DNA of 63,718 nt, counting the filler, from Rhabdomonas costata (lineage: Eukaryota): the NCBI GenBank assembly GCA_019059605.1. It is 48 parts of 48 records of this genome, joined end to end, with 100 filler letters (N's around TTAATTAATTAA, not from the genome) between each part and the next. Parts side by side here need not be neighbours in the genome. Positions count along the whole stretch, not along the records: positions 5,321 to 6,551 come from JAHMHO010022700.1; 47 more parts are not named here. One strand, 5' to 3'. Below are positions 1 to 63,718 of the stretch, piece after piece. The translations under genes were made by a program, and so were the position numbers. The number at the start of each line of letters is the position of its first letter. Positions within the stretch are counted from its first letter, which is position 1. The notes under the pieces were generated by a model, which saw nothing but the letters and a program-made list of their open reading frames with translations, searched no databases and was not told the DNA's origin.

Positions 1-704
1 TTCCTTCTTGATAATATCGCATAAAACACCTTCAGTGTGGTCAAGAGCATGCCAGTGTGCCAAAGAGCATGCCACCGAAGTTATCCATCACATTTCGCAG
101 CTTCGGTGCCAGTGCAGAAGATACGAAGGAGGGAAGTCTACAACCCCGCATCCTCCCAACTCGTATACAGCATGTCCTCCCTTCCAAAATGCATATAACA
201 AAAGAATAGACAAAGACGGAGTGCCGGGGTGGGGGGAAAGCGTCTGCGCCAAAACGACGCACGGCAATCAGAATTTGCCATGGCCACTACAAAACCGAAA
301 AAAGCTGAAGTCCGAACAGCATTCTGCCACAGCTGCTGAGTGCAGGCAATTGCGTGCAACAGCTAGGCAACTGGGAGAGAAGAGAGTGGGAGGCAAAAAA
401 GCCTTTGGGAGTACCCATCCCCAAAGGCTCACAGACACAGAGAACTTGGCAAGATATGCACAAGACAAAAAAAACCTTACCCGCAACGCTGAAGCATTGC
501 TCAGGAACCCGGCCGGCCAGAGAAAACGCATCAACCTGGACCATTGCCCAGGATGCATAAACGTCTTCTGGGGCTCCAAAAACCAGTGGACCAACAGCAA
601 GAAAATACATCACGGTAATCCATCGACTCACCTGCGGCACAGATCCCAACCCCACACATCATGGCAGGTGGGCGGTAGCCTTGCCATGTTCTCGAAACCG
701 CTTC
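1..704 (-). CDS. Spliced fragment of an unknown protein (exons 704-632 and 29-1) with a possible zinc-binding C-x-WDLCxxC motif
   Basis: A GT-AG join in phase gives GSGFENMARLPPTCHDVWGWDLCRRCFMRYYQEG. The donor AG|GTGAGT is strong. Confidence 0.35.
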
Positions 705-1230
705 CTACGGCATTGTTGATGTGAGGTCACTTGCAGAGAGAAGAAGGGAAAGCAATAGTCAGTGATGCGCATCTGAAAATGGAATCCGGTTTTTCCGGCC
801 CAGCATGAACAGACGAAACGCGCAGAAGTATGATCCGCGTCATCTCAAAAGGTATAGGTACGGAGAAAGAACAGACCCAAAAACCGCAAAAACACCCCCA
901 GGTGTACATACATTGACCCAGTCACCCAAACTAAAAAGTATTTTTACCACCCCTTAATAGCTTCTAAGTCCCACCATGCCACTGATTTGAACTATTTTCC
1001 GTTGCTGACGCAGTGACGAGCTGACGTGAACAATGTCGCCTAGGACGCGTTTATTTGGATACCCAGACACCTGATGCACAAAAGGGAATAATCCTAAAAT
1101 CACTGGAAAGCAAATGAACGGTTGAATTTACAGACAAACTACCTCCATTTTCGCTCTTATTGACGTTCGAAATCAGAACATCACAACTATTACCACATCG
1201 TTTGCTCACCGAACTTGATGACCCCACCCC

Positions 1231-1330
1231 NNNNNNNNNNNNNNNNNNNNNNNNNNNNNNNNNNNNNNNNNNNNTTAATTAATTAANNNNNNNNNNNNNN
1301 NNNNNNNNNNNNNNNNNNNNNNNNNNNNNN
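1231..1330. other. Artificial contig linker N44-TTAATTAATTAA-N44 (first of 47, recurring about every 1.33 kb)
   Basis: An identical 100-nt spacer with stops in all six frames separates unrelated sequences. ORFs ending in XXX/LIN are artefacts of it. Confidence 0.99.
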
Positions 1331-2060
1331 TTTGTGGAGGAGCAGTAGTAGCTGCTGTAGTCAGGATGCGCGACTGAGTCTCACTAATGGTAGCGAGGAT
1401 CCTCCCGCACTGCCAAAACAGGGGGTGTTCGACAATTAGGTGGAAAAAAATAGCGGGAAACACGAGGGGAGGGCGCGATCTCCAATATCCTGTGGGGGAG
1501 GCATCCCAAAAACGCTCCGATAAAATCGATCGAGCATCCTAACCAGCAAACATGTTAAGGCGAGCTCAATAAGAGGGAAGGAGTGGGGAAGGTGGGGCTC
1601 CAAAAAGGCGCACCGGGGGCTTAGGTTCTCCTTTCACTTGAGGAATCCCCGAGGGTTGCCGACTGAGTACGGTTACCTCTTGAGAAAGAGTATCTGAGTG
1701 AGAGTCGCACGACGGAAGCGAAGTCAAAGCTCAAGTAAATGGTGGAAGGCCGCTTTCAAAAGCGCTATTTCTTCCTAGCAGTCAGAAAAGGGGGGTCAAC
1801 TTCGAGCTGCGCTAATGACCCCTCTGCTGCTGAACCTCAAGGGCGCGGTTCTACTGAGCTGGTTCGATATTCGGTATTCTCGTCCTTTGGACATGATGGA
1901 GGACACATCCTGGATACAAGTGGAGGACCCTGGTTTTAGGTTTCAGGGGTTGTGGTTTGGGGTTCGGAGCTCGCCCAGTCTCAAGCACATTAACTTCAAC
2001 ACTGACACCCACGACAACTGTTCTTTCGGAATTGACCGCATCCACCTCCGCAACAATAAC

Positions 2061-2560
2061 CTGAAATGAACGCATGTCCAAGCAGCGCCTTGCAGGTGGG
2101 GCGCATCGAGGGCTCGCGTCTAACGCACTGCCCTACAAAGTCCCGCAGAGATGTAGGGCAGGACAGTCTGCTACGGCTGGGAAGAATTGTCTCCAAGGTA
2201 GCCTCCTGGACAGCACTCACCAGAGCCATCACGTTCGCACAGCACGTGAAGATGAGAGGGAGGGCCCCCGTGAACAACTGGACAACGACTATTCCCATAC
2301 TCCTGCAATAGCAAATAGTGATGGGGTGACAGCAGCAAACTTTGAAGCTACACCCAAACAGCTTGACTCCGCAACCGAAAACGTCGTGCGCGCCACGCGG
2401 GTGCAGGAAAGGTGCATTCATGGGCGCAAAGAGCGGTTGATGGCATGTCAACAAGCGTGAACCCCTCTTGCCAAATCAGCAAAAAAAAAGCCTGAATAGC
2501 CCTCACCCCACCTCCAGCACCAGGTCCAGAAGTGGATGCTGCTGGAAGCCCCCCGGAAAA
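2061..2560 (-). CDS. Ser/Thr protein kinase C-lobe fragment (STE/MAP2K-like), exons 2560-2512 and 2205-2061
   Basis: SLRDFVGQCVRREPSMRPTCKALLGHAFI matches kinase subdomain XI. The intron is GT-AG. Confidence 0.75.
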
Positions 2561-3003
2561 NNNNNNNNNNNNNNNNNNNNNNNNNNNNNNNNNNNNNNNN
2601 NNNNTTAATTAATTAANNNNNNNNNNNNNNNNNNNNNNNNNNNNNNNNNNNNNNNNNNNNTGTGTTGGGGTGTCCTGCTCCGGTTGAACGGTTGAACTGG
2701 TCTGATGGTCTGAATGAAATCACACTTGATTCCTCAAAATCAGGGGATACTTGTGAATCACGCTGAAGAAAAGCCACTTTTGATAAGTGATTTCCTCCAG
2801 TTATTCTGCGTCCCGCCGTTTTGTGCTGGCTTTGCGGTGTGAAGTGATACTCGGAGTTGGTGGTTAAGGTACCAATGAGAAGTTTCCTGCCCGCTAAAAG
2901 TGCTAAGTGTAAGAATGTAACAAACAGGCCAGACGACCCAAGGCGCCAGTAATTATCTTGTCACCCGGGTGGCTACCTTGGTTACACCTTTTGAGAGTTT
3001 GAG

Positions 3004-3432
3004 GCCCGCCCTTCTTCTTCTTCTTTCGCTGCTGCTCCTCCTGGAGCCATTCTCACCTCACCACCGTCCTTCGGTCAGTCCCACATTTCAGCGGAGTCGA
3101 CCAGCCCCTTGGCTTCTGAAGAAATCCGGGGACAGCCAATGCCTACTAGAGAACTGGACGCCGATGCTGTGCTTGCACGGGCAAAGTCAAAGGCAACACT
3201 GACCTTTCTCAGCATTGGAGACTGGGGCCGCAACACTCCTCAGAAGCTGATACTTGCTCAGACGATGGCGGACTGGTGTCGGCGGGCGGGGGGCTGCGGT
3301 TTTGTGGTCAGCGTTGGGGACAGCTTTTACAGCGATCCTGCAGTGGGTCATCTGACACACGGCGTGGCCTCGGTGACCGATCCTTACTGGCGGAGCTGCT
3401 TCGAGGACGTTTTCCGGCAATCTGAACTGCAG
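3004..3432 (+). CDS. Purple/tartrate-resistant acid phosphatase (calcineurin-like metallophosphoesterase) exon
   Basis: Motifs FLSIGDWG, VSVGDSFY and HGVASVTDPYW..FEDVF are present. The exon ends CAG|GT. Confidence 0.88.
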
Positions 3433-4379
3433 GTCTTTTCTGTGAAGGAGATTAAAACACACGAAACACACCCACTTGCAACACACACACTCCACCTGAC
3501 GTGAATTGTAGTAGTTCTGCAAAGGGAAATTAAAATGAGTGATAAGATTTTCTTACCTCAGGAGGAGTGACAAAACTACCCCAAGATCCGGAAGCAGCGC
3601 CACTCGGCCAACAGCATCCAAATCACAAAAATACGATCTGGAGACGATTTGAAGTCCGGCGGCTGTGGTGTGGCCACTGGATATTTTGTCTCCTTCCATT
3701 TTACTTCGAGCAACGAGGCCTCAGGGGCAGTGACTGAGCCCACAGAGCCCGCAACTATCCACCGTGACAGAACTGCCGAAGAGCCTCCAAGAAGGCTCTT
3801 TACTCGTGGTCCTCAATTGTCTCTTTCGAGACTCACAGTTTAACGATGTAACTCAGTACACAAAAAAAATGCAGTGGCCACACCACAACCNNNNNNNNNN
3901 NNNNNNNNNNNNNNNNNNNNNNNNNNNNNNNNNNTTAATTAATTAANNNNNNNNNNNNNNNNNNNNNNNNNNNNNNNNNNNNNNNNNNNNACAGTGCATG
4001 TCAAAGCTTTGACTTCCTGCAGTACACTGCATGATACAGTCTCGTAGCACTTTTCTATTGAACGTTGTAGCCACCCATTTCTCGAGGCGTTTCTCGCCAA
4101 AGTGAGAGATTTTGATATGTACTGCAAAGGGGGTTTTTACCTTACAAGCGATATCCTGGAGGGGGGTCTGCTGTGGAATGTCTGTTTAAAGGTTGCATTT
4201 GAACATCATAGTATTTGGGGACAGGTATCTTTCGCACTGAAATGACGACATGGTGACATGGTTTTTTCTCACGCGACTTTCTCGTACCAACTCAGCCTTT
4301 TCCTTCACTTCATGCATCGCATCCCCTGAATCTGTCTGCAAGATGTCTGCCGGTGTGTGAGAGGAAGCCGCTTGCCAAG

Positions 4380-4635
4380 GTTCTTCATGCCTATGGCTGC
4401 GGAGAAGGGCCTGAAAGGAGTGTACGTCGGCTGCTGTGAGCAGCTGGGGTGCCGCCCGAAGCCCCTGGTGATGGCACTGCTTCCGGAGTGCCCCCGGGAG
4501 CTTCGGGAGCTGGAACTCCGGGACCACATCGTTGGGGTGGTGGGCGTCATCCCCGTGCTGGCGGCGGTGAAAAAGGCGCCCGAGCTGACCTACCTGGGGT
4601 TGTCCGGGAATGGCCTGGACAACTCTTCCATCGAG
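4380..4635 (+). CDS. RNI-like leucine-rich repeat protein exon
   Basis: LRELELRDHIVGVVGVIPVL..PELTYLGLSGNGLDNSSIE is preceded by Y..CEQLGCRP, resembling euglenozoan LRR/calpain-like N-termini. Confidence 0.7.
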
Positions 4636-4757
4636 GTTCACGCTCCTGGATGCAGAAAGTGCGGAAAGAGGCGCCGTGTCTCAGAAGCAGTGCTCTGGAG
4701 GTCGGCGGGTAGTGGTAATAATCTTTCCACAATTACATATTTGAAAGCGGTCTGGCC

Positions 4758-4809
4758 CCGTCGCTGACTGGCCGCCGCTGACTGGCCGTCGCTGACTGGC
4801 CGCCGCTGG
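4758..4809 (+). repeat. 14-nt minisatellite CCG(T/C)CGCTGACTGG, about 3.6 copies
   Basis: Read directly; the units alternate between T and C. Confidence 0.9.
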
Positions 4810-5320
4810 CCTTTGCCCCAAAACTAATGCTGTCCTACTCGTCCTGCCATGTCCCAGCTATTGGCGAGGCCTTAGGTGGCAGCAGTTTGTAGCTACTGAG
4901 CGAAAACGGTCATCTATGGCACTGGCAAGTTAACGTAACGCCCTTACACAAAATTGAGTTTTTTGTAAGAGAGTGTGCTGGGATGTTAAACCTGCAAAAG
5001 CCAGTTTTTCTATTACCACTAATAACGCTGCCACCCAAAAAAAATTCCAGTGGGCCCCAGACGCTGCAGCCCGCTCTTCTCACCACACAGCCTCTATGAG
5101 CCGAAGAGCTCTCTCTCCCCCGTTTAACTTGATCCTGTACAATGTGTGAAGGTTTCAGTACCCCTCAGCCCCAACACAGCGTGAGCAGTGCATCCACACA
5201 CACCCAAACACACCCACCACNNNNNNNNNNNNNNNNNNNNNNNNNNNNNNNNNNNNNNNNNNNNTTAATTAATTAANNNNNNNNNNNNNNNNNNNNNNNN
5301 NNNNNNNNNNNNNNNNNNNN

Positions 5321-6551
5321 CGGCACGAGGAGCGCAGCTCAGTGTTTGATTGTCGCGTATCACTTTGTGGCACGTGGTAACAGAGGAAGTGTACGACCTA
5401 ATTTGGGCAGCGTGGGTAGTGAAGGAATCCAGTGACGCGTGGTGCACATTGAGTACAGGGTGCACCAGGAAAAGATCCGACTTCAAATTTTCAGATTCGG
5501 CCAGAAGGGCCTGTGGAATAACCACCTCCAGTGTGCGTGTAAGTTTCAGAGTTCGGCAGCAGGCGACCGAGTCCACAGAGTTCAGGGGACGGTTGATTTC
5601 AGATGGTTCGAGTTCATCTCATTCACCACCCTGAGTAGATGTCAGCCCAAATCCAGAGGTGGGTGCCGATGTCATGAAATCCGCCACCTCCTAAGTCGAG
5701 CGAAGCCACGGCAACACAGATGGAACAGCCTTTTCTAACCCAAATGGCATCCTTTTTCCAGAGCATGGAGCAGCAGCAACTGGCCAATCACGACCTTCTA
5801 CAGAAGGGAAGCCACGGTCTAGGTGCGAGTCACCTAGGTAAGTCGAGGCAGCGCCCACATTGTGCAAGCAAGGTCGGGACACAGTCCAACGCAGGAAACA
5901 TCCAGAGCCATCACCACCCCCAGCGGTAGGAGCCACGTAAGTGTTCCCGTTGGAGTGTGACACGGTGTCCCTTGGCGTCTGTTTGGCTTTGTTGGTCGGT
6001 CGTTCCTTACATTTTCATTTGCAGAAGCTGTGCCCCCAAAGGTTTTCAGATGCCAAACCGGCTTGGTGAAGGCAAGTGGTCGGCGCCCCCCCACATTTCA
6101 GAAAGGCGACACTCGAGGAAAGCAGCTCCACAGTGACCCCCGGGAAGTGAATAATGGAAGCCACGGTCTAGGTGCGAGCCACCTAGGTAAGTCGAGGCAG
6201 CGCCCACATTGTGCAAGCAAGGTCGGGATACAGTCCAACGCGAGCAGGATCCAGAGGCATCACCACCTCCAGACGTAGGAGCCACATAAGTGTTCCCGCA
6301 ATATCGTTGGAGTGTGACACGTGGTAGCAGAGGATTGTTTACGACCCGCTTTTAGCGGAACGTGCGAGGAAATTCTGCCAGCTTGAGACGTGGTAGCAGA
6401 GGGATAAGTTGAGAAAGCCCTGTGCGGCACGAGGAGCGCAGCTCAGTGTTTGATTGTCGCGTATCACTTTGTGGCACGTGGTAACAGAGGAAGTGTACGA
6501 CCTAATTTGGGCAGCGTGGGTAGTGAAGGAATCCAGTGACGCGTGGTGCAC
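5321..6551 (+). mobile_element. Internally deleted LTR retroelement assembled as a 1104-bp circular or tandem unit
   Basis: The first 127 nt equal the last 127 nt (5321-5447 = 6425-6551). The LTR is 5966-6319 (TGTC...GACA). A 5'-truncated second LTR lies at 5807-5962. A PBS starts at 6322 and a gag-like stub occupies 5720-5806. Confidence 0.75.
6322..6335 (+). promoter_or_regulatory. tRNA-iMet primer-binding site TGGTAGCAGAGGAT (further copies at 6391-6402 and 6479-6491)
   Basis: It is the reverse complement of the animal-type initiator tRNA 3' end (..AUCCUCUGCUACCA) and starts 2 nt after the LTR-terminal CA. Confidence 0.8.
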
Positions 6552-6651
6552 NNNNNNNNNNNNNNNNNNNNNNNNNNNNNNNNNNNNNNNNNNNNTTAAT
6601 TAATTAANNNNNNNNNNNNNNNNNNNNNNNNNNNNNNNNNNNNNNNNNNNN

Positions 6652-7852
6652 GTTGGGGTGTGTCGTACTTCGGTGTGGCTTTGGGTGTTGGATATGGAGC
6701 AGTGGCAGCGGCAGGGCCAGAGCTTGCCCTCCAGAGTGGTGGAGATGGGAGGGATGTCTGCGCTGAGGGTGTGTGCATGGGCGTTCACGATCACCTAGCT
6801 GACGGACAGGTATGACGTAAGACATAAGGCTTGCCTCAGGAGTTGGAAGGCACGCTTGGGCATATCGTACTGGTACGGTGCAGCCTGCAAACCATGCTTG
6901 CGGGGGAGACGTTACACTGTGCATCCGGGCGAGGAAACATTATCTTGCATGACGGACGTCTGGCGTCTGAATTTAAAGGGATAGTGTTTTCCTCCAGACT
7001 CACTCGCACCCATTTCCCAGAGCTGGATTGTGTCCCTAATACCTAATACCTGGTGTCAGTTGTGTGTGTGAATAGTGTTGGACTGTTTTCTTAGGCATTG
7101 CAATTTTCACCCGTCTTTGATAGTTATAGTCACTTGTCAGCGTAATGTGCTTTAGAGATTTATGGTGTTTACCGTTGTGTCCTCTGTATCTGTTTCTGCT
7201 GGATTCGCGTGGATATCCAGCGCCTGTTGTTTTCCTTAGGCAGCGCCCTCAAGCAGCGCCAATGGGGGGCCGCTGTGTCCCAACAGCAGCGCTGTCAGTG
7301 GGAAGTGGACCGATGATGAGGTCAGTCGACCGCCTCCCCACTTCCAGCGGGGCTTATAGTGTGCTCGCAGTACAAAGAATTTCACTCTCAGTGAAAAAAA
7401 TTAAGAGTTGTCAAGCGGCCAAAAAAAGCTGCTTCAGAAAGGAGCATGTGTGTCTCATATCTTTGCACTGGTCAAGGGCGGACAGAACCAAGTCTGCTTT
7501 GCCTTCACTTTGTCTTCACGCAGGTTGTGCTCCTGACTGGTCGGGTCCGTCTGTTGTTGTTCCCCTTGTTTTGTCTTGGGAAGACTAGAGCAATGTAAGT
7601 CAATGCGAATTCATTTGCAGCCCCGTCCTCTTTCTCTCTTGCCTTTTGTTGTGTGTGTGGTGCCCCCACATAAGATTCCCCATTACGTTCTCTGGGTATG
7701 CGGGTGTGCTGTCACTTACTTACGTACTTTTGGGCGGGATTCGAACTTCTCCACCTCCCGGTCTCGCAGGTTCGGCTGATGCTGGAATTGGATTTCCTGC
7801 ACTGCCCGTGCCCTGAACCCCCGGAGGGCAGAGGACAGTGGCTCGTCAACCA
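6652..7852 (+). CDS. Unknown multi-exon gene fragment (exons ..6809, 7240-7320, 7524-7544, 7770..)
   Basis: Phase-0 GT-AG joins give an open reading: ...HDHLADGQ|AAPSS...WTDDE|VVLLTGR|VRLMLELDFLH. Confidence 0.4.
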
Positions 7853-9451
7853 GGCTGGCTTGCCGCCCCCCACCCCCAACANNNNNNNNNNNNNNNNNNN
7901 NNNNNNNNNNNNNNNNNNNNNNNNNTTAATTAATTAANNNNNNNNNNNNNNNNNNNNNNNNNNNNNNNNNNNNNNNNNNNNGGGGTTTGTGCCTCACGCT
8001 TCGAGCTGTGAGAGAGAAGTAGCATGATGGAAGTCGGGTGATCGAGCCAACGCTAATGATGATGACTCTAGCGCCCATGCAAACAACGCACGCTCAGACT
8101 AATGACGAAGAAAGCTGAAAAGAAGGACAAGTGGACTGAAGCGTTTTGTCTCGCGGTTGAGTGGTTTAGGCCCGTCTGCGATAGCGTGAAAAAAGAGAGT
8201 CTTGCGTTCACAATGTCTAGTAAGTTTGGGTATCCTGATAGTGTTGGACGACCACTGCTGTTGAGTTCTCTGGCATTGCACTTTCTTGCGGGGGAGCGTG
8301 TCTATCGAAACTCTGTCGTTGTTTCGGATCAACTTGATCAGGAAAACGTCGAGTCCGTGGACGTTTTGACAATTTGGGCCGTATCCATCGGTCGAAGTGA
8401 AGCTTTCGAGCCGAGCGGGCGGTTCACGATTTCAGAGCATGATGGGATCTACTCCAATGAAAGAAAGCGGAACGTTGTCCCGGCACCGACTGCCAATCCG
8501 AGAGATTTATCATTGCCTCGAGCTCCTGCGGGGCTTTGCTCTCGTCAATGGGTTTGGTGTCATGAACGGTGGATGGGGAAAGAGAGATCCAGTGACGGCA
8601 TCCAACGCCGTGGCCACAACGCTCGTCATCCTGTCTGGTCCACTCGCTTCCCATTAGCAGGGTGACGAGATAAGCTTATGCGGGAAGGGCTGAGTGAAGA
8701 GCCCCCACAAGGACGTAAAAAAAAAAGAGGTATCGCAAAGCACTGGACGGCAAGATCCAATTCTTTTGGAGACCCGCAGACGTTTTGCTGTTTGGTTGGG
8801 AGTCCAAGAAAGTTCTAATGAGAGACAGGGATGCGAAGAACTTCACAGCGGTTCCTTCTCATTCCGGAAAGTCGACCATTATGACCAAGTGTAAGGATGC
8901 GACGGACGCCGAGTATCTCTTTGATGAGCACCTTGCCCTCAGCTCGCTGAGCAGTTAACGACGCGAGCAAAAACAGTTGATGCCCGAAGTTCGGATTGCG
9001 CGAGGACAACGGGAAGTTGCTACCGGAGGTCGGGTTCAGCTGGCCCAGGCGAGATCAGAAAAGAAATAAAAAAAGGCCCTCTGCCGTTTCGCACCTGCTG
9101 CATGCGATACTCAGATGGAGAGCTAAAATCACGGATAGCAGCCATGGCTGTGACCGATAGAGACTCGGTTGACATTGATGAGGGAGCAAAGGTACTGAGG
9201 GTCACCAACCCNNNNNNNNNNNNNNNNNNNNNNNNNNNNNNNNNNNNNNNNNNNNTTAATTAATTAANNNNNNNNNNNNNNNNNNNNNNNNNNNNNNNNN
9301 NNNNNNNNNNNGTAATAAAGAGGTTAACAAACCCAAAGGAAATGGCATGACGTGCTGTTATGCTATCACGCATGCTACCGCGTGCACAAAACAAAAGCAA
9401 AAAAATCGAATAAGAGAAGTTAGCAACTCTTCCCACAATTCTTCGACACAC

Positions 9452-10159
9452 CTTCTGCACTGCAATCCTGTTTTGGGAACTGAAAGTGCAAATTCCTCCA
9501 GCTTCATCCGAATTTGTGGTAGCCGGCACCCACATCAAGACGTGGGTTTGGCACGGCTGGAAAGCAGGAAACCACTTCACGGAAAGGCTTCCCACGTCTT
9601 TGAAGCCACTTTTTAAAAAGAGTTGGTACGACGCTTTGTTGTTATACGGTTCCGGGCTGTACACCGTTTCAGCCACTAGGCCACCAGGGCACTCAGCCTT
9701 GCACCTGTCCAAGAGCTTCCTTCCTACCCCCTTTCCTCTCAGGCCGCGACGCACGGCTATCTGCTGGATGTACTTCACCCTCCCCTCAGACAGAAAGCGG
9801 TGCCATTGCTCAGTCGAGAGTGCTTCCGAAAGCGCGAAAACACCCTTGTCCTCGGTCTTGTACGTATCTTGGAAGTGACTGACGGGCCCCAGGATCGCGT
9901 ATCCTGCCAGCTGTCTCCCCAAGCCATCTTTGACAACCGACGCCGTGACAATTGAACCGTGTTCTTGGGTCAAGCTGGCCTTGAAAACTTCAGCATCCAA
10001 TTCCCCCACTAGGAATCCACCGTTCGTGTCCCCTGGCACAAGCCCTTCGGTAGACTTCCTGTTGATCAAAAGAGGGCGTTGAAGCTCAATGACCTCGTTG
10101 ATCAGCATGACCACATCAGCATCGTCAAAATGAGTACAGCCCATTAGCACTTCCGCCAT
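9452..10159 (-). CDS. GNAT-family N-acetyltransferase in a single 236-codon exon
   Basis: The acetyl-CoA motif YIQQIAVRRGLRGKGVGRKLL and NNKASYQLFLKSGF are present. ATG is at 10159 and the probable donor is AAG|GTGTGT. Confidence 0.85.
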
Positions 10160-10456
10160 GGAGTTCAACAAAGCCAAAGCAAACGACACAGACAACAACG
10201 AGGACAAAGAAAATGAGGCTGGACGCTGAAAACCCAGGTTTGGCGAGGCGAGATTCGGAATGCATGCAAAACGAAACTGAAGTGCCAAGATGTGCAGAAG
10301 GGCACCGACGTCCAGCTGAATTCCTGCAGCGTACCAGCCACGAAATGGAATGAGTTCCTATCACCAATGTGAAAGAACGGAATAGCCAAAAATCGAAGAC
10401 AACGGAATGGCCCAAAAATCGCTTTTCACATACCGCCCCATGACCGTACAGCACCG

Positions 10457-10541
10457 CTATACCGTATAACGGGGTTATACGGTATAGGGGTATTTTGTCC
10501 GGGGGGGGCGTTAAGAAGGTTGTTACGTTTAACGCCCCCCC
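10457..10541. repeat. Two adjacent hairpins (14-bp arms at 10457-10487; 13-bp arms at 10502-10541), MITE-like
   Basis: Arms are CTATACCGTATAAC/GTTATACGGTATAG and GGGGGGGCGTTAA/TTAACGCCCCCCC. Confidence 0.7.
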
Positions 10542-10784
10542 NNNNNNNNNNNNNNNNNNNNNNNNNNNNNNNNNNNNNNNNNNNNTTAATTAATTAANNN
10601 NNNNNNNNNNNNNNNNNNNNNNNNNNNNNNNNNNNNNNNNNGTTTTTGTTGCATTTTTGTAAAATTTGTTTTGGGCTTGATGTATTTTTTTGGGGGGGGG
10701 CTTGAATCCCTTGGAATCCCTGAAATCCCTTGGAATATCTTCGAAAGCTGTGTTTGGAATTGTCCGGGTTCTTTTGTGCTGCAG

Positions 10785-11691
10785 CTGATACGGATTTACG
10801 ACTTACGCAGTGGGCAGCGCGTTGCCACCCTTCGTGGTCATCGAGATAACATCCGTGACCTTATTCTTCTGCGCGGTGACGGGAACCCATACTGGGTGTG
10901 TTGCCCACTCCGCCTCTCTCGAATTTCGGAGTGGCATCCCGAGAGAAAGGAAACGTGAACAAACAGAGATTGGTGATTTCAATAACGGAGATTGAAGGAA
11001 GGATGAGGAGAGAAGGGTGCGGCGCGCTGTAAGAGTGAAGAGGAACGAGTGGAATTTCGGGAGTATGGGCAAGTGTGATAATATGCCGCTGAGATAGCAT
11101 TCGGCGCACATGCGGATCAAGAAGGGGAGTTGGTGTGGAAAAAGAACTACTGCACAGCAAAGTGAGCTGAAATGAACTTTCACGCTCTTGGGGAGGTAAG
11201 GGGTTCTCACATCTCGAGATCTGCCAATTGGGTCGACTTAAGTTTCGTATTCGCTATGTTCACACTTTGGGTGGAAGTGAAGTGATTCAGCAATAATTTA
11301 CAGACAAAAAATATGCATAGAAAAACTGTAAAATACACCCAGTGGGGGATGGTCCTGGAATATGGTTGGGTTTTTTTTAGGGTTAAGATTGAGTCAGAGT
11401 GGGTGAATTGGGCGCCTTCCGTCACCCACCCACCCCGTATACAAGGACTAGGATGAGAGACTAAGAGTATTAATATATATTTCCGCTTCGGTGCTGAAAA
11501 GCTGAATGCTTAAAACGCTTAAACACATCTCCACGTTAGCTAGCGCGCCTTGCGCCCAACGCACTCATCGGGTACTGTTTCTTACACTTTCCATGCTTCA
11601 GCTTGTGAGTGCCAGCACTGACAACACGGTGAAGACATGGGACCTCCGAGCACAGAAGTGCTGCGCAACCTTTGCGATGCACCACGACTCG
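10785..11691 (+). CDS. WD40 protein, WDR48/UAF1-like (exons 10785-10895 and 11602-11691)
   Basis: Spliced translation is LIRIYDLRSGQRVATLRGHRDNIRDLILL...W|LVSASTDNTVKTWDLRAQKCCATFAMHHDS. Confidence 0.8.
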
Positions 11692-12450
11692 GTGTGCCAA
11701 CCGTCACCAGTGTTCCCTTGGGATTCGTTCCAATGAAGTTGCCATTGTGTAGTCGGAGCAGAGGAGTCTCTTTCCGATTGTGAAGGTTTTCAAAGCTTAA
11801 AATGAAATTCCAGGCTGACATTGGGACCGCTTCAGCACCCGCAGCTGTTTCTTCTTGGGAATCAGCAATCANNNNNNNNNNNNNNNNNNNNNNNNNNNNN
11901 NNNNNNNNNNNNNNNTTAATTAATTAANNNNNNNNNNNNNNNNNNNNNNNNNNNNNNNNNNNNNNNNNNNNTTGTTGTTGGTATGAAGCTGTCAAGAGTT
12001 GCGTGTCCTGCTGACACGTATTTTAAGGGTACGTATTGCCTGCTTGGTGCAACATATTACTCGTTTGACCTGAAACTGAGGGGTGGAAAAACGTTTCCTA
12101 ATAAGGAGACATTTCAGACTTACAGAGGTTTGGAGGAGGGGAAAAGCTTTGTTCTCCCACATTGTCTGAATGAAATGCGCCTGTGGATGTTTCTGATGAA
12201 ACCGGGTGGGTAAATTGGGTGCCGTCTTTATACCAGAAAAACACCTGTCCTTCCGAGAATTTTTCCATTTTTTGTGGACAGTGCGTTTAGGCAATTGGAG
12301 GCAACTCTTCATTTTGAAGTGCATCTTTCTACAAAGGTTTTTTCTGTTTGATGTTATCGTGGGAAACTTTCACTATTGAGGTGAAACGCGCCAACCATGT
12401 CTTGTTGCTACATATTTTACTGGTAATGGGCGGTGGCCTTGTGCCGGCAG

Positions 12451-12480
12451 GGCATGGCATGGCATGGCATGGCATGGCAT
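12451..12480 (+). repeat. (GGCAT)6 microsatellite directly before an acceptor AG
   Basis: Read directly. Confidence 0.95.
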
Positions 12481-12482
12481 AG

Positions 12483-12695
12483 GTGGGTGCTCCCAGAAAA
12501 GTGGACCGCGGTGAGGCTGGTGATTCGGTACCCCTTCCCATGCTTCGACTCCGACGGGCTGGTCCGCCAGCACCCCTACCTCCTGAAGGAGATCTCCGTG
12601 CACAACTGTGTGGCCTTCCTGGGCGCCGGATTCTGTGCCCCCGCCAAGGGGCCCTCCTGGGCGGAGCTCCTGGACGCAGCAGCTGAAGACATCTG
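12483..12695 (+). CDS. SIR2-like (SIR2_2 type) domain, N-terminal exon
   Basis: LLKEISVHNCVAFLGAGFCAPAKGPSWAELL matches the F-x-GAG-x-S...P-x-W-x-x-L-L motif. The exon is GC3-rich and bounded by AG and GT. Confidence 0.75.
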
Positions 12696-14853
12696 GTGAA
12701 TCTTGAGCGTGAAGCATTCATCATGCTTTTATCTCCTTGATGTAACCCAACGTAATGGGTCAATGTTTTAATGTGGACCGCAGCCCATCTTTGGAGGCTT
12801 GAAAAACTTCCAATTGGCATTGATGGCGTCGTTTTGTTCGGACCCGAGCAGTCAGATCGAATCTCGCAGCAGTGTCACCGCCTGTAACAGCAGCACTGTC
12901 TCGGTATTATCATCGCTCCTCCCTTTCTTTCCCTGTTCTCAATATTATGACCTTGGTTGGAAAACGTTGTCCTTCAATTTTCCTACCGCAACCTTTCGTT
13001 CAGCTTCATCCTTCAGGTTCCACTTTCCATCTCCACCCTCTCATTTCTCGCATGCAAACAATACTCTCATGCTCTCCTCATTTTATATTTGAAAGCTTTT
13101 CACCCCTCATTCTTGCATTTCTCCTGCGAGACACTAACTCTGTCTATGCTATAAGGGGGTGGGGGAGGAGCTGTGTCCCACCCCCCCCAACCAAACACAC
13201 CNNNNNNNNNNNNNNNNNNNNNNNNNNNNNNNNNNNNNNNNNNNNTTAATTAATTAANNNNNNNNNNNNNNNNNNNNNNNNNNNNNNNNNNNNNNNNNNN
13301 NCCATTGCTTGCGTGACGGTTACCTCGCCGCATCAAAGGGTATTTTTTACCAGTGGAAAACTCCTCTGTTGATTTGAAAGTGCTGGGTACCAGGTGTGTC
13401 TGTGGAAGCTCTTAATTTGATGTTCCTTTCGTTTCCTACTTTTTTCTGGTTCAGTGTAATGTCTGCTAGATTTCGATCTCCGTCCTCGTGTGTGTTTCTT
13501 CCTGACTACCTGCAGTGATAAATGCAGCTCTGGGCGTTTTTCCCTCTCCTGGAGCTGCCTCCCGTGAGCGGCAGATTGACCCTCACCAAAACTGGTGACA
13601 AAGGGGGACTTAGAAAGTTCAAGTCGCATGTTCACACACACTCCTTTTTCGCCCTTCTCGTCATCCCCGTCCCCCGATGTCCTGATCCCAGATGAATGGA
13701 CGTTGGCTTTCAGTGCTTTCTATTTGATTTCGCTTTCTCTTTGCCATCGCAGCTGTGCCGTGTTTGTGTGCATTGAACGCCTTTGCTTGCGTGCTGTGTA
13801 CTGTGCTCGGTTGTCGTCGTGGGATGCGCGTGCCTGGGCCTGAGCCGGCCGTCGTGCCAGAGCCTCGTCTCGGCATCCCTCCCCCACCCAACCATCCTCG
13901 TCTGTGCGCAATATGGTACCTCGTTTCGTCTCGCCCAGTGCCCCATTTGTACACGCTTCTTTTTTTTTTTGCTTCGGCTCTCCCCAAGACAACCACGATC
14001 TTGTGCACAACGCTTGGCGTGGGGGTCATTTGCAATGATAATGATCCGTCCTTGTCACTCTGCCTGTTTCGAGGGGGAGCTTTAATCCCACTTCCTTCTT
14101 CACTGCCCCACCCGTTTTTCCTGAGGCAGGAGAGAGAGAGTTTCAATTTCCCACTCAATGCTGCCCAAGACTGCTTCTTAGCTTGCCTTGAAGCTTCCGT
14201 GGCAATCAATTTGTGGGTCCTTTCTCCCCTCCCTTTCTGCTTTTTTTATGTTTTGTTCGTTTACCGTGCTATGCGCACGGCCAGACTCTCATACTTTCCC
14301 TGCGCTGCTGCTTCATCCAGGTTACCTGGCTCCGTTTGTGGTGGTTTACGAGCTGCGGATCACAAGTTCGTTTTGTCCGACGGAGCGGGAACGAAACCAG
14401 CAGACCCACTGATATGCCGAGGGCATATAGATGACAGAGCTCGATTCGAAAAAGCCCTGTCGCGCAGTAAAAAAAATGGTTATTAATTCGCTTTCTCTTA
14501 GCTCCTTCATCATTTTGCCCCCCCCCAACCCNNNNNNNNNNNNNNNNNNNNNNNNNNNNNNNNNNNNNNNNNNNNTTAATTAATTAANNNNNNNNNNNNN
14601 NNNNNNNNNNNNNNNNNNNNNNNNNNNNNNNGGTTTGTTGTCAGTGAAGTTTGTGAGAGTGCGCTTGCGTGGAAGTGCCTGTGTGTGTGGGGGGGGGTCC
14701 AGTGAAGTGGGTTCTTATTGAGTCATCACAACGTTGCAGGTTTCATTTTTGGGCATTGCAAAATTAGGCAGGTTCCGCGTGTTGTCCTAGGGCGATGGGG
14801 GACAGGTTGCTAAGCAACCTGACGTAGGTTCTGCTGACCAGGTTTTTTATCAG

Positions 14854-15847
14854 GACACAGAAGCCGTGACTTGGCTGGCGACTAAATTGGGCCTTCGTGA
14901 CAGCTCCGCCGACGATCCGGAGATCATCAACGCTTTGGTTCGGAAGGACATAGCTGGCTTGGTGGTGGAGATCTTGGAAGCTGCGATGGGGTACGTCGCC
15001 ACTGGGAGAGGAGCAAAGCTAGAATTTTGCGGGCGAAGTGCCGGAATTGCCGATTTCCCTCTCATTGTATGGAGTCTGAGGTAAAGGGAATGGAAATCTC
15101 AAGGGTACCGCTCTTCGTGCAGGTACAGTGAGGCAGCGGAGCTGCTCCGAGACCCTGAGTTTCGCCGTGGAGGGTATCTCAACTTCACCGGGCTGCAGTG
15201 CTTCGAGCTCCCCCCGGAGGCGTACTCGGCCCCCTCTGTTTTGGATTTCCAGGTGCCTACTACTTGCTTGATTGTTTTATGGTGCGCGTGGACTATCCAG
15301 CTCCCGTTGCATGGGCTCTGATTGTGTATGTAGACATGGACTTTTGTGTAAGAGCTTATAGTCTGAATCCCGTCTCGATCGATCATTACTTTTTTCCCCG
15401 CGCAGGCGCGGTGCAACAGGCTTCTGCGGATGCCTCCAGAGATTGGCCGCTATATTCTTATGGAAAGGCTCTTGCTGTCCCACAACTGCCTGAGCAGTCT
15501 CCCAGACGAACTGGCGCAATGCCGCAACCTATGCTACTTGGTCACGGGCACGCCCCCCCCCATCTCTCTCTCTTCTTTTTCCCTGGCCAAGCCTCGTTCA
15601 CTGTTCAAACCCTACCACTGCGTCAACACTGACGGCTGTACGGGTTTCGGCGACGGAACTTGTCTGGTGCATCTGCTTTGCAACACTAGAACGTACGTCT
15701 CCACTCACTTGACCCCATTAGCAAAAATGCTTTTTGCCAGACTGTTGATGATAACCGCCTGAAGGCCCTTCCACAGCAGCTGGGCCAGCTCTCCAGGCTG
15801 AAGCACCTGAACGCCACGGGGAACCTTCTCTACGAACTTCCCCCAAC
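14854..15847 (+). CDS. Leucine-rich repeat protein, 4 exons
   Basis: Three in-phase GT-AG introns. The translation includes LLLSHNCLSSLPDELAQCRNL and VDDNRLKALPQQLGQLSRLKHLNATGNLLYELP. Confidence 0.85.
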
Positions 15848-15961
15848 CCTTACAAAACACANNNNNNNNNNNNNNNNNNNNNNNNNNNNNNNNNNNNNNN
15901 NNNNNTTAATTAATTAANNNNNNNNNNNNNNNNNNNNNNNNNNNNNNNNNNNNNNNNNNNN

Positions 15962-17188
15962 GGAGGGGGTGGGGGTAGTGAAGTAAGAGAGAAGCAGATG
16001 GAGGGAGCGTGTTCGGGCTGTAGGTGCCTCAGAAGGCAGGCCCGCAGGGCAGGGGTGTCGAGGGGCTTGCCCATCGCCGAGGTCATTCCGGCATCCAGGC
16101 ACTGCTGCAGCGTCCCGGGGCCGCAGTCCCCGGTGACCCCGAGGATGGGCACGGAGGAGTACCGGGGGTCCGCTCGGATCCGCCGCGTGGCTTCCAGCCC
16201 ACACATCTGCGGCATCATCACCTGAATGACAAAACCAAATAAAAGGATCTGTCATAATGATGGTGAGCAAAACGCGGGGAGACGGCGAGAGGAGGAGGAG
16301 AGGGCGCTACAAATTTATAAAAGGAAACGCATGGAGCCAAATCGGAATGGAGTGGAGTGGGGTGCCTGCAGTCCGAGAGAGGAAAAGGACTTGCTGCGAC
16401 CTTCCCACTGCCCTCGCTCCTCGCTCGCTCGCTCAAAACGAAACGCGCAACAGCATACGTCCATTAGAATCACACTGAACGTGAATGCCGCAGTCTGCAG
16501 GACCTCCACCGCCTCTTGACCGTCGCCGGCCTCCACAATCCCGGCCTCTGGGAAGCCCATCTGCTGCAGCTTCAGCGAGAGCACCCGCCGGTTCATCACC
16601 ACATCGTCCACCAGAAGCACTCGGGCTTCGGCAAAGGCCGCAGGCACCGGCTGCCCAGCGGTCCTGACTTTACGGTACCGACCACCACCACCACCATCAC
16701 CACTACGACTGGTGGCGGTGGCGGTTGGAGCCTCGAAGTCCACAGTTTGCTCGCAGAATATGGTACTCGTGAGGGTGTGCTGGGGGATGCCACTGCCATC
16801 CCTGCTGCTGTCCGGAATGGTGGCAAGGGGTGCTATGATTTCTGAAGTAGAGCGGGAAGGTGCGAGGAGACCCGGGGTGTGGTCCGGCCCCGCCACCATC
16901 GCGCTAAGGGCGTGGAACAACTTAGGAAGGGTCAGCGGAAGGCTCACCGCGGGCAAGGGCACCACCCACCCGCTGATCTTCACTGGGCTGACGTGCAGCG
17001 CACGGAAGCTGCACCGCTGCCGCGCCTTGTGCAGCTCGGCCAAGACGGCTTCCGCCTCGGCGGGCAGCCGGGGAAGAAAAACCACAGCCACGGTAGGGGG
17101 CTGGGGCAGAGAGGAGGAGCATGGCGAGGCCGCTTCGGCGAGAGCTTCGGCACTCTCGAGAGCCTCGCAGCTGATGTCCATCACCCAA
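15962..17188 (-). CDS. C-terminal response-regulator receiver domain, hybrid histidine kinase-like (intron 16458-16222)
   Basis: RVLLVDDVVMNR...GDGQEAV...VILMD|VMMPQMCGLEATRRIR...PILGVTG...AGM...KP, with the phospho-Asp intact. Confidence 0.9.
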
Positions 17189-18628
17189 ACCNNNNNNNNN
17201 NNNNNNNNNNNNNNNNNNNNNNNNNNNNNNNNNNNTTAATTAATTAANNNNNNNNNNNNNNNNNNNNNNNNNNNNNNNNNNNNNNNNNNNNGTGTGGGTG
17301 TGGGTGTGGGTATTTGCGTGTAAGTTGGGCACATAGCGCGTTGGTTGTTGCCTGGATGACTGTAAGTGACTCTGTGGACTGACAGATACACGCGCGCTGT
17401 TGTCCACGGGTACTCACGAGAGGTATACCTTCGTGCCGTGTGTGGCATGGCTGACATGCTGACACCGAAACTAAGAGTTAGGCAACAGAAGTCTTTTATC
17501 AACCTACATTTATGCCGCTGGTCAGTTCACGGGGTAGACTGCCATAGCACACCTGTGAGAGCTGGCTGGCTCGCAGACGGGTACTGGGGCTCCCCAGGGG
17601 GCGAAGGTCGGTCATCCCCCGCGGCATCGTTTCCTAAAGTGCACATACTCAGAGAAGCGTATGCAACGCCCTCGGAACACTGCGTGTGCTCATTTGCTTT
17701 GTCCGCTTTAATTTAGAAGTGATTACTGTTTCCTGAAAGTGACGACCTTTTTGAACTTCACTGCGAAAAAATAGAGGGATGTCCAAATTTCTTACATTTA
17801 ATCTGAAGCGGGGCATATTTTCGGGTGGGAATTTACATGATGTAAGATATGAAGGCAGGAACATGTGTCATCAAAGGAATGTGTGGGCAGTGAGGGACCT
17901 TCTAACCATTGACCACACAACCCAAAGGACGTACCACAGCAAACAGATGGGCCCCCGGCCTTCGGAGTCGCTCCGGACGGGGTGCTCGCTGCCACCGCAG
18001 AGGGAGAACCAACGCGTCCCTTTGGGGATCGCAGAATCTGTGAAAGTAGAAACCCGAGTGCATCCAAGTCCTCCATTGGGGGCTGCCCCTATGGGGTTGC
18101 CAAAACCCCCAGACCACTATCGAGCAACTCAATAAAAACCAAAGCTGCAAGCTGTGCATGTCACCGTCTCGGGGGGCTGCACACATACAAAGGGCGGAGG
18201 AAAGCTAAAGTGAGATGAGTCACCTACAGCTGGACCTGCGCAGTGAATCCAGAACATGTGATGATGGGAAGCGCGATGGCTACCGCAATTCTCGTCTTTC
18301 TTTAAATGCGTCGACTTTTGCGATGACGGGAGAGTCCGGAGCCACGGGTTAAGGAGTGGCGCTGATCATCGGCAGAGTATCGCAGCATGAGCGCACACCT
18401 ATCTACGGATGACTCGCATTTGGTGTGCATGCCACACAAAAACCAGAAATACGTCCCACAACCTAGGCCACCGCCCCCCAAAACAAAACCAGTAAAGCTG
18501 TCTCACTCGTCCCCCAAAACANNNNNNNNNNNNNNNNNNNNNNNNNNNNNNNNNNNNNNNNNNNNTTAATTAATTAANNNNNNNNNNNNNNNNNNNNNNN
18601 NNNNNNNNNNNNNNNNNNNNNGGTGTTG

Positions 18629-19155
18629 GGGGTATGCAGCGTGACCACTTTGCAGAAACGCGCCCAGGGAGTGCGGACCATATCGTGGTCGAAAGTGGGT
18701 TCTTCAAAAGGGTTCTTAATAATATCAGTTTTTCATATCAGTTCAATTCTTCATGTCCTTTTTGTTTTCCTGTGCATTTGGGCGCCATGTGCACTCTTTT
18801 CGTTTCCCGGTGCCTTTCTCACTGTGCATCGCTGCATAGGCTGTGCTCACTCGGGTAGCCCAGCTGAGCCGCCCGCGTTGGCCGGCTACCCTGATGGGTT
18901 GCTTGGGCGCCATTGTGCTGGGCGCGCTGCAGCCTGCGTACGCCGTGGTGTTTGCTCAAGTGGTGCAGATTTTCTACTTACCTCCAGACCGACTGCGGGC
19001 GGAGGCTCCGTGGTGGTGCTTGGCGTTTCTGGGGTATGCAGCGTGACCACTTTGCAGAAACGCGCCCAGGGAGTGCGGACCATATCGTGGTCGAAAGTGG
19101 GTTCTTCAAAAGGGTTCTTAATAATATCAGTTTTTCATATCAGTTCAATTCTTCA
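18629..19155 (+). repeat. Exact 125-nt direct repeat (18629-18753 = 19031-19155) covering the splice donor and intron start
   Basis: Direct comparison; the period is 402 nt. Confidence 0.92.
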
Positions 19156-19625
19156 CTGAGGAGGTGAAGCTTTTCGAGTAGGGAAGCTGTTTGTTTCCAT
19201 CCAAGCTAAGAAAAGATGCAGAGAAAGAATCCTGTGCTGCTAAACTCAAGCGATGCATAATTTCCGTAGTCCTCAGAAGCACCACCTTGAAATTCGTAAA
19301 CTTTTCTGGTCTTATTGCTTTTGTGTCGGAACGTTGCCGACAGCAATGCGGTGATGAAGTTGGGTGTGTATGTGCGTTCGATTATATTAGTTTAACCTTT
19401 TCTTTTTTGCGCAAACCAGCTTGGCTGCGATGAACCTGGTGTGCCACAGCCTTAAAATCAGCTGCTTCTCCTATGCCGGGGAGAAGCTCACCACGACCCT
19501 GCGGCAGCAATTGTTCCGCGCACTGCTGCACCAGGACATCGGGTTCTTCGACCTTCCCGGGAACGAGTCAGGCAACCTTTGCGCTCGACTGTCTGGGGAT
19601 GCGCAGAAGGTGCACAGCCTGTTCG
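18840..19625 (+). CDS. ABCB/MDR (P-glycoprotein) transporter, TMD exons 18840-19033 and 19420-19625
   Basis: GALQPAYAVVFA and AGEKLTTTLRQQLFRALLHQDIGFFDLPGNESGNLCARLSGDAQKV. Confidence 0.92.
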
Positions 19626-19762
19626 GTATCTGCATCTCCTGTCATGAAATCTTTCTTGCTTTGGCGCGCTGCCGTGTGGTTGGTTGCCCTCCGATTTGTG
19701 GCCACAGCTGAGGTTTTCGCAATTTTTCTAGCGGAGCAGACCACCTGCGCTGTTTTATTGGA

Positions 19763-19846
19763 GGGGATGGATGCACGTCTGGGGGCCCAGCCCCAATGGG
19801 GACCTCCCCAATTAGGTGCTGGGGCGCCAGACGTGCATCCATCCCC
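19763..19846. repeat. Hairpin with 20-bp perfect outer arms and an imperfect inner stem
   Basis: Arms are GGGGATGGATGCACGTCTGG and CCAGACGTGCATCCATCCCC. Confidence 0.9.
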
Positions 19847-19951
19847 CTCAANNNNNNNNNNNNNNNNNNNNNNNNNNNNNNNNNNNNNNNNNNNNTTAAT
19901 TAATTAANNNNNNNNNNNNNNNNNNNNNNNNNNNNNNNNNNNNNNNNNNNN

Positions 19952-21181
19952 GTGGGTTGGTGCGCCGGAGGCTCAGTAGGAAACTGGGCGCGGCGTGAAA
20001 AGAATCTAATCGCAAGCAGATGGTTAAAAGCGGAGAAGTTTGCAATCGTACAAGAACTATATTGAAAGAGTTCGACGAGGAGAACGCAGTGGAGCAAAGA
20101 ATTCCAAGAAGCTCAAAGGATTCCGATGACAATGTGGTGATGGTCGAGAATGCCGCGGATTTTGAAGAAGATTACTGTAAATTGAATCTTCAGGACCTTC
20201 TACATCGAGTTGAAGAATCAAAAAAATCTTTGGAAGTGTTTTGTGGTTTTTGACGTGTTGGACTAGAAGTTTGAAAATTGCTTAACGCAATGGTTTGAAG
20301 TGTGGTGCGTTTAAAATCTTTCTTTTTTGCATTTGTTTGTGGTTTTGTTGTATTGGTTGAGTTTGTATGGTGCCGCGCAAGAGGTTTTGTGAAGGTTTGG
20401 GCTGTGGAGCTGTGTATTGTAAGTTGATTCGTACTGTTTTGCTGTTGCTATGCTCACCTTGCTTCTACGCACAAGCCTTGAATAGTGGAAAGATGTGAAA
20501 GGCCAAATGGTACAGTCACACCCCTTGAAGTGCGCGTGTTTGTTAGAAGGTGCGAATCCAAAGTACACCACAGGCAGTCGAATGCACACCCTCCACGGAA
20601 AATGGCAGCCAAACACACAGGCAATTTGCCAAGAGGGTTGGTTTTGGAGTTAAAGCCTGCGCGCCCTCGCATCCTCGTATCCCCGCCACCCCAGAAGGAG
20701 GAGAAAGCACCAGAACCGTCAGGTCACCGAGGAAAAGCTGGAGTCGCTAAGGACCACTCCCCGCGCCGCAAAATGCGGCTGAGTGTAATCACAGCCAGGT
20801 ACTTGGTGTATACCAAGGTAAGCCCCTGCAGCTCCCAACGCGCGTCACAGGAGTTCGGGAAGCGGTGATACCCAAGCCGGGTCCGCAGTCCTGTGAACCC
20901 ACCGGGACAGTTAATTGGCCAGGCAGAAGGCTGGGCCGTCACAGGTGGTAGCAGGGGGTTGGTTGGAAAACACCCTGTGCGGTGCAAAGCGCGTAGCGCT
21001 CTTTGTCGCGACAAGTCGTCGCGTGGTAGCAGAGTCTATTGGGGAGAAGTTTCGTACGATTCAGGTTTGTATAAGACCGCCTGACGCAGGGAGCCTGCCC
21101 GCGACACGCAAAGCGTTGGTCGCATTGATTGGTATAAGGCGGAGAGAGGACCTGCTCGTACAGAGTGTGAGTTGTGTCCCT
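19952..21181 (+). mobile_element. LTR retroelement segment: ORF end, purine tract, 450-nt LTR (20494-20943), PBS 20946-20964, second PBS 21024-21034
   Basis: The LTR runs TGTGAAAGGCC...GGCCGTCACA. TGGTAGCAG starts 2 nt after the CA. Sequence blocks are shared with the 5321-6551 element. Confidence 0.7.
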
Positions 21182-23291
21182 NNNNNNNNNNNNNNNNNNN
21201 NNNNNNNNNNNNNNNNNNNNNNNNNTTAATTAATTAANNNNNNNNNNNNNNNNNNNNNNNNNNNNNNNNNNNNNNNNNNNNGTTGTTGGTGGCGCTTCCG
21301 CTGCTGGGATACAGGTGGTGGGAGGACTCTGGACCGCCCGCGGGGCCCGCGTCGGCCGGGGGGTTGCTGGCTGAGGGCAGCAGAGGGGACCCCGCCACGA
21401 TAAACGTCGTGCGGGTGTCTGTGATCACCACAGACTTCTTGCAGTGCTTTGGGCTGCACAGGCTGCCCACCCGAGAGAGCCCTCGCGGAGAGTGCGTGGC
21501 TGAAAGCAAAGCCAGCGACGGACACATACACACAGATCCCAAAACAAAAGAGTGTAAATTCAAAAACCATCCAAACCCCAGAGAAAGGCAGCGTGAATCC
21601 TACTTTGGACAAGTGCGGATTTGTGAACGTTTGCCAGAAAGTAAATATTTTTGTGAGGTCTACGCTCGACCTGGGGGCAAAGTTCCCCGCCCTCACCCTG
21701 TCTCTCGCACCGCAGGTTCCTCCCACTCTTCCAAACGTCATCGCCACCGCCCTCGCCGCCCTCGTGCTTCTTCTTGCTCACCCGCATCTCTAAGACCAGG
21801 ACCGCCTTTATGCCAAAGAATTGAAGTTCGCCCTCGTCACTCGGCCGGGTGTTTGAACCGGGTGAATGAGAATGTCCCGTAAGATTTCGTGCATTTTTAT
21901 TTTGTTACTACGTCATTCGCACAACAACCGGAAAAGGTCACGATTCCTTTTTCTGCGTACAGACTCATGCTCAAGAACCCCCCCTCCCCAGATTCAGGGG
22001 TGGCTTCTCTGAAACAAATCTGAAAATCTGTTGGGTTCCTTGGTTTTCTATGATGTGTGGAGTTATACCTTTTTTTTGCTTCTCACTGCAAATCGTGTGC
22101 CTATACGACGCAGCTATGCGAGCAACACAGCAGCAGCATAACACCCCCACACGAAAAGATAACACTTCGACGCCGACAAACACATTCATACGCGTGGACT
22201 TGGGCGTGTCTTCGTCCTGTTCAAAACGCAAAAAAAAATATCATTGCAAAAAAAAAAAGGAGAAAAGTACCAAAATGAACGTCGCATTTCACCCATGCTC
22301 CTCCTCCGAAGACAGTGGTTGTGCTGAAGTAGGAGGAAAGAGGGTAATTCTGTTGGTGATTCTCCATCAGAAGGGGAAGGGGAGGACCCACCCTGAATGC
22401 ATTGGAGAGAGATAGGCAAAACGAAACCCTTCGCGGCCATGAACACTGTACTGAACACTTTGCCAGGCGCGCTCTTCTAGCATTTTAGGACAGGGGAGAA
22501 ATACCCCCAAAANNNNNNNNNNNNNNNNNNNNNNNNNNNNNNNNNNNNNNNNNNNNTTAATTAATTAANNNNNNNNNNNNNNNNNNNNNNNNNNNNNNNN
22601 NNNNNNNNNNNNTGTGTTGTGTGTTTGGGGTTGTGTGGGTGTGGGAGTCCCAAGGGTGAGGGCTTCGAAGCGCTCCTGCAGGTGTTGCTGCTGCTCTTGC
22701 AAGCGTTGGACAGAGGCCATGAGCGGCCCGAAAAGCTGCTGCGCCCAAGCAGGTGGGGGTTCAGACATTGCAAGGAGGGAAAATAGAAGGGGTGACGCGA
22801 AAGATATAAATTGACCGAGAGAGGGCGGTGAAACTTCAGTATATATCGATGTATTACATATGCTTGTCAAAGGTTATATATAGCACATGGTACCTCTGAG
22901 GAATAAAAAAATATCCCTGAGAACGTGGGGAAACAGAAAATGGATCAAGCTCCTCCAAAAATATTTGGAAGCTAAACAGACGTGCATCAAAAGGTGCGTT
23001 ATCTCAATCGCATTAGCTTTCAGAAAAAGACAGCACCGTTTTTGTGAAACAAGAGAGGTGTATGGTGCACACCTTCCTAAGCTTTGTCAAGAAGAGTAGG
23101 GAGCAGGGCGGCAAGCGTGGTCAGTGTCGGGGTGGGAGTGCGAGGGTCGGTCGAGAGACGTTGAAGAGCCTCGGGTGTGACATTTTGAGGGTAGGTGGGC
23201 GGCGGAGGGGGGGAAGGCGGCGCATCGCTTTGTTTGTGCTCGATGCCTCGACCCTCAAGGCAAGGGCCCCAAGGGGTTGGTTGGGTTGTAG

Positions 23292-23422
23292 GTGCCCGCA
23301 CGCAAGCTGCCCACTCCAGTGCTGAAAAACGGGAAGGAGAACGTCTCTATTAAGACCCCGCAGGAGGCCTGGGACATCAAGTTCCAGTGGCCGATGTTCC
23401 GCGCTGCGTCCTTCCTGAAGTG
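23292..23422 (+). CDS. Argonaute/Piwi-like exon (L2-MID linker region)
   Basis: VPARKLPTPVLKNGKENVSIKTPQEAWDIKFQWPMFRAASFLKW resembles the V-x-(A/G)R-x-LP-x-P-x-L...W...F...W pattern. The exon is bounded by TAG and GT. Confidence 0.55.
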
Positions 23423-23942
23423 GTGCGTCTCTTCCCGTTATGAACGAGACTTCTGCTGTAAGAACAACTTTCACATGCAGTGCAGAAAAGTATATCTGTC
23501 CCACAGGCTGTCCCGAGCCGTTAACATCGTGTTTTTTCTGCACCCCTGAATGTGGAGAAATGCACAGGTGATACACCAGGACACCAGGACTCCCGATTAT
23601 CGATGAGAAGAATCCGGCTGCTGCTGGCTTCTGTTTTCATTTCCACAAAAACGTTTGTGTCTTCCACCTCTTCTACGGAAACACGATTAGGGCGGTCGTC
23701 TGCCACCTTGACTTGCCGGAAGTGCACACCTTCGTCGACATGGGTGTGTGTTTGTGTGTCTGTGTGTATGTGTGTGTGGATGGGCACGGCACACACACCC
23801 TCACCCCAATGCCCCTCATGTCGTCCAGCACGAACAACCAACNNNNNNNNNNNNNNNNNNNNNNNNNNNNNNNNNNNNNNNNNNNNTTAATTAATTAANN
23901 NNNNNNNNNNNNNNNNNNNNNNNNNNNNNNNNNNNNNNNNNN

Positions 23943-24104
23943 GGGCCTGGGGCTGTGCTGACGGCGGACTACCCGTACACCAGCGGCTCCACAGGCTCGA
24001 CGGGGAGCTGTGTGGCGCCGCACCACCACGTGGCCCGGCTAACCAGCGACATCATTTACTCCTCGGACAGCCTGGACGCCACAATTATGCAGCTGATCTA
24101 CACG
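23943..24104 (+). CDS. Papain-family (C1A) cysteine peptidase exon
   Basis: GAVLTADYPYTSGSTGSTGSC; donor ACG|GTAATT. Confidence 0.65.
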
Positions 24105-25667
24105 GTAATTGTGTATAGATGTGGGTTTGTATTGTTTGTTTTGTATCCTTCGGACATATTATGTATGCGTTGGGGAAGCGAATAGGCTGCAGCTGGGAAG
24201 GGCGGCTGCGCTGCCAGACCGTTGACGATCGCTTTTTGTCGGAAGTGAGCAGCGTTGCGTGCGCTTCCCGGAGCGCCGCGCTGGGAATGTCCATTGGGTG
24301 GCTGAAGAATGCAGTTTTCGTGAGGCTTCATGGCTGACAACAGCGAGATGCGTTCGTCTTTGATGCCCGTGTCCATGAGGCGTTCCCTTCGCATTCCTGC
24401 CTGAAAGCAAACCCTTTGGTTGATTCGTCGCCATCCTGCCCCCCGCCCCCTCCGAAGAATGTGGGTGTGAGTCTCGGGAGTGAGGAGTGAGGTATGAGAT
24501 GAGGGAGTTGGTGTCCTTGTTTTGTTGCAAGTGTTCGGACTCCATGTATCAGCTCGTCTCGGCAGCACCGCCGTATTCGTAGCTCGCGGACCTCCCGACC
24601 TGCGGTTTCCATGGCGGACATTGTGACTTGAGTGGCGTTTCCTCTCCTTTTAGGATGAAGAAATGAAGTGCGATGATGCAGTATCCACCCCGTTGAGAGT
24701 GGTGGGTAAGTGTAGCTCTTGTCCATTGCCACATAGTCAGAGCCACTTGCTGTTGAAGTTTCTTCTGGCTGTGGCGAAACCGGCACACCATTTCGTCAGA
24801 GGATCGGGGCGAGCAGCCCTCCCTACTTTCTCGAATCGCTCACTGTCGAACCAGTCGTGATCGCGCGGAATGGGAGCATTGCAGAAGCTTTATAATACAC
24901 GAAGCGATGCTCCATGTATTATATAGCTAGCTACACCGCAAACTGAGAGTTTTCGCCAGGACACACTACAGCCCCACAGGAAGACCCAGCGGCATAAATA
25001 TAGGCTAAAAAGACTTCTGTTCGAAATGTCACATACTAAATTCTCAGTTTCGGGGTGTTACTAACCTTAGAAGAACACCCCTTAACCTTCCTTTTTGTAT
25101 TCTCTGCCACACTGTCACTTCACATGGGACCATTGCATTTTTTGGTGCAATGGAAGTTGGGGGGGGGGGAGTNNNNNNNNNNNNNNNNNNNNNNNNNNNN
25201 NNNNNNNNNNNNNNNNTTAATTAATTAANNNNNNNNNNNNNNNNNNNNNNNNNNNNNNNNNNNNNNNNNNNNTTTTGTGTGGTGGTTCTTCTTTTCGCCT
25301 CCCTCAAGCGTGCACGCGGGACGAGAAAATAGAATATAAGGGAACATCATCAGTGAAGCAAACCGAAAAATGATTACATTCAGTGGACCACCTGCTTTCT
25401 CTCTAGGTGGGATCATCTTTTTTGCTTTTCTCCGTTGGTCCACCTGGGGCAAGCCACTGCGTTTGCTTTCGGCAAGACGCAGAAGACCTTCTTTGTCGCT
25501 TGTTTTTGAGGATCGGGATGTTTCGAACTCAGAATGCATCCTCGGCGACTCTCCGAAATGTTGTTGGTTGGGAAGCATCTTGCTGGGGATAAAAAAGGAC
25601 GGGCTGCATGATTGCTGTCGTGACCCCAATGGTGCAACTGGTAGGTGCCTGTGCATTTGTACCACAG

Positions 25668-26216
25668 GTGTTCACTTCCTTCTGGAGTACGGACTACACC
25701 GGGGATGTGCCCTCCAGCTCAAGGTCTCGGTACCGCACCGAATACGAAGAGCTTCAGCTCCTCGGCCAGGGAGCCTTTGGACGTGTGGTGAAGGTGCCTC
25801 CCGGCCACCTTCCCTTTATCATGTGCGGTGGTGAGGTTAGATGTGCCGCTGGTAAAAGCCTAGCGTGGTCAGGTAATTGGTTTAATAAACTTGCAGCTTT
25901 GGGTTTGTTACAATGGCCAAAGGCTGTTCAAAAGTCGAAGTTTGAGGACTCTTATATAGCGCTGCCCTCCGCTTTTGATATCCGCAAGACCAGGATAATT
26001 GCTTTCTTCTTTTTTCTCGTGATGGGGGAATTGATTCGGGACCGTGCTCGCGGGGTTTTCGCAGGTGCTGAACAAGCTGGATCTGTACGAGTACGCCATC
26101 AAGCAGATTATGCTGCGGCCGAAGAAAGCCAACGGGAAGGAGCCCCGGTACAACTGCCGCATCCTCAGGGAGGTCACCCTGCTGTCCCGGCTCTACCACG
26201 AGCACATTGTGCGCTA
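25668..26216 (+). CDS. eIF2-alpha kinase, GCN2-like (exons 25668-25793 and 26065-26216)
   Basis: SRYRTEYEELQLLGQGAFGRVVK|VLNKLDLYEYAIKQI...ILREVTLLSRLYHEHIVRY. Confidence 0.9.
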
Positions 26217-29103
26217 GTATGTTCGCATGCTCTGCGCCGCTTTCTTTTTCGGGTGGTGGAACATCTGCACTGCACCTCCCCAAGGACCAACTCGTTGCTG
26301 GGTTTTACCGCGGGAGTGGGAGTGATTTCAGAAGAACAACGAATATACCATTCCGAGGGACAGAGTTTGCCTAACCCAGTCGTACACTGAAACAGAATCA
26401 GGAGTGGTCTCGTCTCGAGCGCGCTGACACACTGCCCAACCCTGATTTGAATGTCAATATTCCCCCCGGGGCGCTGTGTGCCCTTTTTCTTCACACAAAA
26501 CCNNNNNNNNNNNNNNNNNNNNNNNNNNNNNNNNNNNNNNNNNNNNTTAATTAATTAANNNNNNNNNNNNNNNNNNNNNNNNNNNNNNNNNNNNNNNNNN
26601 NNGTTACTTTTCTGCTGTTTTTTCAATCTTTCTTCCATATGCATGTCCTGTACATGATTTAAATCACATTAATGGTGTGTTGTGCAATGCTCTTTAGGTT
26701 AGAAAAAATGACCTGGAGCGCGTATTATTGATCTGTGGAAGCACGCTAAGACTCACATGACAACCAGATATGACCAAAACCAGGCACGGCCAGATGCAAT
26801 TAACTCTAGAAAAACTTGGTTATTACCACCACAAAGATGGGTTTATATTTTTTAATATGTGGCAGCACTCAGTAATCACAAAGCACTCTGAACCGCGTGT
26901 CACGCAGTTAAGGAGTCTTCCGGAGCGACAGTAGATAGACATCTACAACAGCTATTCTCTTCAAAAAATGTGCTTTCACAAAAACACACGCTTTAGAGTC
27001 GCTGGACGCTTGAGTTCCGCAAATGCCACTTGAAGCAGAGCTGCACAAATCTGCTACACTAGGGGTTTCCTACTAACAACCATCAACGCCTTTAAAATTC
27101 CAAGTATAGCAAGTTTGTGGCCTCACATTATAGTACAATTCAGCTAACCAGACACATCGGGTCTCAGAACAACCAACCCTTGGCGACACAAGAGGGTCCA
27201 CTATACTTATTGTTGGACATTAACAGCCATCTCTTTGGAACCATCAAGTGGATTAAATTGTAAAAAAGCTCGAAATTCCAGTCTAAATACATGTACTCAG
27301 TCGAAAAAGAGGAATCACAGTAGTGTACAGTTAATTAAGCCACATTTTCTGGTCTGTGATCCAACTTGAGTGATCTGAATCTTATCTGAATATTACTTTT
27401 CACGTATGGCACTAATGCTAGGATAAAAATTTTGCAAACAAAAGGCAAAAAATTGGGCCACTTTTACATTCTGTGGGTCAATTTCAACATCGTACACAAA
27501 CACATCATGAAAACAACAAGCTTTCGTCACGATCTGTGCGCAAATTCAAGTTAAGAAGTCAAAACCTGTGACCAACCCAGGATATTTCCAAGCTTCCACC
27601 GCGAGACGCAAGCCACGCGTTGTCTGTGAGGCAATTATCAAGGATCATCAAGTTGCATTGCGGCTCGAGTCTGTATCTACATACAATCTTCCAAAAAACA
27701 TAATTGCAAAAAGGCTATTTATGCATATTTCTTTAATCGTTTTCAAGTGTTAGCACGAGGGAATTAGATATGACATTCTCGCGTTTTTTAAATTGTGTTG
27801 GACTGTAACAAGGGCCATTGTGAAAATATTTAACNNNNNNNNNNNNNNNNNNNNNNNNNNNNNNNNNNNNNNNNNNNNTTAATTAATTAANNNNNNNNNN
27901 NNNNNNNNNNNNNNNNNNNNNNNNNNNNNNNNNNGTGTTGTTTTTGAAAACACAATTTGGCGGCTCCAGCTTTTGCGAGAAAGCCTTGTAATTCCCTCAA
28001 CTGGAGTGAGAAGAAAAAAGATAAATTGTGTTGAACACAACCTACTCACCAGCTGATCTGCTTGGTGGTGTTCCTGTCTTTCCCCTGCCTTCTTTTGGTT
28101 CACCCAGGATGCCTTCCCACAAAACTTCAATGAAGACTAAGACTCCTGAAGTGTTGGAAGTTCGTATCCCTCCCCTCGGTTTTCCAGATCTCTGAGGTGG
28201 CTCTGCCGTTCGTGGTGGAGGCGATGCTGTTGCATCACTTTGTGGCTGCAGCGCCCCGTCCAGGTCTCGTCAGGGAAGAGCTAGGGGAAGAGCTGGCGAA
28301 GGAATGTTTCGCAGTTGAAAACACCTGCGCCCACACATATACCCTCCGCTTCGATAGCTTGCAGCGGAGAGTTGCTCTACTTGCACGAATGGTGTGCTGT
28401 ATAAGAATGTGTGCCGCTAAACCCTCAGGCACAGCGGAGAAGGAGCAACGCAACAGATTGGGATAAAATGCATGCCGATTTTGAGGGTAGATGAATTTTT
28501 GGGGAAACCCAGTCGGGACGGCTCGTCCAGTCTCCGATGAAAAAACGAAACGGACCCCTAAATCACTCTTCCCACTGTAGCTTCGAGAGCTTTCTGAAGT
28601 TATGCGTCTTTTCTTATACTCTTTAATGTGGTTGGTCGGTCACCCTGAGCTGAAATCCTCATTAAGCAAAATGAAGGCCGCCAAGAGGCGTGAGGTGGGA
28701 TGGGTGCGCCCACAGCTTCCCGCGAGGCCTCGCACGCCTTTGAGAGGGCCTTGCTTCCCATCGCGGCACGGCTCTCCACTGTGGGTTTGCATACTTGCTT
28801 GCGTGCTTCCCCCACTCTCGTGAAGTACAGGCCTTGGCTTGGTGGGAGGTTTCTTTGATGTGCATTTTTGAAAACGATTTTCGCAACTATCGATGCAATG
28901 TTTTCTGGATCTGCCCCCTATACCCCACCTGCCACTTGGTTGGGAGGTGGGGCCTATAAAACCAACTGCTGTCTTCCCATTATTTCCTTTTCTCCGTTCT
29001 TTTTTTCCTACGACGAGATGCACGTACCCCGTTGTTTTTTGGTATGGTTCTCCTTTCTCTGCCATTGGGCCGCCTTTTTGCTGGATCCCATTTTGGAAAG
29101 GAA

Positions 29104-29163
<60 letters not shown>
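29104..29163 (+). repeat. (GAAA)n microsatellite running to the contig end
   Basis: Read directly. Confidence 0.95.
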
Positions 29164-29396
29164 NNNNNNNNNNNNNNNNNNNNNNNNNNNNNNNNNNNNN
29201 NNNNNNNTTAATTAATTAANNNNNNNNNNNNNNNNNNNNNNNNNNNNNNNNNNNNNNNNNNNNTTATGCACACCCAGACAAGGGACCAGCGGACACAGGT
29301 CCTGACAGGGCCTGGGGCTCACGGAAATCCCTAGCTCCATAGCAAATGATATTGAATCTTATGGTTTCATAATGATGGTTGATCCACGCCTCATAC

Positions 29397-30491
29397 TTGT
29401 CCTTGCCAACGGTATCGCGCATTCCTGAGAGCTTGTCCATGTCGAACTTGTCCCCAGAGAACAGAAAGGAGGTGACGATGACATGAGAAGCCCCAGCCTC
29501 CAGAAAGACTCTAGCATTGTCAGGAGTGATCCCACCGCCGACCTGAAAATAAGGGAAGGTAGATACAGGAGCAACCCTCACTCATAAAGATGAGGGATAG
29601 TCAACCATGCCTGGAAATTCTTTTTTATGACTGAATTGACTGAAAGTCCCATCGCATTGGAGTTTGCCTCGAAACAAACCCACCCCCTGTAGATGGTTCG
29701 AAAACCTGGAGGCCGTTGGGGTACGCACCCAGGGCCCTCAGTGCCGCCGACTTGTTGTCAGGGTTGGGCCCCAGCATGATCACGTGTCCCCCAGTCAGGC
29801 CATCCCGCTTGTACTGTGAGGCAGTTAAACACCAAGGTAACATGGAGCCAGGGACTACTGCTGGTTACGCCGCCATCACTTTGGTCAGCCGTCTATGAAC
29901 CAATTTCAGCTCATCCACCACAAAGCTCCATATTCGCAGATTCTCCAACAACTCTGAAACCAACCAAACGACTTCTACACTAAAACGCAACCCGAGGAGC
30001 ATCTGAACGGTTTTTTCGGGCAAGGCATTCCAATCCGAGTTCCTGACAAAAACAGTATCATCAGAGCATCGACTCCGCTGAGCGGAGAAAGCCCACGATA
30101 CGATGAGCCGCACCTTGGGCAAGAGAGGTAAAGATTGAAATGTGACTTCCGCACACGGCATTCACAGTGACTGACCAGGGACCAGGAAACCATACTACCC
30201 AAAACAGCAACGGCGATCAGTTCGTTTGCTAGCCGTGACGAATTCCCACCAGCATTGTCCATCACGAATAAATGTTTGCCCATTGAGACAAGCGGACGAA
30301 GCAGAAAGAGTCTCAATGCTATTGCATTTATTGTTGCGTCAATGTTTCTCAATGGTAGCCATGGTCTGCATCTCAGCAGAAAGCAAGAGATAGGGAAGAC
30401 ACCAGCTCGGCAAACCAGCTGCTGTCCTTCTCTGCGTCCTGAAAGTTCGTCTTCAGGTCCCCCTCCAGGCCCGTCAGGGTTCCCCCAACAA
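29397..30491 (-). CDS. HIS6: ProFAR isomerase of histidine biosynthesis, eukaryotic type (exons ..30403, 29813-29706, 29542-29397)
   Basis: [31 protein letters not shown]...[32 protein letters not shown]. Confidence 0.95.
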
Positions 30492-32522
30492 NNNNNNNNN
30501 NNNNNNNNNNNNNNNNNNNNNNNNNNNNNNNNNNNTTAATTAATTAANNNNNNNNNNNNNNNNNNNNNNNNNNNNNNNNNNNNNNNNNNNNCTGCGGCCT
30601 GACGTGGAGGCGACTGCGCGCCGGCTGGGGGGCGCGGGGGTGGTGGCTAGCCGCCCGCAGGTGGCGCACACCTCGCCGCTTCTGCACTCGGGAGCCCGCG
30701 TGAGCGGCAGCCCACTGCGCGAAGTCCACCCATAGAAGCAAGATCTCATTTCACGAAGCGGGCGAGATTGGTACTACCATCTCAGTCTAAAGTGCTCGGA
30801 AGTAGGGAGATCCGTTCGGAAATACAATGCTTCTGTTCAGCTGAGGGCTGAGGGGTGTGGGAATGCGGGGCAGTAGTATTGCGGGAAGTCTTTATTATCC
30901 ACAATTTTCCGCCCCTCTTTTTTTCCCTTTCAGCAGCAGCCAAATTTCTATCAGCAGTTGTCGGACAACTACTTTCCCTTGCTTCACCTCAATCTCGCCC
31001 ATTTCCCCCCCCCAAAAAAAACAATTTGATCTTTTGGGGGAAACCGTGACTTCCGGGACCTTCGAGAAAATGTACAATGACTTCCGGGTCTCAGGCTTTC
31101 GGTTGGCAGGTTCAAGGTTCATCAGGATAACTAATCGGCGGACTCATGCTCAACAGACATCGTTGGATGATATTCAACCCTGTATTTGCCCAAAAATGGC
31201 CGGAATCGGGAAGGGGAGTCAGGGGCGCCCATCGGGTCATTAACTGATATGAAAAGGCAAGTGCTACCCCCTCCCACCAACGAAAGAAACCAAAGAAACC
31301 AGCAACCGTCAACTCACAATTCTCGGTGTTCAGCAGCACGAAGCAAAACAATTCATCATGAAACGCTGGGAAGAAGTGCTCACAAGGACCATTTTCTGTC
31401 GAAAAAGCAATGAATTACCCGAGTTCTTTTTTGCCCTTGCCCCCTGACACAGAGTTGGGGTGAGGCGGTGGACCTGTCGCGGGCTCCCGCGCTCGGAAGA
31501 AACACGCGGTTCCCATAGGCATCATACTCGAACCAGTGGGACCCTGAGGGAGAACCAGAGAAGGGCTTTGCAGAACAGCTTTATATCTATCATTCTTTTC
31601 CATCAGCTTTCACGGCAGCAGCTGTGCCGGGTGAGAGGTGAGGGTGAGTTTCGGACACCAAAGGTACCATAGATACAAAAAGTAGCACGTTTCCTGGAAT
31701 TCAAAATGGTAAATATGTATGCAGATGCAGGCAGAACAGAATTGCAAGCGAGAAAGCCCCTAACCTTACCTGACCACAACCACCGGTATGTTAAGCGATC
31801 CTTCCGAGTCCCCACCCACANNNNNNNNNNNNNNNNNNNNNNNNNNNNNNNNNNNNNNNNNNNNTTAATTAATTAANNNNNNNNNNNNNNNNNNNNNNNN
31901 NNNNNNNNNNNNNNNNNNNNGTGGTGTGGTGCCGGGGAAGAGGCAGCAAAAGGAGTGGCAGAATCCGCAGCCCGAGTCGAGAGGTGCAGAGCCAGATTCT
32001 TGGACGTCAAGGAAGAGGACTTTGCGGCACGGACAGGGCCAGCAAGGTAGTTGGGACTTCCTGGAGGCTCCCAGGGCACCCTAAGGCTGGGCTTTGGAGC
32101 CTCCACCCCAGGAAGATGAAACAGATAGCTCAGCTTTCCGCACTGGAAGGAGCTGCAGCACACAACCACGCAATGTGAGCTACATTGACCTGAACTTCAA
32201 ACACATTTAGAAATCAAAAAGCAAGATCCGATCAACATCGACCAGCACAAAAAGACCAATGTCTCAAAAGGAGACGGATCAAGCCGGCTATCGCAAAAGG
32301 TAGGAAACAAAACACAGGGGCAACTTCTAATGTTCTAGAAAATAAAACGTATTTTGACCCAATGGGACGTATCGCAACGAAGTGACGAAGAAGGATCTAT
32401 TGGGCTGACCTAGACAGTCTGAAAAGCTCAATTGACCAATCTAACATGCAAAACTGAGACGAGGGGGATCGATATACTGCGAGTCACGGAGACAGCGAGA
32501 GGGAAAGCAATGACACCATCAC

Positions 32523-32923
32523 CTCTCAACTGCCCGCTCCAGAATGTCGAGGGTGCACGGCAGAGGCAGCACCACCAGTCGAGAGCTGACGTCCACCCCG
32601 CACAGCTCAACAGCGCGCTCCGCCTTCAGCACACACTTTACTCGCACCCACTTTGCCGGGGGTGGGGGCGGAATCACAACATGAGCAGATTCAGGCTCTG
32701 GAGCAGGCTGCTCATCGACAGGGGGATCCAATGTGACTTGTGGAGCAGCAGGGGTCGTGTTACTAACCAGAGAAGAACGTCGCCGGATGGAGCCCCGGGA
32801 AGACGACAAGGATGGCAAGCGCCGCAGCCGAGCTGTCTCGGAGGAGAAAGTGGAAAATAGCTGCTCCATGGCCGACGTTTGAGTCCGCAACAATAGAGCC
32901 CGGTCCGCCGCCTCGTCAAGAAC
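32523..32923 (-). CDS. Exon ending in the start of a PB1-like domain
   Basis: KWVRVKCVL...SRLVVLPLPCTLDILERAVER follows an S/P-rich linker. The exon is bounded by AG and GT. Confidence 0.45.
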
Positions 32924-33270
32924 CTTTCGAAATACAAAGAGCCATCGCATATAGACAGCACCATGAATCCACCACGCCCAACGACATTGGGACATGGGTT
33001 CGCCATGGAAAATCAGAGCTAAAATTACAATAAGGATGCGGGAAAGCTAAAACGCACGGCAGGTACACACCGCTGAAGCGCAGCTGAGCTCACAACTCAC
33101 CGCTGCAAACTGCAACCTCTCGGAGCCAACGACTTCACTTCGAACTGCAANNNNNNNNNNNNNNNNNNNNNNNNNNNNNNNNNNNNNNNNNNNNTTAATT
33201 AATTAANNNNNNNNNNNNNNNNNNNNNNNNNNNNNNNNNNNNNNNNNNNNGGTGTTTGGTATGGGTGCAC

Positions 33271-34224
33271 CTGCTCCTGAAGCTTCTGACACTGCAGCTG
33301 TAACTGCTCAGAACGTCCCTGAGAATCCAGTAATCTCCTGCCCAGAACAGAGGGACGAAAAAAAACGTGAGGAAGGGAGCGGGAAAACAAGAAGTAGGAA
33401 GCAGAGAAAACTCGTTGACAATGCGAGCGTTTTTTCTGGTGGCACCTGTGCAGCTGAGAATCTTCGAGGAGCGAGGCACTCGACGCGCTCTGTGTAGAAA
33501 AAAGGCACCAAGTGACATTTTTAAGAAAGTGGCGTTAAAAACTTGCAAATGAAGCCAAAGTATTGCGTTATGGATAACCAATGCTTCGTTCGCATAAAGT
33601 CGTACAGAGGGTCTTTGAAATACAAATGAGCGATGGACACGAGGAGATCAATCACCACAACCTGCCGGCGTCTGTCCTGCTCAACGGAGCTTTGCAGCCG
33701 TTCCTTGCAGGCCAACACCTCTCTCTCCAGGGCGGCATTGCGGGCCAGCGCTTCCCGTAGTTCCTGCACCACGACCTGCTTCTCGCGGCAGGCCTGCGGG
33801 TGGATACAACCATGTAAATTTTTGCTCCCGCGACAGGCAACAGGGAATCGAACACTTGTTCCTCCGAGGCACTGCAAAAAAAAAGCTCCCTACCAAACAT
33901 CTACAGTGAGCATACTTTGCATCCCCCCATTAGATAAAGGTGAACCATGAGAGCCCTCACCTGCTGCAGACTATCTTGCTGGATTCGGTTGACGTCTCGC
34001 AGGTCCAGGCAAATCCGCTCCATGTCTCTCAGGCGGCCCTCCAGCTGAGAAGCCCGCCCAGGCATTCCAGCTTGAGTCGGGGTGGAAACAGTGGCCATCC
34101 CACGGGCGGCGGCGGTTTCTAAGCCCGTTGCAGAGGGAGAAGTGCAAAGGGAACGCCTTAGAGAGCCCATCTCTGCCCCCCCAGAGAGGTCGCTCGCGCT
34201 GTGGGGGGTTGACACCGCCGACAT
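33271..34224 (-). CDS. Coiled-coil protein, 4 exons
   Basis: In-phase GT-AG joins give ..IQQDSLQQ|ACREKQ..RRRQ|SASSASLLEDSQLHR|RLLDSQGRSEQLQLQCQKLQEQ. Confidence 0.6.
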
Positions 34225-35635
34225 CTAAGCATCGAGGTGGAACCGAAACGGTGAGAAGAGGGAGGCCCACACTCCAGGCATTAAGCCATCTTCCCAAAGA
34301 GAAAGACTGAGAAAAGTTGTCTGCTCTGCATTAGTATGGAAACCCAAAGGAGAAAGGAGAGAGAGAAGACGGAAGGAGGAAGTTTTTGGATTCGAGTTGC
34401 ATCTGTTGCAGAAACCTGGCGGTGGAATAAACGCCTAAGCAACAACTTCAAACATGTCCTTATCCCCGGACGCACGCTTCNNNNNNNNNNNNNNNNNNNN
34501 NNNNNNNNNNNNNNNNNNNNNNNNTTAATTAATTAANNNNNNNNNNNNNNNNNNNNNNNNNNNNNNNNNNNNNNNNNNNNTAGGTTGCTTTAGACAGCAT
34601 GCAAGACAGTACCTTCGAAAAACTGACGTCGTCGGATAGGGAACATAGTTGGGGACAAGATCAAACTGAGCAGAATAGATTGCTTCGACCTGCCAGAAAC
34701 CGTATCATGCCCTTTTAATCCAGTTCTTCAAATGTCGGGCACTCGTCACTGATCTCGGTGTCTCTACCTCATTCACTCGTCCCTTCGTGGCCGACATCGC
34801 CTTTCCCCGATCATTTTCAAGACATGCCATTATGCGACAGGGCGTGTATTTTCCGATGCGCACCCCCATCCCAGACCACTGATGCTGAGACGGTGCCTCA
34901 CCTCCAGATATCGGGTAAATATTCGCGTGGTCTCGTTGAGCCTCTTTGCGAGTAGTGCGGGGACACTGCTGGCAAAATGACCGCCACTGTGGGGATGCCG
35001 GAAAAGGTTATGCGGCCTTGCACTCGACTGCCCGACTGAGGGTGCGGTGCAGCCGGGACATGAGCCGAGAATGGGAGTGGTTTTACGGAATGACCCCGAC
35101 CAACAGGGGGATTCCGGCAATGTAGAGTCATGGCCACCCCCGTGGTAACATAGGTGTTTGCCTGGGGTTGCGCTCCCTCTTGGAGGGGCTCACTGCGAGT
35201 CGGGGAACAGACAAAATAACAAAATATGCACGCTCGACCTCCACAGTTCCAGTGATGATGCCTGAATGCTCGTAACCCGAACACATGGCAACCACACCAT
35301 ACTGTATTGTCAATCAAGGCGACGGGTAGAACCAGGTTCTGGACGAACGACCTCGTGCTCACGAAGCACATCAATGCCGTACGATTTCACAATTTCCAAA
35401 GGAAGAAGACCTTCCAGCTGCAATTTCCATAATCAGCCAACCGAAACAAAAAGAAAGGATCTGACCATGCTGTTCAGACTTGGCAGACGGTAGGGACGAC
35501 ACACCGTGCCTAAAATGTAAACTCTGGGAAATCCAAGGGCTGGAGTTCGAAAGGGCTTTCTCCACGCTCTCCCGGCTCCCGCAAGTAGCTCCTTTGTGTA
35601 TCCTGTGGGCCCACCGGTTATTAAGTCGGTCGTTC

Positions 35636-35805
35636 TGGTGCCGTGAATACTCATGCCCGGCTCGTTACTTCACGCTTGGCTACGTCTTCCCGTCGCATCT
35701 GCTGCTCGGCCGGCGTCAAGATGACGCCCATGCGGTGCTGGGGTGCGACGGGAAGACGTAGCCAAGCGTGAAGTAACGAGCCGGGCATGAGTATTCACGG
35801 CACCA
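35636..35805. repeat. Perfect 62-bp inverted repeat with a 46-nt loop at the contig end
   Basis: 35636-35697 is the exact reverse complement of 35744-35805. Confidence 0.95.
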
Positions 35806-36357
35806 ACAANNNNNNNNNNNNNNNNNNNNNNNNNNNNNNNNNNNNNNNNNNNNTTAATTAATTAANNNNNNNNNNNNNNNNNNNNNNNNNNNNNNNNNNN
35901 NNNNNNNNNCCGGCAACCAGGTACCTATCACAGTGGATTAAGTTCATCTCAGATCAACAGCTGGGGTTCTCGGAAGCTGGCCGACTCGCCGGCAATTGAC
36001 ACCGGAGAGCAGAGAGAGTTGGATGGACCGTGACCAATTTCAGCCGATTTCACTCCTGAATGGCTGCAAATGTCATCCCAATCAACACCTCAGAGGGTGA
36101 CCAGACCAGATTCGAAATACTTCAGCACAGTACTGTAAGGTGGAGCCCCAATGGTAAATCCAGTTCTAAACTATCCACATTTCGGCCCAATTATCGTTGG
36201 GGGGGGAGGGGACGGTTCCCAATGGTAACTGAAAACTGACTTTTAAACTTTTTCACTATTGAAAGGGGTCGGGAGAAAGAATGCCAGCGCCCTCGAAGTG
36301 ACTTTATTTTAGTGTGTGGGAGTAAGGTAAACTATGAGCACCTAGTCATACACGCAC

Positions 36358-37079
36358 CCAGGGTGGTTCGGAGCTGGATAATGTACTGGCTCTCCACGAA
36401 CATTCTCTTCCTCAGGTGGTACACGATGGGGGAGCGCAGGTACGACCGGATGTGCTGGGTCACCCTGCCAGCATCCACCCACACTTCCCACCCACCCACT
36501 CACGAACACAAACTGAGGACAAAGTGGTGGGCACGGCACACACGCACATTGCTGTGACACAAAGACATCGTAGAGCCACTTTTCCCCTTGTGGACGGAGC
36601 TCCTTGAGAGACCTCTGTGATGGAACTGGCTGGGATTCAACAAGCTCCGAAACTCTGAGCTCGCCCATCCTGACCCATATGGCTCGAATGCCCCTAATTT
36701 TCACTTTTACTGTTTGAGATCCTCAGCCCAATATTCTTGACCACGCTCACAACCACACCCTTGATGCCCTCCCTGGAACTTTTTGTCGCGGCATCGGGAG
36801 TTCAGGGTCTTTTCTTTCTCGCCTGCTGACCTCCAAGGCTTTCGCAATCTGCCTTCAGTGTCTCCGGGTCTCGAGCTGCTGCTCGTGGCGGGCTCCTGGT
36901 TGCCGTTTCTGGTTGTCCGCTGGCTTTCCGCCTGATGACACGCAGGCACCACACGCACACAAAACACGTAGATACTCGTCCGTTTCCTGGGGACAGTGCC
37001 TGATCAGCGGATCAAAGGTGTCCGTCAGCGCGAACATCGCAAACAGGGTGGAATCCACGTAGCACGAGTTGTTCTCCCC
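36358..37079 (-). CDS. CYLD-like ubiquitin-specific protease (exons 37079-36976 and 36464-36358)
   Basis: The Cys box GENNSCYVDSTLFAMFA is followed by TQHIRSYLRSPIVYHLRKRMFVESQYIIQLRTTL. CYLD has NSCYLDSTLF...LRTEIVNPLR..YV..IMKLR at the same positions. Confidence 0.85.
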
Positions 37080-38138
37080 CTGAGACGGAATTTGAACCCC
37101 AGAAATTTGAAATAAGGCTCCCCACAGAGCGGACAACANNNNNNNNNNNNNNNNNNNNNNNNNNNNNNNNNNNNNNNNNNNNTTAATTAATTAANNNNNN
37201 NNNNNNNNNNNNNNNNNNNNNNNNNNNNNNNNNNNNNNGTGTGTGGTGTATGTTAGGTGACATGGATGGCAGGTGCTTTGCTTGTTTCATTTGCTTGGCC
37301 ACGCATCCTGGCTACGACATTCTTCTTTTATCCCATCCTTCTTTTCTTTTGTACATTCGAACTGTCTGCCAAAGCAGAGAATTGCTTCGATGAAGTTCAG
37401 TGCGGTGCGATAGTACGGCGCAGAGTGCGTACTCGTGCTTGTGTGTATGGGGGGGATGATATGTGAAGTATTTCCAGTCCAGTGGGATTAAATATGAATT
37501 CCCATTCTCATCAAAAATAACGCCGAGACCGATAAACTACTTGCGCGGTACAATGACATCGCAAAAGCACTTGCTGGGCAACAGGGCACCAGTAGCAGCA
37601 CCGGTGGAGCGCGGGCACAAGATTCATCAAACGGCGCGGGAGGCTGCGGCAGTACGGTAGGCAAACATTTGTGTCCCTTAGGGGGGACCAATCAGACCAA
37701 TCACGATTCGTTGTTACCCAAGATAACCAATATCAGCACTGCATGCTAGTTCCCCCCCCCCCCAATGGTCAGGTTCTCCTTGCCACTTTTGTGCAACCCA
37801 TCACCTGGCCTTGTGCATATGTCCTGGCAGGCCTGGAAGAGACGCTGCGAGCGGAGATTTCGGCACGACTAGAGGCGGAGTATCGCACGAAGACCCAGCA
37901 TGGTGAAGCTCAACGGCTGCAAGCCATCGTCGAGCTGGTCATGCCCCCCCCTCTTTCCCTGACTCATACACTTGCTGACCGGAGCCTCAGCAGATTAGGG
38001 ATCTCAGGTATCACTATCACTTCACGGATCTTCACTCCATCATCTGAAACGATAACAGAGCTATTGCAAATTTGTTAACATTGACCACTGTTCGCTGGTC
38101 AGTGAAACGGGGGCACAAGCATGGGGAGAGCGGAATGG

Positions 38139-38190
38139 GGAACATAGCAAAGTATTTGAACTTTGGAACATAGCAAAGTATCTTAACTTT
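38139..38190 (+). repeat. 26-nt tandem duplication GGAACATAGCAAAGTAT(TTG/CTT)AACTTT
   Basis: Read directly. Confidence 0.85.
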
Positions 38191-39972
38191 TGTTTTTAAA
38201 CGTTTTTACTACAGTTTTATTCACAAGATAGATAATCTGCACAGGAGATTACCCGACCTGTATTGACCACAATTACCAAAGGTTACCGAAAAACAAAAAG
38301 AGTTAAGTTGATACCTCAGCAACTGGGAAACCTTCCGTGTCAGGGTGGTTATATCAAACACCTGGTTTAGATAAAACAACGCCTTCGTTTTCGACTTTCG
38401 GTTCCGGGGGGTGGGAGTTGCATAGGGAGCAGCGTTTCATTTCTCTTCAGAAGCGAGAACAAACCCCNNNNNNNNNNNNNNNNNNNNNNNNNNNNNNNNN
38501 NNNNNNNNNNNTTAATTAATTAANNNNNNNNNNNNNNNNNNNNNNNNNNNNNNNNNNNNNNNNNNNNATTCGGGGATAGCCGTGTTACCGTGCTCGCCGC
38601 TGAGAATTCCGCAATCCTGGAGTCGTAGTTGTCTTGCTTCCTTTCTGTTATCGATGACTCGGTAGGGCGTTTGCCGGGTGAAATTTTCCTCGCCGTACAG
38701 TCCACACAACAGCACATCGCTGGGGAACCGCTCCTCGGCTCATGCCAAGCACTGCTGCGCGACCACCAGGGCATTCACACTGATTACTCCATTGACGGCC
38801 ACCAGAAGGGCACCAGGCTCATTCAGAATGCCGGTATGTGCTTCTGCAGCTTCGCTCGGTAGCCCTAACGCCGTGGCACCGAAGGCCATCTCTACTCTCA
38901 ACTGGGTTAAAGGGACGCGTGTTCATGTGCAAGACAGAAATATTCCGAAGTTTCCAATATGATTCCAAACGGTGGGTGTGCTGAGACCAGCTGGCAGAAA
39001 GAAAGCTAACGGATCCTACGCACGGCTATTGGTGTAAAGCACAGAACCAGAGCCAAAGCGGCGATGAACTTTTGAGCTCACCGAGGGGAGGTGGACGAAT
39101 GCACCGGAAAACCGTCGACTCCACAGAAAGTGAATAGCCCAATTTTTCATATGTTGCAAGATTGCATCTCGCTTGCGACTGTCTTCATATCCTTTGCTAG
39201 CGAGATGGTTCTCTACGCACCTACGATGAAGTTCTGTGTTACCATACATCCTGTTATCGCTCTCCTTTTGATGCTGGAGCTTTTGTGCTCAGCAGGTATA
39301 GCCTTTGCTGAAGGCGTTCATTTGCGGAGCATCAAGGGTACGTCTTCCGCGATGGCTGCGTTCTCCTCGTTGTATGACGGTGCCTCTCTCGTGGTTGCCC
39401 ATTGCTTCATTCACTCTTTTAACAGAGGAGTCGTGCGCAACCTTTGAGGGTTGTCGTGAGCCCACGCCGCACCGAAACGCCTCCATGCTCTGTCCCGGGA
39501 GGCCTTGCACGCAATCCGACTGTTGTGTGAAAGGTTGCTGAATTGCGTTTTCGCTCTGACTCTCACCTGTCACAGTCCCGACTCCTGCTTGGAAGCTGTA
39601 AACCCCTCCTTGTCGAAAAATAGACTGAACGACCGGGTTTCGAAAATGCATTTGATCTGAAGTCTGTTTTGGAAAGGGGCAGCCGCGGACTTTCAAAGGC
39701 AACTAGTTTGCAAGGGTATGACACGGTACCAACATCGGAATGGGCGTTGTGGAATCAAACATAAATTAGAGTTAAAGATGCTAAGGTGTTCACTCTNNNN
39801 NNNNNNNNNNNNNNNNNNNNNNNNNNNNNNNNNNNNNNNNTTAATTAATTAANNNNNNNNNNNNNNNNNNNNNNNNNNNNNNNNNNNNNNNNNNNNTGTT
39901 TTTTTTTTTGAGGGGGCGTCGTAGGCAACACGTTGCAGGAAGGGTGGATGGGGGAGGGTGGCACGGCAGGAC

Positions 39973-40103
39973 CGATCCGAGTGGTGTGCTGGTTCTTCAG
40001 GCAGTCCACGACGCGTCCCCGCACCACGTCCACCACGGCGAGGCAGCAGTTCACCAGGGCGAGCACAACATCCGAGGGTCGCGCAGGACTAACAGCCATG
40101 CAT
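39973..40103 (-). CDS. WD40-like exon
   Basis: CMAVSPARPSDVVLALVNCCLAVVDVVRGRVVDCLKNQHTTRI; GC3-rich and bounded by AG and GT. Confidence 0.55.
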
Positions 40104-41225
40104 CTTGCGGGGCACGGGAGCTCACAGACATGGAAGAAACGCCCTAACCAACAAAGAGGATCCCTAATATATTGCCAGTTTCACCTTAAAAGAGGGAGAG
40201 GTGTTACCAAAATGCCACCTGTTGGTCCCATGAGGGATTTATGGGTTTCAAAAGAAGGTGGTGGGGCCAGCTTACTGGTCATGGTCATATCATGTCCTGT
40301 GAACAGTGAGGGTGTTCGTGGTTGTGTGGGCAATTGGGGACCGCATGTTTAGTGTCATTGTCATCGTTGCCATCGTCCTCACCCGCATGTTCCTCACTTT
40401 GCGGTATAATTGGGGTGTCGCGGTGTGTAATTCCCGGTTCTCTGGGTTTGGCAGTGCATGTTTGCAGAAAGAAAGTTTTGGAAGACTACTGCAACTCACA
40501 GTCAACACAGAAGCCCCCATTCCCCTTACGCACTGTTTGAAAGCCGTGGGGTTGGTACTGCGCCTGAAGAAAAATGGACGCGACCTCCTCGGTCTCTCGT
40601 AATATTTGTGGCCCTCTGTTACGAACTTTTCACTTCTTTCGCTTCGGCTTCTTCCCCCTCGCTGCCACCCTCATTGTGCTCAATACGTGTGCATATGCTT
40701 TTGTCCTGCCTTTCATTCGGTAACCTGCGCCTGCATTTTTGAGTCTTCATTTGAGCCGTGCAACTGTTTATCAGGAAGCAGTGAGGCCTGCTGCTGTGAT
40801 ACTCGCGTATCGTTAATGCTCCTGTCCCCCACCCCCTCATAGCTGGACTTTGCTGCCTAGGGTTTCCGGGGATAGAGGAACCCTGGTATAAAATAGGGCC
40901 TATGGGCCGGACAGGGGTTTTATCAAGTTGCACTACTTGGCCTAGCTTGAACTTCCCCCCGTTTTTCTCCAGGGAAGACCGACAGTGCCCTGGCAATGCT
41001 CGCGGACATGGCCTTCGCGGGGAGCACCCCCGAGGGTCTGGTTCTGGCTGGCAACCTTACCCACCTTCTGCAGCTCCGCAAGCGAAGAGGGGAGCTCCCA
41101 CACCCCACACCAAACACACCAACACNNNNNNNNNNNNNNNNNNNNNNNNNNNNNNNNNNNNNNNNNNNNTTAATTAATTAANNNNNNNNNNNNNNNNNNN
41201 NNNNNNNNNNNNNNNNNNNNNNNNN

Positions 41226-42354
41226 TGGTGACATCCCTGGTCTGCCCTAGCCGGTGGCACCTGCGTGAGTACATCACCCGTCCACCCGTGAATTCAACAG
41301 CTGATGAGAAAAACAGCCAAATCAGCACAGCCGTAGGGGGAAGGTTCGCAACGGGATCAGACACCGCAGTGTAGTTACTGCGACTACTACTGTAGCTTTG
41401 AGGGCTGCGCCGAAGTTCAAGATCCGAGTTTGAGATTGAGAGAAATAATCGTTCTGATCTGAATTAGGTTAACAATGATGTTGGTTGGGCCGCGGATCCC
41501 CGACTTTTGGGAAGCCCAATTTCAAATACCGTAACCCCCCCCCCAGCAGGGCACATACTAAAAATGAAGTGGGTAAACAGTGCCTCTTCGACGGGGAGGG
41601 GACTGACTCACAGTCTGGACAGTCTGCGGCTGCAATAGCCATGATGCAAAGGCCTTTGCCTGTATCATGCCCTTATCACGACAATGCTTGCAATACCTCT
41701 CGGCCCCAAAAGACACCCAACATAAAGAGAATCCCTGCTGACACCCGACACCCCTGCAGGGCGGGACCCACCTGTTCCGGGCCTGCGTCATAATCTCCGC
41801 AGTGATGCACACGTCGAGGAACACCAGGTGGTTGGCCGCAGTCAGCGTCAGACCCGCCGCTGCACTCCTGTTGGATGTTCACAACCAGCAGAATCGCAAT
41901 TCCCTGCCTTCGCAATGCGCCACTGAAACTGATCCCAGACGCCAGTCTCGAATACGCTGCAAATGTGAAATGCTGAGGAAACATGGCAGCCACGAGTCAC
42001 TACGGTACTCAAAGTTTCCGCGGTTACAAAAACGAAAAACGCAAAAGGGATAGAATGCCACTTGTAGCACACGCACCGCAATCCAGTCACACTTGTCCAA
42101 ACGTAATTTAAAGCAGCACCGAAAGATGAAGTAAAACAAAACAATCAAAATTGTGTCCTTCCCGAGCAGCCCTCTCCTTCGGCATCCTCCCGGCGCACCG
42201 AATGGAGGCAGTGAAGACGAAAGCGTCACCGCCCTCGCTTTGGAATCGCTTCAATGCCTTGGAGCGGGCGGTCTGGCTCATTTCCCCTGTCAGGGAGGAA
42301 AACGGCACCCCTGCCGCTGTCAGCACCAGCTGCAGCGCACGCTGTGTGGGCTGC
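41226..42354 (-). CDS. SNF2-family helicase C-terminal domain (RAD5/RAD16-like), 3 exons
   Basis: LTGEMSQTARSKALKRFQ..VFTASIR|SAAAGLTLTAANHLVFLD..QARNR|CHRLGQTRDVT. Confidence 0.92.
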
Positions 42355-42750
42355 CTGCCATACAGCAGAGGGAGAGATAAAATAAGAAATGACTAAAGTA
42401 ACATATCCGACACCTGCCCTGCATCTTGCTCTACCATCCGCCAAAGTCCGGATTNNNNNNNNNNNNNNNNNNNNNNNNNNNNNNNNNNNNNNNNNNNNTT
42501 AATTAATTAANNNNNNNNNNNNNNNNNNNNNNNNNNNNNNNNNNNNNNNNNNNNGTACTCTCACCTCAAGCTCAACACTGGCGACAAAAAACAGGGTGCC
42601 GTCACGTCACCCAATGATGGTTCGTCCTTTTGTCTTTTGTGAAGAGAAAAAGAATGCTACAGTGCCTTGTTTTAAAAGCGAGCAAACGTCGGTGTGCCTC
42701 CTGGTTTACGGATCTGACCCTCAACCGGCCTCCCAACCTTCCGGTGGCCC

Positions 42751-42957
42751 TCACACCGACTTGGGCTCGCCCTTGGCCTTCTCGATCTCCGCGCGGCGGG
42801 CCGCGGCGAGGTCCTCCTCGCTGACGAAGTACGCGGGGTCGGGGATCAGGCGGTGGCTGACGACGTAGGGCCACATCTCCTTCTCCTTCTTGCCGAGCTC
42901 CAGGTTCAGGATCTTGCCCCCCTCGGGGTTGTCCGTGATGTTCCATAGCTCCAGCTC
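42751..42957 (-). CDS. Terminal exon, end of a CS/NudC (p23-like) domain
   Basis: LWNITD..GKILNLELGKKEKEMWPYVV; very high GC3; ends in TGA. Confidence 0.6.
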   Translation of the reverse strand, partial: ELELWNITDNPEGGKILNLELGKKEKEMWPYVVSHRLIPDPAYFVSEEDLAAARRAEIEKAKGEPKSV

Positions 42958-43675
42958 CTGTGAGACCACCCGGGGGTCAGTACGGGTCCAACTTGTGCAA
43001 GAATGAATAAGTTTTGAAAGGTCAGCTGTGACTTGGCAGGCAATACGTACCAAGGTCGGCTTTGCCGAGTGTCCACCTTATACGGCTCACTTGTATTTCG
43101 TGTCTTGTTTCTTTTTTACAAAAAAAAGATAGAGGCAAAACACAACAACTACATCCCCCTTCCTAGCTGCTTCTGCCTCACAGTTTTTTTTCCGCAGCGT
43201 GGTGACCACTGCACACGAACAATTGTTTACATACTTTTTGTTGTTTCCGTCTTTGCTGCAAATTATTGCCTTTTCCTTTCCTGCAAACTATGAACAATGA
43301 TGTTAAGCAAGCGCTCAGCTGCGCGTACCAAGAGAAGAGTAAAAAGCCGCAGCAAATTCAGGAATCGGGGAAACAGGTGACCCCGCCCACCACCACTTAG
43401 CGTGGTGGAAAGCAGCGGGGCAGCCTGCCACATTGCCCGTTACCCGCATCAGCAGCGACACACACAAATCCAACGATAAAAATCAAGCCCCCCCCCCTCC
43501 GGCATGAAGCGAACAATGACGCAACCTCTCTGCCGAGGACACGAGAGCATAAATGGGTCAGGGGGGCATTGAACGATTTTCTGCCGTTGCGCTGTTATAC
43601 GGTATAAAGGCGCTAAACGTCGAAGGACAAAACTAAGTTGAGGGAGCCCAACAAGGCACAAGTGTGCAAGCTTCG

Positions 43676-43783
43676 GTTTGACGTGTATCTCCATGCAGTA
43701 TTGAAAACCATTCCCCCGCCTCAGCCGCTCGCTCCGGGGGGGGGGGAATGGTTTTCAATACTGCATGGAGATACACGTCAAAC
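43676..43783. repeat. Perfect 42-bp inverted repeat at the contig end
   Basis: 43676-43717 pairs with 43742-43783. Confidence 0.95.
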
Positions 43784-43883
43784 NNNNNNNNNNNNNNNNN
43801 NNNNNNNNNNNNNNNNNNNNNNNNNNNTTAATTAATTAANNNNNNNNNNNNNNNNNNNNNNNNNNNNNNNNNNNNNNNNNNNN

Positions 43884-44951
43884 TGTGTGGGGGGGTTATA
43901 AGGTACTTGGGGAGGGCACCTACGGCGTCGTCTTCCACGCTTTCGACCTCCGCAGAAAAGTCGACGTGGCCGTTAAGCGTGTCAACGAGGGAGCTCTCGA
44001 AGTGTGTCATCCGCTCCCCTTTCCCTTCGGAACAGCTTGGCCTTCCTTTCTTCCTTTTTCCTCTTTTGTGATCCAGATAGCTGTATTTTATCGGCGGCTT
44101 ACTTTTTCTTTTCTTTTTAGAAGCTCGCTGTGGGTCGTCGCACATCCGGCTCATGATCACTGCGAGCTTGTTGAAAACGAAAAAACCATAACAGAAACGG
44201 GTACGATGAGAAACCCGCCAAGGCGGTCTCTATTTCCGCTCCCAATAACACAAACAAGAAACGAAAGCACAACATGGGCGTCGGAAGGGAAGAGACCATT
44301 GCGATGGACGGAGGCGAGCGCAAAAAAACACAGTTCGGACTGCGTCAAAGACAGGGCAATTGAAGCGACATCCGTGTGAGCTAGGTCTAAAGGAAATTTC
44401 GGTTGGTATGGAGTATGCACGTGCTGTGTGGTTACAGCGAGCCTGGGGAAGGCACGCCCCGTCGAGTTATCACCTTAGTTGCGCTTCAAACTTTAGCGTC
44501 TGCTTTTGGTGGACCGGAAAAGCGCTTGGCTTCAGCTCGAGGAGTTTTGTGGGGGGAGGCTCAGCCTCGAACCCCGGAGCCGGTTCCAGCTGGCGCCACG
44601 CAGCTCTGAGAACGTCCACCCCAATGCGGTTCTGAAATTTCATGACCGTTCATGTTGGCGCTCACTGGGAAAAGATGGTCACATAAGCCCACCAGGACAT
44701 GCACCACAGGGATGGTATTTGGGGGCCGCCCATCCTCCATGCCTTCTGCCATGTGTGTGTAAATGTGTCTTCTTGAAGACGGGGATGCTTGCCCACCGGA
44801 TCTTCCGGGAGCTGGTGCTGATGCGGCACTTCCAGCTGCTACCCCTGCCCAAACTTGATTGCCCTGGAGCGGGTGCTGGTCCCACCCACCTTGGAGAAGT
44901 TTACTGCGAGCGGTGGGCCGCTGTACATGGTCACCCCACTGATGGAGCGGG
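43884..44951 (+). CDS. MAP kinase (CMGC) N-lobe, exons ..44001 and 44779-44951, with a one-base frameshift near 44833-44845
   Basis: LGEGTYGVV..VAVKRV..E|TGMLAHRIFRELVLMRHF continues in the +1 frame as CPNLIALERVLVP..LYMVTPLMER. Confidence 0.88.
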
Positions 44952-45730
44952 GTTCGTGCCGTCCCACATGTGGTGAGGGTTTCGCTTCTTTCACCGGAAA
45001 CCAATAACTGGAAATCAAATAGAGGAGTCCAATCTCACTCCCGATTCAACTCCGGAGGAGGCTGACTTTCACCATATGCCGGCTGCACCAGTCTGTCTGA
45101 CTCACATACCCANNNNNNNNNNNNNNNNNNNNNNNNNNNNNNNNNNNNNNNNNNNNTTAATTAATTAANNNNNNNNNNNNNNNNNNNNNNNNNNNNNNNN
45201 NNNNNNNNNNNNTGTTTTTGGGTTACATTTTGGCCCAGCATTCGTTCATAATTAGGATATCACTACAAGCACACCGAATTTTCACTTTTTTTCCCAACGC
45301 AATACCTTTAACAATGTGCCCTTTGTTTGTTTAAATGTGTTTAAGTGACCTGCATTATATTTGAGCACTTTATTCCCGTGGGTTGGGTTGAGCTGCGGCG
45401 TTATTTTTTGAATTTCAGTATCATATTTCGGCGGTGTTTGTGTTTTTTGTCTGTGTGCTGGGAGATGTCGATGTCTTCTTCCCTCGGATTCCACGGATAC
45501 CCCTTACCCTTTTTTTTTGTGCCAAACCGCCACTGACACACCATTGCAAGTGGCTTCAGAAAGATTGCCAACCCCCTCCGGCTCTTTTTTCTGATACCTT
45601 TCTTTTTTCTGGCTTTGCACTGTGTTCTCCTTTGGTGGGTGGTTTCTGTTTTGGAATGGAAACAAGAGAACATGACGAAATACAATATACAGCAGCTCTT
45701 CACTTTGCGGGTGGGATGGTTCCCCTGTGC

Positions 45731-46441
45731 AGCGGACCGCCGGCTGGAGTTTATGCAGGGCAACCTGATGCATTACAGCCTCAGCGACGCCACGGTGGTG
45801 TTCATGGCCTCGTGGTGCTTCGACGACGTCCTGCTCTCGCACGTCGCCAGGGCGGCCTCCAACAGTCCGGGGCTGCGTTATCTGGTCAGCCTTCGGCCCA
45901 TCCCCGAGGACCGCGGTGCGTGGGGACGGGCGGTCGTGGGTTGCGGATGTGCGTGTGTGTATCCATGATGTGTGTGATATGGTCGATAAGTGGGGCTCAA
46001 GGGGGGAATGATTCAGAGCATGTGCTGTCTGTGGTAATCTGTGTTTAGCATTATAAACGTTCTGATGTTTTACCAAAGGCTGTGTTTTCAGGGGTATGTG
46101 AAAATTCGCATCGGACCTTTCCCGAACCATTATTCCGCAAGAGAAGAAAAATGTAATTTATGGTGTTGGCAGTGCACTGCCCTCAAAACACACTGGTGGG
46201 TTGTGTTTTTAGGCATCATGGGTGGGGCTTTGACCCTGAGCCAGACCCGTCCGCTGCATGTCGACTGGAGCCCGACTCCTGTCACCGCGTACTTCTACAC
46301 CCCTGCCTGCTCCGCACCCGCACCCATTGACACCAATCACCCTGCGAACCGCTTTATCTACCGACCCAACCCCCCTCCACCCACCCCTAAAGTGGAGGAC
46401 CCCGCTCACGCCATGGCGCCTCCCGCCGCAGACCCAAAACC
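45731..46441 (+). CDS. Class I SAM methyltransferase, DOT1-like, 2 exons
   Basis: LEFMQGNLMHYSLSDATVVFMASWCFDD..RYLVSL and LHVDWSPTPVTAYFY. Confidence 0.65.
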
Positions 46442-46541
46442 NNNNNNNNNNNNNNNNNNNNNNNNNNNNNNNNNNNNNNNNNNNNTTAATTAATTAANNN
46501 NNNNNNNNNNNNNNNNNNNNNNNNNNNNNNNNNNNNNNNNN

Positions 46542-46690
46542 ATTATCACCATAATTCTGCCTTAGAATCCGCAAGGCATCTTGGTACAGCGGCTCTGCTG
46601 CGGAGTACATTCCTTGATCCTTGTAAAAGGTCGCCAAGCCGGTAAGGCACTCCGCCACCTTCGGATCGTCATTCTTCAACTGCTGCTTGT
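46542..46690 (-). CDS. Tetratricopeptide repeat exon (kinesin light chain/NPHP3 type)
   Basis: DPKVAECLTGLATFYKDQGMYSAAEPLYQDALRILRQNYG. Confidence 0.85.
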
Positions 46691-47317
46691 ATGCTTGGCT
46701 TCCTCAAATAGCAAGCCGTCTGGAAGCCACAGTTCTCCCGCTCCAGGGATCCCTCTTGAAGTGATCGCACGTTCGGGCCACCGCTTGATCGCAGAGCACA
46801 GGAATAATCTCAAATCCACCCATTGATGCGTGGACTTCCCTTCGAGCAGTTTTTTCGAAGGATGGATGAGAGGGGGCCAGTGTCCTCCACACACTCTCAC
46901 CTGAACCCCAATGGCCTCTTTTTTCAACCCTTCATTTTCCTCCGCTGCTCAGATTGGGCGTTGTGTGCAGCAGCGCCGAGCAAATTAGACGAACAGCGGT
47001 CTCCAGTTGCAAGCATTTCTCGACAAGGTCCGTGAGACCCGTCCTGTCCGTATAACCTGTCCGGTCCTGATTTTGGTTTGGTTGCGTTCGATTGAGAAGC
47101 GAAGGGCGGGAAATTGTTCTGTCCTCATTTCCCCGATACTGATGAGGCCGTCTGAAAAGGCCACTTTGGGCCAATGGAAACACCCCCAGACAGCGTTAGG
47201 AAAGCCGGTGCGCTTTTTTCGGGGGACCCTCTTAAACCACATGAAAATAGGAATTCGGCTCTGCTAAGCATTTCCTGGACCTTGAGCTTTGGCAAACGAG
47301 TGGGGTGGTTGTTTTAG

Positions 47318-47466
47318 CTGAGAACCCGCTCAGGGACGGCTTCGGGACGGCAGGAGCGGGCGCCAGGGGCGAGAAGGTTATCTGGGGGGACTTGGACATC
47401 AACATTGATACACACGCGAGAGGTTTTCGGGTGGCCGAGTACCCCAGCCAAGTTTCGTACCTCGAG
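47318..47466 (+). CDS. Exon-like segment of an unknown gene, antisense to the TPR gene
   Basis: TTTTAG acceptor, GAG|GT donor, and 38 of 49 codons end in G/C. Confidence 0.4.
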
Positions 47467-49412
47467 GTTCAGCGAAAGCTGTACCAGTTAATGTTGTTAA
47501 ACTGTTTAACATCGCCAAACACATACACACACATGCACACACCAAAAATGCAGCAGATCCCTAGAAAACAGGAATAAGAGAAGGTGCAACGGATTTGAGA
47601 AGACTTTGCAGAGTAAAAAGGTAAAAAGGAATACCTTGAACATGTATTTAAGTGAGCCCAGCCATGACTTGCTTCAAGTACTTGGAAAGAAGGTCCTGTG
47701 GAAAGGCGCCTTGCTTGTAGATCAAGAGCTGCAGCGAGCACAGCAGCTTCTGCATCATCATACACAAACANNNNNNNNNNNNNNNNNNNNNNNNNNNNNN
47801 NNNNNNNNNNNNNNTTAATTAATTAANNNNNNNNNNNNNNNNNNNNNNNNNNNNNNNNNNNNNNNNNNNNGGGGGGGTTGTTTCACCTCCCATACACCTC
47901 CCGAGAAGCGACCAGACAGCGGGAAAGTATTGGAAACTTTTACATTGTGTGTGTGTGTGTGTGTGTGTGCTTGACGCAGGCCCTCGACTCCTGCGACGGA
48001 AACGTGACCCAGGCGGCACAGCTGCTGCTGGCGATTGGAGAGTGAGGAAATGAGTTCACTTGCGGGATTTTTTTTTCGTTTGCGCTTCTCCATACGCGAA
48101 GCCTCTGTGCGGCACGTGTGGGGATTTGTTTATTCGCACCGCAGCCTGAGGTCGAGGCGCGACCAAATCATCCCCGGCTGGAGCCTTTGGCTTAAATGTG
48201 GACCGGGCACTTCTGTGGCACTTGTAGCGCATTGCATGGCACGTTTGCTGTGAGTGATGTTCTTCACATGTGGCCAAGATGATTGGGGTTAACGGGGTTT
48301 CATACATATTTCCCTCTTTGGAATGTCCAACTGAGGTATGTTCCATTAAGGCAATTTGACAGTGGGCAGCATGCAGCACTGTTTCTTTCCTGCTATTCTT
48401 CTTCTCTTCGGTCCTCGCACGTTAATAATCTGCTTGCGGTAAACTGGGACTGCTGCCGCCAGGTATTCATTTCGAATTGTCAGATCCTATTGAATCAACG
48501 AGAAGGGGCAGCAGGACATGGCATGGCACGAACTTTTTTGCTTTCAGTTTTTTGGTCTATTGTGCATTCTGAGTGACTGCAATGGCTTCAGAATGTGTTT
48601 TTCGGGCTGCGCAAGAAGGTACGTTCACTGAAAAGCCTCTCCCTCACTGATTTCGGGGCAGTCTCAGATTTTGTGTTAGCACCTGTTTCACCCTTGCTGA
48701 TGGGTCGTAGCAATTTAATATAATGATGTTCCATGTTCAGGGCTGGATCATCATAGCTATCGTTCCCATACCTGGCATGCCTGACCCTCACGTATCCATC
48801 GATATAAGCGTATCAATTTCGAGTCAAGTTACCAGTTGCTAGTTGTCACCGCTTACAGATGAATGCTCCACCCGCCATTTTAGGGTGTGAGGCCAATCAG
48901 CCGGGGCAGGCCGCGGTCCAAGCTCCTAGCGTGTTGTGGAGAGCCGCCCGCGCCCCGGTGGAGTTGGTGCTCCGACTTTTGGGGAAGCGCCCCTTTTCCT
49001 CTGCGCGGAAGTCCGACCCCTGCGGGTACTTGTGCGGGAGGGGTGAGACCTATTATCCCCATCTTCTCACACTGGTCCTTTGTTCAAACCCAACCCACCC
49101 NNNNNNNNNNNNNNNNNNNNNNNNNNNNNNNNNNNNNNNNNNNNTTAATTAATTAANNNNNNNNNNNNNNNNNNNNNNNNNNNNNNNNNNNNNNNNNNNN
49201 GCCAACGCTTGATTTGTGGGCTCGACAGAGGTATTCTTCAAAGCGTTTTTGTGATGTGGTTGGCTGGCTTTGTCGTATTGCCTTTTTTATGGTTGTTTCG
49301 TATTTGTAGGCATGTGCGTCTGTTGTTTGTCCAAACTTTAGTCGTGATTTGCGCAGGACATACCATTTTGTGTGCCCTTTTTGGAAGAGGGTGCTTGCTC
49401 CGCTCATTGCAG

Positions 49413-49950
49413 ATCAGCATTCAGCAAATCGAACGCCCTGGGGTGCTCCTTACGAAGCCTCAGAACGCCGCGGGCTGCCCCTCCTCGGGCTGCGGGGTGG
49501 ACTACGCGGGGGCCGCCGCCCTTGCCAACCTTTACTCTGGATCCGTGGCCCAGGCCATAGCCCAGGACTACCGCCATTCCATCTCTGTGCTGTCTGTGGC
49601 GACCAGCCTGAGCTCGCTGAACGGCTCGCTGGTGTTCGAGATAGAGCTCGGTGAGATCGCGGATACAATGTTTGCACCCCTGGGCTCGATCAGCACGCAA
49701 ATCAACGGCATGCTCAGCGGGACGACGGAGCTGCTGATGGGGCGGAAGGTGACGGTGAATGGGACGGCGACCTATATGTACCTGACCACGCTGCGGCACA
49801 ACTGCTCCTCATCCAATGGCACGCAGTGCAAGTTCGATGAGGCGATGTACAACTCCGCGGTGCTTTGCCGGGATGGGTCAGCGACGTTGGCGGACTATCG
49901 CGGGGTGCAGACGATCGTGAGCTATGCATGCTGGCCAGAGCTGAACATAG
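49413..49950 (+). CDS. Cache-like extracellular sensor domain exon
   Basis: A long GC3-rich exon ending GSATLADYRGVQTIVSYACWPELNIG, which is a dCache-type motif. Confidence 0.65.
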
Positions 49951-50658
49951 GTATCTTTACCAGGTTTACTAGGGAATAACTGCCTATATTCTCGTTGAGT
50001 GTCATGCTTACTCCCTCCCCCCCTCTAAATAGCGTGAGTCCGGGGTCCGAGTGCATGTGGAGTTGAAACTTCCCCCATCGCGTCTTTCCATCCACTTTCC
50101 CAGAGGTGAACATAGGCATGCGTTTTGGAATGCTGTTTTGAAGCAAAAGTGTGGACACCGGTTAAAGTGCTGTGTAATATATGGCCGCATGGGGTGTGCA
50201 ATTTGGCAAGGAGAGCAGCGGTGTCCCCAGCTCGGGGGAAGAAGGAAATTCCGCGAAAGGGCAGCCACGAAATTCAACGTAAATTTTCGAGGGATGGAGG
50301 GAGCGGCAGGAAGGATGGAGTTGAGGTACAGAAGCATGGGGTCCTGGGTTACGTGCCCCCGCCGGAATACATGTGATAAACGTTGGCATAGAAAACCGAC
50401 CACCCTGCTGTATAATTAGCCCACCAACCNNNNNNNNNNNNNNNNNNNNNNNNNNNNNNNNNNNNNNNNNNNNTTAATTAATTAANNNNNNNNNNNNNNN
50501 NNNNNNNNNNNNNNNNNNNNNNNNNNNNNTTGTGTGTGTGAACGAAGACCAATGCACAGAGGGCATTTCCGGTCCGATGCTTCTTGGGTGGGGTGGGGTG
50601 GGGGCGTTAAACGTTAAACGGTTTTTTTGTCGTTAAACGATGTGTTACAACACTGGAC

Positions 50659-51487
50659 CTTTTGTATTGGAGATCCTTGCCTCGGTATTTCTGGTGTTTT
50701 AGAGGCTCGCTGCGGTTGAATGTGCCCAGGAAGGGCGATGAACGGTTCACAGGAGATGCCACATATAAGGGACAGAGTTATTTTAGTGGAAAAGGCCAGT
50801 GCCGCGGCCGTACCTCGGAAATCAGCAGGTTCACAAGGTAATTCTCAGTAGAGACACATAGCAGCACGGTTTTAGGCCACGGTGAACGAGGTAGTCAGTT
50901 GCAGTACAGCGTCCGCTCTAATCTAAGAAGGCGGGACGGGGTGTCATTCCCCACAACCCCCCCCCCCATAATCGGATGAGATGAAAGACAATGATCCATC
51001 AATAATCGTTACAACTGCAAACTCTCAAACTGTCGGGTTTTGGGAGAAAAGAAACAAAATAGCCGGACAGTTGAGACCTCGCTAGCGTCTTCCAGGGAGG
51101 TATGCTGGGGCGTGGGCAGGCTCGCCGCAGGGATGGGCAGGACCACTTGGGGATGTGCAGGGTGGACAGGTGGAGTGAACTGCAGCTGCGGCTGGGGCTG
51201 CCCTGGGCTGCCCGTCTCGGCAGTGGCCTGGTGTTGCACGGGAAAATTAAGAAGAGTGAAGGTCAGAAAAGTTCCTTTTATGGTGCGTTTCTCGCCCGCC
51301 TACGGCGGAGTCTTGAATCTTGTAGTGCTGTAATCGGTAAAAAGCCCCTATTATCAGGAATGTAAGCCGTGGGAGAAGCGCAGAATGGTCGTCACGCCCC
51401 AAAATAACGAAGAAGCACTTCGGTGAGCACACCTGCATATCTTCAGTCACCTCGGAAGTCTCCACACTGCCACCAGGTGGGATGTAC
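50659..51487 (-). CDS. Unknown gene, 4 short exons
   Basis: In-phase joins give YIPPGG..EDMQ|ATAETG..EDASE|NYLVNLLISE|KYRGKDLQYK. Confidence 0.4.
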
Positions 51488-53491
51488 CTGTGTGTATTGC
51501 AGGCAGTTGTAACCAGGTCAAAATTCCAAATCTGGCAATTAATTCGGAATTTCACAGACGCCCTGTTTCAATGCAAAACGAGAGTTGCAAGCATTGCTGC
51601 AGGGTTGCAGCATCCTTAAAGCTCAATGTGATCAGTTTAAAGTTCACTTCATTTTAAGTTCAGTGACTTGACCGCAGGGATGAAAAGGAGTTTCATTCAA
51701 ATTTTCAAACGCTAAAGTTAATACTGAGTGTAATCATTTTTTCGATCCCACCCAAAAANNNNNNNNNNNNNNNNNNNNNNNNNNNNNNNNNNNNNNNNNN
51801 NNTTAATTAATTAANNNNNNNNNNNNNNNNNNNNNNNNNNNNNNNNNNNNNNNNNNNNTTGAATACAGCTTGTATTCTGGATATCTTACAACACGTCATT
51901 TTTGCGTTGGGAATTGCAGGACTGCTCCACCAGTTTCTTAATGCTTTCTCGGGCACTCATCCCATAAGTGGTCACCGTCACAGCAGTCAAAGAAAGAAAA
52001 GCGGTTGCAAGAATGAAGTGCGAGAACCCAAACTCAGTTTAAATGGAAAGCTGAAACGAAAATCCACAAAAAAGGATCAACAGTGACGACAGACCATGGA
52101 AGTTAGAATACTGAGAGCATAGCATACGTTTGGGAATAATCACGATTAAGTTGCCCGTGAAAGATCGTGAAAAAGATCACAGACCCGGGATGGTATTCTT
52201 TTTTTTGGGGGGGGGGGAACACCTATGGGTCCTCCATAGCAGTGGTCGTACGCGGCTTGAAGGGTGGGGCTTCGGGTCAACGGAACAGTGAGCGAGCCCA
52301 CGAAGAGAATGATGTGCCAAAGGAACTTGTAGTGCCGCGCCCGCTTGATGAAGTCACACGGGGAGTGCAACCTACCACCACGCACAAATATGACAAACAA
52401 AATCATCATCACACATGGAACACTGCGTTTATGATTTCTGCAAATGGAATGGGGGGCTTGACCTCTCGACCGAGGAGCTTACACGGCTGAGTTGTTTTGC
52501 GGAACCATATCCACAGAGCTAGTTGCTCCCCTGATCTGAGCTCTCAGCATGCACCGGCTTGTATGAAGCTCAGAATTGCAGGAGAACTACTGTCTCACTC
52601 AAGCGCGCGTGTGCGCGCGCGAGGGTGAGAACAATCAAACTAAACGGGACTTCCTCAGCGAACTACACAGGACACAGACACAGGAGTGTCATGCGCAAGC
52701 TGGTTTCTATTCCTGGTCCACACGCAAGAAATAAACACATATACAAGCACTGAGATCATTCCATTCTCCTTCGCCTTCTGCCATGCAAAGCCCTACTGCT
52801 AGTCGCTAGTCACCGTCACCGCCTCAAGTCAGGACCTTCTACTCAGGTCAGGGCGGCAACAGATGACCACTAACAACTGCCATTCCGCCAAAGAGCCTGT
52901 GGACCAGCTGCTGGGTCTACCGCACACATCACACCACCAAAAAGGGTTTCGGGATGGGAGCCTAGCCTCCAATTCACCGCAGCCTCGCAAAAAAATATGT
53001 TCTACAATGACATCACTTGCGGGGGTGTGGGTGGATGGGTGGTAGTGCACGTACGGGTCCACCGCGGTGACTCCGTTCAGCCACACANNNNNNNNNNNNN
53101 NNNNNNNNNNNNNNNNNNNNNNNNNNNNNNNTTAATTAATTAANNNNNNNNNNNNNNNNNNNNNNNNNNNNNNNNNNNNNNNNNNNNGTTGGGTGTTCCA
53201 TGCTGAAAAAGGGAGAAGACAAGAGAAGCCACACAGCCTCCGGATGTCTTATTTTTATTGCCGCCCTGCCGGAATTGAGGAAACGTTGCATGTAGCTAGC
53301 AGGCAAGGTTTTGTGCCACGGATCAAGCACTCTGAAAAGAACGTCAAGAATGGCATTCCTCAGTTTCTGACAGTGGCGCAGCAATGCGTGCGACCGTAGT
53401 GGCGAGCTAGACGAATTTCCCCAAGCTCTGCCGTGTCTCGGCGATCACTGGCTGTTCAGGAGGACCTGCCTACCGCATTTTCCGGGCGCAG

Positions 53492-53805
53492 GTTTGCGCG
53501 GGCAGCTCTCGGGCAGGGCTGCGGGTGCTGGACATGTGCTGCGGCAACGGCTGCATTGCCCTTGCCCTTGCCCTGGGATGCCCCATGGTGGGCTCCGCGG
53601 TGGGCTGTGACAGCGACTCCGGGGCGGTGCAGCTGTCACAACGCAATGCGGAGCTCAACGGGGCACCCGCCGGTTCCGTGCAGTGGGTCCACACCGACGG
53701 GCAGGGGCTGGCTGCCGTCTCGGGGCTCGGAGGGCCTGGGTTTGATCTCATCGTGGGTAACGTGCCGCGGATGGTGCACCGATCTCTGCTGCGGCGACTG
53801 AGCCG
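53492..53805 (+). CDS. HemK/PrmC-like SAM methyltransferase exon
   Basis: RVLDMCCGNGCIALALA..GCDSD..AVQLSQRNAELNG..FDLIVGNVP. Confidence 0.85.
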
Positions 53806-56800
53806 GTGAGTATCTCTACCACCACATTCTGTTTGGGAGGGAGGCGTTTGACGCTTAGAACCTTGAGACGTCCAAGATTTCCTAACCTCAAGCCAAAATA
53901 ATTGTCGAGGAAGCCGTGACAGAATACCCAACCCACCAGTGCAAAAAAATATCTGGGGGCACGGTTTACCTAAACCCCCGTGCAGGGTGCGACATCACCA
54001 AACAGAAAACAAAACATTTCATGGTGCTGACTGTCAGTTTTTTGAACATATACCCTTCCCCAGTCGCCCGGTTCGGAGGTCCGGTTAAGTGCATTTCCCT
54101 CTGTTTCTATGGTTTGGTGTCCTCTCTCTCTATTATCGCTTTTCCTTTTATTCCGTTATTTTTCCTTTTATCCTCCTATTATCCCTCTCATGCCCCCCTT
54201 TTTACGCTCTCTTTTGTGCCTTTTGCTACTGTACTCAGTCTCCATGATGGATATCCACGTCACGCCCTCCCAAATGTGACAGAGGAAGCTCATTTGAATG
54301 CATTGCCTCAGCGAAGCACTGCGCCGTAATCAGGCACCCGGAAACAGTTTTTCCATCACTGCACACGAGGGTACTTCTCTTCAGCTCAACGTATACATAC
54401 ACATATACACCACACANNNNNNNNNNNNNNNNNNNNNNNNNNNNNNNNNNNNNNNNNNNNTTAATTAATTAANNNNNNNNNNNNNNNNNNNNNNNNNNNN
54501 NNNNNNNNNNNNNNNNGGTGGGGGGGGACGGAAGACCCATCTGAAGCAGCTTCCGCTCATCCAGACGGAACCGAGCCCCAGAGCTCGGAAGAGCGGGGTT
54601 CGCGATCAGATTGTATTTCAGGGGCTTGCCCAGGATACGGGCGATGCGGCGCGCCAGCTCCAGGTGATCCAGCTAAAGAGAGATTGATGACGGTGGATAG
54701 GTGGGTACGATTGGAGACAATCCGCATCAACGTGGCGGACACAGGCGACACATACACAGAGCGATGTGAATCTTACGGATCTCCATATGCATAGCGATGT
54801 GGCAACCTTGGCCCTGCAGAATCGTTACGGCAACTTTCCAACTGTTTGGCACCGAGCAAGACTCCGGCATACGACCCCGCACGGCTCTGCACCCAGAGGC
54901 AACGAGGGAACACGTACGCCCGAAGCAGAAGCAGGGGGCAGAGGGCAGTGCGGCAACACCGCAAATACAAAGCATACCTCTTCCCCAGCAATGTTGTAAA
55001 TCTCGCCATGCTTGCCCTTCTCCAGCAGAAATAGGATGGCTTGGGCGATATTTCGGGCATGGACGTAGCTGAGTCACCAGGCACATTGAATGGCAACCCA
55101 TACGAATTGATATCTCCAGCGCAATGAACCAGAAAATACAGTGAATGAGAAGAGTATTGGCGGCAAGAGCGCAAAATACACGACAGCGCACGCGAGCGGT
55201 AGGGAGGAACGCACCAGCGGGCTCCGGCGCGAAGATCAGGGTCGCAGTATATATTTACCTGCAGAAAAATGGAACATACCCCAACTGGACCGACCCCTCA
55301 CAGCAAGCACACAGACAGCCCCGTGGCATCACTCTGAAGCTCAGGATTTGAGCACCCTGGCTATCGACGGGGGCATACGTCACACAGAAGCAGAGCAGCC
55401 GAAATCAGCAGCCCAAATCAGAAGCATCCAGCACTTGGGGTACACAGTAGTTGTGGAGTATATAACCTCTGCGCTCGTACTCTGCCCCTTGGAGCACTCT
55501 GGCCTGATCCGCGCTCCCAAACCAGGTTTTGGCTCGATCCCATCGTGGAGAAGCTTGACTGCCAGGTTTTTCCACAAAGCCATCTTGAGCCCTCCACTCC
55601 CCAGCTGCAAGGGCTTCTCTCAAACTCTGAAGGGCCAGCAGCATGGGTCTCCCTCTCCAAGCTCTCCCCTTCCAGCATCCTCTATTGACGCTCTTTTCCT
55701 CTACAAGACAGTAACTGGGGGCCATGGGCGATCTTCTCCCCACCCNNNNNNNNNNNNNNNNNNNNNNNNNNNNNNNNNNNNNNNNNNNNTTAATTAATTA
55801 ANNNNNNNNNNNNNNNNNNNNNNNNNNNNNNNNNNNNNNNNNNNNCTTCCGCTTTCACCCTGGATACTGCCCCGATGTATGTCCTGCGAAAGTCTGTTTT
55901 TCAGAGATACGAGTAGGGCATTGAATGGGGTTCCCGAAGTTCTCGTGCATTACTTCTGCTCTGGAATGTGGGGTGTACCTGGTAGATCGCGGGCACACCT
56001 CATTTCGCAGCCAAGTTTCCCCAGTAAACAAATATCCCTGTAAGAGGTGGCATTGCATCATCAAGTTGGATTTGTTTTGGCTCAGGCCCCTCCGGTTCGG
56101 CTGCTGTGAATAACCCATGACCACTGGTCTGCCCCTGAGCGCAGTGGAAATTTCATGTTTGTGTTTGTAGCATTTCTCGGAATGAGGGCTTTGCAACTGT
56201 TCATGTGCGTGCGTGGTTCAAGATCTACCACCCAACAAGCAAAGAGGACTGAGAGAATTCTACCGTTTTAAAATGGACGCTCACCACCCGAATTCGGACG
56301 GCCGCCTCCATGTACTTTACTCGTTTAAAGCCTCCGGCCTCATCTCCGCAAGCGGGTCTTTCCATTGAAATTCCCACCCCCCTTTCCCGTTCAACAGCAT
56401 CGCTCCCTATGTTTTGGCGTTGGAGAACCCGTCCTTGAGTTCAGGCCCGCTTTCAAGGCACGGATTCCCTTTGCGCCAGCATTTTTGTTTTCTGCCGCTT
56501 GTGTCCTTGACTCTTGAGTCCTATTCCGTTTAATTTCACGCTTTGCCGGCTTTGTTTCTCAAAATTGTGCCCCATCAGCCCCAATTCCCGTTCGCCCCCC
56601 ACACAAACATAAAACGAACGCACCAACCAACGTTAACCCCCCTCCGGGAAGTGGGGCGAGTCACACATGCTTTTCATCCGTTACAAAAATTCAACGTGGA
56701 ATCACCTATTGAATTCCCCTTGCCCTTTTCCAGCCTCCTCCGCCGTTTGGCGGGCATGCCTTTCTTTGGGCTCGCCCTACCCCGTTGCCATTTATCTAGC

Positions 56801-57174
56801 GTGTCAAGGGTTGTGTTTTTTTCACCTTCCCGGATTAGCCAACGGCGCCATCCATCAAGGCGCTGCCTTGCTGTACCATCCGTCGCCAGCCATCCCGCCC
56901 GAAAGGGATGTTTGTATCTTTCCCATAGCAAAAAGGAGGTGACCTAAAAGAAACGCTGGGTTCAAGGGAAGAACCGGCCCCCGGCTGAAATTGAGCTTTG
57001 GGACAATCAATGCGGGCACAAAGGCTCCGCGCAACCTTGATTATTATCAAACTTTTCTTTTCATTCCGTCATTGNNNNNNNNNNNNNNNNNNNNNNNNNN
57101 NNNNNNNNNNNNNNNNNNTTAATTAATTAANNNNNNNNNNNNNNNNNNNNNNNNNNNNNNNNNNNNNNNNNNNN

Positions 57175-57565
57175 CTCCACATAGTGCGAAATGCCTGAAG
57201 TTGCAAGCGTAACCTTCCGCGCTACGTGACGTGTGGTCTTAAACTTCCGATGCGCTGTGGTTCCATGGAAACAGGCACTATTCGTTGAGTCGTTGAGTGG
57301 TCCTCCTTCGACGATTCCAAACTGCCGCACCTCTTATCACCCTGGTCGGCCGCCGCGCAAGGAAGGCGGCGTTCTCGCCCGCGCACAAGGATTTCCGGTC
57401 TTAACTTTCGATCCATCCCCTTCGCTAAATCCGTTCTCCAGCTCCCATTCGCAAGATAAGGCGGCTTCTAACTGTGCGGCAAACCTCCTCTGAAAAACCG
57501 GCAAACTTATTCGGCTCCACATAGTGCGAAATGCCTGAAGTTGCAAGCGTAACCTTCCGCGCTAC
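57175..57565 (+). repeat. Exact 51-nt direct repeat (57175-57225 = 57515-57565)
   Basis: Direct comparison; the first copy is cut by the contig start. Confidence 0.9.
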
Positions 57566-57779
57566 CAATGCCTTCGACTTCGGATCTCTCATGGTTGAGA
57601 CTGAGACGATGAACCTGATGCGACATACAATCGAATGTCTTCCGGACGTTGTGGGGAACGTGTGAGTGGGAAGAAGAAGAAGAAGAACTGCTGGACTGCG
57701 CACTGTAATTCGGTGTGTAATTGTGTTCGTTGTGCTGTGTCCCCCCCCCCTTCACACACACGCACACACACTCCCACAG

Positions 57780-58384
57780 AATTCAGAGGGTCCACGGAAT
57801 CACCTTCCGCCACAATGGCATTCCTTGAGGAAAGCGTCTCTTCTTCTGCTCCTGCTGCGAGTGTGGGTCCGTCCCAGGGGCGCCGAAAGGCAAGCCGTTT
57901 CACCGCCATCTTTGGGGACCTGACGAGGTGCTTCTGCCCTCCGCTGTGTCGTCGTAACCTTATTTAGCTATCACATTTGGACGTGTGTGCACATTCACAT
58001 AACACATTAGCACCCGTTGTTGGAGAGGTCAAGGGCACAGTGCTGGGTTCACATAGGAGCACCAGTTAACTGGAGGGAGAAGAAAGATACGAGGAGAGTC
58101 GGGCCATGATGATTAAATCGAGCGTCAAAGAGTTTAAGGGAACTGTGTATGGCGATGAGGCTCTTTTGTTTGTATATCCACGCGGAGATCAACAAATACG
58201 TATCGCTGCTTCCTTTCCTCTTGAAATCTGTGGGCGGAAGGGATGGGACGGGGCTTTGCTCCCTCGCAGCGCTCTGGTGGATCAGCAGGGCAATCCCATT
58301 CCCTTGGAAGCCGTGGTGGCCGCCTCACGGGCCGCGAAGTCGATCCACCACCTGGCCGCGCAGCTGCACCTCTCCGAAGAGATG
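57780..58384 (+). CDS. TFIIB/BRF1-like fragment, 2 exons
   Basis: AAKSIHHLAAQLHLSEEM resembles the first cyclin-fold helix of BRF1 (IHHLGNQLQL). The join is GT-AG in phase 2. Confidence 0.45.
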
Positions 58385-58503
58385 GTCACCACTCCCAACC
58401 ACANNNNNNNNNNNNNNNNNNNNNNNNNNNNNNNNNNNNNNNNNNNNTTAATTAATTAANNNNNNNNNNNNNNNNNNNNNNNNNNNNNNNNNNNNNNNNN
58501 NNN

Positions 58504-59633
58504 GGGGTGGGTGGGCATCGCCAGCTCTGTCGTTACGTTTGGGAACTTCGGCAGCGACACCATGAAGGTGAATGCAGCATTATCTCATTCGTTTTCCTTC
58601 TGGTTTGCTGGACGATCTTTGGTGTCGCACATGGATTTCTTGGCCATATTAGCACAATTGGAGTGTAGTATAGCGGGTTTCAAACATACGGAACAATTCA
58701 AGAACATTTTGTCACCTTTTGTTCTCCTTCGGAAAGTGTGTGACGGTTGTTCCGCTGCAGAAATGAAAGCTGCAAAGCTCAGAAACATTGCGCGCAAGCA
58801 GGAAAGCGAGCATACGGAAAAAAGAGGAACACGGTGTTGGGAGGAAAAGGAGGGAAAGTGCGGAAAAGCTTCAGATTTCGGTTCCCCAGCTCACTTATTA
58901 AGGTGTACTTTGGTGGCTTGTCGTGGTTTCCGTCTCGGAATTTCTGCCAACAATTTCTCTCACCGCGTTTCCGGGGGTGGCGGGTCCGATATGGGCGGAT
59001 ATCCGCATCTTTATTTTTTGAAAGGGTACGGTTTTGGGGCGCCGAGATAGCACCCATTTTAGGCCTTCCGGACATTTTCATACTTTTTCTTGGGCCTCAG
59101 GGCCTGGGGATACTTCATGTGTGCACCGGAGTGGGCTTGCACACTGAGCTTTCTTGCATCTGCATTGTAAGAAAAGAACTTCAGGCTGGCACACCTTTTT
59201 TTCCACCTTCGATGCGTCGCTCCCTCAGGTCTTCACTGTGGTTGGAGAGTCCGTGGAGGTTGCGGTGGCGCTGCAGCGCGTGGGCTGCAAGGAGCACGAA
59301 GTGCCCATCCTGGTGACGGAGGCCGTAGCGAAGCAGGTACGCTGCGCAATCTCACATGCCCACGATCGGCTCAACGGATCAACCCCGCGCCGCTTAGATT
59401 GGCTTTTTGCCGCTGAGTGCTGACCTGTCCTTCACTTCACTTTTTTTTTCACTTCGCTCGGCATCTTTTCCCCTTCTCCTTGTGCATTTCTCGCTCGCTC
59501 AGGTGGAGTGTCACATGCCCAGCATGCCCTGCAGTGTGCTGCGGCTAGCCTACCGCAGCCCCGCGAAGGTGGTGGCGTGCCTGCAGCCCTTGCCGGAGTC
59601 CACCACAGGGGTGTCGGAAGACAAGGACTTGGA
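58504..59633 (+). CDS. Degenerate class III nucleotide cyclase domain, 3 exons
   Basis: VGIASSVVTFGNFGSDTMK|VFTVVGESVEVAVALQR..PILVTEAVAKQ|VE. Confidence 0.8.
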
Positions 59634-59994
59634 GTATGTCGTTATATATATCGTCTATCGTTATATCGCCCAACAAAGGGGAAGACATAAACGCGCTTGC
59701 GCCAGACAGCACGACGTTTTAAAACCCACAACNNNNNNNNNNNNNNNNNNNNNNNNNNNNNNNNNNNNNNNNNNNNTTAATTAATTAANNNNNNNNNNNN
59801 NNNNNNNNNNNNNNNNNNNNNNNNNNNNNNNNTTTGTGTGGTCAACAGCCGAGAGCCGATGACATTTTAACGTTTAACATTTGACATCCCCTCCCAAAAA
59901 ATGTCATCGACTCTCGGCTGTTGACCCCAAAAGACCGAACAAGAAGACGGTAACTCTGATAATGCACACGCAAGAAAGGGAGGAGGGGGAGAAC

Positions 59995-60150
59995 CTTGAC
60001 GTTGCCGTGGCGCATCGCCACCTCGGCGAGGGTCTGCCAGCACTCCGGGTCGTCCAGCTGAGTGGCCGTCTCGCGGGCCACCTCGAGGTTCCCACACTCG
60101 ATCGCCAGATTGAACCGGATGTGACTGTCCTTCACGAAGTGCATCGCCAC
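59995..60150 (-). CDS. COPA: Coatomer subunit alpha exon
   Basis: VAMHFVKDSHIRFNLAIECGNLEVARETATQLDDPECWQTLAEVAMRHGN. Confidence 0.93.
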
Positions 60151-61161
60151 CTGTTAGGGTCACAGAGCATGGGCAGTGGAAAGGGCACGTGGGTGCATGG
60201 TACATGCTTCGTGATCAGTCTGCGGGTTCTTCTCTCTGCTGAGCTTGCTGCCAGCGCTAACAATGCCAACGTGAGAAATTCATGAGATTCATGGCGTTGT
60301 CCGCGTCCTGTTAAAGCATTTCAACTGCGGTATTGAAGTGGGGGCGGTAACTGAATGACCTTTAGTCCTTTAGAACTGCCCTGCATCCAGGTCAGGAGAC
60401 CAGGAATAACTTTCTGGGATTATTGTTTGCTGCCGGAGCCTTTTGAACCGTCTTCATACTTTGAGATGAAAGTTCCAAATATTTCGGCTTTCACAGAGAA
60501 CTCGCGGTGACAGTTGACAGAGTATTTCTCTCCACCATGACTGCTTGCGGCAAACACCAACATTTAACAGACTCACAAGGAGTCCATTTTTTTGCCTCGA
60601 ACTTGCCTCGGACTGGCCACCTTGTTCTCTTGCTCGCACCTTCCACCAGGGTTTCAGCCGGAACGAGTCTCATGAATACACACGGAGTTGGGTGTAAAGG
60701 GTAACCGCTGGTACGAATACTGTCACACACCGAAAACGGCTGGAATCCATATAACGGTCTACCGCGCTGGTCTCGATTAGGCGTTAGGCTGAAAGCAATT
60801 CTGGCTATCCCAACCAGGTCTTACTCTGTGGAACATGGGGGCCAGCATGCCTCGGTGTGCTTAAATGACCGGAGACACATACACTGATTTGTGAGGACGG
60901 CATGTGGATTGGCATCCTTTCGCGGAGTGGACCAGGGCCATATTTTCATCTGATGGTCCAGCGTGTTCTACCACACACACATACACATACAAAGCGCCTG
61001 GTGCTGTGGCGTGTCCTTGTGCTGTTGACAGTTCTTTCTCTTATCGCTGTTCTGGGGGTTANNNNNNNNNNNNNNNNNNNNNNNNNNNNNNNNNNNNNNN
61101 NNNNNTTAATTAATTAANNNNNNNNNNNNNNNNNNNNNNNNNNNNNNNNNNNNNNNNNNNN

Positions 61162-61402
61162 TGTGTGGGTTGTTCGCGCTGTAATCGATATCGCTGTGCG
61201 AGAAGTACTTCCCATGGGAGGCCCCAATCAGCGTCCCCGCTGGGGTGCGGAAGAACACGAAGAGCCTCTGCTTGGGCCCCGTCAGCAGGCCCTTCAGGAA
61301 GCTGCTGACCGTGTAGACGCTGGTGAACATGGAGATGTGATGGGCGGCAAGCACATCCGTGGAGGGGATGCCGTAGTCCAGCCCAAGCTCCGTCAACCCC
61401 GT
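61162..61402 (-). CDS. Cache-like sensor exon of a receptor cyclase or kinase
   Basis: VYTVSSFLKGLL...RLFVFFRTPAGTLIGASHG; GC3-rich. Confidence 0.5.
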
Positions 61403-63718
61403 CTGCTCATTAAAGTACTGTCATTTTGGGGGCGGAACAGAGTTCAGTGGAGGCACACCTACAGCCATATACCGACCCCGTCTGCTCGTTGAAAACCTGT
61501 TTTCTGTCCTACTCATTCACCCGGCTCAGCATTCTTCAAGCGAGTTTCATATAATGAGATGCGGCTGATCCCCTCACCTGACCATAATCCGAGTACCAAC
61601 ACGAACCCCGTTCCACCAACTCCCACAGACAATATGTATGTGCGCGAATCCTCGGTGTCTGTTTGGTGTACCAGGTGGATAAAGTCCTGCAATATTCAAT
61701 TCTGCAGCGGAGCTGGAAATCGCACACACATGTGTGCATCCACCCGGAGCCCGGAGCTGCTCCTATTCCAGTCAGTTTTCAGGAAAAAGCACTCTCTCCA
61801 GGGACCATGAGAACTCCAGACTTGAAGCGCGACTACCCTTGTAGTGGGACAGGCGTCAGGGATTGGCCGACCGTGGAAACATGATGAGGATCCCAAAACA
61901 GCCTTTGCAGGCCCCTCTCTCTACCCCCGAAGCGTCCAGCGCTGCCAATGCCTCGTGCGAATTCACTCGCTGTTGTGTATGTATAGGCCATTGCCTGACT
62001 GGTTTTTGTGGTGAATACTGCGGACTGAGTTACGCAAGCGCTGTTGCCACGGGTTTTTGGTAGAGTTAGGGTCCCGGCGCACAGTATCTCCTCATTCTTT
62101 GGATGACAAGCTTCTTCTCTTGAAATGAAAACGGGGAAATAGTGCACCACAGAGGGGGATGACGTCGAACATTGTTGTTGTTGTTGTTGCTGTAATAAAA
62201 AACCTAAATTTAAAAAAGAATCACTCCTTCGCAAAAACAAACCGAAAAAATTATTCCGGATCCTCCGGATCTTGCTTTGACTCACAGCCTAGAGCCCCTC
62301 TTGGAACCCAACAAACAGTCCTCCCTAAGAAATTCTTTCAGCAGTAGCAACCCAAAACCAAGAACGCAGCAGTGCAAACTAGAATACCANNNNNNNNNNN
62401 NNNNNNNNNNNNNNNNNNNNNNNNNNNNNNNNNTTAATTAATTAANNNNNNNNNNNNNNNNNNNNNNNNNNNNNNNNNNNNNNNNNNNNGGTTGTGTGGG
62501 GAGAGAGTGAGACGAAGGCAGGGGGGTTGTCGAAGCGGGGTCTGTTGCGGTGGCGTCTATTTATTCTTCACGCAACTGGAGCGTTTTCCCATCTGCTGCG
62601 TGAGGCTTGCGGTGTGCTCTTAGCACTCACTTGTCGAGGGAAGCCTGCGTATGGGGCCGGACTTTGGCTGTCCCCATCATAGGCTTCTTCGTGCACCTCT
62701 CTGTGACGACTGCCATGTTTCTTGTGCGTTGGGTTCGTGCCTCTGTGAAGAATCCGCGGTCTCGGTGATTGTATCTTTGCCGGGGTATGCGCATTGGGCG
62801 TTACACTGTAGAAGCCTGAGGTCTTCCAATCTGCCTGAAGCCTGAATTCTTCCGTTTGGGAATGACCCTGGTTCCACTCCAAAGCCTCAAGCGCCAACAT
62901 GAACAGAAGAGGGGACACCGTGAAAGCCGCGAATGGTGGTGGGCATTTCCCGAGAAGACAGCGCCCGCCCTCATGACCTCATGACCTTCCGGTGTTCAGG
63001 CTTTTTCTTGAAGTACTTGATGTTACTTCTTTTGTATTTGGTGGCCGTGGTGGACTTGAAATAAAAAGGTGAAAGCAGATGTCCAGTCATGGTGTGCTTT
63101 CAAGACCCTTTTAAGCTATTTAGATCTGACTTGACACGTGAAAACAGTAATTCCTTCGAGACAACAATCAATTTCACCCCTTCGCTCCGAAACTTCAGTT
63201 TTCTGTCAAGTCAGCAGAACCTTGCTGCCACGATCCACAGGCACTGCAAAGGCGCAGCGTGGAAGTGATGCACACAGCAGTTGTATAGAAATTGTTCTGC
63301 ACGGCTACAAAGCGAAACTCGGGTCCAGTGTGAATGCTGCTCCGGGAATGAGGAGAAACAAATAAAGCGGTACGGTGCAAGCGGTTCGGTGTGCCTTTGG
63401 CAGGTTCTTTTCCTGTTTTGAGTTTTTACAACAGATTTGGGCACTAAATATTGCCCATCCACCTTAAAAGAGAGGTGAAACAAGTTATGGTGTACCTAAA
63501 CTTGCCCAGTACACAGCAGAAGGCTGAACAAAACTTTGGTGCAGCCAGCACTCCATGTTTGACTAAAAAGCTCTCAACTTCTCATCATCAGAACACAAAT
63601 CTTCCAAATCAAAGATAGAAAACATTGCTGAATAGCAGCAGAAAACGCTAGGAAAGTCCCCTGGGGTAACCGTAGGTTCCCCCAACCCCCCTCCTGATAC
63701 AGGTTGCCCCAACCACAA

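Follow-up and report, generated by a model that had tools for sequence, protein, structure and literature searches.

Two assembly contigs from Rhabdomonas costata carry a short motif, reiterated within each contig, that resembles the complement of the 3′ end of an animal-type initiator tRNA-Met (tRNA-iMet), and the motif adjoins the end of a repeat that terminates in CA. Our tentative reading, held with somewhat less than even confidence, is that the two contigs represent the repeat end and 5′ leader of a diverged LTR-type family primed by tRNA-iMet, in which the extra copies would be secondary sites. The contigs lie in a window of 63,718 nt, filler included, which is the whole stretch analysed and consists of 48 concatenated contigs, each ~1230 nt. 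Two 1.2-kb contigs amount to a lead and not a result.

Putative initiator tRNA sites in two contigs

The motif TGGTRGCAGAGG, searched with up to one mismatch, has six matches in the window, on the + strand only, and all of them are confined to 2 of the 48 contigs, at 5321-6551 and 19952-21181. The mean in shuffled sequence is 0.75, and none of 100 shuffles got to six matches. A motif-like site at 35141, with 2 mismatches in 14 and no CA before it, is at chance level at that stringency and was set aside.

The first contig has TGGTAGCAGAGG at 6322 and 6391 and TGGTAACAGAGG at 6479, separated by non-identical spacers of 57 and 76 nt, which bears out the array of three described by an earlier, sequence-only reading of this DNA. 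Copy 1 reads TGGTAGCAGAGGATTGTTTACGACCC and starts 2 nt past the CA terminus GTGTGACA of the preceding repeat; the second contig has the same layout past CGTCACA. A tRNA-complementary site within a few nucleotides of a repeat end, as in LTR retrotransposons, is thus present when human tRNA is taken as the reference.

The sites and the conserved blocks between them are listed here by contig.

First contig, 5321-6551:
6322-6347, + strand: copy 1, likely the working primer-binding site, with a weaker match into the T-arm complement (comparison with human tRNA-iMet)
6391-6402, + strand: copy 2, core 12/12, overall 12/18, with the repeat-adjacent copy as its orthologue in the second contig (motif comparison)
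6418-6461, + strand: conserved spacer blocks CCCTGTGCGG (6418-6427), GCGCAGC (6436-6442) and TGTCGCG (6455-6461) (inter-contig comparison)
6479-6490, + strand: copy 3, TGGTAACAGAGG, core 11/12, overall 14/18, followed by GTACGA (6495-6500) (motif comparison)
6517-6551, + strand: two decayed motif-like stretches, TGGGTAGTGAAGG (6517-6529) and TGGTGCAC (6544-6551) (by eye)

Second contig, 19952-21181:
20786-20945, + strand: homologue of the first contig's direct repeat, ending in CGTCACA (20937-20943) and then GG (alignment)
20946-20964, + strand: copy 1, TGGTAGCAGGGGGTTGGTT, core 11/12, 16/18 with one inserted base by eye (motif comparison)
20973-21010, + strand: conserved spacer blocks CCCTGTGCGG, GCGTAGC and TGTCGCG (inter-contig comparison)
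21024-21059, + strand: copy 2, TGGTAGCAGAGT, core 11/12, with GTACGA downstream at 21054-21059 (motif comparison)

Copy 1 of the first contig agrees with the human tRNA-iMet primer-binding site (PMC1797187) at 17 of 18 bases, the reference being human and not the host's own tRNA. The chance expectation for an 18-mer with up to one mismatch is ~1e-4 per window. A human tRNAiMet reverse primer (bioRxiv 2021.12.17.473132) is matched at 22 of 24 bases with one inserted base, by eye. Judged by these comparisons, the motif complements the 3′ end of an animal-type initiator tRNA-Met, as the sequence-only reading had proposed for the first copy. ARAGORN finds no host tRNA gene in the window, and Rfam searches of the window, and of both contigs at E up to 10, found no tRNA. 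In the literature, matches to the sequence strings are tRNA probes and primers only.

The copies differ in quality. Beyond copy 1, complementarity is retained in the first 11-12 bases only, and an extension towards the T-arm complement is seen, by eye, in copy 1 only. Copy 3 has an A in its core where pairing with the tRNA needs a G, giving an A-C mismatch. The repeat terminus TGTGrCA-CG precedes two of the three sites in the first contig, and all three follow ACG (CACGTGG, GACGTGG and CACGTGG).

The second contig was likewise said to share this design, and it does. It carries TGGTAGCAGGGG at 20946 and TGGTAGCAGAGT at 21024, in the junction contexts CAGGTGG and GCGTGG, and CCCTGTGCGG, GCGYAGC, TGTCGCG and GTACGA are common to both contigs with their order kept.

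The repeat unit and its coding capacity

The two ends of the first contig overlap exactly, 5321-5447 being identical to 6425-6551 (127 nt, 100%), so that the contig is a closed cycle of 1104 nt. It follows that the motif sites at 6479 and 5375 are the same DNA and count as one site, and each 1104-nt unit holds three strong tRNA-site copies. The unit contains two copies of a direct repeat, A1 and A2, separated by two differing segments. They are 161-169 nt long, 87.6% identical over 169 columns, and start 349 nt apart. CGTTGGAGTGTGACACG terminates both copies alike, and the motif adjoins A2 only. The elements of the unit outside the leader are as follows.

5321-5447, + strand: assembly overlap, exact copy of 6425-6551, containing copy 3 at 5375-5386 (end-to-end identity)
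5802-5811, + strand: purine-rich tract AGAAGGGAAG at the start of A1, putatively polypurine-tract-like (by eye)
5804-5964, + strand: direct repeat copy A1, R-U5-like, ending in CGTTGGAGTGTGACACG with no tRNA site after it (self-alignment)
6142-6160, + strand: purine-rich tract GGGAAGTGAATAATGGAAG at the start of A2, a candidate polypurine tract (by eye)
6153-6321, + strand: direct repeat copy A2, ending in GTGTGACA (6312-6319) and then CG, homologous to 20786-20945 (alignment)
6168-6191, + strand: hairpin CTAGGTG-CGAGC-CACCTAG followed by GTAAG, with a second occurrence at 5819-5842 (read from the sequence)

The hairpin has a counterpart in the second contig at 20802-20822, where CTTGGT-GTAT-ACCAAG is again followed by GTAAG and one A-T pair is compensated to T-A.

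The sequence-only reading had placed the motif after an LTR end. Its position holds, 2 nt past a terminus in CA, and the repeat ends in CA in both contigs (GTGTGACA and CGTCACA). An LTR pair did not emerge: the sole long repeat found is the 161-169-nt direct repeat within the 1104-nt cycle, and the second contig, which does not form a cycle, is too short for a pair. Candidate LTR 5′ ends picked by eye, TGTCA at 5640 and TGTGA at 20496, were dropped as evidence because there is no significant similarity between the contigs there (score 12 against a shuffle mean of 11.8).

That reading had also tied its case to a gag-pol element carrying this leader, and none is present in the window: 0 of 249 ORFs, namely 99 of at least 115 aa and 150 of the 258 of 75-114 aa, match a reverse transcriptase, integrase, gag or other retroelement Pfam family. 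The ORFs of the two contigs give no Pfam match and include no convincing ORF. The longest stop-to-stop frame in the doubled 1104-nt unit is 127 aa, and an 84-aa frame upstream in the second contig (19999-20250) has no relative among the longer proteins. Pfam matches elsewhere in the window include a coatomer TPR domain and an interrupted kinase-like frame, and they indicate an intron-bearing eukaryote without narrowing it further. The absence of gag-pol could reflect either a non-autonomous element or contigs that stop short of the genes. The elements are known here from repeat and leader sequence, with no protein by which they might be placed in Copia or another superfamily.

Rfam gives nothing at gathering score across the whole window; relaxing the cut-off to E 10 in the two contigs adds nothing above noise. 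The predicted RNA folds of the two leaders are unremarkable, with z-scores of -1.05 and -1.32, and thus make no case for an unusual leader structure.

Duplication and conservation of the leader

The leader of the first contig contains two related modules.

6313-6398, + strand: leader module alpha, comprising the repeat end, copy 1, spacer and the start of copy 2, with 62 of 88 columns identical to beta
6470-6550, + strand: leader module beta, paralogue of alpha, starting TGTGGCACG-TGGTAACAGAGGA (alignment)

The beginning of beta, TGTGGCACG-TGGTAACAGAGGA, matches the repeat end and copy 1 of alpha at 20 of 22 bases. These alignments trace the array to the duplication, within the leader, of a module that comprises repeat end, tRNA site and spacer. 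Since alpha and beta are paralogous, the tRNA-site copies are not independent of one another. The longest run of identical bases between copies is 15, so a k=127 assembly graph could not have made the array.

Homology between the two contigs spans ~290 nt around the tRNA site. Ahead of the site it takes in ~170 nt (59% over 190 nt, E 5e-4), the hairpin with its compensated pair included, and it continues in the leader (66% over 100 nt, E 7e-5). Within each alignment tested the motif cores exceed the rest, with 18/20 against 44/68 identical (p 0.024), 21/23 against 49/78 (p 0.006) and 11/12 against 104/173 (p 0.024), in tests that are biased by the use of two elements and of local alignments anchored on the motif itself. 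To this extent the tRNA-site cores seem to be somewhat better conserved than the spacers, which is how the check proposed by the sequence-only reading turns out. Its further suggestion, that the extra copies are kept by selection, finds no support beyond a comparison of two elements in a biased test, and the extra copies are accounted for by tandem duplication of a leader module.

No relatives came from three public collections. A scan with the spacer blocks was limited to the blocks that are not tRNA-like, to keep the sample unbiased towards tRNA sites, and it returned 10 metagenome and 9 genome stretches, 0 of 19 with the tRNA-site motif nearby; all 19 were rejected as chance matches in GC-rich bacterial DNA. 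The pattern of site plus spacer had no match among viral contigs, and the one match of a two-site pattern fell in giant-virus coding sequence, in a Glu/Lys-rich repeat without a tRNA, and was likewise rejected.

Interpretation and comparison with known systems

The element of 5321-6551 is probably a non-autonomous LTR-type element. The closed 1104-nt cycle would then be a short element whose terminal repeats have collapsed in the assembly, and a tandem array or a circle would give the same shape. The copy at 6322, adjoining the CA terminus, would be the working primer-binding site, and the further copies, which arose by tandem duplication of the module, have eroded everywhere except in the 11-12 nt complementary to the CCA end and acceptor strand of the tRNA. 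If the extra copies are active at all, they may act as secondary sites for tRNA-iMet annealing and initiation, providing redundant priming or primer capture. This is the likeliest activity, if there is any, because the 11-12 nt that have been kept are the portion that a primer requires. If strand transfer takes place between the tRNA sites while reverse transcription proceeds, copy number could go up or down. Any function of the extra copies is at this stage an unproven suggestion from sequence.

The rival that comes nearest to this reading, though on balance doubtful, is that the extra copies are functionless, neutral relics of tandem duplication in a fast-changing leader, with the conservation of the cores arising from the choice of motif and a sample of two elements. 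It accounts well for copies that are paralogous modules, that have decayed to 12-14 of 18 beyond the first 11-12 nt, and that include a core mismatch in copy 3 and two more copies almost lost; blocks unrelated to the tRNA, CCCTGTGCGG and TGTCGCG, are conserved to an equal degree, and the RNA folds are unremarkable. However, every one of the four comparisons favours the cores (p 0.006-0.024), and a layout with two copies is common to contigs that can be aligned over only ~290 nt. A little less probable, and unlikely overall, is that a retroelement repeat and leader, no longer mobile, form a satellite-like tandem array or an extrachromosomal circle, seen here as the 1104-nt cycle, with the tRNA sites as fossil cargo. 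Such an array or circle would explain why the exact 127-nt end-to-end overlap closes the cycle, why the unit has two repeat copies with two different segments between them, and why it lacks coding capacity. Against it, the diverged second contig has the same design of repeat end and leader and is not cyclic, and a dispersed high-copy element with collapsed terminal repeats yields the same graph shape; an array or circle would in any case be compatible with an origin of the family from a retroelement leader.

The remaining alternatives are much weaker. Arrays of factor sites are known in leaders, as in the gypsy insulator, and the repeat unit could be a protein-binding site (a transcription-factor array or a packaging signal) with a core ACGTGG or CACGTG over the junction, its likeness to the tRNA inherited and irrelevant. 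The ACG before every copy in the first contig, with CAGGTGG and GCGTGG in the second, is what such a site would leave, but it is the whole 11-12-nt tRNA complement that is conserved, beyond ACGTGG, and this makes the idea improbable. Small-RNA targeting depends on the seed, and copies 2 and 3, at 12-14 of 18, have lost bases 13-18 on the 5′ seed side and pair only with the 3′ end of a tRNA fragment. For this reason a role of the extra copies as decoys for retroelement-silencing 3′ tRNA fragments, which the sequence-only reading had entertained, or as their targets, is very improbable; in its favour, such fragments are reported to target the primer-binding sites of LTR elements (PMC7472051, PMC12853362). 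The proposal of tRNA-bridged dimerisation in that reading is also unlikely, given that the sites are identical and all engage one and the same stretch of 11-12 nt in the tRNA. That the whole array is due to chance or to assembly is hardly credible: one of the sites noted earlier does lie inside the 127-nt overlap and is the same DNA as 5375, but shuffling never produced six matches, at most 15 identical bases in a row are too few for a mis-join at k=127, and the design recurs in an independent contig.

Among known elements, the closest in form are TRIMs, described as two LTRs enclosing a primer-binding site and a polypurine tract (PMC10886601). Like these, the present unit is short and non-coding, has a tRNA-complementary site after a repeat ending in CA, and has purine-rich tracts before the repeat copies. 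Its size, non-coding nature and tRNA site all fit a TRIM, with terminal repeats and a polypurine tract at the level of candidates. The difference lies in the leader, which here has at least three tRNA-site copies, compared with the single site described downstream of the 5′ LTR (PMC10886601). Two other classes were considered and rejected. For a retrozyme, which has a hammerhead ribozyme in its repeats, Rfam offers nothing at gathering score across the window and no ribozyme at E up to 10 in either contig. For a tRNA-derived SINE or a Helenus-type TRIM, there are no tRNA genes by ARAGORN and no Rfam tRNA, and all six motif matches are the antisense, 3′-end complement.

The textbook view of LTR elements and retroviruses is of a single primer-binding site, adjoining the 5′ repeat. 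The exceptions described pair with separate portions of a single tRNA or sit towards the opposite end of the RNA (PMC1635307). There, tRNA binding is termed multipartite in Ty1 and bipartite in Ty3. Gypsy pairs through 11 nt at its 5′ site and through another 11 nt close to the 3′ end, and working sites of that length are documented for it; a single tRNA annealed to the 5′ and 3′ sites bridges the RNA ends, and cDNA synthesis needs the 5′ site only (PMC1635307). The likeness to Ty1, Ty3 and gypsy is that several stretches of genomic RNA pair with the primer tRNA. What differs here is that the same acceptor-end complement is reiterated within ~170-230 nt of 5′ leader, which would call for one tRNA per copy. 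In copies 2 and 3 nothing but this complement recurs (12-14 of 18), and in this they depart from the multipartite type.

A bolder possibility, which we consider unlikely, is that the contigs represent a natural family with a series of sites in its leader where the 3′ end of initiator tRNA-Met is able to prime, and that reverse transcription could begin at several of them. Word-based searches of open-access texts, partly swamped by the buffer sense of 'PBS', yielded no report of a natural element in which identical sites are reiterated. If such a family exists, initiation at a downstream site would give a DNA end that still resembles an integrase substrate, several tRNA-iMet molecules would be loaded on each RNA, and strand transfer between the sites would reshape their copy number. 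Having several sites for the same acceptor end, it would inform our view of the choice and placement of primer tRNAs, of how frequently reverse transcription starts at alternative sites, and of how leaders are reshaped by strand transfer between short repeats. It would also be the natural counterpart to engineered dual-site vectors. Retroviral vectors with two primer-binding sites, reportedly described by Voronin and Pathak in J Virol in 2004, are said to show frequent dual initiation. As in the present contigs, a single RNA would hold two binding sites for one kind of primer; the vectors differ in being artificial, whereas the family proposed here would be natural.

Recurrence of the primer-site motif

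The motif TGGTRGCAGAGG, searched with at most one mismatch, has six matches in the window, all on the + strand, and the family was detected in only two of the 48 contigs (the fifth, 5321-6551, here the first contig, and the sixteenth, 19952-21181, here the second contig). Dinucleotide-preserving shuffles gave a mean of 0.75 matches, with none of 100 reaching six, and the recurrence is real, not chance.

Features of the two contigs
5375, 6322, 6391, 6479, 20946, 21024 (+): matches to TGGTRGCAGAGG with at most one mismatch; 6322, 6391 and 6479 are copies 1, 2 and 3
6517, 6544: decayed motif copies in the first contig, found by eye
6313-6398: module alpha (repeat end, copy 1, spacer and start of copy 2)
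6470-6550: module beta (copy 3, spacer and a decayed copy)
5819-5842, 6168-6191, 20802-20822: hairpin plus GTAAG, in each contig ahead of the tRNA site
Starts of both direct-repeat copies of the first contig: purine-rich tracts

The first contig begins and ends with exactly the same 127 nt and so forms a closed path of 1104 nt in the assembly graph. This end identity makes motifs 6479 and 5375 one DNA site, with three strong copies per 1104-nt unit. The three copies of the sequence-only reading (6322, 6391 and 6479) are thus present, the last being the same DNA as 5375 in the closed cycle. Since the longest identical run among copies is at most 15 bases, the array could not have been produced by the k = 127 assembly graph. 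As that reading also stated, the spacers are non-identical (measured here at 57 and 76 nt) and the second contig has the same design, with motifs at 20946 and 21024 and the blocks CCCTGTGCGG, GCGYAGC, TGTCGCG and GTACGA arranged as in the first. A tRNA-site-like string in another contig (CGTGGTAACATAGG, 35141-35154, two mismatches, no CA before it) is no more than chance predicts for a search this permissive.

The initiator tRNA match and the upstream repeat

PMC1797187 prints an 18-nt primer-binding site (PBS) complementary to human tRNA-iMet. Against this standard, which may not equal the complement of the host's tRNA-iMet, copies 1, 2 and 3 match at 17/18, 12/18 and 14/18 positions, and those of the second contig at 14/18 and 13/18. 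The first 12 PBS bases, which would pair with CCA, the discriminator base and the acceptor strand, are kept at 11 or 12 positions in all five copies. By eye, and allowing for one inserted base, copy 1 also agrees at 22 of 24 positions with a 24-nt human tRNAiMet reverse primer printed in bioRxiv 2021.12.17.473132. Chance alone would give about 1e-4 matches to an 18-mer in the window when one mismatch is allowed, and the proposed closeness of copy 1 to the tRNA-iMet 3'-end complement holds. Copy 1 begins 2 nt past ...GTGTGACA and the first copy of the second contig 2 nt past ...CGTCACA; a short gap after a ...CA end is the usual position of a primer site. ARAGORN found no tRNA genes in the window.

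The "LTR" said to precede the motif is not shown. The first contig contains a single long direct repeat (5804-5964 and 6153-6321; 87.6% identity over 169 columns, start-to-start spacing 349 nt), both copies of which terminate in the same 17 nt, CGTTGGAGTGTGACACG, and the motif follows the second copy only, being absent after 5804-5964. By-eye 5' ends of putative LTRs were unsupported. A hairpin followed by GTAAG is common to the repeat (CTAGGTG-CGAGY-CACCTAG) and its second-contig counterpart (CTTGGT-GTAT-ACCAAG), with one stem pair altered on both sides between contigs; the GTAAG directly after the hairpin resembles a 5' splice site. The second contig has two occurrences of the terminal string CGTCACAGG at a distance of 94 nt (20843-20851 and 20937-20945), with the motif after the second only, a doubling that parallels the repeated GTGTGACACG of the first contig.

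No credible ORF was found in either contig, the longest stop-to-stop frames being 127 aa (doubled 1104-nt unit) and 128 aa (second contig). A scan of 249 ORFs from the whole window, made up of 99 no shorter than 115 aa and 150 out of 258 in the 75-114 aa range, gave no match to a retroelement family. Rfam gave no match, hammerhead ribozyme included, and the minimum-energy folds of the leaders are ordinary in both contigs (z -1.05 and -1.32).

Duplicated leader modules and the possible role of the extra copies

Sensitive self-comparison showed that alpha is paralogous to beta (62/88 columns identical). The best-kept part is TGTGrCACG-TGGTArCAGAGGA (20/22), so the last bases of the repeat were also copied at copy 3; GTkTACGACC is second best. 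Only two stretches align between the contigs: about 190 nt ending just past the first site (59%, E 5e-4), and about 100 nt in which copies 2 to 3 of the first contig match copies 1 to 2 of the second (66%, E 7e-5). Copy 2 of the first contig is thereby the counterpart of the second contig's repeat-adjacent copy, and the first contig carries an additional module of some 69 nt. Judged by these alignments, the array consists of leader modules duplicated in tandem and varying in number between relatives.

Identical columns inside and outside the 12-nt cores (one-sided Fisher test)
Alpha / beta, 12-nt cores: cores 18/20; rest 44/68; p 0.024
Alpha / beta, 22-nt repeat end plus site: cores 20/22; rest 42/66; p 0.012
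Leaders, first vs second contig: cores 21/23; rest 49/78; p 0.006
Repeat end plus first site, first vs second contig: cores 11/12; rest 104/173; p 0.024

Selection on the extra copies had been proposed, and the cores are better kept than the rest in all four comparisons (p 0.006-0.024), but the test is biased, the motif having been picked for recurring and the local alignments anchored on it, and it covers two elements only. Short blocks unrelated to tRNA are as well conserved as the cores.

On the evidence of the two 1.2-kb contigs, together with three public collections and the literature, the contigs are best read as holding the repeat end and leader of a family of LTR-type retroelements primed by tRNA-iMet, and the earlier interpretation is partly supported. 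The first contig would be a short non-coding form assembled as a cycle, whether because terminal repeats collapsed or because the source was a tandem array or a circle, three origins that look alike here. Copy 1 is the putative working primer site, and the extra copies would be duplicated modules retaining a primer-competent core. A primer requires the 3'-terminal 11-12 nt of complementarity, which copies 2 and 3 retain while having lost bases 13 to 18; PMC1635307 describes gypsy as having working primer sites only 11 nt long. If active, the extra copies may serve secondary annealing or initiation by tRNA-iMet, a role favoured because it fits their conserved part. That they are plain relics is nearly as likely. 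The differing number of modules might be explained by strand transfer from one site copy to another as reverse transcription proceeds.

Two other suggested roles fare worse. Targeting by 3' tRNA fragments depends on the seed, and a decoy function is a poor fit because the seed-pairing part is gone from the extra copies. Nor is tRNA-bridged RNA dimerisation favoured: identical sites all pair with the same tRNA end, so one tRNA could not bridge two RNAs. Engineered vectors carrying two primer sites reportedly exist. PMC1635307 documents multipartite (Ty1), bipartite (Ty3) and dual 5'/3' (gypsy) tRNA binding, a single tRNA bridging sites at both RNA ends in gypsy, and PMC10886601 places the PBS of TRIM-type elements just downstream of the 5' LTR. 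Word-based searching of open-access texts, weak evidence of absence, turned up no natural element in which identical sites are reiterated. A pattern made solely of the blocks without tRNA likeness retrieved 19 stretches from metagenome and genome collections, none with the motif nearby, and viral contigs gave no relevant match.

Other features of the window

The window's 63,718 bases comprise 48 contigs, each 1228-1232 nt long, with N44-TTAATTAATTAA-N44 between one and the next, and features spanning such a spacer are non-contiguous DNA. Two contigs are outliers in G+C (15962-17191, 62.8%, with weak response-regulator matches, and 26603-27834, 39.6%; the others about 48-56%), and the assembly may include more than one organism or compartment. 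Imperfect palindromes (39-173 nt, 73-89% self-complementary) occur in five of the 48 contigs (35636-35805, 43676-43783, 19763-19846, 10453-10491 and 59834-59932), four of them at or near the end of their contig and the fifth some 50 nt further in; all five could be fold-back repeats or amplification chimeras. Exact direct repeats in two other contigs (125 nt, 18629-18753 and 19031-19155, spacing 402 nt; 51 nt, 57175-57225 and 57515-57565, spacing 340 nt) suggest more tandem or dispersed repeats in the genome.

The protein matches make a eukaryotic host probable. Among single short ORFs there are matches to a coatomer TPR domain and to an ABC transporter membrane domain. An open 348-aa frame at 9314-10357 (-) carries a GNAT acetyltransferase domain (E 1e-6). 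At 25593-26387 (+), a protein kinase-like start (LGQGAFGRVVKV) then loses its likeness, as expected at an intron.
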